Part shown: positions 1-64,000 of the stretch, piece after piece | Layout: each line of letters opens with the position of its first letter | Position numbering within the stretch: the first letter of the stretch is position 1 | Assembly (NCBI GenBank): GCA_963845755.1 | Contig: CAWJTV010000041.1 | Coordinates: 96,001-160,000 of the forward strand | DNA length: 64,000 bases | Direction: 5' to 3' | Source of the DNA: an uncultured Planctomycetota bacterium | Lineage (GTDB): Bacteria; Planctomycetota; Planctomycetia; Isosphaerales; Isosphaeraceae | The notes under the pieces: model-generated | What the model saw: the letters and a program-made list of their open reading frames with translations, nothing else | The model's database searches: none | What the model was told of the DNA's origin: nothing | Program-made: the position numbers and the translations under genes

Positions 1-664
1 GCCGGTCCCTCCGCGGCTGCGGCCATCTCGGTCTCGGTCGCCTCTCTCACTGAAGGAGTCCTCAAAGCCATGCTGGTTGCCAAACTGAAAGGGATCGTTC
101 TGGGAATCGGCGCCATGACCGCGGTCGTCTCCGGAGCGGTCGTGCTGGCGCAGCAATCGGTCCGTAGCCGAAAGCCGCGCCGTTGCCGGCCGAGCCCCTT
201 GCTTCACAAGGTGGTGCCTTCCGTCATCCGAGACCGACCGGACGGCTGCCCTGGAGAAGAAGCTCGACCGGGTCCTCGCCGCCCTGGAACGACTGTCGAA
301 GCCGGCAGCCCGTGAACTCGGAGCCCTGCATCCCGCCCCACCGCCAATGCCGGCGCCGGTTGAGCCGTTAGAGCCGCCCCTGCCGGCATCGCCGTCTGCG
401 TTACCGATCGAGCCGGATTCGACGGTTGATGAGGCCATTTCTGTCTCCACGAAGGGCTGTTCCGATTCCGAGGAACCAGGGTTCCATCACCGATCGCCTC
501 AAGGCCGTGGAGCGAGGCTGGACCAGTTAGAGCAAGTCACGGTGCAGCTCAAAGCGGAAGTGGCCGAGTTCCGGAGACGGCTTGGCGGAGCCCCATCGCC
601 AGCGCCTGTTCCACCCAACCGACCATGCCTCCGTCCGCGAGCAGTCCCGGCGATCAAACGTTGA
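1..664 (+). CDS. 3' part of a planctomycete ECF sigma factor with C-terminal extension (5'-partial, frameshifted)
   Basis: Frame from base 1 reads SLTEGVLKAMLVAKLK followed by a hydrophobic helix, the typical junction of extended planctomycete ECFs. Coiled-coil segments (ALEKKLDRVLAAL; RLDQLEQVTVQLKAEV) follow in shifted frames. The sigma domains themselves lie outside the window. Confidence 0.55.
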
Positions 665-801
665 CGGGAGTTGCATGGGCCTGGGTCCACGGACTATCCT
701 CGACATCATCTGGCGGAGCGATGGCTCGGTTCGCGGGACCCTCGGTCCAGGTGCCGATGGCCGCCGAGCCCGCGCTTCGCCGTCGAGGAGACAACCCGAC
801 C

Positions 802-1634
802 ATGATCCCGTCACGACGCATTCTTCCCGTGCTCTTCGGCCTGTGCCTGTTATCATGGGTGGCGTTCGGAGCCGGCCAACAGGTGTTGGTGACGCAAGAG
901 ACCCGGGACCCGTTGCAGAAACAGAAGACGCGGCAGCTCCCCGAGCAGGTCGAGACCGACATCGTGACCCGAGAGGCATACTGCCGGTGGGCTGTCAGTC
1001 CGCCCGTGCTCGACGGCAAGCTCGACGACCGTTGCTGGCAGGACGCGGTGGCGATCGGGCAGTTCGCCTCCTACTGGGATAAGGAGAAAACTCCCCGAGC
1101 CGGGACCACGCCTACATCATGTGGGATGACGAGGCGCTCTACTACGGCGGCACGATGAACGACAACGAACTTCGTTCGTATGGGACGAAGCGGAACGATA
1201 CCCTCTGGGACGGCGATGTGTTCGAGATGTTCCTGAAACCGAATGCCGAGAAGCCCCCGTATTACGAATTCCAGGCCAATCCCCGCGAGTTCATCTTCGA
1301 GTGCTTCTTCCCCAGGCGGGGCGACATTCCCAAGGACTTCACCAAGGCTCCGCGCCTGGGCAACAAGGCGGTTGTCAGCCTGAACGGGACGCTCGACCAG
1401 CCGGGCGACCGCGACAAGGGTTGGGCCGTCGAGGGCCGGATCCCCTGGACGGCGTTCGAGCCCACCGGCGGCAAGCCGAAGTCGGGCGACGTCTGGCGGT
1501 TCGCCATTTGTCGCTACGACTACGGTCCCGAGGGGACCAAGCCCGTCTTGATGAGCTCCGCGCCGCTGACCCGGGCGAACTTCCATCATCATGAGGATTA
1601 CGGCAAGCTCCACTTCGAAGGCCCACGCAAGTAG
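802..1634 (+). CDS. Carbohydrate-binding family 9-like (CBM9/DOMON) exported protein; frameshift near 1110
   Basis: GAGGAG RBS before ATG 802, signal peptide, PVLDGKLDDRCWQDA, then WDDEALY..DVFEMFL..YYEFQANP..WAVEGRIPW..FHHHEDYG motifs across two ORFs. Confidence 0.8.
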
Positions 1635-1730
1635 ACCGTATCCACACGGGAGGGTGGCAACGAGTCGGTCCGGTGAGTTCGCAACAGTCTCGATACATCG
1701 CAAACCGACGGGGAAGCGGATCGAACACAT

Positions 1731-2184
1731 TCACCACAGAGTCCCAGAGCACACAGAGAAGTTCCACACGCGCCGTGATCCAAATCATCGCACGGGGATT
1801 CGTTTCCGCTTGGTAGATTGGCCCGCAAACCAGAATGAATAGAGTCGTCCTCCGTAGGCTCGCTGCGCCGTGTGCGCCTCTGGGGATTCCGAATTCCGGA
1901 TTCGAGATTCCGGATTCCCGGATCATTCCCCTTCGGGAATCCGGAATCTCGAATCGGGAATCCCGATGGGTTGCGGCCGAAGGCCGCGTCAGCGTCGTCC
2001 TCGCGTAGGATCCCTGCGCCGTGCGCGCCTCTGGGGATTCCGAATTCCGGATTCGAGATTCCGGATTCCCGGATCATTCCCCTTCGGGAATCCGGAATCG
2101 CGAATCGGGAATCCCGATGGGGTTGCGGCCGCAGGCCGCGTTAAGTATTTCAGTTTCTCTGTGTGCTCTGTGGCTCTGTGGTGA
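1731..2184. repeat. Composite intergenic element: 30 bp inverted repeats enclosing two tandem ~150 bp palindromic heptamer-repeat units
   Basis: 1731-1760 TCACCACAGAGTCCCAGAGCACACAGAGAA versus 2155-2184 (28/30 reverse-complement match). Units 1844-1993 and 1994-2143 are near identical. Confidence 0.9.
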
Positions 2185-2235
2185 GATATCCGGATTAGTG
2201 CAAAGTTGTGTGGCGATCCGCCGAGCGGCCTCGAT

Positions 2236-5200
2236 TCATCTCGTCCCGCCCGACGCGGGCGGTGGATTGGCCAGCTCGCGCTTCGAGAGCAGGTACGCGA
2301 TCAGTCGATAGAAATCCTCCTCGGGGATTTGATCGACCAGGTTGGCCGGCATCGGAGACAACTGCGAGGTCTGGCGCTCCTGGACGGTCGACCGGGGTAC
2401 GCGGACCTCCTTTCCCTGGGCGTCGGCCAGGACCAGCACCTCGCCCTCCTCGCGCAGCAGAAGTCCCGAGACGACCTGGCCGTTCTCGAGGGAGAGGTTG
2501 GTGGTCCGGAACGCCTGGTCCACGTTGCGATTCGGGTCGAGGATATCCTCGACGAGGCGGTCGACGCCGCGGCTGCCGATGCCGTCGAGTTGCGGCCCGA
2601 TCCGCGCGCCCTTGCCGCCGACCTGGTGGCAGATCCCGCAGTGTTTCTCGAACACGGGGTTCCCGGGTTCGGGCTGATGGGCCGCCGTGCGGAAGCCGGC
2701 GCGTCGGCGATCGATCAAGCGCGCCGAGCTTCTGGTCGGCGGGAGGGAGACCGGCGAGGAGGGATTTGAGCCGCTCCTGCAACCGCCGGGGTTTCGCCTG
2801 CTGGAGCGCCAGGGCGACGCGCTGATCCTGGAGCAATCTCGCCGAAGCCTTGCCGGCCGCGATCGCATCCAGGAGCGCCTCGGCGCCGGCGCGACTGCGG
2901 GCCAGTCCCACGGCGATCGCGGCCTGGAGCGATCCGGGCGCCAGGGAGACGATCTCGACCAGCAGGCGCGGCGCCTCCGGGCGACCGCTCGCGGCGAAGA
3001 GCCCGGCGGCAGTCTCGCGAAGTTCGATCGGCGCGGCCGGGTCACGCAGCACGTTCGCGACGACCGGACCGTTGTTCGCGGGGTCGATCGCCATCAGGGC
3101 CGTCAGCGCGGAGGAACGTTGTGCCGACGGTGCGGTCATCTTCTCCGCGACGTCCTTGAGTGTCCCCTGGACTTCCTTGAGATGGAGCCCGCTGGCCAGC
3201 TCGATCCCCAGGTTCATGGTCCCGGGGTCGTTCGACCCCAGGAGCGATCGGGCATGCGCGACCGCGAGCTCGTGCATCGCCGCGCCCGGTGGCGCCCCGC
3301 GTTCCTGGAACCCTTGATGCGCCGCCTTGATCAGCTCGGCCTGAACGTGTTGGCCGTGCCGCTCGGCGCGGCCGACCAGCCCGGTCAAGCCGCCGATCTG
3401 GTCGAGTGCCCCGTACCGGGCGATGTGGTGGACGAAGCGGAGCTGGTTCTCCGCCGTCTCGTCCGACTTCTGGAGGTAGGCCAGCAAGTACCCGGCCGCT
3501 TGCGGCGACGGGACGCCCAGCGCGACCTCGGCGATGTCGCGGCGATCGCGTTCGGAGAGCCCGAGCGTCTCCAGTCCGCTCCAGACGTCGGCGGTCTTCA
3601 ACTGGTCCCGCAGCGCCATGCGCGTGACGTGGACGAGATGGGTATCGTCGGCCGGGGTTGTCTGGCGGAGGGCCAGCAGCGGGCGGACGTTCGCCAGGGC
3701 CGGATGCGCCCGAGCACTTCGGCCGCGGCGCGGCGGACGAACGGGTCCGTGTCGTTCAGGGCGTGCAGGGCCAGCCCGTGCGACGGCTCCGGAAGCTCAT
3801 TCCGCTCGATCAACGTCTTGAGGTGATGGACTCTCAACTCGCGATCCGGGTCCGTCGCGGCATTGAGCCAGATGGTCTCGTCAACGGCACCCAGACGCTG
3901 CAACACCCACAATCCGTGTACGCGCTGGCGGGCCGGCGATTCGTGCCTCATGATCGAGCGAATCGCGATCGCGACATCCTCACCCCGTTTCCCATGCTCG
4001 ACGAGCTGGTTGGCCGCCGAGAGCCGCACGCTCAGGTTGGGATGGCCGAGGTCGGCGATCAGGTCGTTGACGGAGGACCTGGTCCGATCGATGGCCGGCG
4101 GGGCAGGGGGCTGCTTGCCGTCGGTTCCCCGGTAGACGATCCGCCAGATTCGGCCGCTGGTGCGATCCCGGCCCGGGTGGGTCAGCGACACTTCATAGTG
4201 TCCGATGATCCGGTTGTAGAAGTCGGCGACGTAGAGCGCACCGTCGGGGCCGAGCTCGATGTTGACGGGACGGAACCAGTTATCCTCGCTCCAGACGAAG
4301 TCGGGCTGCTCGATCCCCTTGGGTGTCGAGCCGTGCCACTCGATCCGGTCGTGGTTAACCCGGTTGGTGACGACGTTGCCGATGAAGACCGTGCCGCGAT
4401 ACGCCTCGGGGAACTGGTCGGCCGCGTAATAGCTGATGCCGGCGATCCCCGTCGAGCCGTGGTCGTGGGTCACCATCTCGGGGCCGAAACCCAGGCCGTC
4501 ATCCGGCTTGCCGAAGCTGGGATACCAGGCGCCCCGGAGGAGCTGATAGACCGGTCGGCTGTGACAATCGCAGGAATAGAGGTTGCCCAGCGGGTCGAAC
4601 GCCAGTCCGAATGGGTTGACCTGCCCGTGGGTGAGGTACTCGGCGTGCGAGCCGTCGGGCCGGATCCGGTAGGTGTTGCCCGAGTTCATGTGGATCGATC
4701 GATGGTCGCTCCCCTGGACGTTCGAGTCGTTCGCATAGCCGTGACAGGCGTAGATCCAGCCATCAAAGCCCCAGGTAAACGCGTTGGTCATCCCGTGTGT
4801 GTCGCGATGGCCGATGATGCCGTAGTGCACCTGGCGCACGTCGGCCCTGCCGTCGCCATCGGTGTCCCGCATCAAGTAAATGTTCGGGATGGTGTGGATG
4901 ATCGCCTCCCGGCCGGACGGATACGGCAAGAGACCGATCGGGATGTTCAGACCGTCGGCGAAGGTCTGGATCTTGCCGGCGCGGCCGTCGGGCCGGAACT
5001 CCGAGAGGATCTTCACCGAGTCGCGGCCGGGTGTCCCTTCCGGCTTCGGGAACGGGTATTCGACGGTATCCGTCACCCAGAGCCGTCCGAGGTCGTCGAA
5101 GGCCAGGTTCAGCGGCTTGTGGATCTCCGGCTCCGGCGGCGACCAGTTGAATCTCGAAGCCCGGCGGGACGTGGAGGGCCTTGCGCTCCTCGTCCGGCGA

Positions 5201-5323
5201 TCGGTGCGGGAACGAGGAGACATTCTCGACCGGAGCCGGTTTCTGGGCGCGGACCAGATCCGGGCCAACGGTAAAAAGTGCCATAACGAGGAGCCCGGGC
5301 AGGTACACGCGCGGAATCGGCAT
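2236..5323 (-). CDS. PVC-type heme-binding CxxCH protein (membrane-bound dehydrogenase-like propeller, HEAT repeats, cytochrome c); about 3 frameshifts
   Basis: Signal peptide, VPPGFEIQLVAA(E)PEIHKPLNLAFDDLGRLWV, WGFDGWIY, NPFGLAFD, FRPVNIELGPDGALYVADFYNRIIGHYE, and C-terminal CGICH..IGPQLDGIGSR..SPMPANL. Confidence 0.9.
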
Positions 5324-5536
5324 CACATCTCTCCAGAAGGTCCTTGTCCCGATCACGGGCGGGATTCGGTATCGTCCAAACCTCTGTTTTAGGGCGTCGC
5401 CTCGTTGCGCTCAAGCCATTGGTGACACGGTTGCTCGCGCTGCGGGTCGCGCTGCGAGGTCCTGCCATTCTGGCATCTTGCCTTGTTCGATCGGACGAGG
5501 TCATTGCGTGCCGTCATCCAACGTCGCCGAGGCTGA

Positions 5537-5690
5537 ATGCAAGCATGATCGTGTCGATTGGCTTCGTTTTATCGATTTCGGGCAGGAGTGCGTGACCGTT
5601 TGGAGTCTCTTGGAGCTTGGATGCAAGCATAACCACGACGAACTGGCTTCGTTTTCGCCGTTAGGCGGCGGGGCCTGGTGGGTTTGTTCG
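5537..5690. repeat. Bipartite dispersed repeat ATGCAAGCAT-N12/13-TGGCTTCGTTTT, two copies plus a partial third
   Basis: Copies at 5537-5570 and 5621-5655; partial TGGGTTTGTTCG at about 5679-5690. Confidence 0.6.
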
Positions 5691-5920
5691 CGCGATTCGG
5701 TGCGAAAGTCTGGGTGATCCGCACAATCGATACTTTCCAGATAACGCGATGCAGCGTTCGAGCAGGGTACTCGCTGGATTTCGGACGGCCGACCGTCTGC
5801 ACGGATGGTCACTCAGTGGCACAGACTGGCGACTTTTTGGGCGGCTGAAAATCCGTTTCTCGGCTTGCGACCCGGGGTTGGGGCGTCCGACACGGAAACC
5901 TGGGTCATGGTCTCTCCAGG

Positions 5921-5948
5921 GTGGTCCATGGTCGGTGGCCCGTGGTCA
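5921..5948. repeat. Degenerate heptamer tandem repeat (RTGGTCN x4)
   Basis: GTGGTCC ATGGTCG GTGGCCC GTGGTCA. Confidence 0.55.
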
Positions 5949-6493
5949 GGAATTGTAAGGAAGAGAATGGGGAGATCAGACGGCAGTCTGATGATTCTCT
6001 GATCTGAAGACAAAGCCTTGGGCACGACGGAAGTGATCCGTGAGAACGGGAATCGGGCCTGCGTGGGACGGCATCCTGGGCCGAGCGATCTCAGAGAATT
6101 CCCGCGCAAGACCCCTATAAATAGTATAACGCCACTTTCGAATTCCGTTAATGCACCTACTGTGGAATTGGCCGATTTTTTCGACACAACCCTTGAGATG
6201 ACTGAGCGATACGAAAATCTTGACGATTTTACAACCAGGATGACTCGCGTCCGGCCGATTTCCACGAAGTCATGTTGCGATGTCTCACCAAGTCCCCGGA
6301 CGATCGATTCTCCGACGTCTCCAGGCGCGGGAGAAGGCTCTCTCGGGATGATCGGGATTGGTCCGAGGACGGCGCCGCCGAATGGTGGCGATCCCGGCGT
6401 GAGGGACAAGAGAGTCGGGAGCCGAAGGATCGCAGTTCGTGAGCAATTCCTGCGGAAGGCGACAATTCCGCCCTCTGAAACGTGTCGAGGACG

Positions 6494-6517
6494 CTACGCT
6501 TGCCAGTCACGGGAGAT
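6494..6517 (-). pseudogene. Possible remnant of the HEPN/DUF86 partner gene start
   Basis: Overlapping the MNT stop, the frame reads ATC-SRDWQA-TAG, resembling the MSRDW.. start of DUF86 toxins with the ATG lost and an early stop. Confidence 0.4.
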
Positions 6518-6800
6518 GGATAAGGTCTCGCTCGACTTCCGCCCGCATCGCGGGTCGGAGCGTATCGGGGGTGCCGAGATCGACCGGGCAGTCCAGCATG
6601 TCCTCCAGGTCGAGCTTCAGACCCATGAAGCGGTCGAAGTCGGCTTTTCCGTCGAAGGTCACGAGGTTGTCGACGTCGCTCCCATCCCGATCGTCGCCCC
6701 GAGCGATCGAGCCGAAGACGGCCAATGATCGGATCCCGTAGGACTGGCGCAGGGCGGGAGCCTCGGCTTTCAGACGGTCGAGGATCGCCTTTCGGTTCAT
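6507..6800 (-). CDS. Minimal nucleotidyltransferase (MNT) family antitoxin
   Basis: 97 aa; LAVFGSIARGDDRDGSDVD (GSx10DxD), LKLDLEDMLDCPVDL, LRPAMRAEVERD. TAGAAT -10-like box at 6845-6850. Confidence 0.9.
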   Translation of the reverse strand: MNRKAILDRLKAEAPALRQSYGIRSLAVFGSIARGDDRDGSDVDNLVTFDGKADFDRFMGLKLDLEDMLDCPVDLGTPDTLRPAMRAEVERDLIHLP

Positions 6801-6921
6801 GTCGGCGACTCCGGTCCGGTCAACGAGACGATCTCAACGTCCGGATTCTATCTCATGCGGGAGGACCTGGTCCATTTCGGGACGAAATCGCCGGCGGTGA
6901 GGATCGCCTTCGATCCTCACA

Positions 6922-9405
6922 TTATCCTTTTCGCAGAAGCCAGCGTCGGAACAGCGGTGCACGCAGCCGGAAGTTGTCGCCTTCGGTGACAACGAGCAGC
7001 CGGCGCTTCAGCGAGCCGGCCACGGCGTTATCCGCGGGCGGCGGCTGGGTTTCTCGCATCCGAAAACCCTGGAGGTAGTCGAGCTCGCCCGCCATCCGGT
7101 TCTCGCGGATCAGCAACGCGTGAAATACGATGTCCCCTCGGACGACCGCCTCATCGAGCGCCGACTCCCACATCGTGGCGTCGAGCCGATGCTGGCCGGA
7201 TTCGTTGAGCAAGTCAACCACGGTTTCGGCGATCAACTGCACCAGGTGCGGCCACCCGCCCGCCTCGGCGTGGATGCGCTCGATCCCACCGTCGCCCCAG
7301 AAGGCCGGCGAGAAATGAGGCCGTTCGCGATCGCTCAGCCAGAGGGTCGCGTGCTTGAGTGGCTCGGTCAGGAGGAGCCGCGTTTCGTCCTCGGTGAACG
7401 GCGGGACCTCGACCGTTCGCGCGCTGACGAGGTATGAGGTCCACGGGGCGGCGGTCAACTCCTCGATCTCGTGGCTCCCCGCGAGCAGCCAGGTCAGGTT
7501 CCTGTGCGATTGGATCGACTCCTGAATCAGCGCGAGCAGGTCTTCCGAGAAGACCTTCTCACCGATCTTGCGATCGATGTTCTCATACTCGTCGAGCGCC
7601 AGGATCAACCGCCGATTCTTGTTCGCGAGCGCCCGGTTGCAGTCTGCAAGGAGCCACTCCAGCCCCCGCAGGTCGCCCGGAGGATCGTCCTCCAGTTCAC
7701 ATGCCTTCTGCAGCCGCGTCCCTACCAGTTCGCAGAACGATTGGAGCGAAGTGAACGCCTTCGCTTCCTGCATCGAGATCACGACCACGCGAACGCTGCT
7801 CGGGAGGAACCCGCTCAGATTCTTGAGCACAGTTGACTTGCCCATCCGCCTGCGTCCGTAGAACACGACACCGGGACAATCGGTCGCGAGCATGACATGC
7901 CGCTCCAGTCGGCCGAAAACCCGATCCCGAGGAACGAAAGCCTCCCGATTTCGATCGACGGGCAAGCCCGCGTGGAAGACCTGGACCGTCAGCTCACGGC
8001 TTGCGATGCGACGAATCTCGTCCCGCTGTCGCTCTGCGATGACTCGCCACCGCTCGGCTGCCGCCAGGAACTCGGAGGCGAGCGGTTCTTGAAGTTTGGC
8101 GACTCGATGGCGGAAGTTCTCCACGGCCGTGCACAAGGCTTGCGCATAGGTCTCGCGAAAAACCGGACGGTCCATCGCGTTCAATCGCGTCTGCAACAGC
8201 GCGATCTCGCCGGCCATCCTGCGGACGTCCTCGGTTTCTGCCAGGAACCCCTTTTCTCCCTCCGGGAGACTCGCCACGATCTCGCCGAGGCGTATCAAGT
8301 CGGAGGCCCGTCCCGCCTCGCGGGCCAGGAGCCGCGCCCGCGCGCGCAAGGCGGGCGTCCGCTGGCTCGGGTAGTGGTCGATCAGTCGCTCGATCTCCAC
8401 GATCCCCGCGGAGGGCTCCTGTTCCGCGTAGGCCGCGAGAAGATGGTCCAGGTCTCGGAACGGGACCGAGCAGCAGTCGTCCCAGGCCACAGGGTGGAAG
8501 GGATACCAGTTGAACCGCGCCTTCGGCCAGATGAAGAGCAGACTGACCAGATTGTAGTAGTAACGTAGGACAGCGATCACGACGACGGTCCCGACAGCGA
8601 TCCCGATACCTATGCCGACACCTATCCCGATCGCTATCCCGATGGCGATCCCGACGATGATGCCGACGGCGATCCCGATGGCTATGCCCAACGTGATCCC
8701 GAACGTGATCCCGAACGCGATCTCTCCGGCGCCCTCGAAATTGACGCCGAAGGCGATCCCGAACGGGACACCGAAGGCAATGCCGAAGGCGATCCCGAAG
8801 GCGATCCCGAACGGGACACCGAAGGCGATCCCGAAGGCGATCCCGAATGGGACGCCGAAGGTGATCCCGAAGGCGATCCCAATGGTGATCCCGATGGCGA
8901 ACCCATCGGCGATCCCGATGACAATCCCGAAGGCGATCCCGATGGCGACTCCGATGGTAACTCCGACAGCGAACCCATCGGCGATCCCGACGGCGACCCC
9001 GATCGTGATCCCGAAGGTGACCCCGAAAGTGATGCCATCCGCGCTTCCGATGCCAATCCCGACCCCGATCCCGATGGCGATCCCGATCCCGATCCCAATA
9101 GCCATTCCGACGGCAATCCCGACGCCGTGGGAAAGGAGGGACGCTGTAAGGGTTATGGTGGTTTTTTCGGCCGAAAGGCCGAGTGCCCCGAACAGCAGGC
9201 CGCGACCGAGGACGCAGGTGAGAGCGACGAGAGGCAATGCATGGGCCACCAGCCGCAAGCCGGCTTCGATTTGTTGTGACGTCGCGCCGGTCTGAAGGGC
9301 TTCGTAGAATCGCTTGGGCTTTCGATAGAGCAAAGCGAGCCACCACAGGGCGTGCTTTTGGTCGCTCCAGCGGAGCCGGATCTCGTGCAACGGCCTGGGT
9401 ATCAT
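6922..9405 (-). CDS. Membrane-anchored STAND/AAA-like ATPase (827 aa) with N-terminal Gly-zipper repeat region
   Basis: Start ATG 9405 overlaps the upstream stop (ATGA). Motifs: FHAGLPV..FVPRD, Walker A GRRRMGKST, Walker B LILALDEYE, GGWPHLVQL, C-terminal wHTH-like LKRRLLV..FRLRAPLFRRWL. Confidence 0.85.
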   Translation of the reverse strand: MIPRPLHEIRLRWSDQKHALWWLALLYRKPKRFYEALQTGATSQQIEAGLRLVAHALPLVALTCVLGRGLLFGALGLSAEKTTITLTASLLSHGVGIAVGMAIGIGIGIAIGIGVGIGIGSADGITFGVTFGITIGVAVGIADGFAVGVTIGVAIGIAFGIVIGIADGFAIGITIGIAFGITFGVPFGIAFGIAFGVPFGIAFGIAFGIAFGVPFGIAFGVNFEGAGEIAFGITFGITLGIAIGIAVGIIVGIAIGIAIGIGVGIGIGIAVGTVVVIAVLRYYYNLVSLLFIWPKARFNWYPFHPVAWDDCCSVPFRDLDHLLAAYAEQEPSAGIVEIERLIDHYPSQRTPALRARARLLAREAGRASDLIRLGEIVASLPEGEKGFLAETEDVRRMAGEIALLQTRLNAMDRPVFRETYAQALCTAVENFRHRVAKLQEPLASEFLAAAERWRVIAERQRDEIRRIASRELTVQVFHAGLPVDRNREAFVPRDRVFGRLERHVMLATDCPGVVFYGRRRMGKSTVLKNLSGFLPSSVRVVVISMQEAKAFTSLQSFCELVGTRLQKACELEDDPPGDLRGLEWLLADCNRALANKNRRLILALDEYENIDRKIGEKVFSEDLLALIQESIQSHRNLTWLLAGSHEIEELTAAPWTSYLVSARTVEVPPFTEDETRLLLTEPLKHATLWLSDRERPHFSPAFWGDGGIERIHAEAGGWPHLVQLIAETVVDLLNESGQHRLDATMWESALDEAVVRGDIVFHALLIRENRMAGELDYLQGFRMRETQPPPADNAVAGSLKRRLLVVTEGDNFRLRAPLFRRWLLRKG
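8590..9125 (-). repeat. Intragenic degenerate 12 bp tandem repeat (GGGATCGCCTTC-like) encoding G-I-A-F tetrapeptides
   Basis: Roughly 45 GxxxG units; produces low-complexity shadow ORFs in the other frames. Confidence 0.9.
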
Positions 9406-10321
9406 GGCCGGCCCTTGAGTTCCACAGATTTTATGGTGATCGTCGACATGGGGTGGTTCTGCGGCAGGAGGCTCGTCAAGGGGGTCCGTGATTGGATCAG
9501 CAGGATGAGCTTGCGGTCTTCCATCAGGTCGCGGAGGGCCACGAATAGGTCGACTTCGTAATCGTCCAGTCGGTGGCTCACGTGGTCGAACGAGGTGAGG
9601 GCGAGACGCGGAGCCCGCGGCAAGGCTTTGAGAGCATGACCTAGCTCGACCAGATCCTTCGGCTTGTCTGGAACCCGGCCATGTCGCCGGCAACCACATT
9701 GCTTCAAGATCTCCTGGACCAGTGAGGGGCGAGACATCGCCTCGGTCGAGTCGAGCTTCACGACGCCCAGGCCGAGCGCGGGGTTGTGGCGGAGGTGATC
9801 GAGGAGCGGGCGCCAGCGGGCCTGGCCCATCACGACCAGGTTGACCGACTCGCCCCGATCGAGCTGAACCTGGACCTGGTCGTGGGCGCGGAGCCATTCG
9901 GCGCGGCGGAACCGAGGTCGAGCTTGCAGGTCTTCAGCAACAAGTCCCAGGGATCGGGCTTGCCATCGTCGCGCAGGTCCACGTAGAGCGGGTCGGGGCG
10001 CTTGATGGCCGGTGGCAATTTGCAATCGATTCGCAGGACGGGGATCGTGACTCCCCTTTCGAACTTGGGATCGCGGGCGATCGCCCGTTTCATCTCGTGC
10101 TGGCAGGGCTTGCTCGCCAGATACTCGGGTGATAGCACAAGGACGTTCAGCTCGGCACGGTCCTGGACATCGTCCATCTGCCGATAAACGGCTCGCGCCG
10201 CCTCGAACTGCTCACGGTCAATCAGCATCTCGGCGCCGGCAGCCCTCAATACGGGCACCAGGCGCTCCCACACCCATTCGCTCTGATGACGGCTATAACT
10301 GACGAAAACGGATGGGGTCAC
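9402..10321 (-). CDS. TIR domain fused to a degenerate (inactive) STAND NTPase domain; one frameshift near 9900, about 306 aa when joined
   Basis: VFVSYSR..LIDREQF..VLVLSPEYLASKPCQHEM (TIR with Glu) in one ORF; GESVNLVV..RLALTSFDHV..FVALRDL..LILLIQSRTPL in the next. GGAG RBS before GTG 10321. Confidence 0.8.
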
Positions 10322-10421
10322 GAGTGATCGCTCCGAGGTCGCCAGGTCGCGAGGAGGCATCAGTCCATGAATGCCGAGAGACTCCTGAGATCATAACCCT
10401 CCTCGCCGATCGAGAGAAGGG

Positions 10422-11015
10422 TCACTCCCTCCGGATCACGCGCCGGGCAATGACAGCCTCGAGCCAGGCCGTGCGTTCTTCCTCGGTCGCCGCGAACGGG
10501 GACCATTCCTCGCGGATGAGCGGCACGTCGATCGTGTCGCGATTGGCGGTGAGCAGGGTTTCGATATCGACCTGGTCCTGGGGTCGGAAGGCGACCATCT
10601 TGGTCAGGATCAGCCCCTCGGCCGTGGCCACCCGGACGGTGTGGCTCTCCGTCCATTCCAGGGGGGCGGCGGCGTCGAGCGTTCGGGAGTAGAGGGGGAG
10701 GACCGGCTTGAGCCAGTCGATGCGAACATGGCCGAACGAGAACGACGTCATATACTCCCGGACGTATTGCTTGATGACGAGAGCCGGGTCGAGGGCGAAA
10801 CCTCGTTGGACGAGGTCATCCAGCAGCCCGGGCAAGACGATCTGCGGGACGTCGAGGAGGAAGTCGGCATCCTGAGTGAACCGGGGACGGCCGCGCAGCA
10901 CGAATGCCAGTCCGCCGATGAGCGCGTAGCGGATCGAGCGGGCGTCGAACGCCTCGGCCAAGGATCCGACGGCCCGCACGGCATCGTCGGGCAAGAGATG
11001 GGAGTCAGCGCGCAT
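10422..11015 (-). CDS. Nucleotidyltransferase, AbiEii/AbiGii-like toxin family
   Basis: YALIGGLA..RFTQDADF and EGLILTKMVAFRPQDQVDI motifs. Confidence 0.8.
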   Translation of the reverse strand: MRADSHLLPDDAVRAVGSLAEAFDARSIRYALIGGLAFVLRGRPRFTQDADFLLDVPQIVLPGLLDDLVQRGFALDPALVIKQYVREYMTSFSFGHVRIDWLKPVLPLYSRTLDAAAPLEWTESHTVRVATAEGLILTKMVAFRPQDQVDIETLLTANRDTIDVPLIREEWSPFAATEEERTAWLEAVIARRVIRRE

Positions 11016-11238
11016 GACGTGCGATGAACTCCTGGATGTTCCGTTGCGCCAGAAGCTTCTGCTCTTCCGAATACTGCTTCGCCCAAGCCGCCTTCGGCGA
11101 GATGCTCATCAAGCGCATACCGGTGGCCATCATGCCTCGAATCGTTTGGATGCGCTCCTCCGGCGTGAGTGCCCGGAAGCTGGCGACATCTTCGAGGATC
11201 ACGTCGGTCTCACTGGGGAACTTGATGGGGAGGTCCAT
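11005..11238 (-). CDS. Small helical protein, probable partner/antitoxin of the downstream nucleotidyltransferase
   Basis: 77 aa, FRALTPEERI motif, GGAG RBS, overlaps the NTase start. Confidence 0.65.
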   Translation of the reverse strand: MDLPIKFPSETDVILEDVASFRALTPEERIQTIRGMMATGMRLMSISPKAAWAKQYSEEQKLLAQRNIQEFIARHAR

Positions 11239-11271
11239 GGTCGTCTCCGGAATCGTGGCAATCTCGGTCCT

Positions 11272-11280
11272 ATTATAACA
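11272..11280 (-). promoter_or_regulatory. Extended -10 promoter (TGnTATAAT)
   Basis: Minus strand reads TGTTATAAT about 35 nt upstream of ATG 11238. Confidence 0.6.
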
Positions 11281-11346
11281 GGATCGAGGATCGGGACGAT
11301 GGCGCGCGATCGATTCCGCATCCCGCCAAGTCGGGGACGAACCTTT

Positions 11347-11823
11347 TCACGAACGTGTCCCGCCGGTCCTGTGTTTCCGCCTCAATGCCTCGGGCGGGCG
11401 AACGGGTCGCCCCGCGGGGTCCGTCCAGGCGAAGAGCCGCAGGCTGTGTCCCTCGGGGTCCTGGAGCCGGACCTCGCGGTACCCTTCCTCGGGGTTCTCC
11501 ACCGGCGCCCCGACCGCGACCCCGTGGTCGATCAGCCGCTCGCGCTCGCGGTCCAGGTCGGGCACCTGGAAGACGAGCCGGACTTTACCCGGCCCCGCAA
11601 GTCCTCGTGCTTCCTTCACCCCCTGCAAGCCCACCCGGCCGTGACCCGCCGAGAAGAGGGCGAACTCGTGCGGGGAATCCAGCAGGATGGGAGTGAGTCC
11701 CAGCGTGTTGATGTACCACTGGACGGTCGTCTGCCAGTGGACGACCCGGATCACCGTCATGAACAGTTCGAGGTGCGGCGGTCCGGTCGCCTCAAGGGGG
11801 CCGGGCTCGGAAATGTCGGACAT
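11347..11823 (-). CDS. VOC/glyoxalase/bleomycin-resistance family protein
   Basis: WYINTLGL..LVFQVPDLDRERERL..GYREVRLQDPEGHSLRL. Confidence 0.85.
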   Translation of the reverse strand: MSDISEPGPLEATGPPHLELFMTVIRVVHWQTTVQWYINTLGLTPILLDSPHEFALFSAGHGRVGLQGVKEARGLAGPGKVRLVFQVPDLDRERERLIDHGVAVGAPVENPEEGYREVRLQDPEGHSLRLFAWTDPAGRPVRPPEALRRKHRTGGTRS

Positions 11824-12081
11824 GGATGGGATCGCCCCATGGCTGTCGAGGGGGAAATCGCAGGGAACACCATCTTCATTTTGCCAGACCGACGCCGCCG
11901 ATGCGAGGGGATGTCAACTCGAAACGGCTGATCACCTGTTGAACGGCGGCGGGTGGCCCTTGGGGGTTCCGGTCGCCCGGCTGAGATCGCGCGGAGAGCC
12001 CCGCTTTGCGCGTCGATTGGCTGCGGGTCGGATGGCGCAAGAGAGCGCTCGGAATCAGTTGGGGAATTTTAATAATTTCGC

Positions 12082-12111
12082 TTGCATATCGGGTAGTCGA
12101 TCGACTACAAG
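12082..12111 (+). promoter_or_regulatory. Candidate promoter with a perfect 16 bp palindromic operator upstream of the MoxR operon
   Basis: AT-rich UP-like tract, TTGCAT-N18-TACAAG; GTAGTCGATCGACTAC at 12093-12108. Confidence 0.45.
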
Positions 12112-12261
12112 TGTCTTATTCAGGAAGAGAGCCCGGTTCCTGGAGGGCGAATGCGGGCCCCGTCGATCCGAGTTCTGGTGCTTCTCTGCACGCTGCGCTT
12201 CGGGTGATCGCGCGGAATCACAAGTCGTAGGGAAGACTGTCGTCTACTCCATCGAGGTGAC

Positions 12262-14371
12262 TTGACCGTGATGCGTCTGGCCATCGTCATCCTCCTGTTC
12301 GCAACGGCGCCGGCCCTGGCGCAGGTGAAGGACGGCAAGGATGACAAAGTTACGAACGACGATCCGGCCCGACCTCTGCAGATGCCCCCGGCATCGACGG
12401 AGGTCAAGGAGGCGATCGACGATTTCGATCGCTTCCAGCGGCGCGGTGCCTGGGAACGTGCCTTGAAGGCCCTTTACACGATCCCCGAGGCGCAGACCCT
12501 CCGATTCGTCGACGGCGAGAAGGGTTTCATCATCCCGATCGAGCGGAAACGGCGGACGATCCTCGGCGCGCTGCCGCCGGACGGCCAGGCCGCGTGCCGG
12601 CTGTTCTACGACGCCGAGGCGAAGAAGCTGCTCGATGCGGCCGACGGGCCGTCGGAGCAGAAGAACCTCGAGCGCATCTTCTCCGCCTATTTCGTCACGT
12701 CGGTCGGCGACAATGCGGCCGACCGGCTGGGCGATCTCTACTTCGAGCTGGGCCGCTTCGACCGGGCGGCCGATTGCTGGCTGGCGATCCTGCGCGAACG
12801 CCCCGACACGGACCTCGTCGCCGGCCCTGATCGCGGTGAAGGCCGGCGTGGCGCTGATCCGCGCGGGGCGTCGATCGGAGTTCGACCAGGTCCGCGCCGA
12901 CCTGGCGGGCCGCTACGCCGACGAGACGGTGACCATCGGCGGGCAAAAGGCGACGGCGGGCGAGCTGCTCGAAGCGCCTCATCGCCGACGACCCGAGCTC
13001 GGGAGCGGAGAAGCCGTCAACCCCGGCCGCCGACTCGGGCCCTGACCTCGCCGGGTCGGTCGACGTGGCCTGGCAGTTGCGATTTGCCGAGTCGATCGAG
13101 GCCGGCATGACGCCGCCGGAACTGACCCAGTGGGAGGCCAATTCCATCAGCGTCGCCGTACCGGCCGTGACGATCGACGGCTCGACGCTCTATCGCCAAC
13201 TACCTCGGGCATATCTTCGCCTTGGACCTGAAGAGCGGGAAACTGCTCTGGCGCTCCGCATCCTTCCATAACCTCGACGTCCTGGCGATGCAGCAGCAGG
13301 TCCGATTCATGGACGCGAGCCGATTCGCGATCGTCGCGTCGGGCGAACACGTCTGGTGCCTGGCCCGGGACGTGAAGGACCAGAACTTCTTCGCCCCGTT
13401 CCAGTTGAACTGCCGTCGGGCCGACAACGGCGAGGTCGTCTGGAAATCGGGCGACCTGGCCGACTACGCCCAGGTTCGACCTCGTCGGTCCTCCGCTCCT
13501 GGCCGACGGCAAGCTGTTCATCACGGCCAAGACCGGCGCGAACCCCCAGATGCCGCAGCAGGGCCAGCCGCAGCAGCTCGTCCTGGCGATCCAGCCGCAC
13601 GACGGAAAGATCCTCTGGAAGACCGAGGTCGGCCTGTTCCGGCAAGGGGGGCAGCAATACTTCTGCTATGGTTACGGCAACGAGTCGTCGCCCCAGCCGC
13701 AACTGATCTACCGGGCGGGCGCGGTCTACGTGGATACGCATATCGGCGTGCTGGGACGGCTCGACGCCGACACCGGCGTGCTGGATTGGGGATATGGCTA
13801 CAAGACCGACCCGTTCCAGTCGGGGTATCGCCGATTCTACTATTACATGTCGAAGGAGCCGACGGCCGCGAGTAGTCCACCCCTGTCAATCCGGCGAAGT
13901 GTTCCTGATCAAGGGGGTCCAGTCGGAGCGTCTCTACGCCATCGAGCCCAACCGGATGAAGGTCCTCTGGGAGCGGCCGATCACGAAGTCGTCGCGGCTG
14001 CTCGGCGTCGGCGAGCATACCTTGTTCCTCGGCGGGGCGGAGATCAGCGCCATGGACCTCGAGACGCGGGAACTCTCCTGGGCGATCCGGTCCCGAACGG
14101 CAGCATGGAGGCGCGCGTCCTGGTCCGTCCGGACGGCCTCTGGCAACTGACGTCCCGCGGCATCTTCGAGATCGACCCGAAATCGGGCCAGGTCCGCCGG
14201 ATCTTCCGCGGCAAGGACCTCGGCGTCGTGGGCGGCGACCTGCTGCTGACCGACCAGTGGCTCCTGGCCGTTTCCAATCGCACGATCTCCGCCTACCCGC
14301 GCCGGTCGTCCGGGGCCCCCGTCGCCGCCCGCCACGATCCCGCGACCCCAAAGGAGAAGGCTTCGAAATGA
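12262..14371 (+). CDS. Exported TPR + PQQ-like beta-propeller protein; about 6 frameshifts
   Basis: Signal peptide; AADRLGDLYFELGRFDRAADCW (TPR); repeated DLKSGKLLW, DNGEVVW, HDGKILW, DADTGVLDW propeller motifs across ORFs. Confidence 0.75.
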
Positions 14372-15276
14372 ATGCCCACCACGATGATGCCGAGAGTCGT
14401 CGAGCCGGCCCGGCCCGCAATCGCGGCCATCGCCCTCGCGCTGGCCCTGCTCGGGGCCGCCGGCCCGGCCCAAGCCCAGTTCTTCGATCCGACGGGGGGC
14501 ATGATGGCCCCGACGCCGAACATCGAGGGGTTCACCGTCTCCGGGAAGGGGCATGCGGAAGCCAAGCCGAACCTCGTGGAGATCGACATGGATGTCAGCG
14601 CCTCGTCGGAGCTGACCGCCGATGCGATCGTCAAGTACCGCGATGCCAAGAAGCGGATCCGCGACGCGTTCTCCGCATTGAAGCTCGCGAACGTCGCCGT
14701 GGAGGAGCGCGGGCTGATGGTCGACCAGAAAGGCCAGATGCAGAGTCCCTACTTCTTCGACTACCAGCCGAATACGCGCAACAAGACCGAGGTGCAGCTC
14801 TCGCGGAAGCTGGTCGCCAAGGCCACCGATATCCGCAAGATGGACGAGGAGAGCGTGCTGCAACTGGTCGGCAGGCTGCTCGACGTCGCCCAGGACGCCG
14901 GCGCCCACGTCGGTCCTCAAATCAACATGTATGATTACTATTACTATGGATACAATCGGAATCGCGGGGCGGGCCTGGTCCGATTCGTCCTCGAGGATTT
15001 CGACAAGCTCCAGGAGGAGGCGTACGAGAAGGCGATCGCCGATGCGCGGGCTCGCGCGGAGCGGCTGGCCCGGTTGAGCCACGTCGAGCTGGGGCCGATC
15101 GTGGCGATCCGGGAGGTCTGCGGTGCCCGGCGAACGGCAGGCGACGGGCGACGACGAGATGCCACGCAAGCGGCTGGAGATGTCGAAGTTTCAGGAGATC
15201 CCGATCCGGGTGGAGTTGCTGGTGCGTTTCGAGGTTCATTCCAAGACCCGCGAACAAGGGAAGGACTGGACCATGA
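14372..15276 (+). CDS. SIMPL (DUF541) domain exported protein; frameshift near 15120
   Basis: FTVSGKGHAEAKPN..EEAYEKAIADARARAERLARLSHVELGPIVAIRE; shifted frame ends IRVELLVRFEV..GP-TGA at 15276. Confidence 0.8.
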
Positions 15277-15292
15277 CGAGAATCCCACACTC

Positions 15293-16397
15293 ATGATCGC
15301 GATCGGCTGGAGGCCGCGCACGACGCGTCGCGCGTTCCTGGACCATTGTCGCACGGGAGCCGTCGCATCCCTCGCCGGCGCCGGCTGCCTGGCGGGCCTC
15401 CGGAGTGCCCGGGCGGCGGACAGGGAGGTGCTGCCGAAGCACGTGACGCCGGAGACGCTCCGGGCCGTCGTGAAAGGGTTGGATTTCCTCAAGGCCCAGC
15501 AGGCCGAGGAAGGCTCGTGGATCAGCGACCCCGGCGGCCAGGCTTATCCGGTGGCCATGACCGGCCTGGCGGGCACGGCGATGCTGGCCCACGGCAACTC
15601 GCCAACTCGCGGGAATTATGCGAAGAGCATGCAGGGGGCCGTCGAGTACCTGGTGCGCTGCGGCACGCACGACGGGGCTGATCACCGGCCCGAACCAGGA
15701 CAGCGGCCAGCCGATGCACGGGCACGGCTTCGCGCTGATGTTCCTCGCGTGCGTCTACGGGATGATCACCAAGGAGTCGCTCCGCAGGCAGGTGCAGATC
15801 GTCGTCCGCAAGGCCGTGACGTTGACCAGCCAGGGCCAGAGCGGTGCGGGCGGCTGGACCTACATCCCCGGCGCCGGCGACGAAGGCTCGGTGACCGTCA
15901 CCCAGGTCCAGGCCCTGCGCGCGGCCCACAACGCGGGGTTCCTCGTCCCGCGCGGCGTGATCGAGGAGGCGGTCAAGTACCTGGAGAAATGCCGGACGGC
16001 CGAGGGCGGGATCCGGTATTCGCTCGTCTCCGGCGGCGGGCCCCGGCTGCCGATCTCGGCGGCCGCCGTGGCGACCCTCTACAACGCGGGCCAGTTCGAC
16101 AGCACCATCGCGACCGACTGCTTGAAGTACGTCTGGGAGCAGTTCCAGGCCCAGGAGGGATTTTCCAAGGGGGGTGGGCACGACTTCTATACGCATCTCT
16201 ACGCCTCCCAGGGGTTCTACATGGCCGGCGACCAGTACTGGGACAAGTATTTCCCGAAGACGCGCGACCAGTTGATCGCCATGCAAGGACCCGACGGGTC
16301 CTGGAACGGCGACTGCATCGGCCAGGTCTACGGCACCGCCATCGCCGCCATCATCTTGCAGCTACCGTACAAGTATCTTCCGATTTTCCAGCGTTGA
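15293..16397 (+). CDS. Prenyltransferase/squalene oxidase repeat protein with Tat-like signal; frameshift near 15670
   Basis: TRRAFL signal; KGLDFLKAQQAEEGSW, MHGHGFALMFLA, QSGAGGWTY, QVQALRAA, MQGPDGSW, LPIFQR C-terminus. Confidence 0.85.
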
Positions 16398-16464
16398 GTC
16401 CTGGAGGCCAGAGTCGATCCGGGAAGCCGTGTTGACCCCCCACCGGGGCTTGTCGGATAGCCGA

Positions 16465-16518
16465 TCAGGCTTTCCAGTCTGATTCCGAAAACATGTCAGG
16501 CTGGAAAGCCTGACCTAC
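16465..16518. repeat. GTAG-type REP doublet, family A (degenerate left arm)
   Basis: TCAGGCTTTCCAGTCTGA...GTCAGGCTGGAAAGCCTGACCTAC. Confidence 0.75.
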
Positions 16519-16533
16519 TTGAGGGACGCGATC

Positions 16534-17582
<1,049 letters not shown>

Positions 17583-18489
17583 CGCGATCGCGCAGATCTC
17601 GGACCTGACCCTGCGCTCGCGGCGGCTCGTCGAGGGGGCGATCAGCGGCCAGCATCGCAGCCCGTTCCACGGCTTCAACATCGAGTTCGCCGAGTACCGC
17701 GACTACACGCCGGGCGACGACCTCCGCCGCCTGGACTGGCGCGTCTTCGCCCGCTCGGATCGCCATTACATCAAGCAATACGAAGAAGAGAGCAACGTCC
17801 GGGTCACGTTCGTCGTCGACGCCAGCGCCGTCGATGAATTATCGCGGCTCGGCGCCGCTGTCGAAGTTCGACTACGCGGGCACCCTGGTCGTTTCCCTGG
17901 CGATGCTCCTGACCCGCCAGCAGGACCCGGTGGGCCTGGTCCTGTTCGACGAGGCGGCCAGGACCGTCCTGCCCCCCGCCGCGACCCAGACGCAGGTCAT
18001 CGTGATGGCCGGCCTGCTCGAACGTTGCACGCCCGACCCGGAAGACCGAGCTGGGCGGCCTGCTCCACTCGCTCACCGGCCAGTTGCGGCGCCGGAGCCT
18101 GCTGGTCATCGTCTCGGACCTCTTGACCGACCTGGACGCCGTCTACGACAGCCTGAACCGCCTCCGATTCCACGGCCATGAAGTCCTCATGATGCAGGTG
18201 CTCGACCGCGACGAGCTGGAATTGCCCTTCGACGGGCCGACGATCTTCCGCGACATCGAAGGCGAGGAAGAACTGTTCGCCGAGCCCTGGGCGTTCCGCC
18301 GGTCGTATCAGCAGGCCATGCAGGATTTCCTGGAGGGCGTCCGGCGCGAATGCGGCAACCGCGGCTACGATCACGTGCGGTTCCTGACCGATGAGCCGCT
18401 CGGCGACTCGCTCAGCCTGTTCCTGCACTCCCGAGAGGAAATGGGGCGGAGTTCGCGGTAGGGGCGGACTTCCTTGGGCGATGGGAGCT

Positions 18490-18667
18490 GAGATTCGAGA
18501 TTCGAGATTCAGGATTCGAGATTCGGGATTCGAGATTCAGGATTCGAGATTCAAGATCCTTAACATGAAATAAAATATCTTATCTATAGTAAATTCTGAA
18601 ACCCGCATGTTGAATTTTGAATCCGGAATTCGGAATCTCGAATCCGGAATCCGGAATCTTGAATCCG
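18490..18667. repeat. Convergent heptamer arrays (RRGATTC x10 / GAATYYN x8) around an AT-rich core
   Basis: Arrays at 18490-18559 and 18612-18667 in inverted orientation. Confidence 0.9.
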
Positions 18668-18704
18668 GTAACACCGTTCGAGCACCAGGGCAACAATGCA
18701 AGGC

Positions 18705-20863
18705 ATGATGACATTTCTGAGCCCATGCTAGCCTGGGGGATGCTGCTGGGCGTCATCCCCATCATCATCCACCTGCTGAACCGCCGTCGGTTCCGCCGGG
18801 TGGAATGGGCTCCGATGCGCTACCTCAAACTGACGATCCAGAAGAATCGACGTCGGATCGAGTTCGAACAGCTCCTGCTCTTGTTGCTGAGGATCTGCTT
18901 GATGCTGTTATTGTTCTTCTTCCTGGCGCGGCCGGTGCTCAACCCGACGGGGCTGGAGCACTGGCTGGGCAGTGGCGGTCGTACCAGCCAGGTCGTGCTG
19001 ATCGACGACTCGCTCAGCATGGGCTATTCGAGCGCGGATGCGGAGGCATTCCAGCGCGCCCGGGAGATGTCGGCGTCGCTGCTGGCCTCGGTCCGGCCGA
19101 CGGATCGCTGCACGCTGGTGACAACCTCGGCGCCGCGCAGCCCGGTGCTCCACGAGGTCGAAGGGACGCGGCGCGACGAACTGCGGGCCGCAGCCCTGGC
19201 GTTGCCGTTGACGGCGACCCACGCCGCCTGGCCGTCGGTTCTGGAGGGCATCGACGAGCTGCTGCGATCCTGCACGTATCCGACGCGGCAGGTCACCATC
19301 TTCACCGACTTGCGGAAGGCCGGCTGGGAGGGGGGGATCTCCGCGATCGCCCAGAGCTGGCGCGAGGCGGGCGTCCGGGTCCGCATCGTGGACGTGGGGT
19401 CCGAGGACACGGCCAACATCGCGCTGCAATCGCTACTCCCGGTGGATCGCACGGTCCTGGCCGGTGCGGCGAGCCACTGGGAGGCGGTGATCCGGAACGA
19501 CTCGACGCGTCAGGTCGCGGGGGCCAAGGCGATCCTCCGCGTCGACGACAAGCCGACGGAGGTGGACCTGCCGGACATCGCCCCTCGGGAGGTCGCCCGC
19601 GTCCCGCTGACCGTCCCGTTCCCGGGGCCGGGCTCGCACGATGTCTCGTTCCGGATCCAGGACGACGAGCTGCCGGGCGACAACCAGCGCTGGGCCGCGG
19701 TTCCGGTGAAGGACTCGCTGCTGATCCGCCTGGTGGACGGCGAGCCGTCGTCGGAGCCGTTCGGCTCGGAGGTCGATTACCTCGCGGCTCCGCTGTCGAT
19801 CGGCATCGGCGCGGCGGAGGCCTGGCGGGTCGAGGTCGCCCAGGATAACGATTTCCTGTCGCCGCGGCGGGACCTCCCGGACGTGCTGGTCCTGGCCAAC
19901 GTCGCGGCCCCGACGCCCGAACAAGCCGATCGACTGAACGCCCTCGTCCGCGAGGGCATGGGCCTGATGATCTTCACCGGGGCCAAGCTGGATATCGGGC
20001 TCTACAACGATCTCCTCTTCCGCGCGGATCGCCGGCTGCTGCCTTGCTCGATGAAGTCGCTGGTCGACGAGAACATCCGCGGGCTGATCATCGAGCCGGC
20101 GCGTCCGTCGCCGCTGGAGAAGCTGCTGGAGCTGAAGTCCTCCGCGCTGGAACGGGTGGCCGTCCGCCAATACATGAGCGTCAACGAACCGGCCGACGGC
20201 GATCAGGTCCGCGTGCTGGCGCGATGGAACAACCCGGCCCGGTCCCCGGCGGTGATCGAGCGCACCCTGGGCGACGGGCGCGTCCTGTTGTGGACGACCA
20301 CGGCCGACCGTGCGGGGAACGACTGGCCGATCGAGCCGAGCTTCGTCCTGGCGGTGCGCGAGGCCGTGCGCGGGTCGGCGCGTCCCACCCGGCTGGTCAA
20401 CACGATCACGGCCGGCGAGCGAATGCGTCGCGTGGTCCGGTCGAATCAGCAGGTCTCCAACATCCGCGTGAATCCGCCGGGCGGCGGCGACCCGCGATCG
20501 CTCTCGGCCACCCCGCTGCCCGAGCCGCAGGGCGAGGGTGCCCCGGCGGTCGAGATCGTGGTCCCCGATACGCGACGGGCCGGACTGTACCGCATCCTCT
20601 GGGACGAAGGGCCGCTCGGCACCCAGCAGGATGCCTACGCGGCCAATCCCGATCCGCGCGAGAGTGCCCTGGAACGGATCGCGGCGGCGGACCTGAGAAC
20701 GTTGTTCGAGCCGGTGAGCGTCGAGGTGATCTCCGCGCGTTCGGATGAGGCCAACCTCTTCTCCTCGACCGGTCGCGAGATCTGGCGCGACCTGGCCGGT
20801 GGACTGCTGGTCCTCCTGATTATCGAGTCGATCTTCGCGACCTGGGCCGGCCGGTCGCGGTGA
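18705..20863 (+). CDS. BatA N-terminal domain + VWA membrane protein; frameshift near 18723
   Basis: MMTFLSP/MLAWG..IPIIIHLLNRRRFRRVEWAPMRYL; VVLIDDSLSM MIDAS; IFTDLR; C-terminal REIW..TM helix. Confidence 0.88.
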
Positions 20864-20892
20864 GGTGATTCTGGAGCGATCCACGGCTGACT

Positions 20893-23339
20893 ATGAATCG
20901 ATTCTGGCAGACAATTCTGGGTATCGAACGGTCGCCCGGCGCGGTGTCGAGCGGCGAGTCTCGGCTCGAGTTCGGGACGATGCCGCGGGGAGCCGGTACG
21001 CTCGTGCTGATCGTGAGCGCGATCGTGCTCGTGGCGCTGATCTGGCGGCTCTACCGGTTGGAGCGCCGGGATCTGTCGCGGAAGAAGCGATGGGTCCTGG
21101 TCAGCCTGCGCGGACTGACCTTGCTGGCGCTCGCGACCATGTTGCTCGAGCCGATCTGGGTCTCGTCGCTGCGCGAGACGGTGCAGTCTCATCTCGCCCT
21201 GGTCCTCGACGACTCGGAGAGCATGCGGTTCTCCGATCCTTACACCGACGATACCAAAGCCGTGGCGCTGGCGGCGGACTTGAAACTGGGCTCCCAGGGC
21301 AGTCGATCGCCGGTGGAGCGGCTCCGGGAAACACCGCGGCTCGACCTGGTCAAGCACGTCCTGAGCCCGAACCTGGATGCGCTCGAGCGCGGTCGGGAGC
21401 TGTATCTCTACGACCTGGACTCGGCGACTCGAGATGGCTCGGGCGAGTCCGCGCGGGCGCGGACCCTCGACCAGGTCGAGCCGAAGCGTCCGATCTCGCC
21501 GCTGGGTGATGCGATTCAGGGCGTGCTCTCCGCTCATCGAGGTCAGCCGGTGGCCGGTGTGGTCATCGCCACCGACGGGCGGTCCAATACGGGGGAAGAC
21601 CCGCTCCGCGCGGTGGAAGCCGCCGTGCGGCAGAACATCCCGATCTTCGCGATCGCCGCCGGGGCCATCGAGGGGCCGCGGAACATTCGCCTCGCCGAGA
21701 TCGAGGCCAGCCCGGTCGTCTTCGTCCAGGACCCCATGAATCTGGCCGTCGTGGTCGAGGCGCGCGGGCTGAAGGATGCCGAGGCGACGGTCGTCCTGGA
21801 ACAGCGGATCAACGACGGCGGCTGGGAACCGGTCGGCAGCCAGCGGGTGGTGCTGGGCGAAGATGGCATCCTCAAGCGGACCACGTTCCGAATCACGCCC
21901 AAGGTGGTCGGTCAGTACGAGTTTCGGCGAAGGTGGAGGACGCCGGCCCGGAGCTGACGCAGGACGACAACGTCGCGACGGCCGCGGTGAAGGTGGTCCG
22001 CCAGCAGATCCGCGTCTTGTTGCTCGCCGGCGAGCCGTCGGCGGAAGTGCAGTTCCTCCGCAACGCCTTGCTGCGCGATCAGCACGTCGAGTTCGCCGCC
22101 TGGATCCAGCATTCCGACCCGGGCTACCGCCAGCCGGGCGACCGACCCATCACGCGGCTTCCGAACGACGCGGCCGAGCTGAGCCGATACGACGCCCTCC
22201 TCCTGGTCGATCCCGACCTGCGGGCGCTCGGGGCCCAGTGGCCCGAGATGCTCACGAACTTCGTCGGTCAGGAAGGCGGCGGGCTGATCTTCGTCTCGGG
22301 CGAACTCTACTCCCAGCAGCTCTTCGAATCGGCCGATGGCACGAGGACCAGCGGGAATTGGACGCGCATCCTGCCCGTCGTCCGCGAGCCCGGCCTGTTC
22401 CGGACCGACGCCGAGGTGCGGCTGAGCTCCCAGAATACCTATACCCTGGAATTGACGCCCGAGGGCCGAGGCGACCCGATCTTCGAGTTCAACGCGGACC
22501 CGATCCGCAATCGCGCGATCCTGACCAGCCTGCCGGGGATGTACTGGAGCTTCCCCGTCACCCGGGCCCGGCCCGGCGCGACGGTCCTGGCCCGCCACGG
22601 CGACCCGCGGATGCAGAACCAGTATGGACGGCACGTGCTCCTGGCCTCGCAGCTCTACGGGCCGGGCCGGACGGTCTTTATCGGCTTCGATAGCACCTAT
22701 CGCTGGCGGTATCTCTCGGAGGACTATTTCGACGGCTTCTGGGCGCGCCTCATCGATCGCGTGGGGCGGAACAAGGCATTGGGTGGCCGGTTCCCGTTCC
22801 AGGTGCATCTGGGGAAGGGCGTCTATCGCGTTGGCGAGCGCGTGTCGGTCGGCGTCCGGTATACAGACGCCGCCGCGACGGCCGAGGCCGCCGAGATCAC
22901 GGCCGAGCTCGAGATCGCCGGCCAGCCGCCGGAACCGCTCCGGTTCGAACGCGTGCCCGACGATCCCGGCCTGCTGACCGCGGCGTTCCCCGCCGAGCAC
23001 GCCGGTGCCTATTCGCTGAGGATCGTCCCGGCGACCGCGGTCGACACGGGCTCCGGTGTGCGCGTCTCGACCACGACGTTCCGCGTCGAGCCGCCCCGGC
23101 GCGAGGTCGACGAGCCCTCGTTGAACCGGCCGCTTCTCGCGGAGCTGGCCCGCCTCACCAACGGCCGGGTCCTCGACCTCTCCGACGTTGACAAGCTCGA
23201 CGACGCGATTCCCATGCGCGAGGTCACGCGCACGCTGGAAACGCGCGATGAGCTCTGGGATGCACCGCTGATTTTCGTGACGATGGTCCTGAGCCTGACC
23301 CTGGAGTGGGTGCTGCGGAAGGTGTATCGGATGGTCTGA
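20893..23339 (+). CDS. VWA + glutamine-amidotransferase-like membrane protein; frameshift near 21930
   Basis: LVLDDSESM, ATDGRSN, VLLLAGEPSAEVQFLRNALLRD, YGPGRT..TYRWR, C-terminal ELWD..LEWVLRK. Confidence 0.85.
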
Positions 23340-23436
23340 AATCTCAGTTTCAAGATATAGAAATCGTAAATATGAATTGATATTCAAAAATCTATAATCT
23401 CGAATCCGGAATCTCGAATCCGGAATCTCGAATCCG
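23339..23436. repeat. Heptamer array (GAATCTC/GAATCCG) with AT-rich degenerate 5' arm
   Basis: About 7 units at 23388-23436. Confidence 0.8.
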
Positions 23437-23483
23437 TATTTCCCTGGGCGATCGCCCGATCTGAACTCGACGGGGCCCCAACC

Positions 23484-25721
23484 GTGGCGACTGTGCTGGA
23501 TTTGCCGACGCTCGATTCGCTCCGCGATGAGCAGCGAACTTTGCGGGATCAGCTTGCGCGATTGCGCGGACGCCTGCACCTCCAGTTGGTCCTGGAGTTC
23601 GTGGTTGACGCGGCGATCGTCCTGGTAGCGACGTCGTCCGTGCTGGTTTTCCTCGACTGGTGGTTCCGATTCAGCGTCTCGGTCCGCTGGACCTTGTTGG
23701 GCATGAGCGTCGCGGGGATCCTCGCGTTCCTCATCGTCCGCGCGGTCCGGCGATGGCGGTCGTCGCGCATCGACGAACTCACGCTGGCGATGACCCTGGA
23801 CCGGTACCGGCCCGGGACCGGGCAGCAGGTCGCGGACGTGCTCCAGCTCCTGGACGTGCTGAATGAGCCCGGGGCAACCGCCTCGCCGGCCATGGTGCGC
23901 CTGGCGGTGAGCCAGGCGTGCGCGGCGCTTTCGGCCTCGGACTGGCGGCTGCTGTGGAACCGGAGACGGACGGCCATCCACGTCATGGTGTTGGTCGCCG
24001 GCCTGCTCGTGCCCGCGGAGTTTGCCAGGCTGGCACCGAACGCGGCGCGCCTCAGCGCGGCGCGCTGGCTCTTCGGCTCTTCCGAACGCTGGCCGCAGCG
24101 GACGTATCTCAGCGTCGTTGGGTTGGATGCCGATGGCCGCCTCCTGGCGCCGCGCGATGAACGATTCGTGATGGAGGTCCGGTCCGACCTGCCGTATATC
24201 GAGTCTCGCGGGGAGGATTGGTTCATTCGGGGGCGAGGCAGGTCGCTGCCCTTGAAGTGGCAGCCGGCTTCGTCGGTGACGCCCCGGGCGGTCATCGTGC
24301 GGGAACGGAGCGCCCAGGGGAAGGTCCGGGACGGCGCGATGAACGAGGCGAAGCCGGCGAGTTTCCGATATGATTTTCCGCCGGAGGCCGCGTCGTCGAC
24401 TTTCGAGTTGACCGGGGGCGACGACTGGCTGGGCCCGCTCATCCTCGAACGCGTCAACCGGCCTGCGCTGGCCGATACCAAGGTCCGCGTCCGGGAGCCC
24501 GGGGCGGCCTACGACGGCCTTCGCAGCGTGGAGGATACGCACCAGCACCTGGTCTTCCTGCCCGACACCGAGGTCGAGCTGACGCTCGTCGGCACGGAGC
24601 CGCTTTCCGACACCCGGTTGAAGATCCAGTCGGGTAATCCGCCGGAGCTGAAGCGCGTGGACGACCGGACGTTCGTCGCGCGGTGGACCCTGCGCGAGGC
24701 CACCACCCTGGAAATCCTGCTGACTTCCGCGACGACCGGCCTGGATTCGCGGCCCACGTTCCTCTCGATCGGATTGCTGAAGGACCGGGAGCCGCGCGTC
24801 AGCTTGCGGGCCGTCGGCGTCGGCGGCCATGTCACGGCGGTCGCGACGATCCCGCTGACCGTCGGCGCGACCGACGACTTCGGACTGGCCGCCCTGCGCT
24901 TGCAAGTCGATCGGACGCTCCTCGTCGAGGAGAAGGGCAAGGAGAACGACCGGCCGCAGACGCAGCGCGAGACCGTCAGCCTGCCGATGTCCGTGGACAA
25001 GGATCGCGCCGTCCTGGACTACCAGGTCCGGCACGACCTGTTCTTGCAAGCCAGGCCGCCCGCGGTCGGGACGCTGATCCGGATTACTGCCGAGGCGGAT
25101 GACCGTTGTGCCCGAGGCGTCCAGACCGGCCGATCCAGTGCAATCCAACTTCAGGTCGTCCCGCCCGAGGAGCTCTTCTACGAGATCTTGCTCCGTCAGC
25201 GGACCGAGCGGGCGAAGTTCGTCGCCGTGCTCGAATCGACGGAGAAGCAGACGCCGGTCCTGGCCGGCAAGCCCTCGACCGAGGAGCTCGTTCGCCTGAT
25301 GCGACTCCAGCATTCGGCGAACCGGCAACTCGAGCAGATCGGTGGACGCATTACCGACACGCTCCAGGAAATGAAGCTGAACCAGGTCGGCTCGGCAAAG
25401 TCCCACCGACTGCTGCAAGAGGGGGTCATCGACCCGTTGCGGGCTCTCACGTCCGGCCCGATGAACGAGCTGCGGGGCGTGCTGCAGACGCTCTCGGGTA
25501 CCGGTACGACCCCCGGCGCCAACCTGGAAGCAGCTCGGCGGCTGCACGAACAGGTCGTCACCAAGATGAGGGCCATCCTCGATCAGATGTCGCAGTGGGA
25601 AAGCTTCGTGGACGTCGTGAACCAGGTCGCCGAGGTCCTCCGGATGCAGCACGAGATCCTCGACGCCACCGAAAAAGCCAAGGACACGCGTACGAAGGAG
25701 ATCTTCGATGACAAGCCTTGA
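23484..25721 (+). CDS. Membrane-anchored coiled-coil protein of MoxR/VWA clusters (DUF4175-like)
   Basis: 745 aa open frame, N-terminal TM helices, DREPRVSL..ATDDFGL motif, C-terminal helical region. Confidence 0.75.
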   Translation: MATVLDLPTLDSLRDEQRTLRDQLARLRGRLHLQLVLEFVVDAAIVLVATSSVLVFLDWWFRFSVSVRWTLLGMSVAGILAFLIVRAVRRWRSSRIDELTLAMTLDRYRPGTGQQVADVLQLLDVLNEPGATASPAMVRLAVSQACAALSASDWRLLWNRRRTAIHVMVLVAGLLVPAEFARLAPNAARLSAARWLFGSSERWPQRTYLSVVGLDADGRLLAPRDERFVMEVRSDLPYIESRGEDWFIRGRGRSLPLKWQPASSVTPRAVIVRERSAQGKVRDGAMNEAKPASFRYDFPPEAASSTFELTGGDDWLGPLILERVNRPALADTKVRVREPGAAYDGLRSVEDTHQHLVFLPDTEVELTLVGTEPLSDTRLKIQSGNPPELKRVDDRTFVARWTLREATTLEILLTSATTGLDSRPTFLSIGLLKDREPRVSLRAVGVGGHVTAVATIPLTVGATDDFGLAALRLQVDRTLLVEEKGKENDRPQTQRETVSLPMSVDKDRAVLDYQVRHDLFLQARPPAVGTLIRITAEADDRCARGVQTGRSSAIQLQVVPPEELFYEILLRQRTERAKFVAVLESTEKQTPVLAGKPSTEELVRLMRLQHSANRQLEQIGGRITDTLQEMKLNQVGSAKSHRLLQEGVIDPLRALTSGPMNELRGVLQTLSGTGTTPGANLEAARRLHEQVVTKMRAILDQMSQWESFVDVVNQVAEVLRMQHEILDATEKAKDTRTKEIFDDKP

Positions 25722-25731
25722 CTTGTTGGAA

Positions 25732-25759
25732 GGATGAAGGATGAAGGATGAAGGATGAG
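25732..25759. repeat. Heptamer tandem repeat GGATGAA x4
   Basis: GGATGAA GGATGAA GGATGAA GGATGAG directly after a stop codon. Confidence 0.8.
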
Positions 25760-25891
25760 TGATTTTCAGCTGGATTGGCCCGATTCCCTCGGCCCAACGG
25801 GCCGTCGGAGCTCGGCACAGGGCGAACCCCGGGGGCTCTCGTCGTCCGGCGATCCCACTGACTCCCGAGTGAACGTGGTGAGCGAGGAAAC

Positions 25892-28656
25892 GTGATGCAT
25901 TCCGCGGTCGTCCTGCTGATCGGTCTGTTGAGTGTCGGCGACATGGATTACGCGCGTTCGCTGGTCGCCAAGGAGCTCGATCAGCCTACGCTCGATGCCG
26001 AAGGATATGGCGAGAAGAAGGCGCTGAAGCGGGAAGACGACGGCCTGCGCATCACCTTCGGCGCGGGGCTTCCGGAGACGGGTTGGAAGACGCCGCAGCA
26101 ACTGAAGTTCGGCGGCAATTTCCGGCTCTCGGCGAGCTTCGTGATCAAGAAGATGCCGAAGCCCGCCCAGGAGGACGGCGTGGCGATCGGCGTGGCGATC
26201 GCGTTCCAGGACATCAACCAGCCCGACGTGACGCTGGTGCGCCTGCGTGAGCCGAACAATTCGGAAGTCTATCGTCCCATCGAGAAGGCGGGGGCCAACC
26301 CGCAACAAATGCAGATGCAGATGCAAATGCAAATGCGGATGGGAATGATGGGGCCGGGCCAACCGCCGCCAAAGCCGCCGCGGAAGACCTTCCCCGCCAC
26401 GGGCGACGTGGTCCGCCTGGAGCTCCAGCGCGAGGGCAATACGGTTCGATACGAGGTGTTCGACAGCAGGTCGAGCCGTCCGCGCTATCTCGGCCAGGTG
26501 GATGTCCAGCCGATGGATGTCTCCGCGGTGAAGTTGTTCGCCTCGAACCGGAACGGGGTCGAGCCCGTCGACGTGGTCTTCCGCGACATCACGATCCATG
26601 CCGACCACATCAACGGCCTGGGGACCATCGTTCGCACGGTTTTCGGTCAGATCGTCTATGCCGACCCGACCGCCATCGAGGGCGGAATCTTGGTCGTCGG
26701 CGGTCAACCGAAGACGCCGCCCGGGGGAGCCCCGAAAGCACCCGGAGGCCCGTCCTCACCCACGCCTGGGTCTGCACCCGTGCCCGCGTCTGCGCCGCGG
26801 CGGCACCGGCCGCGGCGCCAGCCATGGTCATGGCCGTCGCGCCGGCCGGCGGTGCCGTACAGGTCGTGGTTGCTGCCGCTGCACCCGCACCCGCCCCGGC
26901 TGCCGCACCCGCGGCCGCGCCGGCACCGGCCGCCCAACCGGCCGCCGCGCCGGCCCAGCCCGCCGCCGCCAAACCCGCTGGGGCAGGGGGGGCGACCGGG
27001 GATCCGTTCGCGCCGGGTGCCGAGCCGTCGGCTGTGTTCGCGCCCGCGCCTCCGCCTCCGCCTCCGCCGCCGAAGGCCAAGATCCCGCTCGATGAGGTCG
27101 AGAGCATCCGATTCGAACGGACGCCCGCGATGTCGGCTCGCTTCATGGGACAACCCAACCTCGACTTCACCCTGCCCGGCCTGAGCGCGAAGAAGGACGA
27201 GTCCGCCCAGAAACCCGACGCCAAGAAGACCGACGGTACCGACGACGTCCTCGCCCCGCCGCCGGGCACGACGGCGCCCGCGAAGTATCCCAAGGTCGAA
27301 CCGAAGAAGAACGGCATCCGCGACCTGAGCCTGACGCTATCCAACCTCAGATCCGCGGCGATCAAGCAGGTCACCATCGGCTGTCAGACGGACAAGGGCC
27401 AGACGAGCTGGCGGCTCGACACCACGGACTCTCAGGATTGGCCCATCGCGGTCCGACGATCGGGGACGGAACCCTCGGCGGACCTCTATCTGGAGCCGCC
27501 GCCCGGCGACTGCTTCCAGAAGAGCTTCACCATCGCCGTCGTGTACGCGGACGGGCAGAACGCGAATGCCAACCTCCAGGCCGACGCTCACACCAAGCCC
27601 GATCTGGCCGTCGATCCCAAGGCGCCGGGGTTCGAGCGGCTCGATGCCTGGCTACACCTGACGGGCGACGAGAAGCTCTGCGGCAAGCTCGACCGCATCG
27701 GCCAGGACGTCGTCAAGATCACGACGCCCTGGCAGGACCATCTCGACGTGCCACTCTCGCGAGTCGTCGGGATTCAACTCGGCGTGCTCGACCGCAAGGA
27801 ATCCCCGGAGTCGTTCGCCAGACGGTTGAAGGCCCGAGGATCGGAAGACCTGCTGCTCGCTCAGACCAAGAACGGGGAAGTCCTGGCCATTCCGGGGATT
27901 GTCGAAGGGACCGAGGACGACAAGCTGCGGTTCCAGTACCAGGGCCGGCTCCGAACGCTGCCGCTCAAGCAAGTGGAAGGTCTCGTCATGGCGGCCCGGA
28001 GCGAATCGGATCGGACGGACGATCTGCGAACGAGCTTCACGATGCCCGACCACGTCGTCGTCTCCGGGCGATGGAAAGACCTGGACACCAGCATCTGGAA
28101 AGTCGAGACGCCGTGGGGCCAGGAGCTGAAGCTCCCGTCCGCGGACGTACAGTCCGTGCGGTTCCGCGGAGGCAAGCTGACGTACCTGTCCGACCTGAAC
28201 CCGAGCAAGGTCGAAGAGACACCGTTCTTCGGCCGCCGGCTCCCCTGGCGCCGGGACGTCAACCTCGCGGGCGGGCCGATCAAGATCAACGGCCAGACCT
28301 ACGATCGCGGGGTGGCGGTCCACTCGCGCTGTATACTGACCTATGACCTCAATGGCCGGTATACCACGTTCGAAACCCTGGTCGGCTTCGATGACGCCTC
28401 GCGAGGCCAGGGGCGCGTCGATTGTCGGGTCTTCGCCGACGGCAAGGAACTCTATGCCAATCCGGACCTCCGGGCGAGCGATCCGCCGGTCAAGCTGTCG
28501 TTGCCGGTGGCGGGCGTCGAGCAATTGCGGCTCCGGGTGGACTTCGGCCGCGGTCAGGACACCGGCGACCGCGTGATCTGGGCGAACGCCCGCCTCTTTC
28601 GAAACGCCCCGTCCAAGGCATCGGCGTCGTCGACGGCCCCCAAAGGCCCCAAGTAG
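25892..28656 (+). CDS. Exported protein with Pro/Ala linker and C-terminal NPCBM/NEW2 domain; frameshift near 26800
   Basis: TYLSDL..GGPIKINGQTYDRGVAVHS..YDLNGRYTTFETLVGFDD..DRVIWANARL. Confidence 0.8.
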
Positions 28657-28711
28657 GTCGGGCTTTCCCAGCCTGACGCGAAGGCGATGCCTGGCGAAGT
28701 GTCTGACCTCC
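28653..28711. repeat. GTAG-type REP, family A (right arm degenerate); GTAG overlaps the upstream stop codon
   Basis: GTAGGTCGGGCTTTCCCAGCCTGAC...TCTGACCTCC. Confidence 0.7.
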
Positions 28712-28728
28712 GTGAGTTCCCTTGAGGG

Positions 28729-30502
28729 ATGAGCCCATCGATGCGTACCGTGTTCGCTAGAGCTCGCTGGCTGTTGCTTTCCCTGGCCCTCGTGATGGGC
28801 GCAGCCTTTCGCTCATCGGGATTCGATGACAAGGACCAAGCGAAAGCCAAGGCCAAGGAGAAGGACAATCCGTCGGCGCCGCTCGAGGTTTACGAATGGT
28901 CGATATGGGTCGGTAATCCGGCCCAGACGACATTGAACACGACGCGCAACTACAAGAACGCGATGCCCGGCCCGGTCGGTACGAACCGGCCGAAGTTCGA
29001 GGGCAAGGAGCTGGAGGGTAAGTTCCCGATCGCCCCGGTATCGGTGGTGCAGTTCTTCGGCGATCCGAGCAAGGATGTGGACGTCAACCTTCGTGCGAAG
29101 AAGGGCCTCTTCCTTTCCCACTGGCCGACGAGCACCGAGCGCGCCGGGCGGCTGCAATGGTTCAAGTCGGATTTCTCCGCGAATCCGCCGGCGAACATCC
29201 CGCAGACCTATCTCCCGAACGACCATTGGTTCCAGAAGCTGCGCCAGAACACCTCGGCGTTGTTCCTCAAGCACGAGTCGCATTATGAGCGGTTCATCGC
29301 CTACGATGCCGAGGTCGCGATCCCGATCCCGGTGAAGATCCGGGGCGGCCCCGATGAGTACACCTTGCAGAACCTGACCAACCGCCGCCTTCTGGACGTC
29401 GCCGTGATCGCCCCGACGGACAATGGATTCCGCGTCGGCTGGCTGGACGAGCTGCCGACGGCGACTCCCGAGAAGGCGGACGAATCCGACGGCAAGAAGG
29501 AGGAACCCGCCGCCAAGAAGAAGGATGGAGCGGCCGCGAAGAAGAAGGACGGAGCCGCAACCAAGAAGGAAGAGGCCTCGAAGAAGACGGACGCACAGAA
29601 GGCCGAGGCGGTGTTTCAGGAGGCGGAAACCAAGAAGAAGGACGAAGAGGAAGAACCCACGCCGCTGCCGGCGGAGGGCGATGCGAACGTGCGTGCCCGC
29701 GTCGAACCAGGCGCTCAACCGGCCGATCGCGGTGAACGTTCCAAAGGCGCCCCGTCGTCAGTTCCTCGACCTGATCGCGGGTCAGGCCCGCCTGCGGTAT
29801 GAGCTCGACGAGAAGACGCTGGCGAAGGAGAAGGTCAATCTGAATGAGACGATGGATATGAACGCCGGGAGCATCGCGGCCCGTGACGCGTTGGCCGAGG
29901 TGCTGGGCGGCGCCGGGCTGAGTTACCGGATCACGGAGGATGGCCGGCTGTTTATCACCACGGCGGCCCGGCTGGCGGAAGAGGCCGATAAGAAGGGCAA
30001 GTCGATCGAAGGACCGCCCGTGAAGCTCGTCATGCCCCAACCGCGCAAGCCTGCGGATCCCGGATTTCGGGAAGTCACCCGCGACACGATAGCCCGCCGC
30101 CTGGTAGCCCAGGGCCTCCGCGACGACGCCGTGAAGCTGCTGCTCGAACAATACGGTCCGGCGGTGTTCGAACCGAAGGAGCTGGTCGTCCTGGTCCATC
30201 TCTCGCGCCCGGCGATCGACGACGCCGTGCTCCTGGATGTGTTCCCGCCGCCCAAGAAGCTGGTCCGCACGGCGCTGCTGGTCGTCTACGGCGTCGATCC
30301 GCGGCTCCAGGATCGCGCCCGCAACCTCGTGAAGCAGCTCGGCGACCAGTCTCCCAAGGCGCGGGATTCGGCGGAGACGCGGCTCTTCGAAATGGGGCCC
30401 GTCGCCGTGCCTGTGCTCGAAGATGCCCTGAAGGAGAAGGACATCGAGATCGTCTTCCGCGCCGAACGGCTGTTGCTGAAGCTCAATCGTCAGGTGCCGT
30501 GA
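28729..30502 (+). CDS. Exported hypothetical protein with STN-like and C-terminal HEAT-like domains; frameshift near 29705
   Basis: Signal peptide, EVYEWSIW, Lys-rich linker, ARDALAEVLGGAGLSYRITEDGRLFITT, LVKQLGDQSPKARDSAETRLFEMG. Confidence 0.65.
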
Positions 30503-30667
30503 GATCGGTTTACCCTACGCGAGCCAGTCGGTTCATGAACTACGCAGGCGCCGCGCAGAATCCGGCACATGAATATCGGATCGTCCGGAAGTCCTGCAAC
30601 GGCCTGAGCGCGGTTGACCGAGCCCAACTCATTAGCGATTCCGGAAAGCCGAGAATCTGAAGTCGGA

Positions 30668-32100
30668 TCAGACAATCTCCCGGATGACCTTCCCTTCGAT
30701 GAACGTCAGCCGTTCGTTGCGGCCCAGGTGGGGATAGGTCAGCCGGTTCTGGTCGAGGCCCATGAGGTGCAGGATCGTGTTATGGACGTCGCGGAAGTGA
30801 TAGGGGCGTTCGATGGCGTGGAGGCCGATGGCGTCGGTCGCGCCGACGACCTGGCCGCCCTTGACGCCGCCGCCGGCCATCCACATGGTGAAGCCCAGGT
30901 TGTGGTGGTCGCGACCGCGCGACGACTCGGCCTCGGGTGAGCGGCCGAATTCGCCGCCCCAGAGGACCAGCGTGCTCTCCAGCAGGCCCCGGCGCTTCAG
31001 ATCCTTGAGCAGGCCGGCGACGGGTTTGTCCGTCTCGGCGGCCTTGCGATGGTGGTTCTCCTCGATGTCGTTGTGGGCGTCCCACTGCTGGTTGCCTGGG
31101 CCACCGCCGGAGACCACGCACGTGAATCGCACGCCGTTCTCGACCAGCTTCCGCGCCAGGAGGCAGCGCCGGCCGTAGTCGTTGGTCGGCTCGACTCCGA
31201 TCCCGTAGAGGTCGAGCGTCTCCTGAGGTTCGTGCGAGAGGTCGAGCACGTCGGGCGCCTCGGTTTGCATGCGGAAGGCCAGGTCGTAGGTATTGATCCG
31301 CGCGTGGAACTCCTGGTCGTCCGGGTCGAGCGTCGCCTCGTTCAGGTCGTGGATCAGTCGCAGGGTGCGCCGGCGCCGATCCAGCCTGACGCCCTCGGGC
31401 AAGTCGAGGTTCAGCACGGGCCGGTCGCCGGGCCGGAACATCGTCGGCTGATACACGGCCGGGAGGAAGCCGTGCATGTACATCGGCTGGCCGGCCTCCA
31501 GCGCGCCCTTGGGATCCGGCATCACGACGAAGGCCGGGAGCGAGTCGCTCTCGGAACCGAGCCCGTAGCAGACCCACGAGCCCATGCTCGGAAACCCCGG
31601 TGTGACCCGCCCGGAGAACAGCTCGTACTGCGCAGCCGAGTGCACGACCATGTCGCCGTGACACGATCGGATGACCGCCAGGTCGTCCACGCAGCCGGCC
31701 AGGTGCGGGAACAGGTCCGAGACGTCGATGCCGCTCTGGCCGTACTTCTGAAACGTGCGACGGGTGCCGAGCAGCTTGGCGTTCTTCGAGACGAACTGGT
31801 ACTTGGCCTCGCCGAACTCCTTGGGCCGCGTCTGCCCGCTGAGCCGGTTCAACAGCGGCTTGGGGTCGAACGTCTCGAGATGGCTCGGACCGCCGGCCAT
31901 GAACAGGAAGATCACGGCCCGCGCCTTGGCGGGAATGATGCGGCGGCCTGGGCGCCAGGGGGTTGGTGGCTCCGGCGCGGCGCCTGCTCCTGGTGCAGCA
32001 GCGAGGCCAGCGCCAGGCCCCCGAAACCGCAGAAACCGTCGCGGATGAATTCCCGGCGAGTGCGCGTGGGCCGGACATGGGGGCAGGATTCAGGGAACAT
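30668..32100 (-). CDS. DUF1501 domain protein (Tat signal); frameshift near 31925
   Basis: TRREFI..GFGGLALASLL; IFLFMAGGPSHLETFDPKP; WDAH; WGGEFGRSP; GRDHH. Confidence 0.95.
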
Positions 32101-34443
32101 AGAGGAACCCGTTGAGGTTGAACAGGGCCAGCGTGAATTCTTCGAGCGGCTGGTCGCGAAGGAATTCCATCGCGATCGCTTCCTCGCGTTGCGTTGGAGG
32201 TCGGCCCAGGGCCAGCCGGTAGGCGCGGTCGATGACGCAACGCGGTTCTCCGGGGGTCTCCACACGCAGTCGATGTGCGAAGCCCGCGGCCAGATCGTTG
32301 GCGAGTTTCCCGTTGAGCAGCTCCAGCGCCTGGGGTGCGTGAGTGCTCGACACTCGTCGCGAGCAACTGGTGAGGAGTGCCGGGGCGTCGAACGCCTCCA
32401 GGAACGGGAGCCGGAGGTTCCGCTTGGCAATCAGGTAGATCGAGCGGCGGTCATGTTCGACCGGGTCCCGAGCGACCTGCCATTGTGACGGCTTGTAGAG
32501 GCTCCGCACGATCTCCCGGTCCACGGGGACGATCACGCTGGGTCCACCGGCGTGCCCATTGAGCCGGCCGGAGACCGCGAGCATGGCGTCGCGGATCTCT
32601 TCCGCGTCGAGTCGGCGGCGGCTGAACCGCCAGAGCAATCGGTTCTCCGGGTCGTCTTGCGCAGGCTGACTGGGCGCTCCCAGCGCGGCTCGATTGCCGA
32701 TATGTGTCGCTGAGCAGGATCAGGCGGTGAATGGGTTTGAATCGCCAGCCGTTCTCGACCAGCGTGGCCGCCAGCCAGTCGAGCAATTCCGGATGGCTGG
32801 GGCGATCCCCCTTGGTCCCGAAGTCGTTGACCGTCTTCACGAGCCCCGCGCCGAAATGATGTTGCCAGAGCCGGTTGACGATCACGCGGGCGGTCAGCGG
32901 ATGCGCGGGCGAGGTCAGCCAGTGCGCCAGCCAACTGCGAGGATCGGCCACATCCTGGGGCAGCTCGGACAGGTCGTCGGCGACCAGCACGCTCGGCGGC
33001 CGGGGACCGACGGCTTCCGCCTTGTTCTCCCAGACCCCGCGCTTCAGGACGTGGATGGACGTCCGGTGTGCGGAATCGTTCCAGGTGGCCGGGATCGTGG
33101 CCGGCGGCGGCGGGATCGAGTCTTCCAGCGCCTCGATCTCCTCGCTCAGTTTCTCCTTCTCGGCGCCCCTGGCCCGGCGCGCCTTCGCCTGGAGCTTCTG
33201 GATCGCACTCCGGATCTTCTTGCTCTGATCCTCCCAGGTCTTGCGCTCGGCCGGTGCGCCGAGGTTGATGTCGTGCTCCTCGGTGGCGGCCATGTACGCC
33301 TGGAGCCGGTAATAATCCTTCTGCGAGATCGGCTCCAACTTGTGGTTATGGCATCGGGCACATCCCACGGTCAGACCGAGGAACGCCGTGCCGATGATGT
33401 CGGTGCGTTCGGTGAGGACCTCGTTGCGACTCAGCGCGATGTCGGGGTTGCCGGCATTGCGGCGCACCGGGCCGAGGCGATGGAAGATCGATGCCGTCTG
33501 GCACTCCCGATCTTCGGGCGCGATTTCATCACCCGCAATCTGCTCGACAACGAACCGGTCGAACGGCTTGTCCCGATTCAGGGACGCGATGACATAATCG
33601 CGGTATCGCCAGGCGTCGGGAATGTGCCGGTCGTACTCGAAGCCCTCCGATTCGGCGAAGCGGACGACGTCCAGCCAGTGCTGCGCCCAGCGTTCGCCGT
33701 ACCGCGGACTGGCCAGGAGCCGGTCGACCACACGCTCCTCGGCACGGGGCGACGGATCGCCTTCAAATTCCGCAATCTCCTCGGGTGAGGGGGGCAGGCC
33801 GGTCACGTCGAAGGTCACGCGACGGAGCCAATCTCCGCGCTCGGCCCGCGGCGCGGGCTGCCATTGACGCTCTTCGAGCTTGGCGAGGATGAAGGCGTCG
33901 ATCGGGTTGCGGACCCATGCGGAGTCGTTCACCTGCGGCGGAAGCGTCTTCTTGACCGGCTGGAAGGCCCAGTGTGCCGCGCCTTCTTGTATGGGTGACG
34001 TGGCCGAAGTTTGGGTTTCCGTTGCTGCTGGGTAGGGCGCGCCGGCATCGACCCACTTGCGCGAAGTCGGCGAGGGTCTGCTCGGAGAGCTTCGGCTTCT
34101 TCGGGGGCATGGCCAGGCCGTCCTCGTGGCGGATTGCCTGGATCAAGAGGCTCTCTCCGCTCTTGCCCGGGACGACCGCGGGTCCGGAGTCACCACCTTC
34201 GAGGATCGCCTCACGCGCGTCGAGACGAAGCCCGCCCCGGAGCTTTTCCGCCCCCGATGAATGGCAACGGAAGCATTCCGCCTTCAGCACAGGCGCGATC
34301 TTCTCACGGAAAAGGTTGGCGCCCTCGGGATCGGCCAGATCGGCGGCTCGAGCCGTGACGATCCCGAGCACGGGGCCGATCAGGAGGGCCAGAGTCGATC
34401 CGATCGCGGGGGCGAACTGCCGGTGGGAAGTCGGCTTCGGCAT
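32090..34443 (-). CDS. Planctomycete cytochrome c + DUF1549/DUF1553 (PSD1) protein; frameshifts near 32660 and 34050
   Basis: [59 protein letters not shown]. Confidence 0.93.
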
Positions 34444-34559
34444 GATACCTCAACCTCTTCGAGCGCACAGTCACGGAGGGTTTTCGAGCAGGAACTATTG
34501 TATCAAGGCTCTTGCGGTTGGCGTAGGGTGAGCTGCGACCTGGCGGGGATGAGCCTCGG

Positions 34560-35352
34560 TCATTTCTTCGGTTTCCGGCCGCGCCCGGACTTCTTGCGAC
34601 CATTCGCAGGGGGAGCAGCCAGCACCTCTTGCCAGACGGCGGGTACGGCCTCCCAGGCCGATTGGTAGGTGGCTTCGAGGGGTAATGGGACATACACCTC
34701 TGGCGTGAGGAACAGGGGCATATCCGGCAGCGCATCGCCGACGGCCACCGGCTCGAGGAAGACCTCAGTGCAGGGGAACGCGATATACGAAACACAGGTC
34801 AGGTAGCTTGTCGTCGGGGAGTGCGAAGTTGCCCTCACGATCCTCGCCCCAGATCGCGCGGTGGATGCCCTGAGGGTCGCGCGAAGTCGGAGGGAACAGG
34901 TTGACGATCAGCAAGTGGATTCCCGCTATCAGGGTCTGGTCAGCTTTTTGAACGAAGGCTTTGAGCTCGGTCTGGCCGTTCTTCTTACCCGGCGAGACGA
35001 TCTCCACCATGGCGATGATCTTGTGGCCGCTACGGTGGCGGATCACGATGGCCTTGGCTTTTCTCGCGTAGATGTCCAGTTGGGTCCGGGCGTGGAAACG
35101 GACCTTTGGTGGGGCGTCAGCAACAGCAATGCCGCCCTCGGAAGGCTGAGTCTCCGCCGAGAGCGAGCCGAAGACCGGCCGTTGCAACGTCAGCACGTCC
35201 GGCCCGAAATCTCCTGTGATCTGCTCGGCAAGGGCGTAGTATCCGCTGGGGAGCAATCCCCGATTCAAGGACCGTCGGATCTCCGCAATCCACGCATGGT
35301 GAAAATCGTGGAAGATCCCCGCATCCACTCGCGTCCAGTCATGGATCGGCAT
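34560..35352 (-). CDS. DUF4058 family protein; frameshift near 34790
   Basis: MPIHDWTRVDAGIFHDFH..LPSGYYALAEQ..EIVSPGKK..LPDMPLFL..PLEATY. Confidence 0.85.
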
Positions 35353-35485
35353 GGTTGGTCTCCGTCCGAGCGTTCCGACCCTGTCACCTCCCTATCCTAC
35401 CAGAATTCCGAATGGATTCCGCGGTTGCCACTCCGAGTTTTCAGGGCTCCCCGAGTTGCGAAGAGGGGACATTCAGTCGCCTCGG

Positions 35486-38400
35486 TCACGATTTACGGTC
35501 GAGGATCGCCAGCATGCGCCGGATCGATTCCTCGCGATTGGGCCGGCGCGGAGGAGTCGTGAGGTCGACGTCCAGCCCCTTCTCCCGGACGAAACGGACG
35601 AACTCCCAGTGATTGACGAACCGCCGGCCGTGGATGTTGCCGAGATGCTTGAGCACAACCCGACGGGCCGCGCCGAAGCAAGTCGGCATCTTGAGGAGTT
35701 CCACCAGGTCCTGTGTTGAAAGGCGGCAGGGACGTGTTTTCATCGTTCGGCGATCGTCACTACCGGTTGTGTTGACAGTGCCGTAGCGAGTCGGCTTGGG
35801 CCGACCAGCATCCGTCAGAATCGAGTCGAGCAACCCTGAATCGATCCCTTTCCCTGCACAGAGTAGAAGGGCTTGTTCACGAGCAATACCATTGCACTTG
35901 GTCGTTTGCAGGTGCGGAAAAAGCATGAGGATCGGATAATTCGCGGGTCGGGTCTCTTTCAGCCACGACCGGAGGACTTCTTCGCAAACACGGTCAGCGG
36001 TGGCAGGGGCCATTCGAGTTACGATCTCGGGCAGATAGTTTGCTAGATAGCCGCCCTCATAAGCATGTGCTGCCAATGAATCCAGCACTTTCCGAGCAGC
36101 TTGGTCGCCGAGTCTGGCCGCGTCCGCGATCTCGTGCTGTTCCATCAAGAGGTCGAGTAGCGCGATGAGGGGATGGGTTACGGCGGGGAGAGTGTGGATG
36201 CTTCCTAGAGGATCGATCACAACGTGGGTGCCACGTTCGGACAGTAGCAAGGCTTTCGCCGCGGGCATACGAGACGCAAGCGAAACCAGACTCAAAATCA
36301 GGTTCTCTCGTTTGACCGGGCTTTCTTCTTCGAAGAGCACCGTGGTGACTCGAGCCATGGCCTTGGCTTCCTCGGAGGGCTTCATCCGTGCCGCGCTCGT
36401 CGCGAGCCCCACGGCCAGTATCTGGCGCACTTCGGCCTGTTTCTCCGGCCCTAACGCTTCGATCAACATTTTAGCGGCCTCGGCGGGGGGCATCCGCTCG
36501 GAGACCGAAGCCAGGACGCTCGATAGAGCCTCACGACGCTGTCTCGGCTCCTTACCTGCTGGCGGATTCTGCTGCTCGCGACGGAGGGAGTCGGCGAGCG
36601 ACCTTGCGGCTTGAATCGCGCGAGGCTGATCCAGACTCTTCGAGACCGCTTGCAACCCCGCAGTCAGACTGTTCTCGAGCAACCCCGTAGTCAGACCGTC
36701 TTTCGGGTCGCGCATGAACACGTCGAGGAGATCCGAGAAAACAGGCCCGCACGTGTGGGCGGCCTCTTTGGGCTCCATGATCCCGGCAACAACAGCGAGT
36801 CCTGTCAGTTGCCACAATCGCGCCTTGGCATTGGTCTCCTGCCGGACGGCAGATACCAGCACTCTGGCCGCCCGATTGGCGTCAGCAGGGAGCAAGTTTG
36901 CGGTCAGAAGATCCAAATCGCCATCACCTTCACTATAGAACAAATCATCTGCCATCGCTTTCGACAGGAACCGAATCACTCTGGCAGCCTCATCTTCCGT
37001 GAGACGCACGTAGAGTGATGCAATCGCGTGGGCAAGGGACCCACGAGCTTGGCCGTTCACTTCCTTCTCGAGTGCCGCGATCAGAATGCGGGCGGCCTGC
37101 CCACAGACCCGCGCGGCGTCAGCCGGTTGCAGGCAACTCGAAACCATCGACAAAGACCGGGAGAGATTTCTCCGTGCGAGGGGATTAGTCTCCCATTGCA
37201 GGGCATCCAGCAGCAGTTGAGCAGCCTGGCCAACAGCCTTGCCAGCCTCATGTGGGTCCGATCGCTTCACCTGGACGACCAAACTATCGGATAATATGAC
37301 AGAAACTCTGTCCCGTGATGCTAACCATATATCCACGTCCCCTAGCTCGTTAGACGTGAAACTTTTGGTTCGATTCAAGCTGTAAGACAACAAGCGAACG
37401 GTCACGGACGGCTCAGCCCATGCCTCGAGCATTGTGGCTATTGCCCGCATCGCCTCTTGGCGCCGATCCTCAGGAATAGGCGCCTCGAACGTAGAGATGT
37501 GTCCCTCAAGGACTTTCTCACATGTCTCGGAGACCTTGGCCGCGCCCTGTTTGTTGGAGATCCACGTGAGACCGGAAGCAAATTCCTCGGGAGAAGTCAG
37601 CCCCAGTTTCTCCAAGTAGAGATAGAGAGGGACAGGTATGAGATGTTCCTCCATGAGGTCGGCAAGGGCTTTGCTTGACTCAGCCGGCTCCAATTTGTCG
37701 GTCATCGAGTAGAGCACCCGACTCAAATCCTCCTCGGATTCGATTCCGCGTAAAACGTGTGCGGCGACGTGAGGTTCCGCTCGGCAAACCAGCTCTCCGA
37801 TCGCATCGAGCAGGAACCCTTTTCTCGATTCCTGTTCCTGATAATCAGCACCGGCAAGACCGTCCGCTGCGAGAGTCTCACGGATGATGTTGGTGAATCC
37901 CCGCGCCTCCGGCCCGAGACCTTCCTGGATCGCGAGCGCGAGGAGTGCCACAACGGCCCGATGTTCCGGAGCCAGCCCGTCCTGGTGGATTCGGGCCGAG
38001 AGGAAATGAGTTGCCGAATCGCGCCTCGACGGATCGAGGCCGAGCGCCCCAATCAACGCTGGCTCCGATCGGGCGAAGAGTTGCCGCACGAGCAATGGAT
38101 CGTGAGTTGCCTCATCCAGGAATCGCATTCGAAGCCTGTCATCCTGTGACTCGGCCAACTCCCAGAGGGCCACGAGTTCGGGATCGGTCAGGGTGACTTG
38201 CTCCGGATCGTCACCGCGTGGATTGAGCGCCGTCACGAGGTTGCGGGCGAAGGCCTGTTCGAGCTTGTCGCGCGAGGTATCGGCAACCTCCTTCAATTCG
38301 CGCTCGGCCCTGGCCTTCGCCTGGGCCTGGAAGGCTGCGATCGAGGAGATCACAGCCACGGCCACCAACGCCACCACGGCCAGGCTTCCGGCTGTCGCCA

Positions 38401-39522
38401 TCGCTGGGTTGCGTCGCGCCCAGAGCCAGGCCTTTTCCAGCCGACCCACCGGCCGCGCGGCGATCGGCTCGCCCTTGAGCCAGTGGTCCAGATCGTCAGC
38501 CAGCGCTTCGGCGCTCGGATATCTCCGCCCCGGGTCTTTTTCCAGGCACTTCAGGCAGATCGTTTCCAGGTCGCGGTCCAGATCGGGGAGGATCGACGAT
38601 AGACGAGGCGGATTGGCTTCGCGGACCTGTCGGAGGACGTCCAGCACGTTGTCGCCCAGGAATGGCGGGCGGCCGGTGAGGCGTTCGTAGAGGATCACGC
38701 CCAGGCTGTAGACGTCGACGGCGACTGTCAGGTCCTTGCGGCTCGCGGCCTGTTCGGGGGCCATGTACCGCGGCGTGCCGATGGTCTGACCGGACTCGGT
38801 CAGCGACGTTTCCGCACCCACGCGCTTCGCCAGGCCGAAGTCGGTCACGAACGCCACTCCGGCCGGGTCGATCAGTACGTTCGACGGCTTCAGGTCGCGG
38901 TGCAGGATGCCGCGCCGATGGGCGAAATGGACGGCGTGCGCCACATCGAGCAGGCGCGCGACCTCGGACCGGGCCGAGCCGCGCGGGCGCGGGCCAGCGT
39001 CGTGCCGTCGACATACTTCATCGAGAAATACTGGTGGCACTCGTGCTCGCCGACCTCGTAGATCGGCACGATGTGCGGGTGGTCCAGGGCGGCGGCCGAC
39101 TCGGCCTCGGTGCGGAAGCGGGCGACGTCGATCGGGGTTGCCAGTATGCCTTTGAGGATCATCTTCAACGCTACGATCCGGTTCAGGCTCGCCTGGCGTG
39201 CCTTGTAGACGACTCCCATGCCACCGCGAGCGATTTCTTCGAGTAGCTCGTAGTCGCCGAAGTAGCGGATCGTGGGCATTGGGCCCGGCCCCGATGTGGT
39301 GTCGGGACTCATGACGGCGTCGGTCAGGCGCAACGGTGCGGCGTGGAGGTCGATGCGATCGAGGTCGGCGAAGAAGGCGCGTAGCGCCTCGGCCAGGTCG
39401 GGATAGCGGTCGAGCAGCTCCTGGCGATTGGGCACCGCGCCGGCCTCGACGGCTTGCAAGTACTCGGCGATGAGCCGGTCGAGGGGGCTGAACGATTCCG
39501 TCGCGTCGTTCGGTGTGGTCAT
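35486..39522 (-). CDS. Hanks-type Ser/Thr protein kinase with TM helix and long helical-repeat C-terminus; frameshift near 38985
   Basis: [55 protein letters not shown]-terminal [19 protein letters not shown]. Confidence 0.93.
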
Positions 39523-39525
39523 GGG

Positions 39526-40083
39526 TCACTCTCTCGATTCGAGCTCCCGCCTCAGCTCCGCGAGCCCGCGGCGCAGGAGCGACGCGACGGCGGGCACGGT
39601 GCGGTCAATGTGATCGGCGATCCGCTGGAGCGTCCAACCCTGACAGTGCTTGAGCACCACGACCTCGCGCATCCGGTCCGGCAACCGGGCCAGGGCGTCC
39701 ACCAGTCGCAGAATCTCCTCGTTCCGTTCGAACCGGCGGCTGGGTGACGTCTGATCGGCCGCCAGCCACGCCACGAAGCCGGAGGCCGAGCGGTCGAGGT
39801 CGGCCTCGATCGAGCGTTCCCGGTGGATGTCCCGTTTGTCCCGTTCATAGTGCTTCACCGCGTCGGCCAGCGTGCTGGCCAGGATCCGTCGCAGCCAGGC
39901 CGTCAGCACCTCGGTATCCTGCGAGCGGACCTCTCCGAACGCCGAATACGCGCGGAGCATCGTTTGCTGGACGATGTCCGCCGGATCCAGCTTTCCGCGC
40001 AGACGGCGATCCAGGTGCAGCTCGGCCAGCACCTGCAAGTAATTGCGGAACGGCTCCAGGGCCTCGACGGTGTCGCGTGTCAT
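39526..40083 (-). CDS. ECF sigma-70 factor, planctomycete kinase-associated type
   Basis: [64 protein letters not shown]. Confidence 0.95.
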
Positions 40084-40283
40084 CAGGATCGGCTCGCTCT
40101 ATCAGTCAGAGACGACATCCGCGCGGCGATTGTCCATGAAATATACGGAACGATCGAGGTTTCACCGATACTGGACATGGATGGAGGATCTATGCAAGTC
40201 AAGGAATAGGCGAACGGTCTGAAGCGGGTGGAATTGGGGAGGTTCGTCGGGGGACGGTCGAGGACAATACCGACAATGGCTCG

Positions 40284-40598
40284 TTACAGAATATCCACAG
40301 GATAGGAAGCAATGTAGATTTCGATCTGTTCAAATCGCTCGAGAAGAGTCGGCTTATAGCTGGCGAAGAACTGTTGGTTCTCCGGGGTATCGTCGACATC
40401 GACGACGAGGCGGAGCAACTCGTCCTCATAGCGGGTCCCCTCATGGACCCAGATGCCGAGAACGGTATGGGGAAGGAAGCTGACCACGACAAACTGGACA
40501 ATCAGGTCTTCTCGCGTCTGTTCAAACGCTTCGTCGCCGACCGATCGGCCGTCGTTATGTTTTAACGGCAAGAGAATCTCGAAGCGCCTTCTCCGCAT
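40284..40598 (-). CDS. Conserved hypothetical protein (104 aa)
   Basis: RRFEILLPLKHNDG..GIWVHEGTRYEDE..FEQIEIYI; GGAGG RBS; protein-like composition. Confidence 0.7.
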   Translation of the reverse strand: MRRRRFEILLPLKHNDGRSVGDEAFEQTREDLIVQFVVVSFLPHTVLGIWVHEGTRYEDELLRLVVDVDDTPENQQFFASYKPTLLERFEQIEIYIASYPVDIL

Positions 40599-40782
40599 AG
40601 TCGAATCCTCCCCGGCCCAGTTCTTGATAGTTGATCCCAAGCGACTGGAGCAATTCCAAGGCAGGCTCGGGCACTATGAAGGCATCATCGGGGAGGCAAA
40701 CAACTCGGCCGCGACGAGCCATCTCGACGAGGGACTTTGCCCGGTCGCCGCGCTCCGAAATCTGGATTTTAACCATCTGCAT
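40555..40782 (-). CDS. Small hypothetical protein overlapping the downstream gene
   Basis: 75 aa, protein-like; TACAAT -10-like box about 45 nt upstream. Confidence 0.55.
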   Translation of the reverse strand: MQMVKIQISERGDRAKSLVEMARRGRVVCLPDDAFIVPEPALELLQSLGINYQELGRGGFDYAEKALRDSLAVKT

Positions 40783-40893
40783 GGCAAAACCTTGGGAAAA
40801 ACCGGTGACAGAACCAGCCGACCATCATTGTACAGGCAAGCGCCGGCGGGGGAAAGTGAGTGAGTCTCGATCATCAGCGGGCTTACCCAGCCG

Positions 40894-42501
40894 TCACAAC
40901 TCCGAAGCCGCCATGGCGAAGTCTTCGTCGCCGAACTCGTCGCGGTCCTCGTCCTTGGCATCGGCCGAGGCGAGCGTCTCGTGCTTGTTGGGCAGCCAGA
41001 AGGCACAGAGCATCGACCCGACTCCCAGGGCCGCCATCTGGAGATAGACGTCGCGGAGGGTGTGTCCCAACTGAACCTGGACGACGGCGAGCTGATCGGG
41101 GCTCGGAGCAGCTTGTGGGTCTCGGGCCGCAGCGCGGCGGTGACGTCGATCCCGCTAGGCCCCCACGGCGCCCAGGCGATGCGCCAGTTCCCAGCCGAGT
41201 GCGGCACCCAGCAGGCCGACGCCGATCGCCCCTCCGATCGTGCGGAGGAAGATGACGGCCCCGGTGGCAACCCCTCGCTGGCCCCACTTCACCGAATGTT
41301 GCACCGACAGGATGAAGCTCAACGAAGTCGGGCCCATCCCCAGGCCGACCAGCATCAGCGCCACGGAGAAGGCGGCGCGGTGCCATTGGGGGAAGAGGGC
41401 GCCGACGACCAGCCCGAGCGCACCGAGCGTGATGAACATCGATCCGACCAGGGCGCCGAATCGCAGGCCCCGGTGTACCACGGCTCGGGCGGCCACGGCG
41501 ACGCTGATCGCCCAGGTCAGGAACAGCGGCATCAGGGCCCGGCCGGCCAACCGCGCATCGCTCCCGCCAACACCCTGGATGTACAGCGGGATGTAGGTGT
41601 CGATCCCGAAGAGGATCCCGCCGATCAGGCCGCTCCCGATCAGCGACGCCGCGATCGTCGGCCGCGTCATCAGGTCCATCGGCAGGATCGGGTCGGCCGC
41701 CCGGTGCTCGCGGATCACGAACAGCACCAGCAGCACGATCGACGCCACGAACAGGCCCACTCCGACCATGATCCCATGCTGCGAGCCATCCAGGACCACG
41801 AGTAGAAGGCTGGTCAGTCCCGCGGTCAGTAGCCCGGCGCCGGCCCAGTCGATCGGCGCGACCTTGCGATTGACCGAGGGCTCCTTGACATACCAGGCCA
41901 GCAGCACGATGGCGATCAGTGCGAACGGCACACAGACCAGGAAGACCCACCGCCAGCCGAAATGGGGGGCTTCGGTCAGATAACCGCCGAGGATCGGGCC
42001 CGCCACGCTCGAGAGGCCCCAGACCGCGCTGAAGAGTCCCTGCACCCGCGCCCGCTCGTGCATGGTGAACAGGTCGCCCAGCATGGTCAACACGATCGGA
42101 CCGACCGCGCCGGCACCCAGCCCCTGGAGCGTCCGCATCGCGATCAACTGGCCCATCGACTGCGACGTGCCCGAGAGGATCGAGCCGATGCCGAAGAGAA
42201 CCAGGCCGAAGAGCAGAACCCGTTTGCGTCCATAGAGATCCGCCAGCTTCCCGTAGATCGGCGTGCTCACCGTCGCCGCGAGCAGGTAGGCCGAGATGAC
42301 CCACGGGTAAATCTCGAAGCCGCGAAGCTGGGCGATGATGGTGGGCATGGCCGGCGAGACGACCAGTTGCTCCATCGCCGTGACCATCATCGCCACCAGG
42401 AGCGCGGCCGTTACCATGCGCCGGCCCGCGAGGGCCGATTCGTTAACCTTCTCTTCGTCGGTCGTTCCGTCGAGTTCCGAGGTTCCGATCACCTTCTCCA
42501 T
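40894..42501 (-). CDS. MFS multidrug transporter (DHA2, EmrB/QacA-like); frameshifts near 41100 and 41160
   Basis: WVISAYLLAATVSTPIYGKLADLYGRKRV, RTLQGLGAG, GPILGG..GWRWVF, RTIGGAIG. Confidence 0.9.
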
Positions 42502-42709
42502 GTCCGGCAGTTCCCTGTCAGTGACTGGGGGGATGTTCCCTGATTTGGCTCGTGCAACTCCTGATTGTACCGGCGTCGCCAAGTCGGACACCAATCCCCC
42601 AATCCAGGATCAGGGAGCGAGTCGACTCTCGAAAAACGGTGGCCTCTCGCGTATTGTGTGGGGATCGTGAGGATCCGAAGCAAGCTCAGGGCATCGGGAG
42701 ACAATCGCG

Positions 42710-43648
42710 ATGACTCGGTCGGCGAAACCAGAGGGAGGGCCGGCGCGGAGCAGTCGGCGAGGCATGCTCAAGCAGTCGGCGGTGGCGGGTGCAGCGGTCG
42801 CCGCATTGGGGATCGACGCCCAGGCGCTGGAGCAATCCTCCGCGGAACGCGCGGTCAAGAACGGCCGGATCAGGCAGTCGATCGTGTATTGGTGCTTCGA
42901 GCCGCACTGGGACTTCCCCCGGGCGATCCAGGTTGCCAAGCAGCTCGGCTGCGTCAGCATCGAGCTGATGGCGCCCAAGTACTTCCCCCTGATCAAGGAG
43001 GCGGGACTGACCTGCGCGATCGGGTCGATCGACATGGGCGCCGACCCCCCGTTCGTCAAGGGTTTCAACAACCCGAAGTACCGGGAACGCGTGCTCAAGG
43101 CCACCCGGGACTCGATCGACGCCTGCGCCGAGACCGGATTCAAGAACGTGATCTGCTTCACCGGGATGCGCGAGGGGATTCCCGACGACGTCGGCGCGGA
43201 CAACTGCGTCGAGGGCTTCAAGCAGATCGTCGGTCACGCCGAGAAGAAGGGGATCACGCTCTGCCTCGAGATGCTCAACTCCCGGGTGAACAGCCATCCG
43301 ATGAAGGGGCATCCCGGCTACCAGGGTGACCACACCGACTACTGCATCGAGATCATCAAGCGGGTCGGCTCGCCCAGCCTGAAGCTGCTGTTCGACATCT
43401 ACCACGTCCAGATCATGGACGGCGACGTCATCAGCCGGATTCGCCAGCACCGCGACTATATTGCCCACGTCCACACCGCGGGCAACCCCGGCCGCGGCGA
43501 GCTCGACAACAAGCAAGAGATCAACTACCCGCCGATCATGGAGGCGCTCGTGGAGATCGGCTACCAGGGGCACGTCGGCCAGGAGTTTATCCCCACCCGG
43601 GATCCGGTCGAGGGGCTGAGGCAGGCGGTCGCGCTGTGCGATGTGTAG
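42710..43648 (+). CDS. Hydroxypyruvate isomerase-like TIM-barrel protein with Tat-like signal
   Basis: SRRGMLK; LCLEMLNS, LLFDIYHVQIMDGD, HVHTAGNPGRGE, GQEFIP. Confidence 0.88.
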   Translation: MTRSAKPEGGPARSSRRGMLKQSAVAGAAVAALGIDAQALEQSSAERAVKNGRIRQSIVYWCFEPHWDFPRAIQVAKQLGCVSIELMAPKYFPLIKEAGLTCAIGSIDMGADPPFVKGFNNPKYRERVLKATRDSIDACAETGFKNVICFTGMREGIPDDVGADNCVEGFKQIVGHAEKKGITLCLEMLNSRVNSHPMKGHPGYQGDHTDYCIEIIKRVGSPSLKLLFDIYHVQIMDGDVISRIRQHRDYIAHVHTAGNPGRGELDNKQEINYPPIMEALVEIGYQGHVGQEFIPTRDPVEGLRQAVALCDV

Positions 43649-43788
43649 GAGCGCGGTCGTCGGAGAATAGAACCACGCGCGCAGGCCGGCTGGAGCACGG
43701 CGGTGAGGAGCCCGAGCCCTGAGTGGCCTCGGTGGCGCGGCGGTGGACCGTCACAGGACTCGGAGCCAGGTTTCCGCGCAACCGTGCT

Positions 43789-44178
43789 TCAAGCTTTGAC
43801 GATCGCCGCCGTCTTCTTCGGACGATTTGTCTTCCTCGACCTGTCCTCGGGTAACTCGACGGGATCGGCCGGCCGCACGCGGATCTCAACGATGCAGCCG
43901 ACCGCCCGCGCGATCCGCCTCAGCATGGCCAGTGAGTGCCCTTGGTAGTCGGCGTCTTCAAGCCGGCTAATCACCGACTGATTCGTGCCCACACGCTTCG
44001 CGAGCTGGGCCTGAGTCAACTTGGCCCCGACCCGGAGGTCGTAGACCAGGCGGGACAACTCCGCGTTGGCCAGCTCCTCCTCCAGCATCGCCATCATCTC
44101 GGGCTTACCCTCGAAGTAGCGACGATGAATGATCTCGACCGCGTCGGACGTCTCGGACCGCGTCTTGGTCTTGGGCAT
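43789..44178 (-). CDS. higA: XRE-family HTH antitoxin (HigA-like)
   Basis: LTQAQLAKRVGTNQSVISRLEDADYQGHSLAMLRRIARA; lies downstream of the toxin. Confidence 0.85.
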   Translation of the reverse strand: MPKTKTRSETSDAVEIIHRRYFEGKPEMMAMLEEELANAELSRLVYDLRVGAKLTQAQLAKRVGTNQSVISRLEDADYQGHSLAMLRRIARAVGCIVEIRVRPADPVELPEDRSRKTNRPKKTAAIVKA

Positions 44179-44182
44179 CGCC

Positions 44183-44548
44183 TCACTCCCTGAACGAATG
44201 GGCTGACGGGTTAAGCCGGAACCGGGCCCTGCGAGCGATCGCCAACGCGATCTCGCTCTCAGGGACCTTGGCCTCTTTCGTGAACCCGTGGGAGACGACC
44301 ACGGCGTTCTGGCCGGAGAAGAAATAGAGAAGACGGTAGTTGACGTGGCTCAACCCGACTCGCAGTTCGTGGATGCCATCGCGGAGCAGGTCGGCCTCGG
44401 GACGGCGAAGCTCGTGTCCCTGCGCCGCGAGTCGCATCAGCTTCGCACGGCACTTCACTATCGCCTTGGTGCCCAGAGTGTCGAGCCACTCGAGCGCCGG
44501 GACGGACCCGTTCTCCTCGCGATAGAAGACCAGGTCTGCTGCCGGCAT
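44183..44548 (-). CDS. higB: RelE/ParE-superfamily (Gp49/HigB-like) toxin
   Basis: FYREENGSVPALEWL..LRDGIHELRV..YRLLYFF..SHGFTKE. Confidence 0.88.
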   Translation of the reverse strand: MPAADLVFYREENGSVPALEWLDTLGTKAIVKCRAKLMRLAAQGHELRRPEADLLRDGIHELRVGLSHVNYRLLYFFSGQNAVVVSHGFTKEAKVPESEIALAIARRARFRLNPSAHSFRE

Positions 44549-44584
44549 CGATGTACCTCGCCGGTATCGTCTCGACCGCGGCCC

Positions 44585-44623
44585 ATTCTATCGCAGGATC
44601 GCGATTATCGCAAGTTGGCGATA
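44585..44623 (-). promoter_or_regulatory. Sigma70 promoter of the TA operon overlapped by two inverted-repeat operators
   Basis: TTGCGA (44613-44608)-N17-TAGAAT (44590-44585); TATCGC-N6-GCGATW at 44589-44606 and 44606-44623. Confidence 0.75.
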
Positions 44624-44645
44624 GTCAAGCGCTTGCCCCGACCAT

Positions 44646-45979
44646 CTACGCCTTGACCAGCTTCCCCGCCTGCTTCTGGATCTTGCGAACGGCCTCGGCG
44701 ATCTGGTCCATATCGGATCGGGGACCGAGGAACATGGTCTGGTAGAACCAGACGCCCTGCTCGCAGAGCCGGTCGTTGGCGGGGCAATGGATCCGCTCGA
44801 AGTATTCCGCCAGCCGCTTGGGCGAATAGACCGCGCGGAACGGGCGTGACTCGAGGGTCGTCTTGAGGAACGACTCCTGGTACAGCGGGCTATATCCGCC
44901 GGACCCGGGGATTCCCTCGGCGTTCAACGCCTGGAGGAACTTGTGCGCGGCAGGTTCTCGAAGTGTGCGGGGTCGTAGCGGAGCATGTAGAGGTGATAGG
45001 CGTTCTGCGTGCAGCCCTCGTACATCTTCGCCGGGGAGATCCCGGGGATCTCGCGGAGCAGCTCGGTGAGATAGGTGGCATTCTCGGTGCGGCGGCGGGA
45101 TTGCTCCTCGACGCGCGTGAGTTGGGTGGCCAGGAGCGCGGCCTGGAACTCGGTCATGCGGAGATTGGCGCCGTTGCGGTGGTAATCGACGCCGGCCACT
45201 GTGGCGCGGCCCTGGTTCTGGAAGCCACGGCATTCCCCGGCCAGGCGGTCGTCGCTCGTGAGGATCGCGCCCCCTTCACCCGAGTTGAGATTCTTCGAGA
45301 CCTGGAAGCTGAAGCATCCCAGATCCCCGATCGAGCTGAGCTTGCGGCCCTTCCATTCGCCCAGGGCCGCCTGGCAAGCGTCCTCGATGACCGGCAGCTT
45401 GTGCCGGGCAGCGACCGCCAGGATGGTGTCCATGTCGGCGGCCGAGCCGCCAATGTGAACGGGCAGGATGCAGGCGGTGTGCTCGTTGATCGACGATTCG
45501 ATCAGGCGGGCGTCGATCTGGAAGGTCTCCGGGTCCGTGTCCACGAAGACCGGCAGCGCGTGGTGCATCAGAACGGCGTTGATCGTCGCAACGAACGTAT
45601 ACGGAGGAACCAGGACCTCGTCGCCGGGCCCGATCCCCACGGCGGCCAATGAGGTGATCAGGGCACTCGTGCCGTTGGCGACCGCCACGCAGTGTTTCGC
45701 TCCCATCATCCGGGCCCAGGTCTCCTCGAACCGGTTAACGCTTTCGCCACCGTTGACGCGGCACCATTTCCCCTTGCGCAGGACCTCCATCCAGGCTCTT
45801 TCATCGTTGTCCGCGATGAGCGGCCAGCGGCTGAACCGCTGGCGGCGGACCGGCTTGCCGCCCAGGATCGCCAGCGGCTCGTCGCCCGCGGCCGTGGCAG
45901 GCCGCTCCGTCAAGCCGACCGCCGCGGCCGCCGCCGTCATCGCGCCGAGGAAACCTCGCCGTGATTGAGGCATGCGCAT
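44646..45979 (-). CDS. DegT/DnrJ/EryC1/StrS PLP aminotransferase with Tat-like signal; frameshift near 44950
   Basis: [63 protein letters not shown]. Confidence 0.92.
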
Positions 45980-46000
45980 GGGTCCACCTCTTTGCATCGG

Positions 46001-46068
46001 ATTCGTAGGTCAGGCTTTCCCGCCTGACGATCCCAGACACGTCAGGCGGGAAAGCCTGACCTACGAAT
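46001..46068. repeat. GTAG-type REP doublet (REPIN-like), family A
   Basis: Perfect 29 bp inverted arms ATTCGTAGGTCAGGCTTTCCCGCCTGACG at 46001-46029 and 46040-46068. Confidence 0.9.
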
Positions 46069-46070
46069 GG

Positions 46071-47531
46071 TCAGATGATCTTCCGGATCGGCTCCGCCCC
46101 CTCGACGCCGACGAGCTTCTGGTGCAGGCCGCCGTAGAAGTAGCTCAGCCCATTAGGGTCGAGGCCGAGTTGATTCAAGATCGTAGCATGAAGGCTCTTG
46201 ACATGGAACCGGTCCTCGACGGCGGCACTCCCGAGCTCGTCGGTCTGACCCACGCTGGTGCCGCCCTTGATCCCACCGCCGGCCAGCCACATGGTAAAGC
46301 CATACGAGTTATGATCGCGCCCGGTGCCCTTGGCGAACTCGGCGGTGGGCTGGCGGCCGAACTCGCCGCCCCAGACGATCAGGGTCTGGTCGAGCAGGCC
46401 CCGGCGCTTGAGATCCTTGATCAGCCCGGCGATCGGCCGATCCGTGTGGCCGGCATGCTTCGTGTGGTTGGTAACGAGGTCGGCGTGGGCGTCCCAGTTG
46501 TCGTCGTTATGAGCGCCTCCGGAGTAGATCTGGACGAATCGAACCCCGCGCTCGACCAGGCGCCGGGCGATCAGGCACTTGCGGCCGAAGTCGGCGGTGC
46601 GGGGCTGGTCGATCCCGTACAGTGCCAGCGTCTCGGGCGATTCCCCGGCGAAGTCGACCGCCTCGGGCGCCGAGCGCTGCATCTTGAAGGCCAGCTCGTA
46701 GGTCGCGATCCGCGCGGCCAGTTCGGAATTGTCGGCTCGAGCGGCGAGATGGGCTTCGTTCTTCTCGCGGAGCCGATCGAGGAGCCGACGGCGGATGACT
46801 GGGGCCGTCCCTTCCGGTGAGGTCAGGTCATGGATCGGCGTACCATTCGAGCGCAAGACCGTCGCCTGGTAGGCCGCCGGCATGTAACCGCTCGACCAGT
46901 TCTTGGCGCCGCTGATCGGACCGCCTTTCTGGTCGAGCATCACCACGAAGCCCGGCAGGTTCTCGTTCTCGCTGCCCAGCCCGTAGGTGACCCACGTGCC
47001 CAGGCACGGGTGACCGCTGAGCAGCCGGCCGGAGTTCATCATGAGCATCGCCGAACCGTGGATGGGCGACTCGGCGTACATCGAGTGGAGGAAGGCGATG
47101 TCGTCGACGCAGGTCCCCAGGTGGGGGAACAGGTCGGAGACCCACTTGCCGCACTCGCCGTACTGGCGGAACGCCCACTTGGGTCCGACGATCCGTCCTT
47201 CGTTCCGCTTGCCCCCTCGGCCGAACGTCTTCACGGCGATCGTCTGCCCGTCCATCGGGTACAGCTTGGGCTTGTAGTCGAACGTATCGACATGACTCGG
47301 ACCGCCGTACATGAACAGGAAGATCACGCTCCTGGCCTTCGCCGGCAAGGGCGGCCTCCTCGGGGCCATCGGGTTGACGAACGGCGTGACGCCGTCGGCC
47401 GCCACGCACTGCCGCGCCAGGAATCCGTCGCCGAGCAGGCCGGCCAGCGCGACCGATCCAAACCCGCCGCCGATCTCCCAGAGGAACTCGCGCCGGGTCC
47501 GACCGCAAAATGACGAATGGGCCTTGGTCAT
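46071..47531 (-). CDS. DUF1501 domain protein (Tat signal)
   Basis: TRREFL; IFLFMYGGPSHVDTFDYKP; WDAH; WGGEFGRQP; GRDHN. Confidence 0.95.
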   Translation of the reverse strand: MTKAHSSFCGRTRREFLWEIGGGFGSVALAGLLGDGFLARQCVAADGVTPFVNPMAPRRPPLPAKARSVIFLFMYGGPSHVDTFDYKPKLYPMDGQTIAVKTFGRGGKRNEGRIVGPKWAFRQYGECGKWVSDLFPHLGTCVDDIAFLHSMYAESPIHGSAMLMMNSGRLLSGHPCLGTWVTYGLGSENENLPGFVVMLDQKGGPISGAKNWSSGYMPAAYQATVLRSNGTPIHDLTSPEGTAPVIRRRLLDRLREKNEAHLAARADNSELAARIATYELAFKMQRSAPEAVDFAGESPETLALYGIDQPRTADFGRKCLIARRLVERGVRFVQIYSGGAHNDDNWDAHADLVTNHTKHAGHTDRPIAGLIKDLKRRGLLDQTLIVWGGEFGRQPTAEFAKGTGRDHNSYGFTMWLAGGGIKGGTSVGQTDELGSAAVEDRFHVKSLHATILNQLGLDPNGLSYFYGGLHQKLVGVEGAEPIRKII

Positions 47532-47613
47532 GGATCCTCGGTCCCCGGTCTTCAGTGTGGAGCTGGAGCGGCTGACGCTCGGGCTGCACACGGGTCCGTG
47601 GGGTGCTCTGTGA

Positions 47614-49266
47614 TACCCCTTCCAACATGCAGAATCGTTATAATCAAACTCTTGATGCCATGTGGGTTGCGCCTTACCCCGCTCTCGGCGGGCGCATCCC
47701 CTTGGCCTCGTCCAGTAGCTTCTTGGTGGCCAAATGATGGTTTCGGTCCCCCTTGCTCCGATGCGGTTTCTTCTTCTTCGGCCCGCGTCGTACCCGGAGC
47801 ATCCACTCCACCGACATCCGAGCCGCCAACTCGTTGAGCAAATCCGCCACCTCCTGCACCGGGCGATCGCTCAGCTCCGGCCACAGTCGCGGCGGGACCG
47901 CCGTCATCATCCCCGGGTAGATCCGCACCACCTCGGTGACCACGGCATGATTCGACACTTCTGCGGCCATCTCCCGGCCGTGCTCCGCCCGCAGACCGCC
48001 CTTGAGCACCGCCAGGGCGTTGCCGGCCACGGCCGACATCCCGAAGCCGAACAGTGCCGCGCGCGGGTAGCCCAGCGTGGGGATCTCGCAATTCAGCAGG
48101 TCGGTCAGCACCTGGAAATGGCCCTCGATCCCCCAGCGGCCCCGGTACGCGGCGCAGCAGTCGATCGCCGAGACATCCTCGGGCAGGTTGGTCACCAGGA
48201 TGATCTCCGTCTCCCCCTCCCGCGTCGGCTCGTCCAATTCCAGGATGATCAGCCGCAGGCGATGCGCCGCCCCGGGCGTCTCGGGATCGTCCACGAGGAT
48301 CGGCTGCTCGTGGACCTTGCCGGTCGGGCAGCGCCCCCGCGACTGCCGCGGCCCGGCTGGTTCGTAGGGCAACGTCGTTTGGTGCCGCCGTGCCAGGAAG
48401 GACCCGCCGGCTCGCGCGATGCGGAACAAGAAGGTGCGGACGCACAAGTTGCGGTCGAGGATCCACAGCTCGCCGGCCGAGACGGGGACTTCCTTGAGCA
48501 GGTTGCGCTCCTGGGTGTGGGCGTTCTCCTCCAGGATCAGATCGGTGATCAAGCCGCTGGCCGGCTCGTAGATCGCCAGCGACTTGCCGGGCAGACAGGC
48601 CGACCAGGTGGTCCGCGTCGGGGTCAGGCGATGGTCGGTCCCGGCCAGGACGTTGCCGTCGAGGATGCGGGCGCAGTAGCCGGGGATCGGCTCCGGCAGC
48701 AGGCCCCCGCCGCCTTCGATCAGGGCGCGGCAGCGGATCGCCGTGTGGCGGACGACCGCGGCGGTGATGGCCGGGCTCAGGCGATTGAGCTTGCCGTAGA
48801 AGGCCGAGAGCGAGGCGATCAGTGGGAGCTGGCGCCCCAGGAACGCCGAGCGGGTGGAGGGGTTGAACCCACAGACGACGTCGAGCATGACCAACACGAG
48901 GTGCTCGAGGGTAAACTCGCGGCAGTATTCGCCCTCGGCGGACTGCTCGAAGAGGAGGTCGAAGGGGGTGCCCTGGAGGAGCCAATCCAGGGTGATACGG
49001 GTCATCACGGTGGCCGGGGACTCCTGAATGCAGGGATTGAGGATGGCCGGGAGGTCCGCGATGAGTGGAGGGGCAGGGTCGAGGAGATCCAGCCGGGCGG
49101 CGGGGCGCGGGGGTGGCACCACCGGCTGGGAGGTCCGTCCGCAGCGCTTCGTCGGCCCATCGAGATCAATCAGCCTGGGAGACATAGGTAGCCCTCCGTG
49201 ATCGGGAACGAAAACCATCCCAGCCAAAGAGGTTATAATAATTAACTCAGCATGTTGGAAGGGGTA
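47614..49266 (-). mobile_element. IS4-family insertion sequence, 1653 bp
   Basis: Perfect 17 bp TIRs TACCCCTTCCAACATGC / GCATGTTGGAAGGGGTA; 12 bp direct repeat GGTGCTCTGTGA at 47602-47613 and 49267-49278. Confidence 0.92.
47674..49185 (-). CDS. IS4-family DDE transposase (503 aa)
   Basis: ILDGN, WILDRNL, LVTNLP, YRGRWGIEGHF (YREK-like signature); GGAGG RBS before ATG 49185. Confidence 0.92.
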   Translation of the reverse strand: MSPRLIDLDGPTKRCGRTSQPVVPPPRPAARLDLLDPAPPLIADLPAILNPCIQESPATVMTRITLDWLLQGTPFDLLFEQSAEGEYCREFTLEHLVLVMLDVVCGFNPSTRSAFLGRQLPLIASLSAFYGKLNRLSPAITAAVVRHTAIRCRALIEGGGGLLPEPIPGYCARILDGNVLAGTDHRLTPTRTTWSACLPGKSLAIYEPASGLITDLILEENAHTQERNLLKEVPVSAGELWILDRNLCVRTFLFRIARAGGSFLARRHQTTLPYEPAGPRQSRGRCPTGKVHEQPILVDDPETPGAAHRLRLIILELDEPTREGETEIILVTNLPEDVSAIDCCAAYRGRWGIEGHFQVLTDLLNCEIPTLGYPRAALFGFGMSAVAGNALAVLKGGLRAEHGREMAAEVSNHAVVTEVVRIYPGMMTAVPPRLWPELSDRPVQEVADLLNELAARMSVEWMLRVRRGPKKKKPHRSKGDRNHHLATKKLLDEAKGMRPPRAG

Positions 49267-49329
49267 GGTGCTCTGTGAGCACCAATCCCCGTGGCAGGAG
49301 GCCTCTCCGGTGCTCACAGAGCACCCTAC
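49267..49329. repeat. GTAG-type REP doublet, family B (target of the IS; left end at 47598-47613)
   Basis: Reconstructed arm GTGGGGTGCTCTGTGAGCACC pairs with GGTGCTCACAGAGCACCCTAC (49309-49329), 20/21. Confidence 0.85.
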
Positions 49330-51603
49330 TCAGTCAAGGTAGAGGAAGGCGTTGGTGTTGAGCATCATCAGGCAGTATTGCGACAAAGCGGTGTGAGCGT
49401 CGAGCCCAGAGTCATTGATGAGCGTTCTGACGAACTCGACGTCGTGGTGGATTTCGTCCACGTCGGGTTCGTGGCTGGTCGTCAGCCGGAGGGCGAGGCG
49501 GACCTGTGCGATCAGGTCGCCGGGCGCCTCATGACGGAGGCGGTCGGCGAAGTCCATGGCCTGCCGGTTGGTGAACTCGCCGTTGAGCAGGCCGAGCGCC
49601 TGGGTGGGAACGGTCGTCGTGTACCGCACCGGGCAACTGGAATCGGTGTCGGCCGCGTCATGGACGGCGAGGATCGGGACCAGGAGCGATCGCTTGACGT
49701 GGACGTAGATGCTCCGCCTCGCGGCCTGATCCGGCGGCGAGGTCGTCCAGCCGTGGCCGGGCATGGACTGGCCGGCGAGCACCTCGCGGGGGATCGGCGG
49801 ATAGACGCTCGGGCCGCCGGCCTCGAGCCGCAACGCACCGCTGACGGCGAGGATCGCGTCTCGCACCTCCTCGGCCGCCAATCGTCGCATGGGGAACCGC
49901 CAGAACCATCGATTGGACGGGTCGGCGGCCAACTCGGCGGCGCTCGCCCTGGATGTCATCCGGTAGGCGCTCGATAGGACAATCAGTCGATGCATGGGCT
50001 TGAGTCGCCAGCCGCCAGCGACGAGCTCGGCGGCCAGCCAGTCCAGCAGCTCGGGGTGGCTGGCCGGCTCGCCCAGCTTGCCGAAGTCGTTGGGCGTCGG
50101 CACGATTCCCCGGCCAAAGTGGTACTGCCAGAGCCGGTTGGCCAGCACGCGCGCCGTCCGCGGGTTGCGTGGATCGGTCAGCCAGTCGACCAGCGCCCGC
50201 CGCTTGCCCCGTCCCCTGGCGAACGTGCCCGTGCCCGTGTCGAGAACATCGGGCACGCCCGGGTCGACGGCCGGGCCGACCAGCGCGGGACTGCCGCGGA
50301 GCAAGACGTGCCGCCTGGCTCGTCCCCCGCTCCGAGACGCTCATCACCTCGATGCGAGAACCCGCTCCATCCGCGATCTTCTGGAGGCTCTTCCCGTCGT
50401 TGGGGGTCACGTCGATGAAGAAGGCCAGGAGCCGGTAGTAATCCCGCTGGGAGATCGGATCGGCCTTGTGATCGTGGCAACGCGCGCAGTTGACCGTCAT
50501 GCCCAGCAGGACCTGCCCCGTGGTGGAGACAATCCCGTCGAGCTCGTCGTAACGGGCCAGCGGCCGGTCGGCCGGCTCATCGTCCCAGATCCCCAGTCGG
50601 TAGAATCCCGTCGCGACCAGGGCCTCGGCCGAGCCGGGGTCGATCTCGTCTCCGGCCAGTTGTTCGCGGACGAACCGGTCATAAGGCTTGTCCCGGTTGA
50701 ACGCGTCGATCACATAATCGCGGTATCGCCAGGCGAACGGCTTCGCCGAGTCGCGTTCGTACCCATTGGTCTCGCCGAACCGCACCAGGTCGAGCCAGTG
50801 CCTGGCCCAATGCTCGCCGTAGTGCGGTGAGGCCAGCAGCCGGTTAACCAGCCGCTCGTATGCCCCCGCCGCGCGATCGGCGAGGAAGGCGTTCAACCTC
50901 CCCGGGCGTGGGAGGCAGCCCGGTCAAGTCGTAGGTCAGCCGGCGGATGAGGGTGACGCGATCGGCCTCGGGCGCCGGGCGCAGGCCTTCCGCCTCGAGC
51001 CGGGCCCTGAGGAAGGCGTCGATCGGATTGCGGGCCCACCGATGGTCCTTCAGGATGGGGACCTTGGGCCGGATGACCGGCTGGTGCAGGGATAGCCGGC
51101 GCGCCGCGGCGATCACCTCGGCGGAAACGGGAGACGCGGATGTTCCAGGTATGGTCGCCGCCGGCTCGGCCAGGCTCGGCCCCGAGGTCCACGGCAGACC
51201 CTCCTTCACCCAACGCGTCAGCGCGTTCGACCTCACCCGGCGGCAGCTTGCCGCCCGGCGGCATCTCCAGCTCCTCATAACGGATCGCCCGCAGCAACAG
51301 GCTCTCGTCGGGCTGACCGAGGCTGACGGCGGGACCGAGGTCGCCTCCCTTCAGGACGGCGGACCGGTCGTCGAGCCGGAACCCCCCGCGGATCTTCCCG
51401 CTCCCGCCATGGCACTTGAGGCACCGCGCCTTCAGGATCGGCTGGGCCTTCTCCTCGAAGAACCGGACCTGCTCGGCCGTGAACGCGGTCGTCGCGCGAT
51501 CCGACCGGCCACCTTCACCGGCGACCGCCGCGCCGCCGAGCCACGCTGCCAGGAGGGTCGCCGGGCCGAGGGCCTGCCAGGTCTGCCGTCCACTCCGCCT
51601 CAT
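49330..51603 (-). CDS. Planctomycete cytochrome c + DUF1549/DUF1553 (PSD1) protein; about 3 frameshifts
   Basis: [58 protein letters not shown]. Confidence 0.92.
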
Positions 51604-51717
51604 TCGACTCTTCTCCCAGCAGGATGCGACCTCCGAGCACGACGCCACGAAGAAGCGGGGCCGAGCCTTCGAGGAGCGACTCCCCGCGTAAGATCCCCGC
51701 GCAACTCGCGCCCCTTG

Positions 51718-51841
51718 GGAATTCCCAATTCAAGATTCAATCATTCAAAAATCGGTATTCGAGGATCCCCCCTTGAGAGGATCTCGGTTTCTTGAATCTC
51801 GAGTCTCGCATCTCGCATCTCGCATCTCGAATCTCGAATTC
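51718..51841. repeat. Degenerate convergent heptamer arrays (..ATTC / GAATCTC, GCATCTC)
   Basis: GAATCTC GAGTCTC GCATCTC x3 GAATCTC at about 51795-51836, preceded by a degenerate inverse arm. Confidence 0.75.
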
Positions 51842-51917
51842 CTCCTGGGTTGGAGCTTCACCCCGTTGGGGACGGATCTTGCCCGGTGGATCCGATCCCA
51901 ATCAATCGCGACCCTGG

Positions 51918-54900
51918 TCAGGATGGTCCCGAGCCCGCGGCTTTCTCCTTCTTGGCAGGAGTCTCAGCCTTTTCTTGCGAGGGGGCCTGTGTCTTGGCGG
52001 GCTCCGGGAGAGCCGCCTTCGGTTGGGCATCAGCGGCCTTCTGCGCCGGACCGCCGCCGGGCTTCCCATCGGCCTTCTCCGGCTCCGTGCCCCGCCGCTG
52101 GGGAGGGACGGGTTTCTTCATTTTTTGGAGGTAATATACGGCGACGGACCGCACGGCCAGCTCCGGCTCCAGCGTGAGGGCGTTCGTGAGGTGCGCCGCC
52201 GCGGCGTCGGGCAACCCCGCCTCGAGCTGGCACATGGCCAGGTCGAATTCCCACATGGCCTGCTGACCCAGGGTCGAAGGGAGGGCCAGGAACGTATTGG
52301 TCGCCTGCAAGGCCTGACCACGGGCCAGGCCCTGGCCGGCGATGAGCGATCGGAAACTCCGGTCATTACGCACCCGGACGATCGCCCGATCCTCCCAGAG
52401 CGAGGCCGTCAACAGGTAGTTGCCCAAGAGCAGGTACACCAGCCCTTGCCGGTAGGCGGCGGCCCCGGGCTCGGTCCCGAGGTTGGGATCCTCGATCGAG
52501 CCCACGCTCAGCAGATCGAGCGCCTTGTCGGGCTGCCCCGTGGTGCAGTACATCTCCAGGAGCAGGGGCTTGACGACCATCGCGCCGACCCCGCTCCGCT
52601 CCGCTTCCGCGAGCTTGGTAATCGCCAACCCCATGGCACCCTGTTGCCGCGCGAACATCGCTTGATCCACCAGCGTGGCCTGATTCTCGATGGCCATATC
52701 GTCCACCTTGTCCACGACGGTCTTGATCGCCTGATCGAGCTGCTCCAACTGGTCCGCGATCTGGGCACGCATGTCCGCCGTCACATAATCGTCGGACCCG
52801 CTCAGGTCCGCCGCGATCTGGAGCCGGTCGTGCGCGAGGTCCCGAAAACCGACGGACATGTAGAGCTGGAACAATTGCCGATTCAGTTCGAACAGGCTCC
52901 TCCGAGAGTCCTTCGAGTCGGGGGGAGGCGTGGTCTGGATCGCGAAATTCAAGGCGGTGATGCGCTGGCGGAACCGATTCATCAGGCGCTCGGGATTGGG
53001 CGAGACCATGCTGATCTGCGCCTTGTTCTCGGGCGTGATCGGGAGCCCGGCCAGGATCGCGGTTTCCTGGATCATCAAGTAGGTATACGCTTCGTTGAGC
53101 CTGTGGAAGGCCGTCCAGTCGTCGGGGCTGCGGGACAGTGCGATGCGCGCCTCCTGGATCGCGAGCAGGCACTGCGACGGCTCGGGCAGGTAGGCCTGGT
53201 TCTGTACGGCCCCCCGATCGAGCCAGCGCTGGGCCGAGAGGTTCCGCATCTGAGGGCGCTGGTACGTCCGGTTCTGGAACACCTCGTCGATCCAGGACGT
53301 CTGGCCGGGCGGACCGGCGACCGTGGGCATCTTCCGCGCCACGCGATACACGCGGTCGGGGTCGAGCTGGTTGGCCTTGAAGACCGCGACGTCCGACGCG
53401 GGCGCATCCGACCGGCCGAACATGACGATCCGCCCGTCATCGTAGAAGGGGATCCAGTTGTTGCTGCGCATCAGGGTGTCGTAGGTCTTCGGCGCCCCCA
53501 CGGGCTCGATCAAGATGGCCGTGATGTGGTGTTCATCCAGCAGCGGCTTCCACGTGCCGACGTCGTCATCGCTGAGGGCCCTGCGGATCTTGTGCAACCG
53601 CTCGAACACGCCGATCGAAAACAGCCCGGGACGGCTGTCGACGTAACTCTTCCGCTTGGGGTACGCCTTCCAGATCAGGATATCGCCCTCGGACGACGAG
53701 GTGTTCAGGATGTTCCCCTTGATGTCGTCGTGCTCCTCCAGGAACTCGGCCGCCTCGAACGGGAAGTCGTCGGCATCGTACCAGACGCCGAACCGGCTAC
53801 TGCCCGGCGCGTTATGCCAGCCGGTGATGTCCTTGCCGACCGCGAAGAAGATGAGGGAGAGGGTCACCAGGCGACCACCGGTCAACCAGAGGCCCCACAT
53901 CCGGCCGAGGCGACCTTCGGTCCCGAAGCGCGCCTGGTACCACTCCTGGCCATTCAACGCCAGGACCGCGGCGAAGATGACCGCGAAATCGGCGCTGTAC
54001 CGGATCATGATGCCCCAGAGGATCGAGATCGCCGCGAACGGCAGGAACCGACTCCAGGAGAAGCGCGCGATATTGAGCCAGAACGAACCGATCCCCAGGA
54101 CGACCAGGGTGAGGAAGTAGACGGGCAGGAGATGCGACTGGTCCCCTTGGAGCCCCGAGCCGAAGAAGGAGAGGAGCTCGACGAGATGGAAACCCTCGGT
54201 CGGGTGGAACCATTGGATGAACGGGTTCACGGCCGCGACGTACGAGCGGTAGGTCCAGGGGTTGACCAGGCAGGCGGCCGCGCAGAGTCCCAGGATCATG
54301 AAACCGCTAGAGATCGCGGGCGCCCGGCGTTCCACGACCGCCGTTTGCTCGGCCTTCTCGGGTGGAGCGGAGGTATCCCCGGCGCTGGAAACCAGCCAGC
54401 TCGCATGATCGCCGTCGAGCCATCGGCCGGCCGCGGCGGCGGCGAGGATGATGAGCCCGGTCAAGAAGGACGTATCCCAGTTCACCCAGAGCAAGAACAG
54501 GGGGATCAGCGGCCAGAGACTCCGGCCACGCCCTTGGCCGAACGCGCGGAACAAGAGCAGCATCTCAATGGCGAGGAACAACTGCCCCCAGGTCGCTGGA
54601 CCCAGCTCCGCGACGCGCAACCCCCCCCATGGCCACGCCGAGCAGCGGGTGGACGACGACGCCCACGGCCAATGTCACGCAGACGGCCGACCACCAGAGC
54701 CCGGGCCCCTTTCGGCGGATCTTCAGGAGCACCCAGGCGGTCGCCAGTCGCACCAGGGCACCCAGGATCACCAGGGACGCGATCGCAATCTGATCGGCCT
54801 GGGCCCGATTGGCCGTCAGATCCTGAGGGTCCTGAGGGACCAGGCCATAGATCAGGTTGTACAGCGCGGCGTGCGACCACTGGAACAACCAGGGGAGGTT

Positions 54901-55221
54901 CACCCAGGGCTGTCCGGCCTCGGTATAGGAGAACATGTCGATCATCAGCGGCCGGGACTGCTGATTGATCAACTGGCCTGCCTTCAGTTGGGAGAAGATC
55001 GAGGTATCCGTCAGAGAATTGCAGGAGACGACGAAGGCCAGCAACAGGGTTGCGGCCATCACATACAAATCGTAGTAGGCGTTCCACTCGTTCACCCGCT
55101 CGGGCGTCAACGGCTCCGGAGGGAGCTCGGCCTCCGCTTCGGGAGGCGGGACTTCGGTCGTGGAAGGGGCCTTCTCGACTTCGTTCTCTGGAACAGGCTG
55201 TGTCGCTTGGGTTTCGGCCAT
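51918..55221 (-). CDS. Large multi-TM protein with GT-C-like N-terminal half and TPR-like C-terminus; frameshift near 54625
   Basis: QLKAGQLI..DMFSYT..WVNLPWLFQW, LLWVNWD, LVNPW, YVDSRPGLF motifs; C-terminal helical TPR-like segments. Confidence 0.7.
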
Positions 55222-55720
55222 TAGTTTCGTTGGTAAAATCGGGATGATGCATCGAATGAGAGCCGGGTGCCCGCGACCCCGCTGGGGAAAGCTTCATGCT
55301 AGGAAGGGGTGGCCGACTGGGTCAAGGGGTGGCCGATCGTCGAGAGGCGCGAGTGCGCGTCCGATCTGCTGATATTGTGCAGGCTCTCGATTGCATTTCC
55401 CACGGAAAAAACGAGTGGTCCGCGTGCCCCCTCTCACGGGATGTCCCGGCCGACAGCATCCCCGAACCTGGCGAGCGAGCGTGCAAGTCGCGTCCGGAAT
55501 CGCCGTCGAAGCCGGCGTTGAGTCGATCAAGCACATCAACTGAACGCGATGCGTTTTCCACCGCCCGTGATCGTCCCACCGGAATTGGTACGGGCTGCCA
55601 CGATTTCGCCCGATGGCCTGCCCCCCAGAACCATCATGGCAGGCTTTTGCCCCATTCTCACCCTTTGTCCTCTTTTCACCCTTGTTAGGACCGACTCGTC
55701 GCTCAGAGTCTGTTCCAGAA

Positions 55721-55799
55721 GGGCGAGCGGGGGGCGTCAGCCCCCTGTCCGGTGAGCGACGGACCTCCAAGACAGGGGGCTGACGCCCCCCGCTCGCCC
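55721..55799. repeat. Perfect 29 bp inverted-arm palindromic element (REPIN-like, family C)
   Basis: GGGCGAGCGGGGGGCGTCAGCCCCCTGTC at 55721-55749 and its exact reverse complement at 55771-55799. Confidence 0.88.
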
Positions 55800-55863
55800 G
55801 GACCGGCCCCTTCTGCGACAGACTCTCAGTACCTCGCCCCGGAGAAGAGGCTCGGAATTCCGT

Positions 55864-55928
55864 GGGGAGGGCGAGCCTTCGTGCGAGTCGACCGTGGGAA
55901 GAGGCTCGGACGGAGCCGCGCCCTCCCC
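55864..55928. repeat. Degenerate palindromic element (family D)
   Basis: GGGGAGGGCG...CGCCCTCCCC arms with internal GGCTCG/GAGCC stems. Confidence 0.6.
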
Positions 55929-56867
55929 AAGTCCCATCCCCGTTTCCGTGGTGCGGTACTCAGGTAAAGCAGATGACCGCTTGATTTGATGGCTGGCGTC
56001 AGATTCGCCAATGGGTCAACGCAAGGCAATAAATGGTGTCGAATAAATGGTGTCTGTCGAATCAATGAGCTGGGTCGCCCTGGGGAGCAATCCCGAGGAC
56101 GACTCGGCCCCATTTCCTTCCTGACACATGACGAGCTGCACCCTGCGTTGTGACCAATCTTACGTCAGTGGCGCCAGGCCCTCGGGCTGGATAGCTCACA
56201 TTACCAGCGATGGATTTCGCAAGAGTTATTGAATATTTGTCCAATCAACCTCTGACCTCAATAGAGTGACGATGTCAGGATCTGTTGTCTCTTCGTTCGG
56301 AGGTGCGGGCTCCCGCGAGGAATCTCGAGGGCCGCGAACCGATTGATGCGGCCTCCGTCGTGACGATCGAGAGGTCTCGGCTAGCGTGGTGGTCGTCGAA
56401 CCGCGCGATCCCGGCCATTCGATTGACGCCGGGCATCCACAACAGAGCGATTGATTGCTTCAGAAGTCGATCCAAGTCTCAAGCCTAAATCCGTTCGATC
56501 TTTCATGGATGCAGACTCGATTACCTTGATGATACGGATATGTTGAATTTCGAAGAAAAACATCTTTGGGGAGATTGCTGGGTTGAAAACGGGGAGTCGA
56601 GTCGTTACCATCTGCCCGTCCGTGACGAGCGGGGCGGATGCAAGAGTTCCTTTCGGCAGCTCGGTTCGAGCGCATCGGCCTCGCTGGCAGTCAAATCACA
56701 ACAACAACTCTACAACTTGTGTTGAATCCCGGGTGGTGTCCTCCACGGATCCCGCGTTGCGCGCGGCCGCCGATCAGCGTCCGCGCGAGGGAGGGACATG
56801 GCGGAAGCGCGCCGTCGGGCGCCATCTTCGTCACGGAGGGGATTCGCAGACCGAAAGGGGACGGACG

Positions 56868-58055
56868 ATGTCGTTGCGCAAAGGGATGCCCGCCGCTGTT
56901 CTCGGCGCGGCCCTGCTCATGCTCGCCCTCTCGACGTTAGGAGGCAACTCGGGACCTAACTTTGGTGACCCGCTGCCCGGGCTCACCCCCGACCTGCTAG
57001 CTCGCTTCGTCGCGGGTCAGGCCAATTTCGAGACCGTGGATACGGTGCCGGGCGGGCTCGGGCCCGTCTACAACGACACCGCGTGCGCCAATTGCCACTC
57101 CAGCCCCGCCATCGGCGGGGGCAGTACGACCCTCGAGACCCGGTTCGGACGGATGCTCAATGGGCAGTTCGACCCGATGACTCAATTCGGAGGGTCTCTG
57201 ATCCAGAAGCAGGGGATCGGCCGATTCAACGGGGTCAACTTCGTTGGGGAGGTCGTACCGCGACAGGCGACGATCGTGGCCGGTCGGCGGACGACTCCGC
57301 TTTTCGGACTCGGTCTTGTCGACGCCCTGCCCGACTCCGTCTTTCAGCAGCTCGCCAGTCTCGAGCAACAAGTTACCCCCAGCACCGCCGGGCGTGTCAA
57401 CATGGTCACGGACCTTGCCACCGGTGAACAGATCGTGGGCCGATTCGGCTGGAAGTGTCAGAACGGCTCGCTCATCGCTTTCTCGGCCGATGCCTACCTC
57501 AACGAGATGGGGATCACCACCCCGCTGGAGCCCAACGAGAACTGCCCTCAGGGCAATTGCGCCCTGCTGCAGGCTAACCCAGCGACGACCAATCCCAACG
57601 AGCCGGACAACGACGACGTCCAGCAGTTCACCGACTTCATGACGTTCCTGGCTCCTCCGCCGTCGTTGGCGCTGACCTCCCAGGCCAAGAGCGGGGCCAA
57701 GACGTTCGTGTCGATCGGCTGTGTCAACTGCCACTTCCCCGCGTTCCAGACTCCATCCAGCTCGATCGCGGCACTCGATCAGGTGACGTTCTTCCCGTAT
57801 TCTGACTTCCTGCTCCACGACATGGGGAGTCTGGGGGATGGCATCGCGCAGTCGGGGGCCGGCCAGACGGAGATGAGGACGGCGCCGCTCTGGGGTGTCC
57901 GCGTCATGAAGAGTTTCCTCCACGACGGCCGGGCGAGTTCACTCTCCCAGGCGATCCTCGCCCACGACGGCCAAGGCAAGGCTGCCCGTAATCAGTTCGC
58001 CAACCTCAGCAAGAGCGACCAGGCCAACCTGCTCGCCTTCCTGAATTCTCTCTGA
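56868..58055 (+). CDS. Di-heme oxidoreductase (DHOR) family protein
   Basis: Signal peptide, GLGPVYNDTACANCH, PLFGLGL, GRFGWK, CVNCH, YSDFLLHDMG, RTAPLWG..FLHDGRA. Confidence 0.92.
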   Translation: MSLRKGMPAAVLGAALLMLALSTLGGNSGPNFGDPLPGLTPDLLARFVAGQANFETVDTVPGGLGPVYNDTACANCHSSPAIGGGSTTLETRFGRMLNGQFDPMTQFGGSLIQKQGIGRFNGVNFVGEVVPRQATIVAGRRTTPLFGLGLVDALPDSVFQQLASLEQQVTPSTAGRVNMVTDLATGEQIVGRFGWKCQNGSLIAFSADAYLNEMGITTPLEPNENCPQGNCALLQANPATTNPNEPDNDDVQQFTDFMTFLAPPPSLALTSQAKSGAKTFVSIGCVNCHFPAFQTPSSSIAALDQVTFFPYSDFLLHDMGSLGDGIAQSGAGQTEMRTAPLWGVRVMKSFLHDGRASSLSQAILAHDGQGKAARNQFANLSKSDQANLLAFLNSL

Positions 58056-58496
58056 GAACTCTGAATGGCTCATGAGTTCCTATGTATGGCGGAAGGCGTT
58101 GTGGAGCCGGAGTCTCGCCGGCTCCACAACTACAGGGGGCCAGAGAGTCCATTGCTGAATGCCTCGAGGCTAGTCACAACCCCTTTATCGGCAACTTTTT
58201 CCGAAGTTCCGCTCTCAGTTCGATCATCCGGAGGTATTACTTCAGCCTGCACTTCACCACCCGGGGCTCGACCCGGCCCGGCCCGCCGCGGCCGGAGGAG
58301 ATCCTCACGGTCCTGGGATTCTACCAGTGAGACCTCTGCGCGATCAACGGGCTGTAACGACGCCTCGCTCTCCATTGAGGCCTGGTGATCGGCGAGAACG
58401 CTCAAACGCGAGCCGAAACGGGACCGCAGCCAGTTTCCCGGTCCCAACAGACCGCCGCGCATCGGCTCGGGGGTATCGGGGGCGCGGCCCCTCATT

Positions 58497-59252
58497 TTAA
58501 GAACCCGTCGATGGAGCGCGCTTTCGTGCGAACGAAGACCGCTTGAACGGCCGCGCGTCCCAGATTTTGGCGGTGTAGTCCCAGCTTCCGGTCACGATCC
58601 GCGAGCCGTCGGCGCTGAACGAGGCTGAATCGACGAGATCTCTGTGTCCTTTGAGAGTCAGTACTTCGGCTCCACTGCTTACGTCCCACAATTTCGCCGT
58701 CCCGTAATGGCTTCCCGTCACAATCCGTGAGCCATCGGGGCTGAACGATGACGGCCGGACTGCACTGGTGTGACCCTTGAGAGTGAGGAGCTGGCCGCCG
58801 GTCTGGGCGTCCCATACCTTGGCCGTCGCGTCGAAACTTCCGGTTACGATTCTCTTGCCGTCGGGGCTGAAGGCCGCGGAAATGACATAGCCGCTGTGTC
58901 CTTCGAGGGTGAAGACGTCGGCGCCACTGCTCGCTTCCCAAATGGTGGCTGCCCAGTCCTTGATGCTGATCACTCGCGACCCATCCGGGCTGAATCCGAC
59001 CGCAGGACCGCCCGTTGGTCGCGTGAGTGACAGGATTTCGGCACCGGTCGTCGCGTCCCAGATCGTTCTGGTCCCGCGATCACTCCCGGCGACGACCCGC
59101 AATCCATCAGGGATGAAAGGATCTGATAAAAATGTTTATGTGATTACATGTAACGCACTGATCCGTTCGCCCGTCCGCGCGTCGCAAATCTGGACTCTTG
59201 TCCCGGCATCGTCGGCGGTCAAGAGCCGTAAGCCATCGGGACTGAACGACGC
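58497..59252 (-). pseudogene. WD40-repeat fragment (probable C-terminus of a lost kinase-WD40 gene)
   Basis: Six FSPDG-like repeats; no start codon or RBS; in-frame TAA at 59138-59136. Confidence 0.8.
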
Positions 59253-59743
59253 TGTAAAAGTCCGCCCACGGCGGCGACGCTACGATCCATCCGCTGGGCA
59301 ATTTCGACTGTTGCGAGCCCCTGGAGGTGACGCAACTCAACGGCTTGCCGCTGGTCATCCGGAAGGTAGGCGAGCGCATCGGCCAGGCGGATCAACCGTT
59401 CGTGGCGAATCGCCCGCTGGCTGGGTGACGTCTGATCGGCCGCCAAGATCGCTTCGAGGCGACGTGACGATTGCTCGACCGAATGTTGCAAGAAACGTTC
59501 TCTCGAACTGACGTGAGGCGCGAGCTTACGGAGGGCATCGGCCAGCGAATTGGCCAGGATCTTGCGAAGCCAGGCGACGCGCTTTGCCTCAGAGTCTCCA
59601 CGAAACTGGTCACGTTTCGCGTGGGCCTTGAGCAGCGTTTCTTGCACCAGGTCCGAGGGATCGATCCTGGCGTGAAGCTCGGGTGGAAGCTGGGAGCGGG
59701 CCAGTAGTAAGAGATCATTCTGATACGATTCGACCGGACGCAC
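59219..59743 (-). pseudogene. ECF sigma factor, planctomycete kinase-associated type, last helix truncated
   Basis: ARIDPSDLVQET, AWLRKIL, DQTSPSQ, LPDDQRQAVELRH..AVGGLLQR, then runs into WD40-coding DNA. Confidence 0.8.
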
Positions 59744-61383
59744 GCAAACGACCCCTTTGTAGTTCGTGCGGGTATCACCTCTCCATTATTGACGGACGAA
59801 CCGGCCAAACTCAGCGCACGGCTTCTGGTTCTTGCCGAAAACCTCCGCGATCGTCCCAACGGCGGCGCTGGGGATCGCGGATGCCAACCGTCCTGCTCCG
59901 TCCTGTTGTTCAGCTCATGTTGCGCCCGCGATTTCATCGCCTTGCAACCCCAACGCTCGAATGCCTTGAGCCCTCGACCTGACTTCGCTTCGATCGCGTT
60001 CGATTGACAGCGGGCTCTCACTTGCAGGGTCGCACTCGAGAAGCGCCAATTTGGGTCAGACCAGAATGGCAGAAACTGGGTCAGCTCGTTGGCCTTGACT
60101 GACGCCTTGTGGCTCGATAGCCCCAGATCCGCGCCCTCAGGCAATTCCGAGCGCATCGCCGAATACGACGGGTTCCACGCACTCATGAACCCCATGGGGC
60201 GGTCGTAATCAGGCCTGGTTCAAGACGCTCGAAGCCAGGGTTACACTTTTTCGGAAGGCCGCGGCGTTGCTCCGGTCGCAAATAATGACCGAGCAATACT
60301 TTACCGCCAAAGTGGCCCCAGGCTTTGCACCGGAAAGTGTTACCCGGGGTTGAACCAGGCCCGTAATCACAAGACGTTTCTTTTTTTTGGATTTTCCCAA
60401 CTGCTGCTGAGGTTGAGAGTTGGGGGAGCTCGTGGCCCAGAACTCGCGATAGGTGCATTAACGTTTTTGGAAAGTTGAGGCATCCTGATTATATGGGGGG
60501 ACGCGCAGAGGCTCCGAACCCACGCCGGTCGCCGCAACACGCCCGCTCCGAGACGCTCATGATCGGACCACTCCGACCGATTCGCCAGGTTGCCGCAAAC
60601 CCGCTTCCGGCCAGAGAGATGGAGAATGACGATCCGGCACAAGGTTGCCAACGCGTGCCAGCCGTGACGCGATCATCAATGGGTGATGTCTCGGTGCGAA
60701 GCTGTCGAATACCCGCGGAGGGCAGTGGAGTTCTTTCCGGACGTCAGGGCCATCGAGGGTCCGTGAGGTCGTCCTGCTGCCTATCGAGGGCGGGTCCTCA
60801 GCGAAAACGCTCAAACGAAGCCACGATCTTGCGGGATTTATCGATTACGCAAGCGATTTTGTTCAACATCTTAATTTCACGAACGAACTGTCATGCAACC
60901 TTGGTCACACCCAACCCCACGAAAATGACGGCCGATGCGAGCATGATTGCTCTTATTGGGTCTTATTTTCAGAGGAACCCAGTGAGAATTCAGGGCCAGA
61001 AACTGCGAAATCGAAGCCATGATGATGCGGGCTCTGCCGGTTGAGAGAGGACCCTCCACATCCGATCGAGGCGCCGGCGGTGACCGGCGCCCCGTGGTGT
61101 ACGGTACCCGAGTCGGCACGACCCGCGCTCGCAATCCACCGGGGCGACCACGGCCCGGCCCCGGTCCCATCGCGGAGCATCCTCTCGGGGTCACAGGTCG
61201 GCTGAAGCCGGGGATTCCCTGGATCGGAATCCCTCCGTCCTCGTTGGACCTCAGCCCTTATCTCGTCGCCCGCGCCGGCTCGTTGACTTTCCCCTGGTTG
61301 GACCTAGAATGCGAGGGTTTGAGAGGCCCACATTCCCCCCCACTCACTTGCCTGAAATGGCACCCGTTGAAGCCGATCCGCCA

Positions 61384-62103
61384 ATGCATCTCCTGACGGC
61401 CATTCCAGTTTATAACGAGGAAGCTTACCTCCAGCCCGTGCTCGCGGAGGTCTTGCGATACGCCGAGGATGTCCTCGTGGTCAACGACGGATCGACCGAT
61501 CGGACTCCCCAGCTCCTTCGCTCGTTTCCGGCCGTACAGACGATCCGCCATCCGCGCAACCTCGGCTATGGTGCGAGTTTGCGCACAGCTTTCGGGCAAA
61601 CCATCGCGGGCGGATACGACGGTGTGGTGACCCTGGATTGCGATGGTCAGCACGAACCGTCACGGATCCCCTTGCTGGTCAAGCCGTTGAGTGAAGCCGA
61701 CATCGTTTCGGGTAGCCGATATCTGGAAGTCTTCGATGCGACGCAGACGCCCCCCGAGCAGCGGCGACGGATCAACGTCGAGGTCACGCGGTGGCTCAAT
61801 GAGTGCCTCGGCCTGAACGTGACGGATGCTTTCTGTGGCTTCAAAGCGTATCGCACCTCGGCCTTGAGGTCCTTCGAGATCACGGATGACGGCTATGCCA
61901 TGCCGCTCCAATTGTGGGTGCAAGCGGTCGCTCAAGGAATGAAGATCGTGGAGGTCCCGGTCCCGCTGATCTATCTGGACGAGTCACGGGCCTTTGGTGG
62001 CGCGCTGGATGATGCCGAATTCCGGCTGGCCCACTACCGCCACGTGTTCCAGACTGCGCTCGACCGTGCCGGACTTCTGACCGCGGGGGGTTGCCTGGGA
62101 TGA
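61384..62103 (+). CDS. Glycosyltransferase family 2 (DPM-synthase-like)
   Basis: AIPVYNEE, VVNDGSTDRT, NLGYGASL, LDCDGQH, VSGSRY, TDAFCGFKAY. Confidence 0.93.
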   Translation: MHLLTAIPVYNEEAYLQPVLAEVLRYAEDVLVVNDGSTDRTPQLLRSFPAVQTIRHPRNLGYGASLRTAFGQTIAGGYDGVVTLDCDGQHEPSRIPLLVKPLSEADIVSGSRYLEVFDATQTPPEQRRRINVEVTRWLNECLGLNVTDAFCGFKAYRTSALRSFEITDDGYAMPLQLWVQAVAQGMKIVEVPVPLIYLDESRAFGGALDDAEFRLAHYRHVFQTALDRAGLLTAGGCLG

Positions 62104-63740
62104 CGGCACGCCACCTGCGGGCGCCTTCGACTGATGGGGCCTTGCTGGCGGAACCGCCCCTGCACATGGCCGGCGGTCAGGCCGCGGCCAATGCAGCCCG
62201 GCTGTCGGCCTGGGATTATGACTTCCAGGGTCGACGGGCAAGCTGGCTGCGACCCCAGATCCGTCGTGAGATCCTGCAACTCGCCCGCGGATTCCTCCGA
62301 CGTTACGGCCTGGAAGCCCCCGAGACTTCCGGCGGAGCCGAGACGCCCCTGATTGTCACCGGCCATCAGCCCGAGCTCTTTCATCCCGGGGTCTGGGCCA
62401 AGAACTTCGCCGCGGCGGCGGTCGCCGATGCGTGTCGCGGGCTGGCCCTCAACCTGATCGTCGACAACGATATCCCCAAGTCGGCCTCGATCCGGGTGCC
62501 CCGATTCGCCGGCGGACGGCTCGGCACGGTCGAGGTCGAGTTCGATGAATGGCAGGGCGAGATCCCTTACGAGGATTGGAAGGTCCGCGACGAGGCGAGG
62601 TTCGCGACCTTTGCGCGGCGCGTCCATGAAGTCCTCGCCGGCGCGGTCGAGGATCCGCTCCTCGACGACTACTGGCCCCGCGCCGTCGGTCGACGCGCCG
62701 AGGCCGATACGCTGGGCCTCCGATTCTCCCTGGCGCGACGCGAAGTCGAGCAATCCTGGGGCGTCTCCAACCTGGAGCTTCCGCTCGGAACCGTCTGCCA
62801 GACCGAAGGTTTCCTGTGGTTCGCCTCGCACCTGATCGCCCAGCTTCCCCGGTACCAGGACGTGCACAACGCCTGTCTGACGGAGTATCGAGCGATCCAC
62901 CGGATTCGCAGTCGCCACCATCCGGTCGCCGCACTGACGCGCCAGGGTGACTGGTTGGAGGCGCCCTTCTGGGTCTGGCGAGCCGGTCAACCCCGGCGCC
63001 GTGGGCTACTGGCGCGCCAGCTTCCGCGCGTGGTCGAGTTGCGCGTCGACGGCGAAAACGAGATCTTGATCGCCTTGCCCCTGTCGCCGGACGGGGAAGC
63101 CTGCTGCGCCGTCGAACGGCTCCGCGAGCTGCCTCAGCAGGGGATCCGGCTGCGCACCCGCGCCCTGACCACGACCATGTTCAGCCGGTTCCTGCTCGGT
63201 GATCTGTTCATCCACGGCATCGGCGGCGCCAAGTACGACGAGCTGGGCGACGAGATCTCACGGCGGTTTTTCGGTCTCGAGCCGCCCGGTTTCCTCACCC
63301 TCTCGCTAACGCTATGGCTCGGGCTGCCCGCCGATCCGGCGGCTTCGGCCGAGCTGGGTGCTTTGCGGCGAAGGCTGCGCGACCTGACTTACAATCCGGA
63401 TCGCTACCTCGCCGAACCGAACCCCGACGAAGTTCGTATACTATTGAATGCCAAGAGTGAGGCCCTGACCTGGCCTGCCACGTCGCGCCGCGAGCGAATC
63501 GCCCGCGGGAGAGCCCTCCGACGCTGCAATGAGGCCTTGCAGCCCTGGGTTGAGACGTTGCGAGCCGATCTCTTGGCCCGAAAAGCCCGTCTCCAAGCTG
63601 GTCGCCGGTCGAATCGCATCGCGCACAATCGCGAGTTTGCAAGCGTGCTTCACTCGATGCGTCGGCTGCGTACCAACCTACAGGGACTTGGCAACGAGAC
63701 TGCACCGGACGGATCCGTGGAGTCGGGTGGATTGAGGTAA
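62100..63740 (+). CDS. Conserved protein, probable distant BshC-like ligase
   Basis: ATGA-coupled to GT2; IVTGHQPELFHPGVWAKN, LIVDND, DLFIHGIGGAKYD, then a coiled coil; resembles the BshC motif order. Confidence 0.55.
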   Translation: MTARHLRAPSTDGALLAEPPLHMAGGQAAANAARLSAWDYDFQGRRASWLRPQIRREILQLARGFLRRYGLEAPETSGGAETPLIVTGHQPELFHPGVWAKNFAAAAVADACRGLALNLIVDNDIPKSASIRVPRFAGGRLGTVEVEFDEWQGEIPYEDWKVRDEARFATFARRVHEVLAGAVEDPLLDDYWPRAVGRRAEADTLGLRFSLARREVEQSWGVSNLELPLGTVCQTEGFLWFASHLIAQLPRYQDVHNACLTEYRAIHRIRSRHHPVAALTRQGDWLEAPFWVWRAGQPRRRGLLARQLPRVVELRVDGENEILIALPLSPDGEACCAVERLRELPQQGIRLRTRALTTTMFSRFLLGDLFIHGIGGAKYDELGDEISRRFFGLEPPGFLTLSLTLWLGLPADPAASAELGALRRRLRDLTYNPDRYLAEPNPDEVRILLNAKSEALTWPATSRRERIARGRALRRCNEALQPWVETLRADLLARKARLQAGRRSNRIAHNREFASVLHSMRRLRTNLQGLGNETAPDGSVESGGLR

Positions 63741-64000
63741 TGGGCGACCACGGCGATCGGGCGGGAATCCTTCTCGTCCGATCTTGCGCGGGATGTGGCG
63801 GTTCCGTGGTCAAAAATAATTCGAGATTTCCCCCTTGGCTGCGGCGGAGCCGACCACGAGCACGTACAATGAAAACGAAACAACGTCCCGTTACTCGCAA
63901 GGATACCTCCTGGACTACGGCAGAGGGCACCCGCACGGCGCGGCGGACTCAGACTATGGTGGACCCGATGAAAGCCTTCAGGCCAGGAAGTCGCCTGCCA

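Follow-up and report, generated by a model that had tools for sequence, protein, structure and literature searches.

A conserved gene pair joining a TIR-dead STAND protein to a membrane STAND ATPase is probably a two-part immune switch

Architecture of the two-gene cassette

We analyzed a 64,000-nucleotide stretch of DNA (the window) from an uncultured Planctomycetota bacterium. Two adjacent reverse-strand genes in it form a cassette, in which a TIR domain on an inactive STAND core precedes an 827-aa STAND ATPase with a predicted membrane region (Table 1). The ATGA shared by the stop of gene 1 and the start of gene 2, noted in an earlier first-pass annotation, is real and would couple the translation of the two genes.

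Table 1. Features of the cassette and its immediate neighbors (window coordinates)
Feature	Position	Strand	Basis
Upstream neighbor outside the cassette: DUF6036/AbiEii-like nucleotidyltransferase	10422..11015	-	Not recurrent beside related loci
Gene 1, 5' part: TIR_2 with catalytic Glu	9899..10360	-	Pfam TIR_2, E 7.8e-20 (match 10321-9899)
One-base frameshift between TIR and dead STAND	9899..9899	-	Frames share one base
Gene 1, 3' part: inactive STAND/AAA+ alpha/beta core, 165 aa	9402..9899	-	Without Walker A, Walker B acids, helical lid and wHTH
ATGA stop/start overlap of genes 1 and 2	9402..9405	-	Start-type codon overlaps TGA stop in 59/67 related loci
Gene 2, residues 1-62: N-terminal helices, moderately conserved	9220..9405	-	Mean pairwise identity 0.42; pLDDT about 90
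Gene 2, residues 63-279: hydrophobic G-x-x-x repeat array, hypervariable	8569..9219	-	12-bp tandem repeat, 46 copies
Gene 2, residues 280-472: all-helical linker, conserved	7990..8568	-	190-196 aa, identity 0.53; pLDDT mostly >90
Gene 2, residues 473-827: active MNS-type STAND ATPase (NBD, helical domain with GWP, wHTH)	6922..7989	-	Fold matches and motifs
Downstream neighbor outside the cassette: minimal nucleotidyltransferase	6507..6800	-	NTP_transf_2 E 8.4e-11, PDC-S09 E 2.6e-26

The TIR domain and its conserved Glu (CQHEM) were correctly recognized at first pass. The residue, the mark of an enzymatic TIR, is Glu in 85 and Gln in 4 of the 89 aligned relatives without a gap at that position, and the domain would be a candidate for NAD+ cleavage. 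The gene may start at ATG 10360 instead of GTG 10321, because relatives P0007 and P0008 have a similar N-terminal extension.

Gene 1 is one base short at 9899, where the TIR and second-domain frames overlap by a single base; the first-pass annotation had suspected a sequencing indel near 9900. TIR_2 is present in each of the 27 longer homologues of the second domain, and 66 of 68 related junctions form one open frame, which confirms the fusion of TIR to an NTPase-like domain and rules out two separate genes. The frameshift is most likely an assembly error, given the intact relatives and the frameshifts in rpoB, rpoC and one of two secA copies of the same assembly (ileS is intact).

No Pfam model matches the second domain of gene 1. 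Its fold was taken from an AF2 model of the intact relative P0004 (84% identical there; pLDDT 88.7), which revealed an AAA+ core, ending at strand 5, that matches Cdc6/ORC, TnsC and archaeal STANDs with Z 12-15 (Cdc6/ORC about 15). The P-loop fold on which the earlier interpretation hinged is thus present. Both the lost Walker A (GESVNLVVMGQARW) and the eroded Walker B (LALTSFD) are as first described, and Walker A is absent in 101/101 relatives; core fold and eroded motifs together define an inactive STAND/AAA+ domain. The finger position holds Lys in 30/101 and Arg in 8/101 relatives, with no conserved Arg. Profile comparison of the dead domain with the partner ATPase gave P 54% (E 1.2e-4), and another gave P 14% (E 0.002).

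Gene 2 retains the ATPase motifs listed at first pass: Walker A reads GRRRMGKS and Walker B LALDE, a GWP motif is present, and the protein closes with a wHTH. The best structural matches of its ATPase module are 2qen (Z 22.0, rmsd 3.9, 309 aligned) and 2fna (Z 20.9). Residues K523, D605 and E606 occur in 95/95 sequences and R663 in 93/95; this conservation, with the GxP helical domain and wHTH, identifies an MNS-like STAND NTPase. The ATPase has an Arg finger of its own, its trans face is strongly conserved, and the protein ends at the wHTH with no C-terminal sensor.

The membrane array of gene 2 is encoded by tandem DNA (TRF period 12, 46.3 copies at 8569-9124), and its Gly residues are spaced by four in 36 of 50 intervals. 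Among 95 relatives the array can be as short as 40 aa or as long as 237 aa, with an identity of 0.31. Gene 2 would be seated in the inner membrane through this array, with its ATP switch in the cytoplasm. Because the array is low-complexity tandem DNA, its variability may reflect neutral slippage, or assembly collapse in short-read relatives.

Linkage, output swapping and distribution

The dead-STAND gene lies directly upstream of the ATPase gene in 74 of 77 informative loci, and the three exceptions are damaged. This linkage establishes the co-conservation presumed by the first-pass annotation and rules out chance adjacency. The two proteins are separate ORFs in 73 of the 74 linked loci, and single-chain natural fusions occur in P0100, P0177 and P0314. 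Forms without the membrane part (P0177, P0314, L004 and L075) are all singletons and may be decay products.

The N-terminal output is TIR in 87 of 117 proteins, XRE-HTH in 4 and a class III cyclase in 1. Overall, cyclase, HTH, trypsin, HEPN-like and EAD1 domains replace TIR, so that effector swapping on the inactive STAND, as envisaged at first pass, is indeed seen.

A survey of flanking genes revealed no third component that recurs from one unrelated locus to another; the biggest clusters of neighboring genes reflected either related organisms sharing an insertion site or widespread families, kinases among them. In about 14 of 77 loci (a raw count, without a background rate) a toxin-antitoxin, DarT, STAND or nuclease-fold gene lies alongside, and housekeeping genes surround many related loci. 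The cassette is patchily distributed, found in 0/400 genomes of the phylum, 3/120 of the family and 0/400 of a second phylum sample, and named relatives occur in several phyla. The GC content of the cassette is the same as that of its flanks (mean difference -0.007, 38 loci). Carriage by viruses or plasmids was rejected: viral contigs and plasmids contained no copy, and one plasmid gave a weak 22% match.

Divergence of the dead domain correlates with that of the ATPase (rho 0.53), as does that of the linker (0.54; 48 loci). Linkage by itself would produce such a correlation, which was not taken as a sign of co-evolution between dead domain and ATPase.

Predicted complex of the dead domain and the ATPase

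Modeling of the hetero-oligomer, as the first-pass annotation had suggested, predicted a heterodimer of dead domain and ATPase. It scored 0.73 against 0.00 for the best of three controls, all of them non-AAA+ domains, and AAA+ pairs can pass through likeness to solved ORC/Cdc6 or TnsC rings; for calibration, 116 of 157 solved complexes attain this mark, as do 2 of 215 mismatched pairs. Prediction runs share at least 84% of contacts, with a partner pLDDT of at least 81. The predicted interface places the dead domain on the nucleotide pocket, covering Walker A, Walker B and sensor-1 residues of the ATPase, and its residues are no more conserved than the remainder (0.50 versus 0.49; 0.77 versus 0.71). 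Lacking both a conserved finger Arg and a lid, the dead domain might terminate a ring just as readily as lengthen it.

Proposed function and alternative explanations

We propose that the pair is a self-contained, split NLR-like conflict cassette, probably anti-phage and abortive, and assign this reading as a whole a probability just under one half (about 0.48). The large protein would sit in the inner membrane and act as the ATP switch. The small protein would be an effector adaptor, presenting TIR or another swappable output on a cut-down dead STAND core that docks head-to-tail onto the nucleotide pocket of the active ATPase. Once the variable array, or the helical linker next to it, had read a trigger at the membrane level, ATP-dependent oligomerization would follow, clustering the TIR domains and switching on NAD+ cleavage. 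Clustering of TIR through STAND oligomers is established in Avs and plant TNLs.

Several lines of evidence count toward this split-NLR reading: the linkage without a third gene, the fusions, the complex score, the conserved TIR Glu and ATPase motifs, and outputs drawn from the usual conflict-system set. The patchy spread, the relatives in several phyla and the toxin-antitoxin, DarT, STAND and nuclease-fold neighbors point the same way, as does the restriction of rapid change to the membrane array, which matches expectation for a sensor. Against it count the failure to recognize a sensor domain in gene 2, the forms without a membrane part and the GC match to the flanks. The HTH and cyclase swaps are compatible with plain signaling too and were likewise counted against it. 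Of the interpretation first offered, the co-assembly step has thus gained support (effector swaps, natural fusions, predicted heterodimer), while the trigger, signaling direction and defense role are putative.

A more specific version, which we hold to be rather unlikely, is a backwards NLR. Here an N-terminal, rapidly re-scrambled array of Gly-tetrad helices within the membrane would read foreign membrane proteins or membrane damage, and a half-AAA+ pseudo-subunit, inserted into the ATP site of the active STAND, would deliver a swappable enzyme.

The polarity might instead be reversed, although we regard this as unlikely: the dead STAND would sense nucleic acid or nucleotide, TIR would signal or relay, and the Gly-zipper array of the ATPase would kill as an oligomerization pore, Gly zippers being known in pore-forming proteins. 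Six conserved dead-domain residues (W29, R57, H103, D105, R110 and R138), all outside the predicted interface, agree with such a role, and inactive STANDs have been proposed as nucleic-acid receptors (Kaur et al. 2021, PMC8195603). However, the dead domain averages a net charge of just +1.8, unrelated outputs replace TIR, and an array this variable in length and this divergent among close relatives would be odd for a pore.

A guard or toxin-antitoxin arrangement appears similarly unlikely. The membrane ATPase would restrain the TIR-dead STAND protein 1:1, with the dead subunit capping the ATP site, and damage to or removal of the membrane protein would free TIR to self-assemble. The stop/start overlap suggests matched amounts, the dead domain is predicted over the ATP pocket without an Arg finger, and toxin-antitoxin genes are common neighbors. 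Yet the effector gene comes first, TIR in the fused forms would not be released, and the Arg finger and trans face of the ATPase fit homo-oligomer formation.

Quite unlikely, in our view, is a role outside defense, as an envelope-stress or developmental signaling pair whose membrane STAND controls second-messenger or transcription outputs. The XRE-HTH and cyclase forms and the housekeeping surroundings are consistent with it, and 391 of 589 prokaryotic STAND clades are not classed as defense-associated (Lee et al. 2026, PMC13581612); the predominance of TIR, the very patchy distribution and the lack of a linked receptor or target gene in the flanking survey argue otherwise.

That the 9899 frameshift is real in the source genome, making the cassette a pseudogene there, is improbable: no listed short-read piece identical to the window covers 9899 and several related loci are broken (L007, L008, L045, L086 and L088), but essential genes of the same assembly are frameshifted too and all motifs are intact on either side. 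A real frameshift would leave the family-level conclusion unchanged.

To our knowledge, the bacterial STAND receptors characterized to date are single chains with cytoplasmic repeat sensors. If the split-NLR reading is correct, the variable Gly-repeat array may represent an intramembrane mode of sensing. The role of inactive STAND subunits is a question raised by comparative genomics, and the pair offers a minimal two-gene test of whether they serve as adaptor, cap or sensor; intact natural copies in many genomes make it directly testable in a laboratory strain.

Comparison with known systems

As the first-pass annotation supposed, the pair matches no named system: no Pfam, NCBIfam or PADLOC (2023 release) model names it, and it is nowhere described in the open-access literature searched. 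A sequence search of solved structures returned nothing significant. Accessions of two named relatives are absent from the supplementary data searched, a part of that published by Lee et al. 2026 and Kaur et al. 2021, and the ATPase may belong to a clade of either study without bearing a name there.

The nearest precedent is the nSTAND2 two-gene operon of Kaur, Iyer, Burroughs and Aravind 2021 (PMC8195603; PF20702), which differs in family and architecture. Like the cassette, this mobile operon places an active STAND gene beside an inactive one whose product bears the variable effector; a hetero-oligomer was proposed, and the source data call it MNS-like. Its inactive STAND is encoded by the downstream gene, is full length (wHTH and TPRs) and has HEPN or GT4 at the C-terminus, and Arg fingers occur in both partners. 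In the cassette, by contrast, the inactive STAND is upstream, is reduced to a core that follows an N-terminal TIR and lacks a conserved finger, and its active partner has a membrane array. PF20702 matched neither the window proteins nor their 101 relatives, and a search of five cassette-bearing genomes, run without a positive control, found none. The nSTAND6 profile (PF25201) was rejected, being weak and below cut-off in 2/101 relatives and absent at the cassette in the five genomes.

The iSTAND/iSTAND2 MoxR-vWA ternary systems (Kaur et al. 2020, PMC7159879; 2021) also have short inactive STANDs, with N-terminal TIR, trypsin, EAD or cyclase domains. The cassette differs in having an active membrane STAND as partner, with no MoxR or vWA genes and no recurrent family among its neighbors, and the iSTAND profile PF19995 does not match it.

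Avs/AVAST and other NLR-like receptors share the NBD, helical domain and wHTH switch and TIR-type effectors, in effector-STAND-sensor chains with large C-terminal TPR, WD40 or FGE sensors (Lee et al. 2026, PMC13581612). In the cassette nothing follows the wHTH of the ATPase, and a second, dead subunit carries the effector. Avs models did not match the window proteins, and Thoeris, CBASS and Pycsar gave only partial TIR matches far below cut-off, with no conserved third gene such as a ThsA-type effector or a cyclase.

Across the whole ATPase module, the best structural matches are the MNS-clade STANDs PAB2304 (2qen) and SSO1545 (2fna), soluble single modules, whereas the cassette ATPase is predicted to be membrane-anchored. 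Its Atlas neighbors are cyanobacterial and chloroflexal AAA_22/ATPase_2/AAA_35 proteins. Members of the cyanobacterial Npun2340/2341 family, possible relatives of the cassette, reportedly form adjacent gene pairs.

By analogy only, the cassette resembles ORC/Cdc6, in which related AAA+ subunits of unequal activity form hetero-oligomers. Paired NLRs (NAIP-NLRC4 and plant sensor/helper pairs) likewise form hetero-oligomers of related STAND subunits with unequal activity. Unlike in both, the inactive subunit of the cassette bears the effector and has neither lid nor wHTH.

Conserved pairing of the two genes

Comparison of related loci revealed that gene 1 (a TIR domain fused to an inactive, or dead, STAND core) and gene 2 (a membrane STAND ATPase) are co-conserved. 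The dead-STAND gene lies immediately upstream of the ATPase gene in 74 of 77 informative loci, which do not amount to 77 independent events because some are near-duplicates or close kin. The set comprised 8 loci from genomes, 79 from metagenomes and 6 handle loci, with the metagenome scan limited to the top 80 of its 195 confirmed stretches; removal of the window's own locus and three duplicates left 89, of which 12 end too near to judge. All three exceptions are damaged, by internal deletion (L007), 5′ truncation (L086), or a frameshift with an inverted fragment (L088). The upstream gene in the paired loci encodes a TIR in 66, a cyclase in one and an HTH in one, and is cut by contig ends in six. 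The overlap of gene 1 stop and gene 2 start described by the first-pass annotation is present in the window, and a start-type codon overlaps the gene 1 stop in 59 of 67 related loci. Three single-chain fusions, each a singleton, were found, one with the membrane part (P0100) and two without it (P0177, P0314).

No third gene recurring across unrelated loci was found in the flanks of related loci. Toxin-antitoxin, DarT, STAND or nuclease-fold neighbours occur at about 14 of the 77 loci, a count that took in a single ORF on each side and some hand-picked additions and that carries no background rate. In five related contigs (L024, L031, L036, L046 and L048), the cassette occupies one common site beside a DivIC/FtsB gene, and the small genes inserted beside it differ among them.

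The cassette was detected in three of the 120 genomes sampled from the family and in none of two phylum samples of 400 genomes each. Among the named relatives are Acidobacteria, Alphaproteobacteria, Accumulibacter, Competibacter, Poribacteria, Verrucomicrobia and KSB1.

Features of the cassette, the window and related loci
Feature	Location	Coordinates	Strand	Observation
TIR_2 domain, 5′ part of gene 1	window	10321 (or ATG 10360) to 9899	minus	TIR_2 E 7.8e-20
Second stretch of gene 1, 165 aa	window	9899 to 9402	minus	translation; different frame from TIR
Gene 2, 827-aa ORF	window	9405 to 6922	minus	ATG (9405) overlaps stop of gene 1 (9402)
Minimal nucleotidyltransferase	window	6507-6800	minus	usual HEPN partner presumably just a few codons before a stop, in the bases directly after the gene
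Small ORF without Pfam match, overlapping a DUF6036/AbiEii-like nucleotidyltransferase	window	10422-11235	minus	looks like a toxin-antitoxin-type pair
Repeated short motifs	window	1598-2311		give several spurious ORFs whose peptides recur on both strands; probably a palindromic repeat array between genes
Large gene, presumably heme-binding dehydrogenase-like	window	2195-5356	minus	split over several frames
Large genes, presumably MoxR and DUF58-like	window	16538-18461	plus	split over several frames
Two divergent TIR-dead STAND genes in tandem before one ATPase	related locus L004	1423-3453
Same arrangement	related locus L036	4050-5944
Dead-STAND gene, then ATPase gene starting with a second TIR instead of the membrane region	related locus L075	578-2849		DarT-macro gene next after the ATPase gene
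Long nSTAND1-WD40 gene	related locus L072	9364-14025	minus	adjoins cassette
TRAF-binding/TPR-S gene	related locus L039	8572 onward	plus	adjoins cassette

A frameshift within gene 1

Gene 1, whose cassette is single-copy in the genome, is interrupted where the first-pass annotation had placed a probable indel: its two small frames share a single base, at 9899. TIR_2 is present in each of the 27 longer homologues found for the second stretch (mostly 305-325 aa), and 66 of 68 related TIR/dead-STAND junctions read through in one frame. Frameshifts also affect other genes of the 14.3-Mb assembly, namely rpoB, rpoC and one secA copy out of two; ileS is whole. Given the intact related junctions and the other frameshifted genes, an error of assembly is the most likely cause of the break, and it is improbable that this copy is genuinely a pseudogene. 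Public read pieces match the window near-exactly, and among the matches listed none spans 9899. The large split genes elsewhere in the window (see table) are consistent with frequent indels in the assembly.

Gene 1 combines a TIR with a dead STAND core

An AF2 model of the intact gene 1 relative P0004 (25-row alignment; pLDDT 88.7, pTM 0.86) places a five-stranded core after the TIR. The core matches Cdc6/Orc1 (2qby; Z 15.4, rmsd 2.6, 158 aligned), giving the TIR partner domain a P-loop-type fold; ORC subunits, TnsC, 2qen and 2fna were further matches. The lost Walker A and eroded Walker B read from the window hold across the family: in an alignment of 101 relatives, Walker A is missing from every sequence, other residues take the place of the Walker B acids (x-H-F-D), and the Arg-finger position varies (Lys in 30, Arg in 8). 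The catalytic TIR Glu, likewise noted at first pass, is retained in 85 of 89 relatives with a residue there. The dead domain ends after strand 5 and therefore has neither lid nor wHTH. It spans 243 clusters at 50% identity, and no Pfam model covers it in the window proteins and relatives scanned. Its profile aligned weakly with its own partner ATPase, the only STAND family member compared (P 54%, E 1.2e-4; second comparison P 14%, E 0.002), which fits a putative origin as an old duplicate.

Domain scanning covered 117 dead-STAND proteins (115 of the best 150, short fragments omitted, plus two further homologues). TIR_2 was present in 87, and 19 had no Pfam match, most of those inspected being degenerate or truncated TIRs. 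In line with the effector swapping raised at first pass, 11 carry another domain and no TIR: XRE-HTH in four and, in a single protein each, class III cyclase, trypsin, alpha/beta hydrolase, Lon_C (weak), DUF4145, EAD1 and C-terminal AAA_21. In P0117, the last of these, the dead STAND forms the N-terminus of an ABC-type ATPase (AAA_21), its partner there being a different one.

Gene 2 joins a variable membrane array to a conserved ATPase

Modeling of gene 2 (95-row alignment) gave a pLDDT of 85.4, and residues 474-825 best matched two archaeal STANDs, 2qen (Z 22.0) and 2fna (Z 20.9). The protein lacks a sensor at its C-terminus. We take this ATPase module to be of the MNS type, in the class scheme of Leipe et al. 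(2004). The intact Walker motifs of the initial reading are borne out by K523, D605 and E606, invariant in 95 relatives; R663 is kept in 93. Residues 63-278 form a hydrophobic G-x-x-x array, predicted from hydropathy to lie in the membrane and encoded by 46 copies of a 12-bp tandem repeat. Across the 95 relatives, the array ranges from 40 to 237 aa with a mean identity of 0.31, while the linker, constant in length, averages 0.53 and the ATPase 0.61; even relatives whose linker and ATPase are 85-94% identical have array identities of just 0.19-0.74. Repeat slippage or assembly collapse may contribute to this variability. In P0183 and P0185, related proteins, the active ATPase module is tandemly duplicated and the membrane part is absent.

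Predicted contact between the two proteins

The hetero-oligomer envisaged at first pass gained partial support. Prediction with the window's dead domain and ATPase residues 279-827 scored 0.73 (runs 0.77, 0.73 and 0.69); the highest of three controls, all unrelated proteins, scored 0.00. Resemblance to ring structures already solved (ORC/Cdc6 or TnsC) can by itself yield a pass. Of 157 solved complexes, 116 reach the passing mark, compared with 2 of 215 mismatches; the runs agreed in at least 84% of contacts, with partner pLDDT of at least 81. In the model, dead-domain residues 116-129 and 140-160 meet Walker A, Walker B, sensor-1 and lid residues of the ATPase, the usual head-to-tail AAA+ contact. 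However, the predicted interface is no more conserved than elsewhere. The conserved polar residues W29, R57, H103, D105, R110 and R138 lie on the side of the dead domain facing away from this interface, which suggests a second partner or ligand.

Proposed mechanism and alternatives

Across the readings set out here, we infer that some role in defence or conflict is quite probable for the cassette. Our leading, still tentative model (probability about 0.48) is that the membrane-anchored STAND would pick up a membrane-level trigger, assemble into an oligomer with ATP and recruit the TIR-dead STAND through its retained interface, the resulting TIR clustering producing an active NADase. Direct NAD+ depletion is the likelier output than signal production, since no receptor gene is linked. 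Two alternatives appear unlikely to an equal degree: sensor and effector roles could be reversed, the array forming a pore, or the ATPase could act as a guard that restrains the TIR. Signalling outside defence is marginally less probable.

Comparison with known systems

The first-pass annotation recognized no named system here, and this impression persists: the PF20702 and PF19995 profiles do not match the cassette, and NCBIfam and PADLOC match it only partially, mainly at the TIR. In the parts of the ParA preprint consulted (10.64898/2026.10.19.760177), nothing resembles it. Lee et al. 2026 (PMC13581612) describe a STAND survey based on C-terminal sensors of at least 400 aa; gene 2 has no such sensor. 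Kaur et al. 2020 (PMC7159879) tie TIR-iSTAND proteins to MoxR-vWA operons, and Kaur et al. 2021 (PMC8195603) describe a two-gene nSTAND2 operon that pairs an active STAND with an inactive one. In the latter, the inactive nSTAND2 partner is downstream and full-length, with wHTH, TPRs and either HEPN or GT4, whereas that of the cassette is upstream, a minimal core with a TIR and no wHTH. The cassette resembles the nSTAND2 pair in outline and belongs neither to nSTAND2, nor to the MoxR-vWA ternary systems, nor to Avs. Collectively, it is a real, tightly conserved and unnamed two-gene module of predicted function; active/inactive STAND pairing is already known, and what sets this variant apart is the unusual variable membrane array together with the minimal dead subunit.
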